From: a virus
Lineage: Duplodnaviria > Heunggongvirae > Uroviricota > Caudoviricetes
IMG/VR virus record: IMGVR_UViG_2529292920_000001
Location: 1 to 9,861 of that record
Length of the DNA stretch: 9,861 nucleotides
Direction: 5' to 3' (one strand)
Shown: positions 1 to 9,861 of the stretch, piece by piece
Layout of the letters: every line of letters starts with the position of its first letter
Numbering within the stretch: position 1 is the stretch's first letter
Notes under the pieces: generated by a model
Told to the model about the DNA's origin: nothing
Database searches by the model: none
What the model saw: the letters and a program-made list of their open reading frames with translations, nothing else
Program-made: the position numbers and the translations under genes

Positions 1-2
1 GG

Positions 3-1573
<1,571 letters not shown>

Positions 1574-1723
1574 CCATAAAGTTTCGACAACTAAAAAAAG
1601 AGAGTGCTGAACTTCATTAAAGAGTTGCATCCGGTACTGGCTAACATTATATTTATATACGACTAGTATATAGGGGGGCGCGCTGTTAATCTCATTTTAA
1701 TGAGACATATCAGTGCTTGAAGG

Positions 1724-1757
1724 GAGAGGGCGGAGTTCGGCTTTGCCCTCTCTTTTT
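1724..1757 (+). terminator. Candidate Rho-independent terminator for the ATPase/HNH operon
   Basis: Stem GAGAGGGC (1724-1731) pairs with GCCCTCTC (1745-1752) around a 13-nt loop, followed by TTTTT (1753-1757); about 150 nt downstream of the HNH gene stop. Confidence 0.5.
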
Positions 1758-1792
1758 CATGACTCCATTTAGCTTCAAATACTTGTTAAAAC

Positions 1793-2089
1793 TCATTGCA
1801 TTATTGCAACAGATTGATTAATAATTCCAATTAATGTGTTTATTTTTTCATTTATCTTAATGTGTTTTTTCTCTTGTTCAAGAGAAAGCTTCCTGAATTC
1901 ATTTTTCCTGCTCGGCACAGCAACTATCAATTCTTCATAAATCTCCTTTGCTCCTGATACTTTCGCCAACTCACTGCTGTGTTTTTCAATAAGAGAATTT
2001 ATTTGGATGTTTATATTCCTGTGTTCATGACTGGTAGCACTTGAAACAAGTTGACAGGAAGGCTTTGGGGTTGCCTCAATTAATTCCAC
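1793..2089 (-). CDS. Hypothetical protein, 98 aa, predicted helical
   Basis: ORF in the AT-rich stretch, 21 nt downstream of the 80 aa ORF on the same strand. Start is GTG (2087-2089) with no clear Shine-Dalgarno; no recognisable motif. Confidence 0.3.
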   Translation of the reverse strand: MELIEATPKPSCQLVSSATSHEHRNINIQINSLIEKHSSELAKVSGAKEIYEELIVAVPSRKNEFRKLSLEQEKKHIKINEKINTLIGIINQSVAIMQ

Positions 2090-2110
2090 GCATGTTATTG
2101 CGACATTGAA

Positions 2111-2353
2111 TTAAGATGTGGTTGAGTATAAATATTGATACACTCCTGTTTTTCTTACTTTGTTTAATAGTCCTTTTTTAACCAGGTATTGAATTTGATT
2201 ATAAGTAAAAGCTTTTGCCTTTAAATAAGTTTTCGGAAGTGAAAATCGCTCGATAAGAATTTTTGCTACATCGTTACTGGTGAAGTTATCTTTGCCAATG
2301 TAGATGATTGCAGAAAATATGTACGACTCAGAGTTGGTTACTCGACTATTCAT
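2111..2353 (-). CDS. Hypothetical small protein, 80 aa, possibly winged-helix DNA-binding
   Basis: ATG at 2351-2353 (minus strand), divergent from the HTH gene. A candidate -35 TTGTCT / -10 TATACT pair (18-nt spacer) lies on the minus strand upstream, overlapping the palindromic operators. Sequence pattern (VAKILIERFSLPKTYL...YLVKKGLL) loosely suggests a wHTH fold; not verified. Confidence 0.4.
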   Translation of the reverse strand: MNSRVTNSESYIFSAIIYIGKDNFTSNDVAKILIERFSLPKTYLKAKAFTYNQIQYLVKKGLLNKVRKTGVYQYLYSTTS

Positions 2354-2375
2354 ATGACTAGAACAAGGCTGTTGA

Positions 2376-2424
2376 CTTAGGATTGCTAAGTATACAACAA
2401 TGACAGATACTTAGACAATCTAAG
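2376..2424. promoter_or_regulatory. Two copies of a 15-bp palindromic operator-like site (CTTAG-N5-CTAAG) in a divergent promoter region
   Basis: CTTAGgattgCTAAG at 2376-2390 and CTTAGacaatCTAAG at 2410-2424, centres 34 bp apart. A larger inverted repeat CTAAGTAT (2386-2393) / ATACTTAG (2407-2414) links them. They sit between the divergent starts at 2353 (-) and 2451 (+). Confidence 0.5.
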
Positions 2425-2450
2425 CATCCGAGGCCAATGAAGATGAATCA

Positions 2451-2783
2451 GTGTCTGAAAAAAATCCGATACCAGAACGACTTAAGGAAGCGAGATGCAG
2501 GGCGGGTTTATCACAGCGCTCTCTGGGTCTCCTTGTTGGCTTTGATCCCGCATCGGCTAGCAGTCGTATGAATCATTATGAGAAAGGACGCCATGTCCCC
2601 GATATTGATACACTTCGAAGGATGGCGGCAGAGTTAAACGTGCCGTTGAACTACTTTTTTTGTGATGATCAGACAACAGCAGAACTTGCATTACTCATAT
2701 CCCGGATGACAGAGGAAGAGCGAAGTAGCCTTATCGAAGCACTCAAAACGTGTTCAGGTGTAAAACATGCTGACAAAAAATGA
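2451..2783 (+). CDS. XRE-family helix-turn-helix transcriptional regulator, 110 aa
   Basis: N-terminal Cro/C1-type HTH pattern (LKEARCRAGLSQRSLGLLVG ... MNHYEKGRHVPDIDTLRRMAAELNVPLNYFF). GTG start at 2451, so the exact start is uncertain. Stop TGA at 2781-2783 overlaps the next gene. Confidence 0.7.
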   Translation: MSEKNPIPERLKEARCRAGLSQRSLGLLVGFDPASASSRMNHYEKGRHVPDIDTLRRMAAELNVPLNYFFCDDQTTAELALLISRMTEEERSSLIEALKTCSGVKHADKK

Positions 2784-2961
2784 TGTTATACAAAAGGCTA
2801 TTGATCTTTTTGAAGGTAACGAAAGTGCAGCATTAAACTGGTGCAATGAACCAAACAGAGCATTACAGTGGAAAACGCCCTCTGAGATAATGGACTCAGA
2901 AGAGGGGGCGTTGAAAGTTGCCATGCTCATTTTTCGAATAGAGCAAGGCGTTTATTCATGA
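2767..2961 (+). CDS. Small DUF2384-like protein (Xre/MbcA/ParS antitoxin toxin-binding domain-like), 64 aa
   Basis: Own ribosome-binding site AGGTG (2756-2760) 6 nt before ATG at 2767. Pattern ALNWCNEPNRALQWKTPSEIMDSEEGALKVAMLIFRIEQG resembles the DUF2384 toxin-binding domain (recalled, not searched). It overlaps the HTH gene by 17 nt in the +1 frame. Confidence 0.5.
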   Translation: MLTKNDVIQKAIDLFEGNESAALNWCNEPNRALQWKTPSEIMDSEEGALKVAMLIFRIEQGVYS

Positions 2962-2975
2962 TTTACGACCCATCT

Positions 2976-3004
2976 AATTTCTCCAACTAACGGTTGGAGA
3001 AATT
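2976..3004. terminator. Strong hairpin between convergent genes, candidate bidirectional terminator
   Basis: Perfect 12-bp stem AATTTCTCCAAC (2976-2987) / GTTGGAGAAATT (2993-3004) with 5-nt loop TAACG, between the + gene ending at 2961 and the - gene ending at 3078. A/T-rich stem flanks but no long T-tract. Confidence 0.4.
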
Positions 3005-3077
3005 TGGGAAGGTAAGCAATATACAGAATGACGGAAAGAAATCGTCCATGCCCTTTGTCGAAAAATTACAACCAGCA

Positions 3078-3512
3078 TTATGACGACTTGTGTAACTCCC
3101 GAATTACATGTTTGGCCAACAGACTTTCCACCGGAATAACCGTATTGATTTTTACCGCTTTGACAATTTCTATCAACGACAGGGTATTCTGCGCCAGTTG
3201 GTCTCGCAGCTCACTGACTTCCGCCTGCAACTGCTGGTTTCTGGCCAGCAAGGCCTGACGGGTTTTGCGGTTGACGTATTGCTGTTTTTCTTTTGGGCGT
3301 AGATTCAATGGGCCAAGTTGCTGATCAACATAGGCAGCAATTAGGCGTTTTCGCTCAAGGCTGCTCAGCGTACTTAAACCACCGTTAACGATACCTTTTG
3401 CCTTGAGCCGAATATGCAGGGCCTTGGCGGAAATAGGGGACTTGTCAAAGCCTTCAACCAGCATCAGTTGTAATTCGTGCTCGATCAGTGTGTCCAGTTC
3501 CTTGCCGCGCAT
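3078..3512 (-). CDS. Small coiled-coil accessory protein of the recombinase operon (TnpC-like by position), 144 aa
   Basis: ATG (3510-3512) overlaps the stop of the upstream 424 aa gene in an ATGA arrangement. C-terminal half predicted coiled coil (ARNQQLQAEVSELRDQLAQ). No catalytic motif recognised. Confidence 0.5.
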   Translation of the reverse strand: MRGKELDTLIEHELQLMLVEGFDKSPISAKALHIRLKAKGIVNGGLSTLSSLERKRLIAAYVDQQLGPLNLRPKEKQQYVNRKTRQALLARNQQLQAEVSELRDQLAQNTLSLIEIVKAVKINTVIPVESLLAKHVIRELHKSS

Positions 3513-4786
3513 CAGTCGTTCTCCTGCATCAATTGTTGGTATTCAAGTGCAAAAAGCTGGGCCAGTGTACGGACTTTGCCCTCGGTGATTACTCCACCAG
3601 ACAACACACTCTCCGCAGCAACCAGTTGTTGAGTCTTGGCACGACGCTGCCATTGTGCTTGTATTGCCTCGAGTTGCTGTAACCGTCGTTCGATGTCGGC
3701 CAGTCTGGTCTGGTAGTCAGGCTGATGTTGTGTAAGTTGGGTCAACTTCGAATGTGCTTGCTGTAACGCCTGTTTTTTGGCAATCAGATTGGGTAGCTCA
3801 TCTATCCGGCCTGTCAGCGTGAAATGTTCACAAAAGGCAGCACTCTGGCATTTCAGTCGATAAGGACATCCCCAGAGGTTAACTTCCCGCATACAGGAGC
3901 CAAATTTCAGCGGATACATCACGGCATGTCTTGCCACCATGGCAGAGGCTTGCTCTGGTCCTTCTGCGTCGCGGATTTCTTCAAAGGCGGCAGCAACATC
4001 TTCAAAGAGGCCGTCAGCAAATGACGCCTCGACAAACCTAGCTACATCATCCCGATCGTCAAAAGTATGCAGGTTGGCTTTGATGGTATTGTCCAAAGTC
4101 ATGTGTTCCGTGACCGCCAGTTGGCCGGTCCGTTTGACGATTTCCAGTGGCGTAGCAACGGAGGACGAAGAGGGCGCGGCAGTTAGTGCTGTCGATATCG
4201 GCTGCAAGGGCACCAACGAGGCTGCTTTTCGCCGTTCTGCAAGCGCCAGATGCTGATAGTGCTGATTCTGCGTGATGTCCACTCTCCCCATCAGCATTGC
4301 CTGTAAGTGGTCAGCGATATCCGCAATGGCAAGAAAGGTATTGATGTTGTGCCGGGGAATGTGGGTACGCATCCGGGTGGGGGTACCATTCTCTTCCAGT
4401 AATTGATATTTGCTGAATACTGATCCATCAGGCTCAACATTGCCTAAAAATTTATTCATAAGTGTGTTAGTGAAGGGTATCGGTATAGCCAGCAAAGCCA
4501 GTGTGCGCTTTAATGCCAGCGAACCCTTCTCATGTAGAAATAACAGGTCTTCGTAGTTAACTTCGTAGCGTTTGCCATTTTCCATCCAGGCGTGCGTACA
4601 GGGTTCGTTGGCATTCGTCAGGCCAAATTCGGTCTTGATGTAATGATTAAGGTCAGTCTTGGAATAGAGGATTTTTAGGCCGAAAATGATGTAGTAGAAA
4701 TATCGAGGATCAATTTCCTGAGTTTCAAGGTAATTTTGAAATACTTTCAACAAATGCAGGTGTATAAATGGTACTATTCGACTCAT
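3512..4786 (-). CDS. Atypical tyrosine recombinase-like protein with C-terminal Cys-cluster/coiled-coil extension, 424 aa
   Basis: Residues ~142-180 read HIPRHNINTFLAIADIADHLQAMLMGRVDITQNQHYQHL, which aligns with tyrosine-recombinase box II (HxxRH ... LLGH ... Y), with Arg in place of the usual His and a candidate catalytic Tyr at ~177. A ~245 aa C-terminal extension follows, with C-x7-C-x5-C-x5-C-x-H and a Gln/Leu-rich coiled coil. Start is 9 nt after the upstream recombinase stop, without a Shine-Dalgarno. Confidence 0.6.
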   Translation of the reverse strand: MSRIVPFIHLHLLKVFQNYLETQEIDPRYFYYIIFGLKILYSKTDLNHYIKTEFGLTNANEPCTHAWMENGKRYEVNYEDLLFLHEKGSLALKRTLALLAIPIPFTNTLMNKFLGNVEPDGSVFSKYQLLEENGTPTRMRTHIPRHNINTFLAIADIADHLQAMLMGRVDITQNQHYQHLALAERRKAASLVPLQPISTALTAAPSSSSVATPLEIVKRTGQLAVTEHMTLDNTIKANLHTFDDRDDVARFVEASFADGLFEDVAAAFEEIRDAEGPEQASAMVARHAVMYPLKFGSCMREVNLWGCPYRLKCQSAAFCEHFTLTGRIDELPNLIAKKQALQQAHSKLTQLTQHQPDYQTRLADIERRLQQLEAIQAQWQRRAKTQQLVAAESVLSGGVITEGKVRTLAQLFALEYQQLMQEND

Positions 4787-4794
4787 TTAACTGT

Positions 4795-6252
4795 TTATTG
4801 ATTCGACTCATATGCACTCCATTCGTCACATACATGAGAAAAGGTTGCTCTCAGGGCCTCGTTATCCATAGCGATTCGGTGAAGATTGGCCGTATTAGCC
4901 TGCTGTGATAGAAATCTTTTGGCATAAACATCAGGCATATGGCTATTGTGACTCCAGCCGCCAAGCAGTCGTAATTCATCCTTGGCTTCATCCATTAATC
5001 CAACGATAGAAAAATCCATGACAGCCTGGAGTGAGTCGGCCTTAGTTTTTTGAAGTTTTTCACGATAAATGCGTTGAAGTGTCAAATAAGCCCAGGTATG
5101 CCGGGTTATATGAGGCGAGATGCTTTCAATGGCATCATAATATTCATCTGTTTTATATTCAGGATACCGCACACTCATAATGTCATCAATCCGGGTAAAG
5201 ATATCATAAACTGCATGGTATGACAGTGGCGGGTGTGGTTTTTGGGTGGAAGTGAACAGAAAACTATGGGAGGCTTGAGGGCGAATTTTATTGATATATA
5301 TATTTAGAAAATGAAAGTCCAGTTTATCTAATGCCAGCACCCGGTTTGCATAGACATTTTTTAATGAAGGCAATCTTTTTCGCTGATCCGAAACGTCGTC
5401 ATCTACTGTGGTCACAATCAGGCTGAACTGATCCCCTCGGAGATTTGGTTTGATCGAATGACACTCCAAAAGCAGTAATTCACTGACACGCAATCCGTAA
5501 TTTAAAAGCAATCTGCAAATCAGAAAATTACGTAGCTGGATTTCACCAGCGGGGAAGGGATTAAGTGGGTTTTTCTTTGAAATTGAACCGGGTGTAATGA
5601 TTTGGTAAAAAGCCATGACCATCTCAGCAGTCAGACTTCGAAAGCGCTTATGGGTCGTGCCATTGTTCATCTGACGAGAATGGGTAAGAGTACGGAATTC
5701 TGCTTTATGTATCGATAACCGTCCCGTTAACTGCGTGGCAAGTCGTGTGAGCTCTTTAGGTGAGCCATCTATATATCTCGGCGAGATATACGTGTTAATC
5801 AAATATCTGATAAAACGAATAACCGAATGTACATGCCTGATATTTGTACGACGTTGAGGCGTGGTCTGCGTCGTAGACCTTATGGTTAACGCTGGTACAT
5901 ATAAATGCGTATTTTCCAGATAATGAAAAAAGGCTGTAAGTTCATCAATGGCAATCAATGGATTGTGGTTCGAGGAATAGAAACTGAAGCAAAAAGTCAC
6001 GCCATGGTGCCAGAATTCATAGAAAAACTTGAGCGCTTGAAGTGAAGAGGATTGCGTGGCTGATGAACGCAAAGCAAGATGGTCTATAAGATATATTAAC
6101 GGATATAAAAGCGGCTGGCGCGTGTGAGTATCCATCAGTGCCCATAAACGCTGCCGTTGGTTGATATTGAGTTGTGTGAGTATGAACACGCGGCATTTAA
6201 CCATCGTAAATGGTGTGGGTATGAACAAAGTAACCGACAAACATAACGTCAT
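4795..6252 (-). CDS. Tyrosine recombinase / integrase, 485 aa
   Basis: Box I-like GLRVSELLLLECHSI, box II HITRHTWAYLTL, and LLGGWSHNSHMPDVYAKRF giving the LGH-like motif and a catalytic Tyr near the C-terminus. No Shine-Dalgarno before the annotated ATG, so the true start may be internal. Confidence 0.8.
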   Translation of the reverse strand: MTLCLSVTLFIPTPFTMVKCRVFILTQLNINQRQRLWALMDTHTRQPLLYPLIYLIDHLALRSSATQSSSLQALKFFYEFWHHGVTFCFSFYSSNHNPLIAIDELTAFFHYLENTHLYVPALTIRSTTQTTPQRRTNIRHVHSVIRFIRYLINTYISPRYIDGSPKELTRLATQLTGRLSIHKAEFRTLTHSRQMNNGTTHKRFRSLTAEMVMAFYQIITPGSISKKNPLNPFPAGEIQLRNFLICRLLLNYGLRVSELLLLECHSIKPNLRGDQFSLIVTTVDDDVSDQRKRLPSLKNVYANRVLALDKLDFHFLNIYINKIRPQASHSFLFTSTQKPHPPLSYHAVYDIFTRIDDIMSVRYPEYKTDEYYDAIESISPHITRHTWAYLTLQRIYREKLQKTKADSLQAVMDFSIVGLMDEAKDELRLLGGWSHNSHMPDVYAKRFLSQQANTANLHRIAMDNEALRATFSHVCDEWSAYESNQ

Positions 6253-6506
6253 GCAAGAAGAAGATAGAGGGATAGGTAAGTGTATGATTGATCGTAGTCT
6301 GTGGCTGGTTATGAACTAAATGAACGGCGGACTAAATTTAACATAATATACATTATGCGCACTGTTATCAGGACTGATGAAAACCGAAGGCCAGTCATCA
6401 CCAGAATTGCTGTAACCCATCAATTTCATCAACTGGCCACATCAATGCATGGACGACTCACGCCTTGCGTCGTTCGTCTCGATAGCTGCCCTTTAAAAGC
6501 GGCCTG

Positions 6507-6534
6507 GCAGGAAGCGCGTTGCGCTGTCTCCTGC
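6507..6534. other. Imperfect GC-rich hairpin in the recombinase/phage junction
   Basis: GCAGGA-AGCGC-gtt-GCGCT-(gtc)-TCCTGC: outer 6-bp and inner 5-bp stems with a 3-nt bulge. Shares the core CGCGTTGCG with the palindrome at 6607-6623. Confidence 0.35.
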
Positions 6535-6606
6535 TGCTCTGTAATTTCTCCCTGGCTTCGGCGGTCAGGCAGCTGCATCACATGAAACATCATCATGCCG
6601 CCTTAC

Positions 6607-6622
6607 ATGCCGCGTTGCGGCA

Positions 6623-6623
<1 letters not shown>
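6607..6623. other. Palindrome ATGCCGC-gtt-GCGGCAT abutting the pIV gene stop
   Basis: 7-bp arms with a 3-nt spacer, ending at the first base of the pIV stop codon (6623-6625). No T-tract follows on the minus strand, so it is not a canonical intrinsic terminator. Confidence 0.3.
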
Positions 6624-8937
<2,314 letters not shown>

Positions 8938-8951
8938 AAATCACCCTCTTA

Positions 8952-9235
<284 letters not shown>

Positions 9236-9252
9236 AATTCACCACCTGATTA

Positions 9253-9861
<609 letters not shown>

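What the first reader, a model, noticed from the sequence alone, without database searches (positions are those of the whole stretch)
1574..2450. AT-rich islet with two small uncharacterised genes between a defence module and a recombinase module
The 98 aa and 80 aa minus-strand ORFs sit in a stretch that is visibly more AT-rich than its flanks. It lies between a Septu-like ATPase/HNH pair and a recombinase operon, a context where uncharacterised defence, anti-defence or toxin-antitoxin genes are often found. Neither protein matches a family I can recognise. The 80 aa protein may be a winged-helix regulator and shares the operator-bearing divergent promoter with the HTH gene.
Basis: partly seen in the sequence, partly recalled or inferred. 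Interest (0 to 1): 0.6.

Follow-up and report, generated by a model that had tools for sequence, protein, structure and literature searches.

The report
Broken VspR-like island regulator gene
The two "small unknown genes" are the two halves of one 186-codon regulator gene, a distant relative of the Vibrio cholerae island repressor VspR, cut by a single stop-codon mutation; intact, it forms a conserved two-regulator switch at the head of the anti-phage cargo of a known mobile element (GInt) inserted in the chromosome's dif site.

Summary
The AT-rich stretch is real: 35% G+C at 1574-2450 against 44% for the window. The 98-aa and 80-aa ORFs are in one frame, separated by one TAA at 2111-2113. Intact relatives read GAA (Glu81) there and encode a single 183-186-aa protein. 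RefSeq annotates near-identical E. coli copies as a pseudogene with an internal stop.

The intact gene is under purifying selection (dN/dS about 0.2). It folds as an N-terminal winged helix plus a C-terminal helical hairpin. It is homologous over its full length to proteins carrying Pfam VspR_N and VspR_C (hhalign 99.2%).

It is always transcribed divergently from a 110-aa homologue of the restriction-modification controller protein C.Csp231I. Two invariant palindromes (CTTAG-N5-CTAAG, 34 bp centre to centre) lie between them and overlap both predicted promoters. This pair recurs from Enterobacteriaceae to marine bacteria.

In E. coli the pair sits just after ginD of a GInt element inserted in dif, next to variable, often defensive cargo (retron Ec78 here). 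In this window the regulator is truncated and the gin operon carries deletions.

Verdict: a decaying copy of a known kind of island regulator. It is not two new genes, a toxin-antitoxin pair or a defence effector. Its regulatory targets are inferred, not shown.

The parts
1..1573 (+). 3' part of ptuA (to 920) and ptuB (923-1573) of a retron Ec78-type system. This is cargo of the mobile element and not part of the conserved regulator module.
   Evidence: NCBIfam PtuB equivalog at 220 bits (cut-off 150); PtuA C-terminal 272 aa at 348 bits. RefSeq annotation of sister strains shows the retron RT upstream.
1574..1616 (.). Lineage-specific junction between the ptuB stop and the conserved module. 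Homology to some non-retron elements starts at 1582; homology to all lineages starts at about 1617.
1617..1792 (-). Conserved non-coding 3' region of the regulator gene. It holds a hairpin at 1724-1752 followed by T5 (1753-1757) on the + strand, which would terminate transcription coming from the cargo. It also holds a minus-strand TATAAT (1651-1646) that faces the cargo and is conserved in most lineages.
   Evidence: Alignment of 12 loci; sequence read directly; no Rfam family matched.
1793..2353 (-). Single 186-codon VspR-family regulator gene ('X186'), inactivated by the nonsense mutation GAA->TAA at codon 81.
   Evidence: G241T; pseudogene annotation; family assignment.
2111..2113 (-). Premature TAA stop (Glu81 in intact alleles). 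It lies right after the winged-helix domain and before the linker and the helical hairpin.
2376..2390 (.). Operator 1, CTTAGGATTGCTAAG. It overlaps the -35 of the HTH110 promoter and abuts the -10 of the X186 promoter.
2410..2424 (.). Operator 2, CTTAGACAATCTAAG. It overlaps the -35 (TTGTCT) of the X186 promoter and lies just downstream of the predicted -10 of the HTH110 promoter.
2451..2783 (+). HTH110, a 110-aa Xre-type regulator homologous to the restriction-modification controller protein C.Csp231I. It is the invariant divergent partner of X186.
   Evidence: PDB 3lfp at E 2.4e-22; PADLOC Control_protein at E 5.5e-26; Pfam HTH_3.
2767..2961 (+). 64-aa ORF consisting only of the DUF2384 / ParS C-terminal toxin-binding domain. 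It overlaps HTH110 by 17 nt. No RES toxin gene is nearby. It is frameshifted in several lineages.
3078..3512 (-). ginD-like gene (144 aa), the last gene of the GInt recombination operon.
   Evidence: Synteny with complete ginABCD in the sister strain L012; GInt definition in PMC5385486.
3512..4786 (-). 424-codon fusion ORF: GinB N-terminal remnant plus the C-terminal 386 aa of GinC. It was produced by deletions of 2335 bp and 274 bp relative to the sister strain.
4795..6252 (-). ginA-like tyrosine recombinase gene.
   Evidence: Pfam Phage_integrase (weak), NCBIfam XerA-like; synteny.
6336..6363 (-). dif site (27 of 28 matches) at the ginA-proximal end of the GInt. Homology to the sister strain stops here; a filamentous prophage follows.

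Best explanation
Window 1793-2353(-) is one gene, not two. It encodes a 186-aa VspR-family DNA-binding regulator with an N-terminal winged helix, a flexible linker and a C-terminal helical hairpin. In this lineage it carries a premature stop at codon 81, which leaves at most the 80-aa winged-helix domain without the hairpin. In intact elements the gene is one arm of a conserved two-regulator switch. It is transcribed divergently from a C.Csp231I-like controller protein (HTH110). Two invariant palindromic operators, 34 bp centre to centre, overlap the predicted -35 and -10 elements of both promoters. Inferred: HTH110 binds these operators, autoregulates, and sets the level of the VspR-like protein. 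Also inferred: the VspR-like protein represses neighbouring island genes, as V. cholerae VspR represses the CBASS operon next to it on VSP-1. Shown: the switch is a fixed 1.35-kb block placed immediately after ginD in enterobacterial GInt elements, at the start of their variable, often defensive cargo (retron Ec78 plus an ABC-three-component system here). Inferred: in the window the VspR-like function is lost. The element itself is also decaying, with ginB and half of ginC deleted, so the stretch is best read as a degenerating regulatory module of an immobilised defence island.
For: One gene:
- Same frame and a single TAA.
- Intact 183-186-aa orthologues in E. coli, Salmonella, Citrobacter, Enterobacter, Klebsiella and Pectobacterium.
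- Pseudogene annotation in RefSeq.
- The same retron-carrying GInt exists with an intact allele; the window differs from it by 6 nt in 561, including G241T = E81*.

Real gene:
- dN/dS is 0.18-0.27 overall: 0.15-0.3 for the N-terminal domain, 0.10-0.2 for the C-terminal domain and 0.3-0.8 for the linker.

Decay after the stop:
- The four private differences among four nonsense copies are all non-synonymous or nonsense, including a second stop in L006.
- Many protein variants of the 98-aa fragment exist.

Fold:
- AF2 mean pLDDT 80, with a winged helix at residues 8-86 and a helical hairpin at 109-184.
- Foldseek full-length matches to two-domain PadR-type regulators at E about 1e-4.

Family:
- A close homologue, P0033, carries PF27213.
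- P0154 carries PF27192.
- Distant profile hits carry VspR_N plus VspR_C.
- hhalign gives probability 99.2%, E 1e-19 over 179 columns.

Partner and operators:
- Homology to C.Csp231I.
- The operators occur only in this intergenic region of the window.
- They are identical in every locus checked whose sequence includes this intergenic region.
- They are retained in a marine locus where the VspR-like protein belongs to the distant group (24% identical in the profile alignment) while the HTH is 63% identical.
- Of 85 operator-pair sites in metagenomes, 81 have the HTH gene, 72 have the VspR-like gene and 68 have both.

GInt and dif context:
-.

Defence cargo next to the module:
-, and PMC10121019.

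VspR as repressor of CBASS:
- PMC10653837.
Against: - No experiment or expression data exist for this locus.
- The DNA targets of the VspR-like protein are unknown.
- No operator copies were found upstream of ginA or in the cargo, so control of gin genes or defence genes is inferred only from position and from the V. cholerae analogy.
- The V. cholerae VspR sequence itself could not be fetched. The link rests on the names of two Pfam models that are absent from the local Pfam copy.
- The operator half-site order (CTTAG-N5-CTAAG) is the reverse of the published C.Csp231I site (PMC3115060), so binding by HTH110 is likely but untested.
- In this window the adjacent retron operon converges on X186 instead of lying downstream of it.
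- A sister strain with the same nonsense allele still has an intact gin operon, so loss of X186 and loss of mobility are not coupled.
- The 80-aa winged-helix fragment could still be made and retain some activity.
Confidence: 0.75

Rival explanations
1. Two independent small genes (80 aa and 98 aa) form an uncharacterised defence, anti-defence or toxin-antitoxin pair.
For: Both ORFs are called as separate proteins in many public assemblies. The neighbourhood is rich in defence genes.
Against: The ORFs share a frame and are split by one stop. The split form is confined to one lineage at 99% identity or more, 7 of 213 E. coli records. The gene is a single ORF in every other lineage examined. No Shine-Dalgarno sequence precedes the GTG of the 98-aa ORF. 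The downstream part accumulates non-synonymous changes and a second stop. No toxin or enzyme domain was found.
Confidence: 0.03
2. The nonsense allele is not mere decay. Loss of the dimerisation hairpin inactivates a repressor, or creates a dominant-negative winged-helix fragment, and the resulting derepression of island genes such as the retron or ABC-three-component cargo was selected.
For: The allele is widespread within its lineage: roughly 160 contigs across the listed variants, including Citrobacter. The 80-aa N-terminal ORF stays open in all four copies, though one carries R36Q. vspR mutants of V. cholerae have higher CBASS transcript levels (PMC10653837).
Against: All carriers are nearly identical, so hitch-hiking of a neutral or slightly deleterious mutation explains the spread equally well. 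No independent recurrence of truncation at this position was seen. The retron operon has its own orientation and presumably its own promoter. The element shows other signs of decay.
Confidence: 0.15
3. The VspR-like protein and HTH110 regulate the GInt's own recombination (gin operon expression, excision or integration) and not the cargo. That would make them backbone genes of the element, comparable to an immunity or RDF-type module.
For: The module is found with at least three very divergent gin lineages, next to ginD. In Enterobacter ludwigii an approximately 8-kb GInt carries nothing else but this module plus one more HTH gene. The module is more conserved than the gin genes.
Against: No operator copy lies upstream of ginA. 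The same pair occurs in marine loci where no gin genes are seen nearby. GInts of Pseudomonas were defined without such genes (PMC5385486). L012 keeps an intact gin operon despite the nonsense allele.
Confidence: 0.2
4. The stop codon is a sequencing or assembly error and the gene is intact in the organism.
For: A single-base difference is involved.
Against: The same TAA is present in independently sequenced complete genomes (TOK-001, 2017-02-1CC) and in a metagenome-derived contig. The resulting 98-aa and 80-aa ORFs are on record from many assemblies.
Confidence: 0.01

Closest known systems
VspR (VC0177) of Vibrio cholerae island VSP-1; Pfam VspR_N (PF27213) and VspR_C (PF27192)
   Same: The length (about 185 aa) and the two-domain layout match. 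Full-length profile homology to proteins carrying both Pfam domains is strong. It is an island-borne regulator placed next to anti-phage genes; VspR is reported as the negative regulator of the adjacent CBASS operon (PMC10653837).
   Different: Identity to the VspR-like group tested is only about 24%. It is a separate enterobacterial subfamily, with only 47 representatives at 50% identity in 1.84 billion proteins. It lives in a GInt at dif, not in VSP-1. Its targets are unknown, and here the gene is truncated. Authentic VC0177 was not available for direct comparison.
Two-domain PadR-family regulators (B. subtilis PadR 5x11, VanR 6lg2/5z7b, AphA 1yg2)
   Same: An N-terminal winged helix-turn-helix is followed by a C-terminal helical domain. 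Foldseek aligns the full length at E about 1e-4.
   Different: There is no PadR Pfam hit. Identity is 12-15% and TM-scores are about 0.33. The C-terminal part is a simple two-helix hairpin. This is a resemblance of architecture, not membership.
C.Csp231I / C.EcoO109I class of restriction-modification controller proteins (Sorokin motif 8). This applies to the partner gene HTH110.
   Same: About 46% identity over 85 residues to C.Csp231I, including its C-terminal extension. Two 15-bp palindromes built from CTTAG/CTAAG half-sites lie 19 bp apart upstream of its own gene; C.Csp231I has CTAAG-N5-CTTAG twice, about 18 bp apart (PMC3115060).
   Different: No restriction endonuclease or methyltransferase follows; a 64-aa DUF2384 ORF does. 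The half-site order is reversed. The operators also sit in the promoter of a divergent regulator gene.
[quoted passage not shown]
   Same: The ginA-ginB-ginC-ginD order is followed by cargo. A 10-nt direct repeat lies at the ends. Defence systems are carried as cargo, as already reported for E. coli (PMC5385486, PMC10214605, PMC10121019).
   Different: The window copy lacks ginB and half of ginC. Insertion inside dif and the conserved regulator module after ginD were not found in the papers read here.
Xre-RES / ParST / MbcTA type II toxin-antitoxin systems. This applies to the 64-aa ORF at 2767-2961.
   Same: The ORF matches the C-terminal toxin-binding domain of the antitoxin (Pfam Xre_MbcA_ParS_C at E 2.6e-11; NCBIfam positions 55-112 of 112).
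   Different: It has no N-terminal HTH in the same polypeptide and no RES toxin gene nearby. It is frameshifted in several lineages.

Membership tests
VspR family (Pfam VspR_N + VspR_C) | Sequence match to the two Pfam models | tested here: inconclusive
   The local Pfam copy lacks both models: VspR-like proteins themselves give no hit. Precomputed hits exist for close relatives only: P0033 (80% identical) has PF27213 and P0154 has PF27192.
VspR family (Pfam VspR_N + VspR_C) | Full-length homology to proteins that carry both domains | tested here: met
   hhalign of the X186 alignment (A2) against an alignment (A3) whose tested members (P0178, P0176, P0189, P0180) carry VspR_N plus VspR_C: probability 99.2%, E 1.1e-19, 179 columns.
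VspR family (Pfam VspR_N + VspR_C) | Two-domain architecture of about 185 aa: winged helix plus helical C-terminal domain | tested here: met
   AF2 model of the intact orthologue, pLDDT 80. In the window itself the ORF is interrupted at codon 81.
VspR family (Pfam VspR_N + VspR_C) | Acts as transcriptional repressor of neighbouring island genes | not testable with these tools
   Known for V. cholerae VspR only (PMC10653837, citing Davies 2012). No expression or binding data exist for this locus.
PadR family | Match to the PadR Pfam model | tested here: not met
   No PadR hit at E <= 0.1. Only fold-level similarity was found.
C-protein (controller) of restriction-modification systems, C.Csp231I class (partner gene HTH110) | Sequence homology to a characterised C protein | tested here: met
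   3lfp at E 2.4e-22; PADLOC Control_protein at E 5.5e-26, near full length.
C-protein (controller) of restriction-modification systems, C.Csp231I class (partner gene HTH110) | Pair of palindromic operators upstream of its own gene | tested here: met
   Two copies of CTTAG-N5-CTAAG, 19 bp apart, conserved in all loci whose sequence includes this intergenic region. The half-site order is reversed relative to the published site (PMC3115060).
C-protein (controller) of restriction-modification systems, C.Csp231I class (partner gene HTH110) | Co-transcribed with, or adjacent to, a restriction endonuclease gene | tested here: not met
   The downstream gene is a 64-aa DUF2384 ORF, followed by a convergent ginD. 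No REase or MTase lies in the module.
GInt mobile element | ginA, ginB, ginC (tyrosine-recombinase-type) and ginD in one operon | tested here: not met
   In the window ginB is almost entirely deleted and ginC has lost its N-terminal half. The full operon is present in sister strain L012 and in plasmid L021.
GInt mobile element | Site-specific insertion flanked by 10-17-nt direct repeats, with cargo after ginD | tested here: met
   Comparison with K-12 shows the island inserted in dif, with the 10-nt repeat ATTTAACATA at the far end and complete dif next to ginA. The cargo varies between lineages.
   The two ORFs are one interrupted gene. No toxin family appears in Pfam, NCBIfam, PHROGs or PADLOC.
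Retron Ec78 / Septu-type PtuAB (left flank) | PtuA ATPase plus PtuB HNH, with a retron RT upstream | tested here: met
   NCBIfam PtuB equivalog above cut-off; PtuA fragment. The RT is annotated upstream in sister strains.

The most novel reading that the evidence does not exclude
The C-protein-like/VspR-like divergent pair with its two invariant operators is a portable 'island controller'. On arrival in a naive cell no controller protein is present, so the VspR-like repressor and the neighbouring genes are expressed on a timed schedule, as in restriction-modification C-protein circuits. Afterwards the pair gates expression of whatever defence cargo lies beside it (CBASS in VSP-1; Gabija, Hachiman, retrons and ResIII helicases elsewhere). 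The E81* allele would then be a natural derepressed mutant.
Probability: 0.2. Interest if true: 0.6.

Novelty: new member of a known kind. Interest (0 to 1): 0.3.

Why it matters
For the finding as submitted, the result is corrective. There is no pair of novel small genes here, only a pseudogenised regulator. Automated annotation that lists the 80-aa and 98-aa ORFs as separate proteins is misleading.

The wider by-product is modestly useful. A compact signature picks out a conserved regulatory module beside defence cargo in GInts and in other islands, from E. coli to marine Gammaproteobacteria. The signature is a C.Csp231I-like gene, two CTTAG-N5-CTAAG operators 34 bp centre to centre, and a VspR-like gene. 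It links the little-studied V. cholerae VspR to a broader family with a fixed partner and a defined candidate operator. This makes VspR-type regulation of defence islands directly testable. The natural intact and E81* alleles on the same retron-carrying element provide a ready-made comparison.

Tried and rejected
- The afdb50 fold library was unavailable.
- The BFVD search returned nameless proteins of the same architecture and generic winged helices.
- Pfam, NCBIfam and PHROGs gave no significant family for the 186-aa protein. The IFT57, EarA, YcaO and SidD hits are all far below cut-off.
- The PADLOC AbiEi hit (E 7.5e-4) covers only the winged helix and was not taken as evidence of a toxin-antitoxin system.
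- A PDB sequence-profile search found nothing.
- Rfam found no RNA family in the window.
- I looked for operator copies upstream of ginA or in the cargo to link the switch to the gin operon and found none.
- I considered that the AT-rich stretch might be the GInt's 'short AT-rich 3' end'. I rejected this because the K-12 comparison places the element's far end about 8.3 kb beyond X186, so the retron and ABC-three-component genes are inside the element.
- I considered HTH110 plus the DUF2384 ORF as a frameshifted single ParS antitoxin. This is unresolved, but HTH110 aligns end to end with C.Csp231I on its own.
- I first read the window's and TOK-001's private substitutions as hitting invariant columns. 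Recounting showed E150K and I167K fall in variable columns, so that argument was dropped.
Full report
**1. The observation**

The window does contain a 98-aa ORF at 1793-2089(-) and an 80-aa ORF at 2111-2353(-). The stretch is more AT-rich than its surroundings. G+C is 0.352 for 1574-2450 and 0.332 for 1793-2353. It is 0.441 for the whole window, 0.421 for the ptuAB side and 0.456 for the recombinase side. So the coordinates and the composition are confirmed.

**2. One gene, not two**

The two ORFs lie in the same reading frame. They are separated only by the TAA at 2111-2113 and seven sense codons.

A megablast of 1500-2500 against 5,426 complete E. coli genomes found the region in 253 of them. 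In the seven records at 99% identity or more it lies next to ptuB. In the rest, homology starts just after the ptuB stop.

RefSeq annotates the interval in strains TOK-001 and 2017-02-1CC as a single pseudogene, 'hypothetical protein, internal stop'. A 94%-identical copy in strain PCP06173 is an intact 186-codon gene. In the alignment the intact copies read GAA (Glu81) where the window reads TAA.

The same retron-carrying element also exists with an intact allele (protein P0007, Salmonella and others). The window differs from that allele at 6 of 561 nucleotides, one of them G241T = E81*. The 'start' of the 98-aa ORF is the GTG of an internal valine, and no Shine-Dalgarno sequence precedes it (read).

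**3. A real gene, and a derived, decaying allele**

The protein family has 91 cluster representatives at 90% identity in the 5.8-billion-protein collection. Nearly all of the best-scoring ones are 183-186 aa. They come from E. coli, Salmonella, Citrobacter, Enterobacter, Klebsiella, Leclercia, Pectobacterium and Scandinavium.

Pairwise dN/dS between intact genes is 0.18-0.27. The N-terminal domain gives 0.15-0.3, the C-terminal domain 0.10-0.2, and the linker is relaxed at 0.3-0.8. Both halves are therefore under purifying selection as parts of one protein.

Four nonsense-allele copies could be compared at the DNA level: the window, TOK-001, 2017-02-1CC and a metagenome bin. Their four private differences are all non-synonymous or nonsense (E150K, I167K, R36Q and a second stop, Q180*) and none is synonymous. 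The protein collection holds at least ten single-substitution variants of the 98-aa fragment. This fits relaxed selection after the stop, but the counts are too small for a formal test.

**4. What the protein is**

An AlphaFold2 model of the intact orthologue has mean pLDDT 80. It shows a winged helix-turn-helix at residues 8-86, a disordered linker at 98-110, and a long antiparallel two-helix hairpin at 109-184. The premature stop falls right after the winged helix, so the hairpin is lost.

The family link came from elsewhere.
- A profile search of 1.84 billion representatives found only 47 relatives.
- The distant full-length ones (Photobacterium, Psychromonas, marine metagenomes) carry precomputed Pfam hits to VspR_N (PF27213) and VspR_C (PF27192).
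- A close homologue, P0033, carries PF27213, and P0154 carries PF27192.
- Profile-profile comparison of the two groups gives 99.2% probability, E 1e-19, over 179 columns at 24% identity.

The local Pfam copy lacks these two models, and I could not fetch V. cholerae VC0177 itself. The assignment 'VspR family' therefore rests on the Pfam names plus homology to their members. VspR is the VSP-1-encoded negative regulator of the adjacent CBASS (capV-dncV) operon (PMC10653837, citing Davies et al. 2012).

**5. The partner and the operators**

The divergent gene at 2451-2783 encodes a 110-aa protein that is about 46% identical over 85 residues to the controller protein C.Csp231I (PDB 3lfp, E 2.4e-22). 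It also matches the PADLOC 'control protein' model at E 5.5e-26.

The 97-bp intergenic region holds two palindromes, CTTAGGATTGCTAAG (2376-2390) and CTTAGACAATCTAAG (2410-2424). These are the only two matches in the window.

Consensus scanning places the X186 promoter at -35 TTGTCT / -10 TATACT and the HTH110 promoter at -35 TTGACT / -10 AACAAT. Both predicted promoters are overlapped by the operators.

C.Csp231I binds two CTAAG-N5-CTTAG sites about 18 bp apart (PMC3115060). Here the spacing is alike (19 bp) but the half-site order is reversed.

Both operators, spacers included, are identical in every locus checked whose sequence includes this intergenic region. That holds even in Enterobacter ludwigii, where X186 is only 52% identical.

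In a marine locus the VspR-like protein belongs to the distant group (24% identical in the profile alignment). There the HTH is still 63% identical to HTH110, and the two ACTTAG-N5-CTAAGT operators keep the same 34-bp register.

An exact-pattern scan of metagenome contigs returned at least 120 stretches. In the 80 loaded there were 85 sites: 81 have the HTH110-like gene on one side, 72 have a VspR-like gene on the other, and 68 have both. The four sites without the HTH gene and several of those without the VspR-like gene sit at contig ends.

The functional unit is therefore a conserved two-regulator switch, not a pair of small genes.

**6. Where it sits**

The synteny in E. coli and its relatives is ginA-ginB-ginC-ginD, a 64-aa DUF2384 ORF, HTH110, then divergently X186, then variable DNA.

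This is a GInt, a genomic island with three integrases plus GinD (PMC5385486, PMC10214605). GInts are already reported to carry defence systems in E. coli (PMC10121019).

A 1.35-kb block (window 1617-2964) is 85-93% identical at the DNA level across lineages. Their gin genes, by contrast, are only 67-75% identical or not alignable, and the DNA beyond 1617 is unrelated between lineages.

The cargo found beyond that point is:
- retron Ec78 plus an ABC-three-component system (this window, L001, L012, L017-20);
- Gabija (L009);
- Hachiman (L010);
- a DEAD/DEAH-box helicase and Avs4, with IS3 remnants between (L002);
- large NTPases (L004, L005).

A broader sample of genes downstream of VspR-like genes shows ResIII helicases, PtuA/GajA-type ATPases, type I restriction-modification parts and KAP NTPases, but also ordinary chromosomal genes.

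In E. ludwigii an approximately 8-kb GInt carries only this module plus a third HTH gene, and the module is inverted relative to the gin operon. The module also occurs on 97 plasmids, mostly conjugative Klebsiella plasmids.

**7. Element ends, and decay in this window**

A dif site (27 of 28 matches) lies at 6336-6363, 84 nt upstream of ginA. Comparison of sister strain 2017-02-1CC with K-12 shows the whole island inserted in dif. The 10-nt XerD-arm sequence ATTTAACATA is repeated at the far end, about 8.3 kb beyond X186. The retron and the ABC-three-component genes are therefore GInt cargo.

The AT-rich stretch is internal, so it is not the element's AT-rich 3' end.

To the right of dif the window carries a filamentous prophage, with Secretin and Zot domains.

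Relative to the sister strain, the window has lost 2335 bp and 274 bp. These deletions remove ginB and the N-terminal half of ginC and create the 424-codon fusion ORF. All four gin genes are reported to be essential for GInt recombination (PMC5385486), so this copy is presumably immobile.

**8. Mechanism: what is shown and what is inferred**

Shown:
- It is one gene with a premature stop.
- The family is under purifying selection.
- The architecture is a winged helix plus a helical hairpin.
- It is homologous to VspR-domain proteins.
- It has an invariant C.Csp231I-like partner.
- Two conserved operators overlap both predicted promoters.
- It occupies a fixed position after ginD, beside variable, often defensive, cargo.

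Inferred:
- HTH110 binds the palindromes, autoregulates, and controls X186.
- X186 dimerises through its hairpin and represses neighbouring island genes, as VspR does.
- The E81* allele abolishes this.

I put about 0.97 on 'one broken gene', about 0.9 on 'VspR family', and about 0.5 on the specific regulatory wiring.

**9. Rivals**

- Two independent genes, or a toxin-antitoxin or defence pair, is essentially excluded (see sections 2-4).
- An adaptive derepressing truncation cannot be excluded, but all carriers form one near-clonal lineage.
- Regulation of gin recombination instead of cargo is plausible, given the minimal E. ludwigii element. It lacks any operator near ginA, and the pair also occurs without visible gin genes.
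- A sequencing error is excluded by the independent genomes.

**10. Novelty and verdict**

Each component belongs to a known kind: a VspR-family regulator, a C.Csp231I-class controller homologue, a GInt, and defence cargo on GInts. I did not find three things in the papers read. These are the pairing of the two regulators with a fixed operator signature, its placement after ginD, and the insertion of this GInt family in dif (for dif).

The submitted finding itself is a pseudogene, so interest is low to moderate.

Noticed in passing
window 6336-6363 (and L012 8014-8023, 23459-23486, 30121-30148): A dif site lies 84 nt upstream of ginA. Comparison with K-12 shows this GInt family inserted inside dif, with a 10-nt XerD-arm repeat (ATTTAACATA) at its far end and full dif regenerated next to ginA. 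dif also lies just upstream of ginA in L003, L004, L008 and L009. No paper in the library links GInts to dif.
   Followed up: partly
window 6623-9861: A filamentous (Inovirus-type) prophage directly abuts dif: pIV-like secretin (6623-7882-), Zot/pI-like ATPase (7879-8937-) and small membrane-protein ORFs. It behaves like an Xer-dependent integrative element. The sister strain has different DNA at the same side of dif.
   Followed up: partly
window 9624-9825: An 18-nt tandem repeat occurs 11 times at 96% match. The listed 91-aa ORF (AAVRVQ repeats) is probably the wrong frame. Another frame reads GSGTGT repeats, as in the glycine-rich linkers of phage pIII-type proteins.
   Followed up: no
window 3512-4786 and 4666-4737: The gin operon is broken. 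Deletions of 2335 bp and 274 bp relative to strain 2017-02-1CC remove ginB and the N-terminal half of ginC, leaving an in-frame 424-codon fusion ORF. Other copies of the same element carry different deletions (TOK-001, L017-L020).
   Followed up: yes
window 2767-2961: A stand-alone 64-aa ORF made only of the ParS/MbcA/Xre C-terminal toxin-binding domain (DUF2384) overlaps HTH110 by 17 nt. No RES toxin gene is nearby. The exact sequence is on more than 700 contigs, yet the ORF is frameshifted in several GInt lineages. A lone DUF2384 ORF also sits near the VspR-like gene in a Photobacterium locus (L025 256-492).
   Followed up: partly
window 1617-1792: A 175-nt non-coding stretch 3' of the regulator gene is conserved across lineages. 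Its hairpin (1724-1752) plus T5 would terminate only transcripts coming from the cargo side. A minus-strand TATAAT (1651-1646) faces the cargo. No Rfam family matched; its function is unknown.
   Followed up: partly
L025 8001-9934; L057, L060, L028, L027, L097, L105: In the marine/Vibrionaceae branch the VspR-like gene overlaps the start of a ~460-aa ResIII-type helicase gene (weak PADLOC PbeA hit), suggesting a two-gene operon. In Photobacterium it is followed by OLD-TOPRIM/UvrD (Gabija-like) and TIR genes.
   Followed up: partly
L036 5660-5801, L037 5373-5514, L060 8678-8818, L083 727-868: Some metagenome loci carry two operator pairs (four palindromes) in tandem between the HTH110-like and VspR-like genes.
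   Followed up: no
L014-L016 7570-15314; L026: In Enterobacter ludwigii and E. hormaechei the three-regulator module (HTH110-like, VspR-like, 98-aa HTH) is inverted relative to the gin operon. In E. ludwigii it is the only cargo of an approximately 8-kb GInt that is not at dif.
   Followed up: partly
L006 (contig labelled 'Bacillota bacterium' MAG) and L010 ('Sutterella' MAG): Contigs 99.7% identical to the E. coli retron/GInt region (L006), or carrying the enterobacterial module (L010), are binned in unrelated MAGs. This is probably mis-binning.
   Followed up: no

Follow-up and report, generated by a model that had tools for sequence, protein, structure and literature searches.

Twin palindromic sites upstream of a controller-type XRE gene, probable operators of an overlapping-promoter switch in a decayed defence island

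Genes around the intergenic region

The whole stretch of DNA analysed here, 9,861 nucleotides long and hereafter called the window, contains at positions 2376–2424 a conserved 49-bp intergenic region flanked by two divergently oriented genes. To its right lies xre (2451–2783, plus strand), which starts with GTG and encodes a controller-type helix-turn-helix (HTH) protein of 110 aa; the same ORF is annotated by RefSeq in an Escherichia coli chromosome that is 99.8% identical to the window (L001). The product matched the Pfam family HTH_3 (E 7.5e-9) and, over 92 of 101 positions, the PADLOC model Control_protein (E 5.5e-26). Directly behind xre, and overlapping its end by 17 nt in another frame, is a 64-aa ORF (2767–2961, plus strand) that consists of the Xre/MbcA/ParS C-terminal toxin-binding domain (DUF2384) alone, as found with Pfam PF09722 (E 2.6e-11), its NCBIfam matches being below the cut-off. 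This small ORF is probably co-transcribed with xre, and the gene that follows it is convergent and unrelated.

The succession of an XRE HTH and an Xre_MbcA_ParS_C domain is likewise seen in the antitoxins of the Xre-RES, ParST and MbcAT systems. Unlike in those antitoxins, the two domains are found here in separate, overlapping ORFs, neither a RES nor a ParT gene follows, the HTH part is a relative of controller proteins, and the NCBIfam antitoxin models remained below their cut-offs. A frameshifted Xre-DUF2384 antitoxin was considered and rejected, since stand-alone proteins of about 103–110 aa are the rule in the XRE family and the DUF2384 ORF was found only in the enterobacterial branch.

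To the left of the intergenic region, gene U (1793–2353, minus strand) is a frame of 186 codons for a winged-helix protein with a PadR-like fold; in the window, a stop at codon 81 (2111–2113) makes it a pseudogene. The sequence-only reading of this DNA had listed here a gene of 80 aa; translation demonstrated, however, that this ORF (2111–2353) is the front part of the U frame and that, together with the 98-aa ORF behind it (1793–2089), it makes up one interrupted reading frame. In L001, too, RefSeq gives U as a pseudogene with an internal stop, and intact homologues of 186 aa are common.

Relatives of the locus were collected with a profile built on the XRE protein, each species being represented by a single genome in the scan; this yielded 80 loci with 57–97% protein identity, which span four gammaproteobacterial orders (Enterobacterales, Vibrionales, Alteromonadales and Oceanospirillales). 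Where a divergent ORF of at least 150 aa is present, it belongs to the U family (about 175–195 aa) in 61 of 63 loci. No match to U was found in Pfam, NCBIfam or PADLOC, and a profile search yielded only 51 representatives among 1.84 billion proteins. The AlphaFold model of U (pLDDT 80.6) consists of an N-terminal winged helix and a C-terminal helical hairpin, and the best PDB matches obtained with Foldseek were PadR, VanR and MarR regulators. Furthermore, a gene for an SF2 helicase of about 460 aa (ResIII/DEAD/Helicase_C) directly follows U on the same strand in 39 of the 69 loci whose flanks are long enough; the enterobacterial island branch, the window included, lacks it. Two further weak helicase matches were recognised as type I HsdR genes.

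The surroundings of the locus are those of a mobile island. In L001 the cargo on the left comprises the retron Ec78 RT-PtuA-PtuB genes and an ABC three-component system, PtuA and PtuB corresponding to positions 102–1573 of the window, and the core genes on the right encode a 144-aa protein, a 788-aa protein and two tyrosine integrases. This core has the four-gene layout of GInt or strand-biased circularizing elements (SE); in E. coli, such elements are known to carry defence systems (PMC10121019, PMC10214605). The window has suffered a 2.7-kb deletion inside the recombinase module and contains filamentous-prophage genes from about position 6362 onwards; the locus lies in a decayed defence island of the GInt/SE type. 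Among 5426 complete E. coli genomes, 271 contain the 1.4-kb module of the island, as do 98 plasmids, the majority of them from Klebsiella; it was not found in the phage collection. The 49-mer of the intergenic region is present in only two IMG/VR contigs, one of which (L083) carries the same island module. Phage origin and membership of the RstR group were both rejected, given the lack of a match in the phage collection and a score of 38.2 bits, against a cut-off of 80, with the phage RstR model NF041951.

Letters and conservation of the twin sites

The conserved region (2376–2424, no strand assigned) is composed, from left to right, of a first operator-like site, the hexamer TATACA, 10 variable nucleotides, the triplet AAA or ATA and a second site. 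Both sites were read directly from the letters and have no strand of their own: O1, distal to xre, occupies 2376–2390 (CTTAG-GATTG-CTAAG, CTTAGGATTGCTAAG), and O2, proximal to xre, occupies 2410–2424 (CTTAG-ACAAT-CTAAG, CTTAGACAATCTAAG). Their centres, at 2383 and 2417, are 34 bp apart and the gap between them is 19 bp. Two elements with the same half-sites, different spacers and this centre-to-centre distance had been noticed in the sequence-only reading, which also placed them just upstream of the XRE-HTH gene, and both observations were confirmed, O2 ending at 2424 and xre starting at 2451. Its description of the elements as perfect palindromes of 15 bp holds for the 5-bp arms (6 bp with the flanking A...T) and fails for the spacers GATTG and ACAAT, which are not palindromic.

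The two sites had also been described as bridged by an inverted repeat of 8 bp. In the window CTAAGTAT (2386–2393) is indeed the reverse complement of ATACTTAG (2407–2414); the complete repeat is, however, restricted to the enterobacterial branch, and most relatives, in which the right arm reads AAACTTAG, keep only CTAAGT/ACTTAG. As judged from the aligned regions, this conserved part represents the outermost base of either 17-bp operator and not a separate element. In enterobacteria, where alone the bridge is complete, the two extra bases improve the -10-like hexamer GATACT. The region as a whole was described by a repeat finder as a pair of 18-nt arms with 78% complementarity.

When one mismatch was allowed, O1 and O2 were the sole two matches to CTTAG-N5-CTAAG in the 9861 bp, with 0.18 expected. 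Two matches were reached in 5 of 200 shuffles, a figure that counts matches with up to one mismatch and not exact copies 34 bp apart. Chance as the origin of the twin sites was ruled out by their conservation among relatives, and it is on this comparison that the reality of the sites decisively rests. A third copy with up to one mismatch was found neither in the window nor in 25 kb of L001. With up to two mismatches, L001 yielded five further weak matches, seven in total against 12.4 expected by chance, and hence no signal of a regulon; the idea that the same half-site might recur elsewhere in the element, raised in the sequence-only reading, accordingly led to no further copy beyond chance in the window and the 25 kb of L001.

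That reading had also pointed to absence of the palindromes from conserved homologous loci as one observation that would speak against their being operators. Both sites were found in 76 of the 80 loci, and the start-to-start distance was 34 bp in all 76. Two of the exceptions end at a contig edge (L059, L063) and two have one site lost or degraded (L061, L072); a fifth locus outside the clean cases of this count (L009) has only the right half of O2, near the contig start. An exact CTTAG-N5-CTAAG precedes the homologous gene in each of 74 non-identical upstream regions, and the upstream sequence, AAA-CTTAG-GATTG-CTAAG-TATACA-(10 variable)-AAA-CTTAG-ACAAT-CTAAG, is nearly invariant among the loci.

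Among 71 non-identical sequences, the 49-bp core carries a mean of 1.66 bits per position, compared with 0.21 in the left flank and 0.41 in the right flank, and 37 of its 49 positions, those of both operator spacers included, are conserved to at least 90%, even though the neighbouring protein shares only 57–66% identity. In the same set of relatives the half-sites are invariant, the spacer of O1 is at least 89% and that of O2 at least 93% conserved. A few half-site variants do exist, namely CATAG in L012 and L020 and TTAAG in L013, all of them one-sided. Given the much greater divergence of the coding sequences on either side of the core, selection acts on the DNA itself.

Inverted repeats could in principle also be kept for the sake of RNA, as hairpins that terminate or attenuate transcripts in the intergenic region. 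A terminator-like hairpin was flagged by a scan on the minus strand at 2430–2404, and both strands fold better than shuffled sequences (z -2.5 and -4.2), although the inverted repeats alone are enough to give such scores. Against a hairpin stand the would-be loops, that is the spacers, which are as conserved as the stems, the one-sided and uncompensated nature of the variants in L012, L020 and L013, a poor U-run and the lack of any match in Rfam. Moreover, the flanking genes diverge from the region, so that no transcript needs to end there, and a role in RNA is considered highly improbable.

Even less credence is given to a recombination or transposition site, that is an element end or attachment site used by the neighbouring recombinases. 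The region does adjoin a recombinase module of the GInt/SE type, and sites of this kind are often inverted repeats. The identical 49-mer was, however, found beside machineries that are unrelated to each other (TnsABC transposases, TniQ-Cascade and tyrosine recombinases). It invariably separates xre from U, and it lies within the element, where cargo and core genes flank it on opposite sides.

Base reading by the XRE protein and layout of the promoters

The closest solved relative of the XRE protein is the controller protein C.Csp231I (PDB 3LFP), which was retrieved by phmmer against the PDB with E 2.4e-22 over residues 9–93 and shares 48% identity over 82 aa (BLASTP). On the basis of its sequence, the 110-aa protein is assigned to the C.Csp231I/C.EcoO109I ('motif 8') class of controllers. 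C.Csp231I binds as one dimer per CTAAG-N5-CTTAG site, as seen in its crystal structures, to two sites that are 33 bp apart and separated by a gap of 18 bp (PMC3115060, PMC4321490), the left operator (OL) activating and the right one (OR) repressing (PMC4824078, PMC4321490). Its binding has been described as non-cooperative, with a critical length of the inter-operator DNA (PMC4824078, PMC4321490), and its base contacts are made by Ser32, Gln37 and His43 (PMC4321490, PMC3115060). In the alignment, these residues correspond to S37, H42 and H48 of the XRE protein, so that two are kept and the glutamine is replaced by histidine. His42 is invariant across 20 members of the family to which the protein from the window belongs, and the half-site found here is the C.Csp231I pentamer with its central base swapped.

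The correspondence between this residue and the operator was followed in 143 upstream regions, 69 of them non-identical regions of Gln-type proteins (from 80 metagenomic loci) and 74 non-identical regions of His-type proteins, the family present in the window. Exact CTAAG-N5-CTTAG occurred in 55/69 Gln-type and 1/74 His-type regions and exact CTTAG-N5-CTAAG in 0/69 and 74/74, respectively, counts that reflect one evolutionary switch between two clades instead of many independent ones and that come from sets collected by means of Q- or H-containing peptide patterns. The spacing of the operators in the Gln-type set was 33 or 34 bp. In the window itself, the C.Csp231I-type motif CTAAG-N5-CTTAG was absent even when one mismatch was allowed. 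Such a match between contact residue and operator type is expected if the XRE protein reads the arms.

With high confidence, then, the palindromes may be regarded as Xre operators, the binding partner presumably being this very protein. The assignment draws on what was observed directly (presence, conservation and invariant spacing of the sites, the family of the protein, and the co-variation of operator type with contact residue) as well as on the homology to C.Csp231I and on the EMSA and lacZ experiments published for the Xre proteins of I-F3b transposons.

The palindromes might instead be read, mainly or additionally, by the winged-helix protein U, which would give a bistable switch with two repressors of the lambda CI/Cro type. 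U is predicted to possess a winged HTH together with a PadR-like dimerisation hairpin, it is the conserved divergent partner of xre in the 61 of 63 loci mentioned above, and a pair of competing regulators would go well with the mirror symmetry of the region. Such a role of U is nevertheless judged to be unlikely. The half-site type follows the contact residue of Xre, and homologous Xre proteins on their own bind motifs of this kind in vitro. The sites have stayed perfect in the window and in near-identical strains despite the decay of U to a pseudogene, and the arms are kept in the two loci from which U is absent (L033, L038). In addition, PadR and MarR proteins generally recognise operators of greater length and another form.

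In L033 and L038, where another gene takes the place of U, both operator spacers are altered, while the arms and TATACA are retained. These changed spacers suggest that the spacers serve the leftward promoter. The putative leftward promoter P(-) (2389–2418, minus strand) has the -35 hexamer TTGTCT at 2418–2413 and the -10 hexamer TATACT at 2394–2389, separated by 18 nt; it scored 9/12 in a consensus scan and both hexamers fall in invariant columns. Its -35 lies inside O2 and its -10 abuts O1, so that the predicted start would be inside O1, near 2380–2384. The overlap of the palindromes with the -10 and -35 elements of the minus-strand gene, claimed in the sequence-only reading, is therefore borne out by the predicted positions, the gene served being the U frame and not one of 80 aa.

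For xre, two placements of a putative rightward promoter P(+) were obtained within 2383–2419 (plus strand), both with weak hexamers that lie in conserved columns and both scoring 8/12, under the threshold of the scan. Model A combines the -35 TTGCTA (2383–2388) with the -10 GATACT (2406–2411) and Model B the -35 TATACA (2391–2396) with the -10 GACAAT (2414–2419), each over a spacer of 17 nt and with predicted starts near 2418 and 2426, respectively, and the two fit about equally well. In Model B the centre of O1 would lie near -43 and O2 over the -10, a geometry in agreement with the published roles of the two sites, activation from the distal and repression from the proximal one. A further candidate from the consensus scan, TTGACT-18-AACAAT on the plus strand, was rejected as a general xre promoter because TTGACT is present in this lineage only.

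Two back-to-back promoters, a good leftward and a weak rightward one, would thus overlap within the 49 bp at the positions given. The conservation of the operator spacers, despite their not being palindromic, is accounted for by the predicted promoter hexamers that they carry. The whole region is nearly mirror-symmetric. Furthermore, the spacers mirror each other, GATTG in O1 facing ATTGT (the complement of ACAAT in O2), which fits a bidirectional promoter and not a unidirectional one.

Taken as distal and proximal operators of the 110-aa XRE protein, O1 and O2 very probably form part of a controller switch with overlapping promoters; for the detailed promoter logic, with its activation and repression, confidence is moderate. 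One Xre dimer would occupy each site of 15–17 bp, the recognition helix reading the pentamer arms. In a cell without Xre, for instance when the element has newly entered a host, the leftward promoter would fire and xre would be made at a low level. Xre bound at O1 would then cover the -10 and start of the leftward promoter and, by analogy with its relatives, may also stimulate xre, and binding at O2 would cover the leftward -35 together with the -10 and start of xre, by which xre would be capped. With both operators occupied, the leftward promoter would be shut. The expected outcome is early and transient expression of the leftward gene or genes and a steady level of the repressor.

The sequence-only reading had taken the sites for operators of a dimeric HTH autorepressor, bound cooperatively in a divergent promoter. 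Homology, spacing and co-variation argue for the operators and their setting; the relatives, however, are activator-repressors and not pure autorepressors, and cooperativity is conjectural, as binding by the relative C.Csp231I was reported to be non-cooperative. Activation may also work differently here, or not at all, as the SQE patch by which C.Csp231I contacts region 4 of sigma-70 for activation is replaced by SQR (S21-Q22-R23; [ST]Q[RK] across the family alignment). With the leftward gene dead and the recombinase module partly deleted, the live outputs in the window are only xre and the DUF2384 ORF, and the switch has probably survived as a well-preserved relic, its own repressor being all that it still regulates.

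Relation to known controllers and spread among mobile elements

An element of this type is already known from the C-boxes of the C.Csp231I class and from the Xre sites of I-F3b transposons. C.Csp231I, from the restriction-modification (R-M) system of Citrobacter sp. RFL231 (PDB 3LFP, 4JCX, 4JCY, 4JQD), is likewise an XRE protein of about 100 aa, which has two operators upstream of its own gene with 5-bp inverted arms, a 5-bp spacer and a flanking A...T, the gap between them being long in both cases (18 bp in C.Csp231I, 19 bp in the window), and it shares two of the three base-contact residues, the third being Gln37 there and histidine here. It differs in its half-sites (CTAAG...CTTAG there, CTTAG...CTAAG here) and in its spacers, which are tandem A-tracts in C.Csp231I and mirror-image, ATTG-containing sequences carrying -35 hexamers in the window. 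Unlike the Citrobacter gene, xre has no linked restriction endonuclease or methylase in the window, its neighbours being the U pseudogene, the DUF2384 ORF, the GInt/SE recombinases and PtuAB of retron Ec78. C.EcoO109I, another 'motif 8' controller of an R-M system, is described as sharing its contact residues with C.Csp231I and as having a pair of palindromic operators with a long gap, which at 25 bp is longer than here.

The I-F3b CRISPR-associated transposons (CASTs) encode an Xre of about 100 aa related to C.Csp231I (Petassi, Hsieh and Peters 2020, doi 10.1101/2020.07.02.184150). Its motifs are found twice upstream of xre and once upstream of tniQ-cas, the purified proteins bind them in EMSA, and lacZ assays showed repression through the proximal site and activation through the distal one (doi 10.1101/2020.07.02.184150). 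This protein (RtbC), which is autoregulated, belongs to the same family as the XRE protein of the window and has the same two motifs upstream of its gene. Among the 80 loci, L049 and L066 are such xre-tniQ-cas8/5 loci (by Pfam), with an Xre 59–62% identical, the identical 49-bp region and, in addition, a third site that precedes tniQ by about 40 nt. The window, in contrast, has no flanking tnsABC or tniQ-cas8/5,7,6 genes and no third motif, and its host element is not a transposon but an island of the GInt/SE type with tyrosine recombinases and retron Ec78. The divergent gene and the helicase are not mentioned in the CAST paper (doi 10.1101/2020.07.02.184150), and a literature search with the name 'RtbC' returned unrelated papers only.

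Immunity regions of the lambda type and the RstR/ig-2 region of CTX-phi work alike without belonging to the same group: a small HTH repressor is divergent from early genes, several operators lie in overlapping back-to-back promoters, and induction follows entry into a cell free of repressor. Unlike in those phages, there is no second small Cro-like HTH protein, the partner being the 186-aa winged-helix protein, and no phage record matches the region.

New, in comparison with these systems, are the GInt/SE host context, the bidirectional layout with a conserved winged-helix partner and often a helicase, and the correspondence of Gln or His in the protein with A or T in the operator. No Xre or HTH regulator is mentioned in the GInt/SE literature covered, and a switch of the controller (C-protein) type would be located at the boundary of core and cargo in GInt/SE-type defence islands of E. 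coli and relatives. The biology of this particular window is modest, its leftward gene being a pseudogene and its recombinase module partly deleted.

The cassette has varied neighbours among the relatives. At least 17 loci have tnsABC in convergent orientation to xre, and tniQ/tnsD and tnsE, tniQ-cas8, and GInt/SE recombinases were also found beside it. An invariant operator pair is common to at least three kinds of integrating element. It is possible, although this is put forward only tentatively, that the 49-bp region, xre and the divergent winged-helix gene, often with the helicase, constitute a self-contained and portable 'entry switch' cassette captured by unrelated integration machineries, which appear to be Tn7-like transposons (with TnsD/TnsE or TniQ-Cascade targeting) and GInt/SE tyrosine-recombinase islands. 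Because the operator code is frozen across the four orders, cross-repression would occur between resident elements and incoming ones of another class, and if this holds, regulatory immunity would be common to unrelated mobile elements. The early pair of winged-helix protein and helicase, which is unmentioned in the transposon and island literature covered, would under the same assumption represent an uncharacterised establishment or anti-defence function. Finally, the Gln/His versus A/T correspondence amounts to a simple specificity rule, which could help in building orthogonal switches.

Start codon of xre and variants of its operators

Comparison of the xre 5′ region in the window and the related loci L002–L081 demonstrated that the gene for this 110-residue HTH protein begins with a codon other than ATG in 67 of 68 non-identical lineages (GTG in 45, TTG in 22). 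An ATG is found 8, 11 or 14 nt 5′ of the start in 64 of these lineages, and in 62 of the 64 every such upstream ATG lies in the −1 frame. The reading frame thus opened comprises 23–44 codons and overlaps xre; in the window, where ATG codons at 2437 and 2443 precede the GTG at 2451 (all on the plus strand), it spans 2437–2571 (+) and encodes 44 residues. It could act as an upstream ORF damping translation of the repressor. Alternatively, the upstream ATG could be left over from the leaderless-AUG arrangement of genes encoding restriction-modification controller proteins.

The DNA between the operators O1 and O2 varies among the relatives. In about one third of them (L016–L021, L027 and others), inter-operator DNA and the O2 left arm together form the sequence ATAAG-TAAAA-CTTAG, which occupies positions 25–39 of the 49-mer carrying both operators, overlaps O2 and is one mismatch from a Csp231I-type site, CTAAG-N5-CTTAG. 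In locus L021 the site overlapping O2 is exact (CTAAG-AGAAA-CTTAG); no Csp231I-type site overlaps O2 in the window. The locus from Pseudoalteromonas prydzensis (L035) carries two full operator pairs in tandem, at −167/−133 and −74/−40 from xre, the whole array spanning −167 to −26 relative to that gene.

Genes adjoining xre

The divergent winged-helix gene (1793–2353, minus strand) is interrupted by a stop codon at 2111–2113, where the window copy reads STTS*F whereas the relatives have SATSEF; it is a pseudogene in the window and likewise in nearly identical E. coli strains. Immediately downstream of the winged-helix gene, 39 of 69 loci carry an SF2 helicase of about 455–465 aa with ResIII/DEAD/Helicase_C domains, for example at about −631 to −2001 relative to xre in L016, at 4027–5415 in L082 and at 3835–5079 in L085. 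Its top PADLOC similarity, a partial one, is to PbeA, and a helicase beside the winged-helix gene is not mentioned in the CAST or SE literature examined.

On the other side, xre shares 17 nt with a 64-aa ORF (2767–2961, plus strand) that consists solely of the domain with which Xre/MbcA/ParS antitoxins bind their toxins. It is an orphan, with no RES/ParT toxin gene downstream. The ORF is restricted to the enterobacterial branch, and its tblastn matches in several relatives (L003, L004, L006 and L007) fall into two pieces, which may represent frameshifts.

Damaged island and filamentous prophage

Relative to the 99.8% identical E. coli chromosome L001, about 2.7 kb (14967–17649 of L001) is missing at window positions 4666–4737, and the 424-aa ORF at 3512–4786 is therefore what is left of the 788-aa core protein at its C-terminal end. 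The same comparison shows the 516-aa integrase gene to be mostly gone; the island is probably immobile in the window. The exact 49-mer also occurs in two IMG/VR contigs filed as viral, L083 (IMGVR_UViG_2565956711_000001) and L084. Since the former has the same island module as the window, with ORFs of 186, 110, 145 and 788 aa, it appears to be an island and not a virus.

Past the first integrase gene of the island, the window continues with filamentous-prophage genes (6362–9861), including those for a secretin (6623–7882), a Zot-like protein (7879–8937) and a DUF2523 protein, which differ from the neighbours found at this position in L001. This part also contains an 18-nt tandem repeat, TACCCGTACCGCTGCCTG (9624–9825; 11.2 copies, 96% matches), probably encoding a repetitive stretch within a phage protein of the coat or adsorption type.

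Follow-up and report, generated by a model that had tools for sequence, protein, structure and literature searches.

Within the window (the whole 9,861-nucleotide stretch of DNA that was analysed) two genes on the same strand overlap, ORF1 encoding a predicted helix-turn-helix (HTH) regulator and ORF2 a predicted stand-alone DUF2384 domain (Table 1). ORF2 lies in the +1 frame relative to ORF1, and the A6 run within the overlap abuts the ORF1 stop codon. The original prediction had described this arrangement with every coordinate correct, together with a ribosome-binding site belonging to ORF2 itself and, downstream, a hairpin and a convergent recombinase operon, all of which are found where it placed them. 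The strong hairpin occupies part of the 116-nt gap between ORF2 and the convergent 144-aa gene. An Rfam search of the window returned no match. On the opposite strand, an antisense ORF is present at 2754-2930.

The DNA of the window is from E. coli, and its bases 1-6362 are 99.8% identical to a chromosomal island between yneL and hipA. The order of genes in the matching island is an ABC three-component system, retron Ec78 (reverse transcriptase, PtuA, PtuB), a gene labelled "internal stop", the HTH and antitoxin-family genes, and finally the convergent operon. Among complete E. coli genomes, 267 of 5426 carry the region, which is also found on conjugative Klebsiella plasmids. The block 1582-6362 is conserved beside different cargo, with other genomes matching the window only from base 1582 onward. 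Because the match starts at this position and the cargo upstream of it varies, the HTH/DUF2384 pair and its divergent neighbour belong to the backbone of the island rather than to its cargo.

The operon at the end of the backbone is complete in the 30-kb island L001, where it encodes proteins of 144 and 788 aa followed by integrases of 516 and 466 aa; one gene of this operon scores above the Phage_integrase threshold, and the 466-aa and 788-aa genes score below it. Relative to L001, the copy in the window is missing 2335 bp and a further 273 bp. Gene order and sizes in L001 fit an island of the GInt/Tn6571 type, a layout described previously in islands that carry defence systems in E. coli (PMC5385486, PMC10121019). 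A comparison of the 485-aa gene with the gamma-mobile-trio recombinase GmtY gave E = 0.17.

Table 1. Features of the locus, in window coordinates.
Feature	Position	Strand	Description
VspR-family regulator gene	1793..2353	-	nonsense codon 2111-2113 splits the window copy into 80-aa and 98-aa ORFs
Distal operator-like palindrome	2376..2390	.	CTTAGGATTGCTAAG; overlaps predicted -35 of the ORF1 promoter
Proximal operator-like palindrome	2410..2424	.	CTTAGACAATCTAAG; overlaps predicted -35 of the divergent promoter
ORF1	2451..2783	+	GTG start, 110 aa; predicted HTH regulator of the C.Csp231I class, full length including C-terminal dimerisation helices
ORF2 Shine-Dalgarno AGGTG	2756..2760	+	inside ORF1, 6 nt 5' of the ORF2 ATG; read from sequence
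ORF1/ORF2 overlap	2767..2783	+	17 nt; A6 run 2775-2780, ORF1 stop TGA 2781-2783
ORF2	2767..2961	+	ATG start, 64 aa; predicted stand-alone Xre/MbcA/ParS (DUF2384) toxin-binding domain
Hairpin, probable two-way terminator	2976..3004	.	in the gap between ORF2 and the convergent 144-aa gene; fold energy -24.1 kcal/mol, z = -5.5
144-aa gene	3078..3512	-	GinD position of GInt-type recombinase operon, from operon gene order
424-aa gene	3512-4786		remnant of GInt-type recombinase operon
485-aa gene	4795-6252		remnant of GInt-type recombinase operon

Domain content of ORF1 and ORF2

The domains originally assigned to the two frames were recovered in profile searches, an HTH on ORF1 (Pfam HTH_3, 7.5e-9) and DUF2384 on ORF2 (PF09722 Xre_MbcA_ParS_C, 2.6e-11; 43.8 bits against a cutoff of 24.5). 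ORF1 was found to align with the controller protein C.Csp231I (PDB 3LFP, E = 2.4e-22), residues 9-93 pairing with residues 4-88 of 98. This alignment spans 85 residues and includes the extra C-terminal helices 6-7, which provide most of the dimer interface in C.Csp231I (PMC3115060). A match of comparable extent was obtained with the PADLOC Control_protein profile (5.5e-26, positions 2-93 of 101). When the alignment was read against the published contacts of C.Csp231I (PMC4321490), two of the three base-contacting residues were kept in ORF1 (Ser32 as S37 and His43 as H48, with Gln37 replaced by H42) and eight of the nine residues contacting the backbone were identical. RstR, the CTX phage repressor, was considered as an alternative identity and rejected, since ORF1 scored 38 bits against a cutoff of 80, approximately the level of an HTH alone, and the matches to C.Csp231I and Control_protein were far stronger.

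ORF1 was intact in every related locus examined, and its dN/dS stayed within 0.04-0.17 at the larger divergences (dS 1.06 with dN 0.05 against L012, for instance). ORF1 is a tightly constrained gene. Judged by these alignments, it is a complete homolog of C.Csp231I, predicted to act as a controller-type HTH regulator, and not half of an antitoxin.

The match of ORF2 to the antitoxin family covers only the end of the profile (NCBIfam NF049845, positions 55-112 of 112), and ORF2 contains no match to the N-terminal DNA-binding HTH domain (PF20432). The AlphaFold model of ORF2 (pLDDT 94) was compared with solved structures, and the 13 best fold matches in the PDB were all antitoxin chains from complexes with RES, ParT, MbcT or NatT, among them 9R35, 8GUG, 6D0H, 6GW6, 8QNQ and 6FKG. 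TM-scores normalised to ORF2 were 0.65-0.81 across the 13 matches, with the best at 0.77-0.81 and an rmsd of 1.3 Å. The closest full-length antitoxin belongs to a RES-Xre system on Klebsiella IncHI1B plasmids; its toxin-binding domain is 60% identical to ORF2, and its gene is followed directly by one for a RES NAD+ phosphorylase. Residues characteristic of the family (W25, P29, R31-A32-L33, P38 and the C-terminal GVYS) are kept across genera. From its profile matches and modelled fold, ORF2 is predicted to be the toxin-binding domain alone of a RES-Xre type antitoxin.

Profile searches of the neighbouring ORFs in the window detected no RES gene at E <= 1, and none is annotated across L001. As a positive control, the same searches identified a RES gene immediately after the closest full-length relatives (L031, L038). 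There is also no room for such a gene ahead of the convergent operon, in agreement with the original statement that a toxin is lacking in cis.

Wider relatives of ORF2 were surveyed by scanning a genome collection with an ORF2 alignment, which yielded only three loci, and by exact-protein look-ups, which supplied the wider genomic context. Stand-alone DUF2384 proteins of 59-79 aa are common among the distant relatives and recur in unrelated mobile contexts: they were seen on a plasmid-like contig from Cronobacter, in a Tn7-like element that adjoins an ABC three-component system, and beside a HAD hydrolase gene. Neither a RES gene nor an ORF1 homolog is present in the distant contexts examined. 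A search of 50,697 phage records found no homolog of ORF2, and PHROG and PADLOC gave no match either, which weakens the reading of a phage anti-defence role.

The divergent VspR-family gene and the putative operators

Among the options initially raised for the pair was the regulation of a non-canonical partner such as the small genes upstream. This came close to the answer in naming the neighbour, but the small genes proved to be a single VspR-family gene: the minus-strand ORFs 1793-2089 and 2111-2353 are two parts of one gene broken by a nonsense codon, which RefSeq labels "internal stop" in the matching island. L002 has an intact copy of 186 aa, which shares 33% identity (E = 2e-29) with a 199-aa Pectobacterium protein (L005) that carries both Pfam VspR_N and VspR_C, and the N-terminus of the VspR-like protein is winged-helix-like. 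VspR itself is described as repressing a CBASS defence operon in the Vibrio cholerae island VSP-1 (PMC10653837).

The same partnership is seen far from the window. Distant homologs of ORF1 in E. coli, Vibrio parahaemolyticus and Shewanella were, in all cases examined, divergent from a VspR_N/VspR_C gene, with an intergenic region of approximately 100 bp containing the same putative operators. These pairs adjoin defence genes in the E. coli loci and in one Shewanella locus. No DUF2384 gene was found 3' of the ORF1 homolog in any of these distant loci. Because the distant modules have the VspR partner without a DUF2384 gene, the VspR/HTH pair is a conserved functional unit, a two-regulator switch, and ORF2 is a later addition confined to one sub-clade. 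That homologous loci consistently pair the HTH gene with a different and known partner, the VspR-family regulator, is an outcome that the original prediction had itself named as refuting it.

The 97-bp region that separates ORF1 from the divergent VspR-family gene contains two exact matches to CTTAG-N5-CTAAG separated by 19 bp, compared with 0.01 expected in the window from shuffled sequence. No further motif of this kind occurs in any related locus. The two sites are the same in the E. coli, Klebsiella, Citrobacter, V. parahaemolyticus and Shewanella loci, and remain invariant where ORF1 identity at the protein level is only 62-68% and the spacer DNA around them has diverged. C.Csp231I recognises two 15-bp sites, CTAAG-N5-CTTAG, located 18 bp apart and 5' of its own gene (PMC4321490, PMC3115060); the half-site CTTAG differs from its CTAAG at the central base alone. 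The assignment of the palindromes as operators rests on their conservation and on this analogy, in which the order of the half-sites is reversed relative to C.Csp231I, and the VspR-like protein could equally be their binder instead of ORF1.

Taken together, these observations are consistent with a model in which ORF1 would bind the two putative operators as two dimers. Since both sites overlap predicted -35 boxes, ORF1 would be expected to autoregulate its own transcript, and hence ORF2, and probably to affect the divergent VspR-like gene as well. The resulting switch may govern the island backbone.

Readings of the ORF1-ORF2 pair

We consider it probable that the locus comprises two genes of different origin, a C-like regulator and an orphan antitoxin domain, brought together as an overlapping bicistron in a GInt-type backbone. 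An orphaned antitoxin had been one of the options proposed at the outset, and it was near the mark as to ancestry; what is present, however, is the toxin-binding domain only, placed behind an unrelated regulator. ORF2 would be translated from the ORF1 transcript through its own ribosome-binding site inside ORF1, and its translation would be coupled to that of ORF1. The ORF2 product could then bind a RES-type, NAD+-consuming toxin encoded outside the locus, such as one from a plasmid that is entering the cell or already established there, and ORF2 would be dispensable, decaying where such a toxin is absent. Binding of a RES-type toxin in trans is the best-supported activity for ORF2, if it has one; at 60% identity, its distance from the plasmid antitoxin domain may be too great for cross-neutralisation.

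The main rival to toxin binding denies ORF2 any function and sees it as a remnant: part of a RES-Xre antitoxin gene would have been captured at the 3' end of the regulator gene, travel with it and now be eroding, leaving only ORF1 and the VspR-like gene active. We regard this as somewhat unlikely, and much of the evolutionary evidence bears on it. ORF2 has been inactivated independently at least three times, through conversion of W25 to a stop codon, through loss of the start codon together with an 11-nt deletion, and through a 1-nt deletion. ORF1 and the putative operators are intact in all of the loci concerned. The Shine-Dalgarno sequence of ORF2 is weakened to AGGCG in decayed variants (L014, L017). 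Most of the E. coli copies sampled carry no annotated ORF2, an antitoxin-family gene being annotated in about 10 of 40 evenly sampled matches, and in Citrobacter koseri the same backbone is present with ORF2 wholly absent, as it is from all of the more distant VspR/HTH modules. Between close relatives the dN/dS of ORF2 is approximately 1-1.9 (from small counts). The dN of ORF2 exceeds that of ORF1 by a factor of three to four.

The longer-range comparisons argue against a remnant. At dS of approximately 0.5 or more the dN/dS of ORF2 falls to 0.14-0.21, and because of this ORF2 must have been a real coding gene. Moreover, ORF2 keeps its open frame, its start codon, the +1 overlap and every residue conserved in the family across genera, and the recurrence of stand-alone DUF2384 proteins in unrelated mobile contexts likewise counts against the remnant reading. 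The short-range dN/dS and the frequency of pseudogenes are fitted equally well by a functionless remnant and by a conditionally useful gene.

The distribution of possible targets was also considered. DNA of the plasmid-type RES-Xre system was detected in 62 of 5426 E. coli genomes, mostly on plasmids; strains from conjugation assays account for several of the records listed. Because this DNA is present in only 62 genomes, ORF2 has no obvious target in most E. coli hosts. ORF2 was intact in all three of the Klebsiella places shown, a sample too small to carry weight. The pattern, drawn from a handful of loci, hints at retention of ORF2 in Klebsiella and its loss in E. coli.

A further reading makes ORF2 part of a naturally two-part regulator, in which it acts as an anti-repressor or co-repressor by binding one of the two regulators, ORF1 or the VspR-like protein. 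Its overlap and predicted co-transcription with ORF1 would suit such a role. So would the Pectobacterium locus L005, in which a second DUF2384 gene (107 aa, 42% identical) directly follows the VspR-family gene, giving each arm of the switch a domain of this kind. We nevertheless judge this reading improbable: most VspR/HTH modules lack a DUF2384 gene, ORF2 has been lost repeatedly with ORF1 and the operators unchanged, and in every solved structure containing a DUF2384 domain the partner is a toxin rather than a regulator.

The main idea of the original prediction was that a single Xre-DUF2384 antitoxin had been split by a one-base insertion in the A run. Deleting one A does join the frames, and the A6 run stands directly 5' of the stop codon, a placement that could also suggest fusion by ribosomal or transcriptional slippage. 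The junction was therefore compared across loci. The same 17-nt overlap was found in Enterobacter, Pectobacterium, Citrobacter and metagenome loci at 80-97% nucleotide identity, with the overlap geometry kept in L002, L005, L008 and L011-13. In Citrobacter L008 the A6 run is replaced by AAGAAA and both ORFs remain open. In Klebsiella L032, where identity to the window is 83% for ORF1 and 64% for ORF2, ORF2 has 63 aa, the overlap shrinks to 14 nt and the run to A4, with the frame relation unchanged. The two-ORF, +1 layout is thus shared by Escherichia, Enterobacter, Citrobacter, Pectobacterium and Klebsiella, persisting at ORF2 identities as low as 64%, with an A run that varies.

In the closest full-length antitoxin (147 aa), the last 58 residues (90-147) align with ORF2 at 60% identity, whereas ORF1 shows no similarity to the first 89 aa (E = 1.6). 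The canonical relatives P0034, P0032 and P0039 match PF20432 (Xre-like-HTH), which ORF1 does not; ORF1 matches HTH_3 and has a complete predicted fold of its own. Fused homologs were found in none of 28 close ORF2 homologs and in none of the best 120 listed ORF1 homologs, and complete homologs are of discrete lengths, 57-74 aa for ORF2 and 101-117 aa for ORF1. Joining ORF1 and ORF2 in silico raised the score against the antitoxin profile from 54.9 to 55.2 bits, a gain of only 0.3 bits. A -1 ribosomal shift, finally, would lead into the wrong frame. A recent split or a slippage fusion is very improbable in the light of these comparisons.

Least credible of all is a non-canonical toxin-antitoxin or defence module in which ORF2 neutralises the VspR-like or 144-aa gene product: the genes stand side by side and there is no further partner in cis, but the VspR-like protein, winged-helix-like at its N-terminus, falls in a family described as transcriptional repressors (PMC10653837), the 144-aa gene is part of a recombinase operon (PMC5385486), and both persist intact where ORF2 is dead. 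Readings based on a frameshift or on a toxin in cis are effectively excluded, and the locus is not a broken toxin-antitoxin module.

Relation to known systems

Orphan antitoxins, C proteins, VspR and GInts are each already known, and the locus resolves to something fairly ordinary. The literature searched yielded no paper that treats this gene pair, DUF2384 proteins that stand alone or a regulator partnering VspR, and no pairing of VspR with a C.Csp231I-like regulator through shared operators. Three elements appear to be undescribed there: an antitoxin consisting of the binding domain only, its attachment to a controller-type regulator, and a VspR/C-like pair whose operators are invariant from genus to genus.

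The distinction matters for annotation, as automatic pipelines call ORF2 an antitoxin-family gene and the locus is easily mistaken for a broken toxin-antitoxin module. The switch formed by the VspR-family and controller-type HTH regulators, beside defence cargo in several gammaproteobacterial genera, offers a handle on the control of island genes, with putative operators of known sequence and a solved homolog structure to work from. Interference between mobile elements is a role for which the orphan domain can be tested, and its target would then be the RES addiction modules that stabilise Klebsiella virulence plasmids. If ORF2 is inert, the locus is a clear case of antitoxin decay. More broadly, and as a speculation that we think rather unlikely, mobile elements may recurrently carry stand-alone toxin-binding domains, without the DNA-binding half, behind a controller-type establishment switch to disarm the NAD+-depleting RES toxins of rival plasmids or of host abortive infection, thereby releasing the host from plasmid addiction or shielding the island on entry, and the VspR/C.Csp231I-like pair, its operators unvarying from Escherichia to Vibrio and Shewanella, may, separately, be a general master switch of defence islands.

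With the C.Csp231I/C.EcoO109I class ("motif 8"), ORF1 shares the 85-residue alignment with most DNA-contact residues kept, the two upstream 15-bp palindromes built of 5-bp half-sites around a 5-bp centre (spaced by 19 bp here and 18 bp there), and a downstream gene that overlaps the controller gene. It differs in its half-site, CTTAG rather than CTAAG, and in the histidine at the position of the base-contacting Gln37. Unlike members of the class, ORF1 adjoins no restriction enzyme or methylase genes in the window or in L001, and a metagenome locus (L011) is the only one with HNH and Dcm methylase genes downstream. It is instead followed by an antitoxin domain, partnered by a divergent VspR-family gene and set in the backbone of a mobile island.

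The likeness to V. cholerae VSP-1 lies in the VspR-family identity of the divergent neighbour and in the position of the module beside defence cargo; the window copy differs in carrying a nonsense codon. In gene order and size the island resembles GInt/Tn6571 elements (ginABCD), with an operon at one end made up of one small gene, one large hypothetical gene and a pair of integrase genes, beyond which the defence cargo varies. In the Pseudomonas GInts the cargo begins at the ginD stop codon, whereas here the conserved block of ORF2, ORF1 and the VspR-like gene stands between the gene at the ginD position and the cargo, and the window copy of the operon is internally deleted.

ORF2 shares its predicted toxin-binding fold and family motifs with the RES-Xre type antitoxins (KnaA-type of IncHI1B plasmids, P. 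putida Xre, VPA0769, ParS, MbcA and NatR). Unlike them, it lacks the N-terminal PF20432 HTH, which makes up approximately two-thirds of the canonical protein, is not followed by a RES or ParT gene, and lies behind an unrelated regulator. Orphan antitoxins have been surveyed in Klebsiella and discussed as anti-addiction factors (PMC7192599). Relative to such anti-addiction modules, ORF2 is distinguished by consisting of the toxin-binding domain only and by being joined through an overlap to the gene of a controller-type regulator, and neutralisation by it is putative. It resembles them in being antitoxin-derived, in having no toxin in cis, in residing on a mobile element, and in being intact or decayed according to lineage.

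A conserved arrangement of two regulator genes and paired palindromes

The intergenic region between the VspR-family regulator gene and the HTH gene (ORF1) contains two palindromes, and in the window and five related loci (L024, L027, L029, L032 and L035) they are always found at this position. Both 15-bp sequences are identical from E. coli through Vibrio and Shewanella. Judged from sequence, the combination of VspR-family gene, palindromes and HTH gene looks like a widespread regulatory switch of defence islands that is apparently undescribed.

The original prediction had mentioned small genes upstream of ORF1. The two ORFs there are a single VspR-family gene cut by a nonsense codon. Many E. 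coli copies of this gene, like those of Enterobacter and Citrobacter, are uninterrupted and encode 186 aa. The VspR-like gene often has a co-oriented gene for a 97-98-aa HTH protein directly on its 3′ side (L016, L017, L029, L035, L039 and L040). The window lacks this companion, and the retron cargo starts at that point. The reverse transcriptase of the retron Ec78-type system lies upstream, beyond the window edge, and is present in the intact E. coli island copy (L001).

Features of the window and of related loci
Feature	Position	Strand	Details
PtuA C-terminal part and complete PtuB HNH nuclease	102-1573	+	retron Ec78-type defence system; 1.1e-103 and 3.1e-65, respectively
VspR-family regulator gene	1793-2353	-	one interrupted gene; nonsense codon 2111-2113
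Two 15-bp palindromes	2376-2424		34 bp centre to centre
Antisense ORF inside ORF2	2754-2930	-	58 aa
Recombinase operon deletion region	4666-4737		compared with L001 16968-19648
Filamentous-phage genes	6363-9861	-	directly beside island
Secretin	6623-7882	-	
Zot-family ATPase	7879-8937	-	
18-nt tandem repeat	9624-9825		11.2 copies, 96% identity
VspR-family gene with a second DUF2384 gene on its 3′ side	L005 4668-5670	-	Pectobacterium; second DUF2384 gene 107 aa, 42% identical to ORF2
HTH/DUF2384 pair with HNH nuclease and Dcm-type DNA methylase genes 3′ of it	L011 1351-3755	+	metagenome contig
Lone DUF2384 gene	L018-L020 6001-6180		59 aa; 72% identical to plasmid antitoxin domain

Recombinase deletions and adjoining phage genes

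Compared with L001, the recombinase operon of the window is missing 2335 bp and 273 bp. The 788-aa gene has thereby been deprived of its 5′ part and one integrase gene of most of its length, so this island copy is probably immobile. Filamentous-phage genes follow, and in L007 a Zot gene likewise adjoins the island. Among the phage genes, the open frame cut off by the end of the window may encode a coat protein of pIII type; within it the tandem repeat, read on the minus strand, encodes a Gly/Thr/Ser-rich stretch (GTGSGT...).

DUF2384 genes in other contexts

ORF2 contains an antisense ORF that probably arose by chance; equally long ORFs are listed for L002, L003 and L004.

In Pectobacterium (L005), where the switch adjoins a Gabija system, the VspR-family gene has its own DUF2384 gene on its 3′ side, and there is therefore an antitoxin-domain gene on both switch arms. 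No recognisable HTH was found in this 107-aa protein. The DUF2384 gene of L018-L020, related to the RES-Xre antitoxin of Klebsiella plasmids, is surrounded by many small unknown genes, with neither a toxin gene nor an HTH gene beside it; the contents of these loci further include a Rep3 replication gene (L019) and an MT-A70 methylase gene (L018 and L020). The nuclease and methylase genes of L011 may constitute a restriction-modification system and could hint at where the controller-type regulator came from.

Follow-up and report, generated by a model that had tools for sequence, protein, structure and literature searches.

A GInt-type island at dif, very probably decayed and probably locked in place, with a chimeric reading frame left by two deletions

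Genes and features of the locus

The window, i.e., the complete stretch of 9,861 nucleotides analysed here, carries three open reading frames on its minus strand. ORF calling places them at 4795-6252 (485 aa), 3512-4786 (424 aa) and 3078-3512 (144 aa). They are tightly packed, with a gap of 8 nt between the first and the second and an overlap of 1 nt between the second and the third. The original prediction described them as coupled genes of a Tn554-type trio, and the reading frames as well as the motifs quoted for them are indeed present in the sequence. Two intact islands, from LD93-1 and E. coli 2017-02-1CC (L002 and L070), served as reference for naming and comparison.

The reading frame at 4795-6252 (minus strand) is ginA, and its product is 99.6% identical to GinA of LD93-1. 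The start annotated in its relatives corresponds to position 6189, which gives 464 aa for the window copy, and an in-frame deletion of 6 bp has removed two residues (QK) with respect to these relatives. Judged by profile, the 485-aa product is a tyrosine recombinase: it matches the PHROG integrase profile with an E-value of 2e-9, and the PF00589 search proposed for this locus gave 3.8e-5, which does not reach Pfam's own cutoff. The R/HxxR/W/Y motifs are found as YGLRVSE (residues 252-258), HITRH (381-385), LGGWSH (430-435) and DVYAKR (441-446). For the 424-aa and 144-aa ORFs, no family was matched in Pfam and NCBIfam, and only trivial matches occurred in PHROGs. The 144-aa frame (3078-3512, minus strand) is an intact ginD, coding for a small coiled-coil accessory protein with 97% identity to GinD of LD93-1. 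In most of the related loci scanned, ginD directly follows ginC.

The first cargo genes face ginD on the plus strand (2451-2961). Profile searches indicate an XRE-type HTH gene of 110 aa (2451-2783) and an overlapping gene of 64 aa with an MbcA/ParS/Xre antitoxin domain (2767-2961), a pair that also occurs in the 2017-02-1CC island and in a Klebsiella plasmid copy; no toxin gene was found near it. A conserved cargo-proximal gene of 186 aa (1793-2353, minus strand) is split by an in-frame stop into ORFs of 80 and 98 aa, and the sister island in 2017-02-1CC has it annotated with an 'internal stop'. Positions 1-1573 (plus strand) hold the defence cargo, namely the 3' part of ptuA of retron Ec78 (ORF 102-920, cut by the window edge; E 1e-103 for PtuA) and ptuB (923-1573; E 3e-65 for PtuB). 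The full retron Ec78 gene set is found in L006 and in 2017-02-1CC, and the combination of retron Ec78 with ABC-3C is common to these two and the window. Other modules at the same site carry different cargo, such as a type I R-M system in LD93-1 and a CBASS-like set in ETEC6.

Upstream of ginA lies a dif-like Xer site (6336-6363, minus strand) that points its XerD arm towards the island and deviates from the E. coli dif by a single mismatch, located at the outermost position of the XerC arm. The search for such sites yielded this one match in the window versus 0 expected in 200 shuffles, and homology to K-12 and ETEC6 begins exactly here. Beyond this dif, positions 6364-9861 are occupied by a filamentous prophage, for which a comparison with a phage collection returned only trivial matches.

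Two deletions and the chimeric reading frame

The sister island of E. coli 2017-02-1CC, which is 99.9% identical, codes for GinA (466 aa), GinB (516 aa), GinC (788 aa) and GinD (144 aa). DNA alignment with base-level mapping revealed that, compared to the intact islands of LD93-1 and 2017-02-1CC, two stretches of 274 bp and 2335 bp are absent from the window, with deletion flanks that are 99.5-99.9% identical to both references. Together, the two deletions took out the larger part of ginB, and ginC lost its 5' half. The authentic start of ginB is retained at 4811, with GGAG upstream, and opens a stub (4725-4811, minus strand) that stops after 28 aa because the 274-bp deletion shifts the frame. 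An internal ginB remnant, codons 119-141 (4667-4737, minus strand), lies between the two junctions; the corresponding alignment segment (4666-4737) matches positions 12001-12072 of the LD93-1 locus at 98.6%. The remainder, at 3512-4666 (minus strand), is the 3' part of ginC (codons 405-788), 99.2% identical to residues 403-788 of GinC from LD93-1. The sequences overlap at the junctions by only 4 nt (AAAA, 4734-4737) and 1 nt (T, 4666).

The 424-aa ORF (3512-4786, minus strand) is a deletion chimera of ginB and ginC, and neither a native protein nor a new kind of protein. It consists of 17 out-of-frame ginB residues, GinB 119-141 and GinC 405-788. Its start is an internal, out-of-frame ATG of ginB (4786), before which no Shine-Dalgarno sequence is found. 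The exact protein is present on just 2 contigs of a large collection, and a search of 5,426 complete E. coli genomes did not find it. The 274-bp deletion occurs alone in other strains (P0093), which shows a two-step history in which these 274 bp were lost first and the 2335 bp later. On these sequence grounds, the ORF is best treated as a pseudogene, and annotation should mark it as a ginB/ginC pseudogene remnant instead of a new recombinase-like family. What the original prediction considered as a possible regulatory or structural partner is the product of two deletions and did not evolve as such.

The motifs of the chimera are those of its ginC portion. HIPRH (residues 142-146), MLMGR (164-168) and QHYQH (175-179) form the HxxR / GR / Y block, followed by a four-Cys knuckle (C298, C307, C313, C319, plus H321) and by the coiled coil, modelled as long helices at about 330-383. 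This 3' part of ginC has neither the core-binding domain nor the box I Arg nor the beta-hairpin Lys. Full-length GinC has TG[FL]RSxE and a conserved Lys, both upstream of the breakpoint at residue 405. The lack of box I and the N-terminal position of the motifs, which had been taken for native peculiarities, are consequently truncation artefacts. The reading of the individual motifs fared better. In the family alignment of GinC, the box I Arg is conserved in 26 of 27 sequences, the Lys in 28 of 29, the H in 52 of 53, and the R in 52 of 52; Arg replaces the usual His of the LLGH motif in all 52, the Y is found in 51 of 51, and the four Cys are invariant. Only the His of the presumed 'four-Cys plus His' cluster varies (N, H or Y). 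Arg-for-His, the coiled coil and the cluster of four Cys are conserved traits of full-length GinC.

The structure model of the chimera shows no match to a recombinase; residues 1-43 are disordered, and confidence is confined to the C-terminal domain (region 210-395). The full-length parent GinC was predicted with a tyrosine-recombinase fold. The recombinase fold, whose absence would count against the original prediction by its own terms, is hence lacking in the 424-aa model and present in that of its parent. The most conserved motif block of GinC is itself poorly modelled (pLDDT below 50 at residues 431-495 of P0021). Profile alignments of GinC with PF00589 are weak and non-significant, in the same register as the earlier motif assignment. 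hhalign comparisons of the GinC family with GinB and the GinB family profile gave E-values of 0.13 and 0.058, also non-significant and in the expected motif register; the family profile found nothing relevant among PDB sequences. Since the hhalign alignments are weak, the recombinase assignment of GinC rests on structure, and that of its catalytic residues on the motif pattern plus the overall fold. The roles of GinC and GinD are presumed ones.

Could a truncated GinC, whether translated from the start of the 424-aa ORF or from one further inside, still be useful to the island? It might bind GinA or GinD via its Zn-knuckle and coiled coil, and thereby block excision or the entry of related GInts at dif. 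Such a function would be in agreement with the confident model of region 210-395 and with the invariance of the four Cys and of many residues around them. Databases also repeatedly contain GinB::GinC and GinA::GinC fusions of independent origin in which the C-terminal domain is retained, but random decay explains this recurrence equally well, and the list of fusions is biased, as the C-terminal part was the search query. Each fusion is rare, those inspected falling mostly into clusters of 1 to 12 sequences, and the ATG at 4786 has no ribosome-binding site. We therefore regard a functional truncated GinC as unlikely. Some residual function may exist all the same, given that no stop interrupts the chimeric frame and that the model predicts a folded C-terminal domain.

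Insertion at dif and GInt membership

Both ends of the island can be read from related strains. In ETEC6, the distal junction is CAGACATG-ATTTAAC-TTATGTTG and the proximal one GGACTAA-ATTTAAC-ATAATATACA, while K-12 carries an empty site of the kind that the original prediction suggested looking for in related strains, CAGACATG-ATTTAAC-ATAATATACA. The same 7 bp flank the 15.45-kb island of 2017-02-1CC, such that both junctions of ETEC6, both of 2017-02-1CC and the K-12 empty site agree in this core. In the window, the core ATTTAAC (GTTAAAT on the other strand; 6336-6342) belongs to the XerD arm as its outer part, and it marks the end of the island next to ginA. We infer that the crossover takes place within these 7 bp. 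The distal end of the window island lies beyond the window and also past L006, and the 99.9% identical sister island was examined in its place. The sister islands show direct repeats, TTATGTTAAAT versus ATAAGTTAAAT, which match at 9 of 11 positions including the exact 7-bp core, and an AT-rich stretch at the distal end, TTTTTATTAAAAATATTAAGTTAAAA.

The terminal region of the island (6300-6335) carries a pair of closely spaced GTTCAT motifs (GTTCATTTAGTTCATAAC, minus strand). Three islands that otherwise diverge share motifs of the GTTCAT[A/G]A type at their distal ends, about 20-30 and 85-115 bp away from the core; only ETEC6 and LD93-1 have an additional one at 150-165 bp, and the background is 0.68 per kb. 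Their placement suggests them as putative recombinase-binding sites.

The association with dif extends over a wide range of gammaproteobacterial hosts. A complete dif-like 28-mer with its XerD arm against the element is located upstream of ginA in 35 out of 50 loci, mostly at a distance of about 100-180 bp (range 66-301). These loci come from Enterobacterales, Acinetobacter, Moraxella, Aeromonas, Vibrio, Shewanella, Providencia and Kangiella, and the copy on a Klebsiella IncFIB plasmid likewise abuts a plasmid Xer-type site.

Such a position could also mean that the island is an IMEX, moved at dif by the host XerCD, in which case the loss of ginB and ginC would be harmless to its mobility. The island adjoins dif exactly, and a filamentous prophage, a typical XerCD-integrating element, sits across the same dif. 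But the distal junction retains only 7 bp (9 of 11 positions) of the XerD arm, and scans that allowed up to 8 mismatches in L001-L005 and up to 6 mismatches in L070 detected no second dif-like 28-mer, so the XerC arm and the central region needed for Xer recombination are missing on one side. As the element has a conserved recombinase operon of its own, transport by XerCD is very unlikely.

The evidence instead points to a GInt, a 'Genomic Island with three Integrases' whose layout was described by Bardaji 2017 (PMC5385486). Loci of Enterobacterales, Acinetobacter, Psychrobacter, Aeromonas, Vibrio and others repeat the order A-B-C-D. Among the 43 related loci with enough flank for a judgement, 31 have kept all four gin genes at full length, with a GinC of 780-860 aa, and the operon is decayed in the other 12 (about a quarter). 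The order ginA-ginB-ginC-ginD at one island end is present in the sister island and traceable in the remnants of the window. By BLASTP against the four-gene element of P. aeruginosa pTROUS1, which we call a GInt because of its layout and its position in ssb and not by a published label, GinA matches at about 1.6e-13 (to 3e-13), GinB at 5e-19 and GinC at 9e-13. For each of the three, the best pTROUS1 match is the protein in the same position; GinD has no significant BLASTP similarity to the Pseudomonas GinD. Hochhauser 2023 asks for at least one integrase with E<1e-5 plus the same organisation, and Bardaji for three consecutive CDSs with E<0.1; with the pTROUS1 element as GInt reference, the values lie within both limits. 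From these similarities, the module is a member of the GInt family, i.e., a relative of Tn554 and not Tn554 itself. What stands of the Tn554-type trio is a mobility module with several tyrosine recombinases and a TnpC-like last gene; the ancestor had four genes and was a GInt.

That the window holds a native tnpA-tnpB-tnpC module, whose second protein evolved into a non-catalytic regulatory or structural partner, is extremely unlikely. The tight packing of the three ORFs, the TnpC-like character that the literature gives to the last small gene, and the recombinase-like motifs of the 424-aa ORF would suit it. However, two deletions relative to nearly identical intact islands made this ORF; its first 17 residues are out-of-frame ginB, its ATG has no Shine-Dalgarno sequence, it is confined to two contigs, its model has no recombinase fold, and four genes are the norm of the family. 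Finally, short-read assemblies can collapse paralogous regions, but an artefact is barely conceivable here, as the same 424-aa product appears in two independent records (an NCBI assembly and the Logan assembly of another run), the first deletion is found alone elsewhere, and ginB and ginC share no collapse-prone DNA repeats that would go beyond the 4-nt and 1-nt junction overlaps.

Proposed history and comparison with known systems

Implementing all of this, the window very probably contains a decayed GInt at dif, with ginB and ginC deleted in two steps, a 424-aa pseudogene as the result, and an island that is most likely locked in place. Positions 1 to 6342 would be the ginA-proximal part of a GInt-type island in the XerD arm of the dif of an E. 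coli-like chromosome. The intact operon codes for GinA and GinB as tyrosine recombinases with a full catalytic set, for a GinC with a tyrosine-recombinase fold, an R..K..HxxR..GR..Y pattern, the four-Cys knuckle and the coiled coil, and for GinD as a small coiled-coil, TnpC-like protein. The cargo comes next, in the order XRE/ParS pair, 186-aa gene and retron Ec78 PtuAB, with its reverse transcriptase and an ABC-3C/Lamassu-like system past the window edge. Integration would proceed by the element's own recombinases, through a site-specific crossover between the GTTAAAT core of the element and the outer XerD arm, and would leave a complete dif beside ginA. The 274-bp and then the 2335-bp deletion left ginB nearly gone and ginC without its 5' half, and the accidental ORF across both scars would yield a pseudogene product without a catalytic domain.

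In GInts, excision as a circle and re-integration need all four gin genes, as experiments on Pseudomonas GInts demonstrated. Because all four are essential in the GInts tested, the present copy is probably immobile, although a second GInt in the same cell might possibly complement it in trans. Mobilisation of the cargo by the module, as originally proposed, is hence in good agreement with the related intact modules that carry different defence cargos at the same site, but probably no longer applies to the window copy. The window thereby shows a defence island (retron Ec78 and ABC-3C) in the course of becoming fixed, with an eroded recombinase operon and intact cargo.

More tentatively, and somewhere near an even call, the module may belong to a lineage of GInts, recognisable by the GinC motif PRHNINTF...MGR[VI]DIxQN, that specifically targets the outer XerD arm of Xer sites. 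It could shuttle between dif and the Xer sites of conjugative plasmids and so bring defence systems to the terminus, would occupy dif by its own recombinases without destroying it, and often decay in place. A literature search on dif together with GInt, islands and tyrosine recombinases found, within the library searched, no paper that links GInts with dif, and the Bardaji supplement has no dif-type att sequences, its examples targeting ssb or an ABC-transporter gene. If confirmed, this would be a third way to exploit dif, beside Xer-dependent IMEXs and filamentous phages, and it would help to account for the defence hotspot that E. coli has in the hipA-ydeT interval (hotspot #20, Hochhauser et al.).

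Several known systems resemble the element in part. IMEXs (CTXphi, TLC, GGI, filamentous prophages) also occupy dif and leave a usable dif behind. They have no recombinase of their own and two flanking dif-like sites with both Xer arms, whereas our island brings a recombinase operon with it, retains just a 7-11 bp repeat distally and has no second dif-like 28-mer in the loci scanned. RIT elements (recombinase-in-trio) share the arrangement of adjacent tyrosine-recombinase-family genes, three in number. RITs consist of three recombinases of ordinary size, carry long terminal inverted repeats and are not known to have a small fourth gene.

Tn554 (tnpA, tnpB, tnpC; staphylococci and enterococci) also employs two tyrosine recombinases and a small accessory protein for site-specific insertion, and its second recombinase is longer, with a C-terminal extension; published GInt work notes a weak resemblance of GinD to TnpC. 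Compared by description, Tn554 has exactly three genes, resides in Firmicutes and has no counterpart of GinC/Tfp (PMC10214605), whereas the ancestor of the window module had four genes including GinC. Its three-ORF appearance is due to the deletions in a four-gene operon. The SE (strand-biased circularizing integrative element; Idola et al. 2023, PMC10214605) is likewise site-specific, is found in Gammaproteobacteria and has four core genes, among them, as in GInts, a non-canonical protein with a tyrosine-recombinase fold and a small coiled-coil accessory protein. Its order is intA-tfp-intB-srap with the fold protein second, whereas this protein comes third in the window's family, after both recombinases, and Tfp/Srap form sequence clusters separate from GinC/GinD (PMC10214605).

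The closest agreement is with GInts, which are reported for 7.5% of Escherichia replicons (PMC10214605). Two tyrosine recombinases are followed by a large protein that has a recombinase fold and a degenerate catalytic signature and is usually annotated as hypothetical, and then by a small coiled-coil protein (Bardaji 2017, PMC5385486). Variable cargo begins right after ginD. GInts have a short, poorly conserved and AT-rich distal end and imperfect flanking direct repeats of 10-17 nt at a specific target; the sister islands share the AT-rich distal end and have imperfect repeats of 10-11 nt at a specific site. The examples in the Bardaji paper target ssb or an ABC-transporter gene, whereas the family described here targets the XerD arm of dif. 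Published descriptions have GinC without the first Arg (PMC5385486) or without the whole RHRY set (PMC10214605), whereas GinC of this family keeps a box-I-like Arg and the Tyr. Unlike the GInts described, the window copy has lost ginB and half of ginC; like the GInts of E. coli, which carry defence genes (PMC10121019), it bears defence cargo.

The 424-aa open reading frame and its parent genes

Three minus-strand ORFs were called on the window as originally predicted, namely ginA (485 aa, 4795-6252), the 424-aa ORF (3512-4786) and ginD (144 aa, 3078-3512). The first has a weak but real Phage_integrase match; family searches returned no curated family match for the 424-aa and 144-aa ORFs. The recombinase-like motifs described for the 424-aa ORF were found at residues 142-146, 164-168 and 175-179, with the Cys cluster at 298-319.

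At the corresponding place in related E. coli chromosomes there are four genes, not three: two encode 'site-specific integrases' of 466 and 516 aa, the third a 'hypothetical protein' of 788 aa and the fourth a protein of 144 aa. Base-level alignment with E. coli LD93-1, which carries an intact relative, showed that 274 bp and 2335 bp are absent from the window. Both deletions are also present with respect to the sister island of strain 2017-02-1CC, the flanks of which are 99.5-99.9% identical to the window. The authentic ginB start (window 4811, GGAG upstream) now leads to a 28-aa stub. The ATG at 4786 is in a different frame from this start, and no ribosome-binding site is evident before it; this ATG is followed by 17 out-of-frame residues and then by GinB residues 119-141, brought into frame via the first deletion, and the second deletion fuses these to GinC residues 405-788. 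The junction overlaps amount to 4 nt and 1 nt, respectively. The 424-aa ORF is a chimera of ginB and ginC created by deletion, and the view of the three ORFs as a native Tn554-type module is not upheld, since relatives have a four-gene operon and the three-ORF appearance results from deletion. The database protein P0093 represents the first deletion alone in other strains, which implies a two-step decay. Only two contigs of a large collection encode exactly the 424-aa product, and the window's arrangement is absent from the complete E. coli genomes searched. The ginA gene of the window also carries a 6-bp in-frame deletion.

In the structure model of the chimera, residues 1-43 are disordered, the middle is poorly defined and the C-terminal domain alone is confident. 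No recombinase match was obtained for this model (best Foldseek E-value 0.17, to an unrelated protein), which for the ORF as it stands is the outcome that the original prediction had named as its refutation. A residual role of the folded C-terminal domain is conceivable, though unlikely, and nothing supports it.

The picture is different for the parent protein GinC, of which 54 relatives were aligned and a structure was modelled for the near full-length P0021 (709 aa, mean pLDDT 72). The top 43 Foldseek hits of this model are Cre, Tn1549 Int or Flp. Confidence in the model is low at the conserved motif block, and profile alignments of GinC to PF00589 or GinB show the expected register without reaching significance. 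In the family alignment, a box-I-like TG[FL]RSxE is conserved (Arg in 26 of 27 sequences), as are the hairpin Lys of GxKGAG (28/29), His (52/53) and Arg (52/52) of H-I-P-R-H, the Arg of M-G-R (52/52), where His or Trp is usual, and the Tyr of Y-Q-H (51/51); four Cys are invariant. The box-I Arg 249 and the hairpin Lys 294 (LD93-1 numbering) lie upstream of the breakpoint at residue 405. Thus, of the oddities initially noted, the N-terminal position of the motifs and the missing box I are truncation artefacts, whereas the Arg-for-His exchange, Cys knuckle and coiled coil are genuine traits of the GinC family. GinB likewise carries a C-terminal four-Cys cluster after its catalytic domain (LD93-1 GinB residues 429-449), with C431, C438, C446 and C449 invariant in the family alignment A3. 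Parallel to the Cys knuckle of GinC, this cluster may represent an interaction or zinc-binding module shared by both paralogues.

Island ends and the dif site

To the right of the gin ORFs, a dif-like site with one mismatch is located at 6336-6363, where none is expected by chance. The empty target site that the original prediction had called for is supplied by E. coli K-12, in which ...CAGACATG-ATTTAAC-ATAATATACATTATGCGCACC is dif. In ETEC6, the distal junction reads CAGACATG-ATTTAAC-TTATGTTG and the ginA-proximal one GGACTAA-ATTTAAC-ATAATATACA; in 2017-02-1CC, copies of ATTTAAC enclose an island of 15.45 kb, the distal end of which is AT-rich. Taken together, these junctions place the island in the outer XerD arm, with a complete dif regenerated beside ginA. 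Of 50 related loci, drawn from many gammaproteobacterial genera, 35 have a complete dif-like site upstream of ginA, mostly at a distance of about 100-180 bp (range 66-301) and with the XerD arm toward the element. A copy on a Klebsiella IncFIB plasmid is likewise placed against a plasmid Xer-like site (L071 3897-3924), and 88 of 118 plasmids with a GinC relative were typed as conjugative.

Scans of the loci, with up to 8 mismatches allowed or, in 2017-02-1CC, up to 6, revealed no second dif-like 28-mer, a result that speaks against Xer-mediated (IMEX-type) integration. As the distal junction keeps the 7-bp core only, it appears to be the element's own recombinases, not XerCD, that insert it. 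GTTCAT-type motifs recur near both island ends and may be binding sites. In view of the junctions and of what experiments with Pseudomonas GInts have shown, the intact element would most likely use its own recombinases to integrate and excise at the 7-bp core, and would need GinC and GinD as partners. We found no report of a link between GInts and dif in the literature searched. The adjacency of the GInt lineage to dif or Xer sites and its occurrence on conjugative plasmids, along with the frequent decay of the operon described below, form the most interesting lead of the analysis, and this lead concerns the family, not the 424-aa ORF originally flagged.

On the XerC side of the same site, the window contains a filamentous (inovirus-like) prophage (6364-9861). 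A secretin is encoded at 6623-7882, a Zot-like pI at 7879-8937 and a small membrane protein at 9032-9235, followed at 9253-9549 by the C-terminal portion of a pIII-like protein. No close relative was found in the phage collection. An 18-bp tandem repeat (9624-9825; 11.2 copies, 96% identity) reads (GSGTGT)n in one minus-strand frame, like the glycine-rich linker in an adsorption protein of the phage pIII type; the 91-aa 'AAVRVQ' ORF as listed is probably in the wrong frame. LD93-1 and 2017-02-1CC have other elements on the XerC side. In LD93-1, an insert of ~3 kb (L002 13955-17010) lies immediately outside the XerC arm and comprises an ISNCY transposase, an ECs_2282-family zinc-binding protein and two hypothetical genes; a second dif-like site was not found on its far side. 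The outermost base of the LD93-1 dif-like site carries a C-to-T change, as in the window.

Cargo and decay

Left of the gin ORFs follow, in order, an XRE-type HTH gene with an overlapping 64-aa ParS/MbcA antitoxin-domain gene, two short ORFs, retron Ec78 ptuB and the 3' part of ptuA. The cargo at this position varies between strains. The proposal that the module mobilises defence cargo is therefore supported for intact copies, but not for the window's copy. In the latter, ginB is missing and ginC is reduced to its C-terminal half, and the island is probably fixed in the chromosome with the defence cargo intact.

The full cargo (L006 3400-12915, the same island past the left edge of the window; L070 17851-26934 in 2017-02-1CC) consists of retron Ec78, i.e., a reverse transcriptase annotated as St85 family, PtuA and PtuB, and of an ABC-three-component (Lamassu-like) system with an AAA_23 ATPase and MC2 and CTD6 proteins. 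Two defence systems thus share one 15.45-kb island. Adjoining the XRE gene, a conserved 186-aa gene (1793-2353) has an in-frame stop codon in place of E81 and is thereby broken up into ORFs of 80 and 98 aa. This nonsense codon is common to the sister island of 2017-02-1CC, where it is annotated, and the lesion is hence older than the gin deletions. The XRE gene and the 64-aa ORF (2451-2961), the latter limited to the toxin-binding C-terminal domain of ParS/MbcA-type antitoxins, have no RES or other toxin gene nearby. Conserved beside ginD in several islands and in the plasmid copy, the pair may be part of the element backbone, perhaps as a regulator.

The gin operon decays often. In 12 of the 43 related loci whose state could be assessed, the gin genes are visibly decayed, being split or truncated. 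Database proteins show many independent fusions of the GinB::GinC and GinA::GinC types as well as deletions within GinC, including P0001, P0005, P0006, P0009, P0010, P0012, P0018, P0026, P0027, P0035-P0037, P0053, P0079 and P0086.

Relation to GInts and Tn554

According to Bardaji et al. (2017, PMC5385486), the ginABCD operon of GInts lies at one end of the island, and its GinC product frequently bears the label hypothetical. The small GinD protein weakly resembles TnpC, the cargo follows ginD, the distal end is AT-rich and imperfect direct repeats form the flanks; excision and integration require all four genes, and ssb is the target of six GInts (PMC5385486). GInts were found in 7.5% of Escherichia replicons (PMC10214605) and are described as defence-carrying elements in E. 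coli, with the hipA-ydeT interval as hotspot #20 (PMC10121019).

In our searches, relatives of the gin operon were present in 275 of 5,426 complete E. coli genomes, 111 of which hold at least 80% of the operon length in one place. A scan of one genome per species yielded 61 loci with the GinC motif, all in Gammaproteobacteria; the order A-B-C-D recurs across them, and of the 43 loci whose flanks sufficed for a judgement, 31 have four full-length genes. A tblastn search of plasmids placed a four-gene element directly after ssb in P. aeruginosa pTROUS1. The E. coli proteins match their same-position counterparts there (GinA, E = 1.6e-13; GinB, 5e-19; GinC, 9e-13), and GinD gave no match to this element.

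The layout of the island is that of GInts, which it resembles, as seen in its intact relatives, in operon order, a GinC annotated as hypothetical, a small GinD, cargo after ginD, an AT-rich distal end and flanking repeats. Tn554, in contrast to the four-gene gin operon, has three genes and no GinC counterpart; it is a cousin of the gin module, not its family.

Follow-up and report, generated by a model that had tools for sequence, protein, structure and literature searches.

Filamentous phages of the CTX-phi type (CTX-phi, RS1, CUS-1 phi, Ypf phi) carry no integrase and occur as tandem arrays, and two inverted dif-like sites on their (+) strand form a forked hairpin (PMC4246890; PMC4266046). 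The crossover in this type lies at the border between the XerC arm and the spacer, and of the two prophage ends one regains an intact dif while the other is left with a non-functional hybrid. The Escherichia coli phage CUS-1 and the Yersinia Ypf phages are classed as CTX-type, with integration at dif, tandem arrays, and a dif that is reconstituted at one end (PMC4246890; PMC4266046). A separate class of mobile DNA, the GInt islands (ginABCD; Bardaji et al., 2017; also the Tn6571 family), has at one end a module of four genes, in the order Int-Int-large-small, that encode a pair of tyrosine recombinases, a large protein in which no catalytic domain is detectable, and a small protein (PMC5385486; PMC10214605). 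These islands have variable cargo (in E. coli, defence genes) and a high insertion specificity (PMC5385486; PMC10121019), their short border repeats are consistent with staggered cuts of 6-7 nt, and in the literature examined they are reported to insert at the ends of genes for ribonucleotide reductase or of ssb. A different module order, Int-large-Int-small, is found in the strand-biased circularizing elements (SEs) (PMC10214605). The locus described here combines these known kinds of element, a Xer-dependent filamentous prophage and a GInt-type island, on the two sides of one dif site. Two of its details may be new, namely the edge of dif as the target of the island and a plasmid-like priming module in an inovirus; the literature examined describes no GInt target at the edge of dif and no natural inovirus with a plasmid-type G site, and a whole-word search of one GInt paper gave no mention of dif.

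The window (the whole stretch of DNA analysed, 9,861 nt) carries three minus-strand genes in its left block, the last of which is a tyrosine recombinase, and the morphogenesis genes of an inovirus in its right block. The main features around their junction are as follows:

Left block: retron Ec78 effector genes ptuA (partial) and ptuB as the defence cargo of this island, then an HTH gene
4795-6252, minus strand: GinA-like tyrosine recombinase (Pfam Phage_integrase, 3.8e-5; annotated "site-specific integrase" in H1)
6172-6335, plus strand: recombinase-proximal terminus of the GInt-type island, with three TATGAAC motifs (6181, 6220, 6310)
6336-6342: ATTTAAC, putative crossover core of the island and outer 7 bp of the dif XerD arm; the 7-bp direct repeat at the island borders has its right copy here
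6336-6346, minus strand: XerD-binding arm of dif, TTATGTTAAAT; same sequence at the unoccupied dif in L001 and L019
6347-6352, minus strand: central region of dif, TGTATA
6353-6363, minus strand: XerC-binding arm of dif, AGTGCGCATAA, apparently phage-derived (chromosomal dif: GGTGCGCATAA); predicted crossover point on the XerC side at 6352/6353
6364-6417, minus strand: lineage-specific phage linker (54 bp) from the attP stem to the conserved block; present in dif-integrating relatives, replaced in L005 and L011 (homology from 6418)
6418-6625, minus strand: conserved non-coding block of ~205 bp, lying on the packaged strand immediately past the 3' end of the secretin gene
6623-7882, minus strand: inovirus secretin (pIV), last gene of the morphogenesis operon (Pfam Secretin, 1.9e-25; PHROG 1012, "protein IV of M13", 1.9e-116)
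7879-8937, right block: Zot/pI-like ATPase

The strongest feature in the interval between the recombinase and secretin genes (6253-6622) is the 28-bp site of chromosome-dimer resolution, dif, at 6336-6363 on the minus strand, which matches E. coli dif at 27 of 28 positions (0 of 200 shuffles match) and has the full complement of an 11-bp XerC arm, a 6-bp central region, and an 11-bp XerD arm. It reads AGTGCGCATAA-TGTATA-TTATGTTAAAT against a host consensus of GGTGCGCATAA-TGTATA-TTATGTTAAAT, the single mismatch being the outermost base of the XerC arm. By megablast against complete E. coli genomes, homology to the island ends at 6362/6363 and homology to the prophage begins at 6336, and the 27-28 bp in which the two overlap are the dif itself; a boundary between two mobile modules, as proposed in the first-pass annotation, is thus located here. 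In strain 2017-02-1CC (NZ_AP027759), where it is intact, the same island adjoins an unoccupied canonical dif, which is followed by ordinary chromosome. The flanking core genes lie outside the window, and the terminus context was taken from related genomes, in which an identical, single-copy site sits in a conserved chromosomal setting between ydeT/yneL and hipA-hipB-lsr. The interval is therefore very probably the dif locus of an E. coli-type chromosome (between ydeT/yneL and hipA, in the terminus region) with a mobile element on either side, and is made up in turn of island, dif, and phage. It had been described as a single GC-rich, non-coding segment. Non-coding it is, but its three pieces differ in origin, and GC enrichment applies to 6418-6622 (55.6%) alone: the entire interval stands at 48.9% and the window at 44.1%, and 6253-6363 is AT-rich. 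The attachment site that had been suspected in this interval is also present, although it is dif and none of the hairpins that were flagged.

The phage side of the junction was resolved by comparison with NZ_CP086625 (L002), which carries a 99.6%-identical prophage in tandem and in which the junction of the first copy is that of the window. The full prophage unit in this genome is 7.7 kb and encodes a Rep protein, pIII-like and pVI-like proteins, Zot, and the secretin, with no recombinase or integrase; the phage thus has an inovirus gene set without an integrase, of which pIV and Zot/pI are in the window and the rest were read from L002. Both the attP hairpin and the far junction of the array lie outside the window and were likewise read from the 99.6%-identical prophage or from other genomes. 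At the junction between tandem copies (L002, 16648-16741), which represents the free attachment region of the phage, two inverted dif-like sites are located ~40 nt apart. On the packaged strand this region folds, as single-stranded DNA, into a forked hairpin of ~95 nt (-39.4 kcal/mol, z -8.8; complement, -35.7 kcal/mol), and 8 of the 39 pairs in its stem are compensatory across three lineages, including one inside the XerC-arm duplex.

These features suggest that the phage integrates in the CTX manner, through a folded single-stranded attP hairpin acted upon by host XerC/XerD; we infer this enzymology from the observed sequence identities, junctions, and covariation. The packaged (+) strand would fold the two inverted dif-like sites into the forked hairpin, XerC would exchange one strand with dif, and replication would fix the insertion. 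A working dif, with its XerC arm from the phage and its spacer and XerD arm from the chromosome, would then be found at 6336-6363, while the far end of the prophage would keep the chromosomal XerC arm joined to a non-functional phage spacer. Junctions of the predicted form are present at both ends: phage XerC arm with host spacer and XerD arm at the near end (in the window and in L002), and, at the far end of the array in L023, GGTGCGCATAA (the chromosomal XerC arm) joined to the phage spacer TGTGACACGCG..., as the CTX-type model predicts. The assignment of the XerC arm to the phage, with spacer and XerD arm remaining chromosomal, is based on a stretch (...ACATTATGCGCACTGTTATCAGG) that is common to the junction between tandem prophages and the junction of the first copy, and on the far end of the array, where the chromosomal G arm adjoins the phage spacer. 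The A-for-G variant in this arm would by itself be no proof of phage origin, because the same variant also occurs at one unoccupied dif (L020).

In its lack of an integrase, its tandem arrays, its pair of inverted dif-like sites, and its crossover at the border of XerC arm and spacer, with an intact dif at one end and a hybrid at the other, the window phage resembles the CTX-phi type as a whole. It differs from CTX-phi, which has no secretin of its own, in encoding one, and from Ypf phi and CUS-1 in the absence of the two extra ORFs that these phages have between the secretin gene and the att end (PMC4266046). It is CUS-1/Ypf-like by class, as distinct from by sequence comparison with CUS-1. 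The nearest deposited phage secretin is only 41% identical to the pIV of the window, and identity to that of fd/f1 is ~26%.

Between the attachment linker and the secretin gene lies the conserved block (6418-6625), in which the following elements are recognized:

6452-6478, minus strand: conserved hairpin GACGA...TCGTC with a ACGCAAGGCGT core; 100% paired in 10 relatives, variation on one side only
6507-6534, minus strand: 28-nt hairpin, candidate primer-start hairpin; inner GCGC-AAC-GCGC stem-loop (6514-6524) and the CCTGCC that follows are invariant
6551-6623, plus strand: homologous segment of 73 bp, 78% identical to R100/IncFII/IncI plasmid DNA lying ~0.4 kb beyond oriR
6560-6602, minus strand: helix 2, GGCGG (6560-6564) with CCGCC (6598-6602), enclosing a conserved GTTTCATRTGA; 100% paired, one compensatory pair (G:C to C:G, 3/10), conserved in plasmids
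6607-6623, minus strand: hairpin 1, the 17-nt palindrome that overlaps the pIV stop; all 10 relatives keep it 100% paired, and its one compensatory pair, C:G to T:A, is seen in 4/10

Ten relatives were obtained from a scan of viral contigs by pIV protein, and a scan of genome contigs gave one uninformative locus. Comparison of the intergenic regions of these relatives shows the block to be conserved, with 74-100% identity (their pIV proteins are 73-100% identical), and to contain two helices with compensatory changes. It is kept in L005 and L011 despite a different attachment module, and in L004, where a traX-like gene replaces pIV. Across the 10 relatives, 91% of cells were paired, against 27-41% for slid controls; the covariation set is comprised of ~10 closely related lineages and yields one compensatory pair per helix.

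Two of the flagged hairpins exist as described. The 28-nt imperfect hairpin has a folding energy of -10.9 kcal/mol as single-stranded DNA (z about -3.3), and the 17-nt palindrome, ATGCCGC-GTT-GCGGCAT, which overlaps the pIV stop codon (6623-6625) by one base, of -7.8 kcal/mol (z about -3.2), the z-scores of the two ranging from about -3.2 to -3.6 over the folds made. A palindrome alone is not exceptional, since perfect hairpins with a stem of at least 7 bp gave 13 matches in the window (about 9 of them distinct; shuffle mean, 3.8). A 9-mer core said to be shared by the two hairpins, CGCGTTGCG, does occur twice (positions 6515 and 6611), 6461 has the near-copy CGCCTTGCG, and a further palindrome, GCAGCTGC, lies at 6569-6576, but neither the core nor the palindrome is conserved in relatives, where the loop of hairpin 1 and the position of GCAGCTGC differ; with a repeated 9-mer also found in 18% of segment shuffles, we do not regard these two motifs as meaningful. 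Nor does the packaged strand stand out as a whole when folded as single-stranded DNA: the phage part (6364-6640) folds no better than shuffles (z -1.5), and the same is true of the conserved block on either strand (z -1.6). A "highly structured region" as such is therefore rejected, and support is confined to individual helices. The outer stem of the 28-nt hairpin is 77% paired among the relatives, with no compensatory change.

The segment 6551-6623 matches at least 2,850 plasmid records of IncF type. The plasmid element is 100% identical to positions 90429-90534 of R100, 760-865 bp past repA and before the CPBP/pemIK genes, and also occurs in an IncI plasmid. Both helices 1 and 2 are preserved in the plasmids, the hairpin 1 stem being found in R100 and IncI plasmids alike, and one plasmid variant of the hairpin loop is identical to the loop of some phage relatives. 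The shared element was also sought as a pattern in viral contigs, where the matches were confined to the same enterobacterial phage family and to fragments of R100-like plasmids, apart from one chance match. In the R1/R100 plasmids, a primase-dependent G site reportedly primes the leading strand ~0.4 kb downstream of oriR, and R100 90429-90534 is the stretch that we take to be the location of this mapped site.

We rank first, as close to an even call, the reading in which the block would act, on single-stranded viral DNA, as a complementary-strand origin that depends on primase in the manner of a plasmid "G site"; this origin function is inferred from the plasmid homology and from the arrangement of the candidate start hairpin. 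It takes first place because comparable patterns recur in three replicons: in the record of phage G4, the annotated primase primer covers a GC hairpin whose end is CTACTG; in R100, a GC hairpin and TACTG follow the shared block directly, ~400 bp past the DnaA-box region of oriR, on the strand that aligns with the packaged strand of the phage; and the phage has a GC hairpin followed by CTG. On the viral strand the latter consists of the invariant GCGC-AAC-GCGC stem-loop, 3 nt, and then CTG (6524-6508), the CTG lying within CCTGCC at 6510-6508 of the minus strand, so that a GC-rich hairpin with a CTG start within a few nucleotides is present on the template strand, in a pattern so short as to be weak evidence. 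The phage differs from R100 in having no TACTG hairpin at the same spacing, and a variable spacer of ~35 nt precedes its candidate start hairpin. The likeness to the putative R100 G site and to the G4 origin is one of sequence pattern, and includes the 73 bp that align to R100 90429-90534 with both helices preserved.

The Ff phages (f1/M13/fd) offer a second model for this region. Their packaging signal is one long imperfect hairpin (~78 nt) located just after gene IV on the (+) strand, and their minus origin is primed by RNA polymerase and is not known to use primase. The first-pass annotation had likened the flagged hairpins to this layout, and in its fullest form the reading would have them be the packaging signal, followed by RNA-polymerase-type minus and plus origins. 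The position fits, in that the secretin gene of both phages is followed at once, on the packaged strand, by structured non-coding DNA, and the block is conserved, with locally stable hairpins and some covariation. The window phage has, however, only hairpins of 17-28 nt in place of a long packaging hairpin, the outer stem of its 28-nt hairpin is not kept in relatives, and the fold of the whole region (z -1.5 to -1.6) is not better than shuffles. Moreover, the intergenic region has no DNA similarity to any phage in a collection of 50,697 records and no sequence similarity to that of Ff, pIV is distant from that of fd/f1 (see above), and the only outside homology is to DNA of plasmid replication regions rather than to phage packaging signals; the Xer attachment hairpin of this intergenic region, in turn, has no equivalent in Ff phages. 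The Ff-style reading is therefore unlikely in full, and of the earlier proposal a packaging signal or origin after gene IV stays plausible only in general terms, through the conserved block, its covariation, and its plasmid-homologous part. A packaging role for the block is ranked second to the primase-type origin, with which it could possibly coexist.

A third reading, in which the hairpin at the pIV stop would serve as a transcription terminator or 3'-end stabiliser of the morphogenesis operon, draws on the location of hairpin 1 at the stop codon and on its conservation with a compensatory change. We consider it improbable, given that no T-run follows hairpin 1 on either strand, that a search for intrinsic terminators (GC-rich stem-loop plus T-run) found 0 in 6100-6750 on either strand, and that hairpin 1 and its neighbour also occur in plasmids, in a non-coding replication region without an upstream gene end. 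Promoter and terminator scans were at chance level, and an Rfam scan gave only sub-threshold chance matches.

On the other side of dif, the part of the interval from 6253 to 6335 is the end of the island. The tyrosine recombinase at 4795-6252, which has weak Xer-like NCBIfam matches and whose RefSeq homologues begin at the equivalent of window position 6189, opens the recombination operon of the island, and no further gene lies between it and this end. Intact relatives encode a module of two integrases (466 aa and 516 aa; the latter with Phage_integrase, 7.6e-10), a 788-aa protein without a family, and a 144-aa protein; this is the GInt order (Int-Int-788 aa-144 aa) and not the Int-large-Int-small order of SEs. 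Together with this four-gene module at one end, the variable cargo between conserved ends and the short border repeats place the island with GInt elements, a likeness of gene order and layout as opposed to one of protein comparison with reference GinA-D. The copy in the window differs in that a 2.6-kb deletion in the module has removed ginB and half of ginC, and this copy is therefore probably immobile.

The limits of the island were established by comparing occupied with empty sites. The empty site in L003 reads ...CAGACATG/ATTTAACATAA..., or in longer form ...CAGACATG/ATTTAACATAATATAC..., where the slash marks the point of insertion. The left (far) junction of the island is ...CAGACATG-ATTTAAC-TTATGTTG-N12-CAGTTCATAA..., in three islands with different cargo, and the near junction, in the window, is ...GGTTATGAAC-N19-ATTTAAC-ATAA. 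The motif TATGAAC has only three sites in the window, all within 136 bp at the island end, of which that at 6310 lies within GGTTATGAAC, at a distance of 19 nt from the crossover core. H1 carries four copies in its 15.4-kb island, one of them inverted (GTTCATA) and 20 nt inside the opposite end. These repeats are likely to be recombinase-binding sites. The first-pass annotation had raised the alternative that the terminus or attachment site of the recombinase-borne element lies in this structured segment; the putative crossover core is none of the flagged hairpins, being the ATTTAAC that forms the outer edge of the XerD arm.

We suggest that the island's own recombinases insert it into these outermost 7 bp of the XerD arm. 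Insertion would duplicate ATTTAAC, and because ATTTAAC is the outer part of the XerD arm, an intact dif would be regenerated. The model predicts an island circle junction of ...GGCGGACTAA-ATTTAAC-TTATGTTG... and an empty site of ...CAGACATG-ATTTAAC-ATAATATAC.... The same ends and 7-bp repeat bound three sets of cargo: retron Ec78 with an ABC-three-component system, a set with MazG and thymidylate synthase, and a type I restriction-modification system. A fourth, unrelated island of 8 kb, which lacks an integrase, is inserted at the identical position with the same ATTTAAC repeat. The three GInt-like islands share near-identical ends and could descend from one insertion followed by cargo swaps; the argument for repeated site-specific targeting therefore rests mainly on the second, different island in L002.

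Since the apparent boundary of the island is the edge of the XerD arm, the island could instead depend on Xer, as do IMEX elements such as TLC and the gonococcal island, with its own recombinases irrelevant to its position. It does adjoin dif exactly, and an element that brought a perfect XerD arm would give the same picture. Xer exchanges, however, fall at the borders of the central region rather than 4 bp inside the outer arm. A search for the same sequence at the opposite end of the element found the ATTTAAC direct repeat, which is all that the two island junctions have in common, but the far junction is not dif-like, with no second site within 7 mismatches of dif in L019 or L020. A complete four-gene recombination module also lies next to the dif-proximal end in intact relatives, and inverted subterminal motifs occur at both ends. 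We accordingly reject this alternative, for want of a second dif-like site at the far end, as very unlikely, and retain insertion by the island's own GInt-type recombinases.

Taken together, the two sides of the locus lead us to a tentative proposal, in which dif would be a two-sided landing pad, entered by GInt-type islands through their own recombinases at the outer 7 bp of the XerD arm (with dif rebuilt) and by Xer-dependent filamentous phages on the XerC side, and in which complementary-strand priming in the inovirus lineage would rely on a primase G-site module also present in IncF/IncI plasmids, in place of an Ff-type RNA-polymerase origin. The junction is resolved to the base into chromosome, island, and phage, and would have two unrelated integration mechanisms, host Xer acting on a folded phage single strand and an element-encoded multi-recombinase module, stacked at one essential 28-bp site. 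If targeting of the dif edge is true, it would constitute a new target class for GInt elements; the plasmid-like priming site, if true, would mean that conjugative plasmids and filamentous phages have exchanged a replication module. The locus corresponds to defence hotspot #20, hipA-ydeT (PMC10121019, supplement), and the presence of dif inside this interval may explain the defence-island hotspot there in E. coli.

That the conserved block encodes a small protein, through a 55-aa ORF on the minus strand (6429-6596) of which PGAP annotates a 51-aa homologue in some genomes, is scarcely credible: the ORF shares its strand with the phage genes and has an AAGG motif 4 nt ahead of its ATG, and L003 is among the genomes annotated with a "hypothetical protein" at this position, but annotators picked different strands in different genomes, the ORF has no Pfam or PHROG match, compensatory changes occur in helices inside or beside it, and we reject it as a conserved gene on the in-frame stops among 10 relatives (codon 8 in L004, codon 16 in L012 and L013), the start codons lost (GCG) in L015 and L016, and the 1-nt indels that shift the frame at three places, the window itself included. 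The longer ORF predicted in the interval (94 aa, plus strand, 6301-6585) had already been judged probably not real, and it is rejected here: it has no family match and spans the island end, dif, and phage DNA, which are separate in other genomes.

The recombination module of the GInt-type island is incomplete in the window. At 3512-4786 and at about 4666-4737, approximately 2.6 kb of the module is missing relative to intact islands, as determined by comparison with the intact island at locus L001, where the missing segments correspond to positions 10669-13003 and 13077-13349. The deletion has removed the second integrase as well as the N-terminal half of a 788-aa protein, and what remains is a fused 424-aa open reading frame. 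The identical deletion, beside the same prophage, occurs in a second IMG/VR contig (IMGVR_UViG_2600254997_000001). Elsewhere in the window, two adjacent ORFs at 1793-2353 (- strand) correspond to one gene of H1, the genome carrying a 15.4-kb island, whose annotation marks it as a pseudogene interrupted by an internal stop; nowhere in the window is the AT content higher than in the part that holds these ORFs (GC 0.32-0.35).

Exactly the same position as that of the GInt-type island is occupied by an 8-kb island of metabolic genes (including aldo/keto reductases and a LysR regulator, among others) at the locus of the tandem prophage (L002 1220-9001; NZ_CP086625). This island has no integrase, is also bounded by the ATTTAAC repeat, and has the motif CATGAAC 19 nt from the end that faces dif. 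Possibly it is related to the GInt-type island and has decayed or is non-autonomous.

Across the boundary between island and phage, a single promoter-like match was found in the region, CTGATA-17-TATTAT (6343-6371, - strand), with the -35 element within phage DNA, the -10 element within dif, and an orientation into the island recombinase gene. Phage integration would create this match, although it is probably meaningless, because such matches occur at chance level (one found, 0.9 expected).

Several related loci carry variant dif sites or unexpected junctions. An unoccupied dif in NZ_CP075487 (L020 27373-27400) has the A-variant XerC arm (AGTGCGCATAA), which is otherwise found beside the prophage; either a prophage once inserted here and since lost has left this trace, or the variant may simply be a natural polymorphism. 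Beside a more distant relative (L016 4517-4544; IMGVR_UViG_2529292909_000007), the hybrid dif is AGTGCGTATAA-GGTATA-TTATGTTAAAT, of which the first two spacer bases agree with the phage spacer and not with TGTATA, and either the host dif differs there, or the point of crossover or repair does. In NZ_AP045072 (L006 1285-1460) and at locus L012, an intact canonical dif is followed, approximately 55 bp on, by the complete, unrecombined phage attP hairpin. One simple integration event would not be expected to produce this arrangement, which may reflect remnants of another Xer-dependent element between the two.

The surroundings of the conserved block also vary. In two related phages (L005 and L011), the block is kept, and beyond the equivalent of window position 6418 the Xer attachment region gives way to a hairpin that is long, GC-rich and near-perfect (CCGCCGGAACGGCAGTTGC...GCAACTGCCGTTCCGGCGG). 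These phages reside at a different chromosomal location, where ybiB and a gene for phospholipase D are nearby. This suggests a different integration route. In another related prophage (L004 1791-2552; NZ_CM137833), a traX-like pilin acetylase gene takes the usual place of pIV, directly upstream of the block.

The plasmid copy of hairpin 1 in the IncI-gamma/K1 plasmid CP077667 (L025) and in L026 is ATGCCGC-GCCA-GCGGCAT. Its loop is identical to that in phage relatives L012-L014, which hints at module exchange between plasmids and phages.

Finally, a pIII-like gene (about 9450-9800, - strand) is absent from the ORF list because it extends past the end of the window. It carries a long (Gly-Thr/Gly-Ser)n repeat, the length of which differs among otherwise near-identical prophages.
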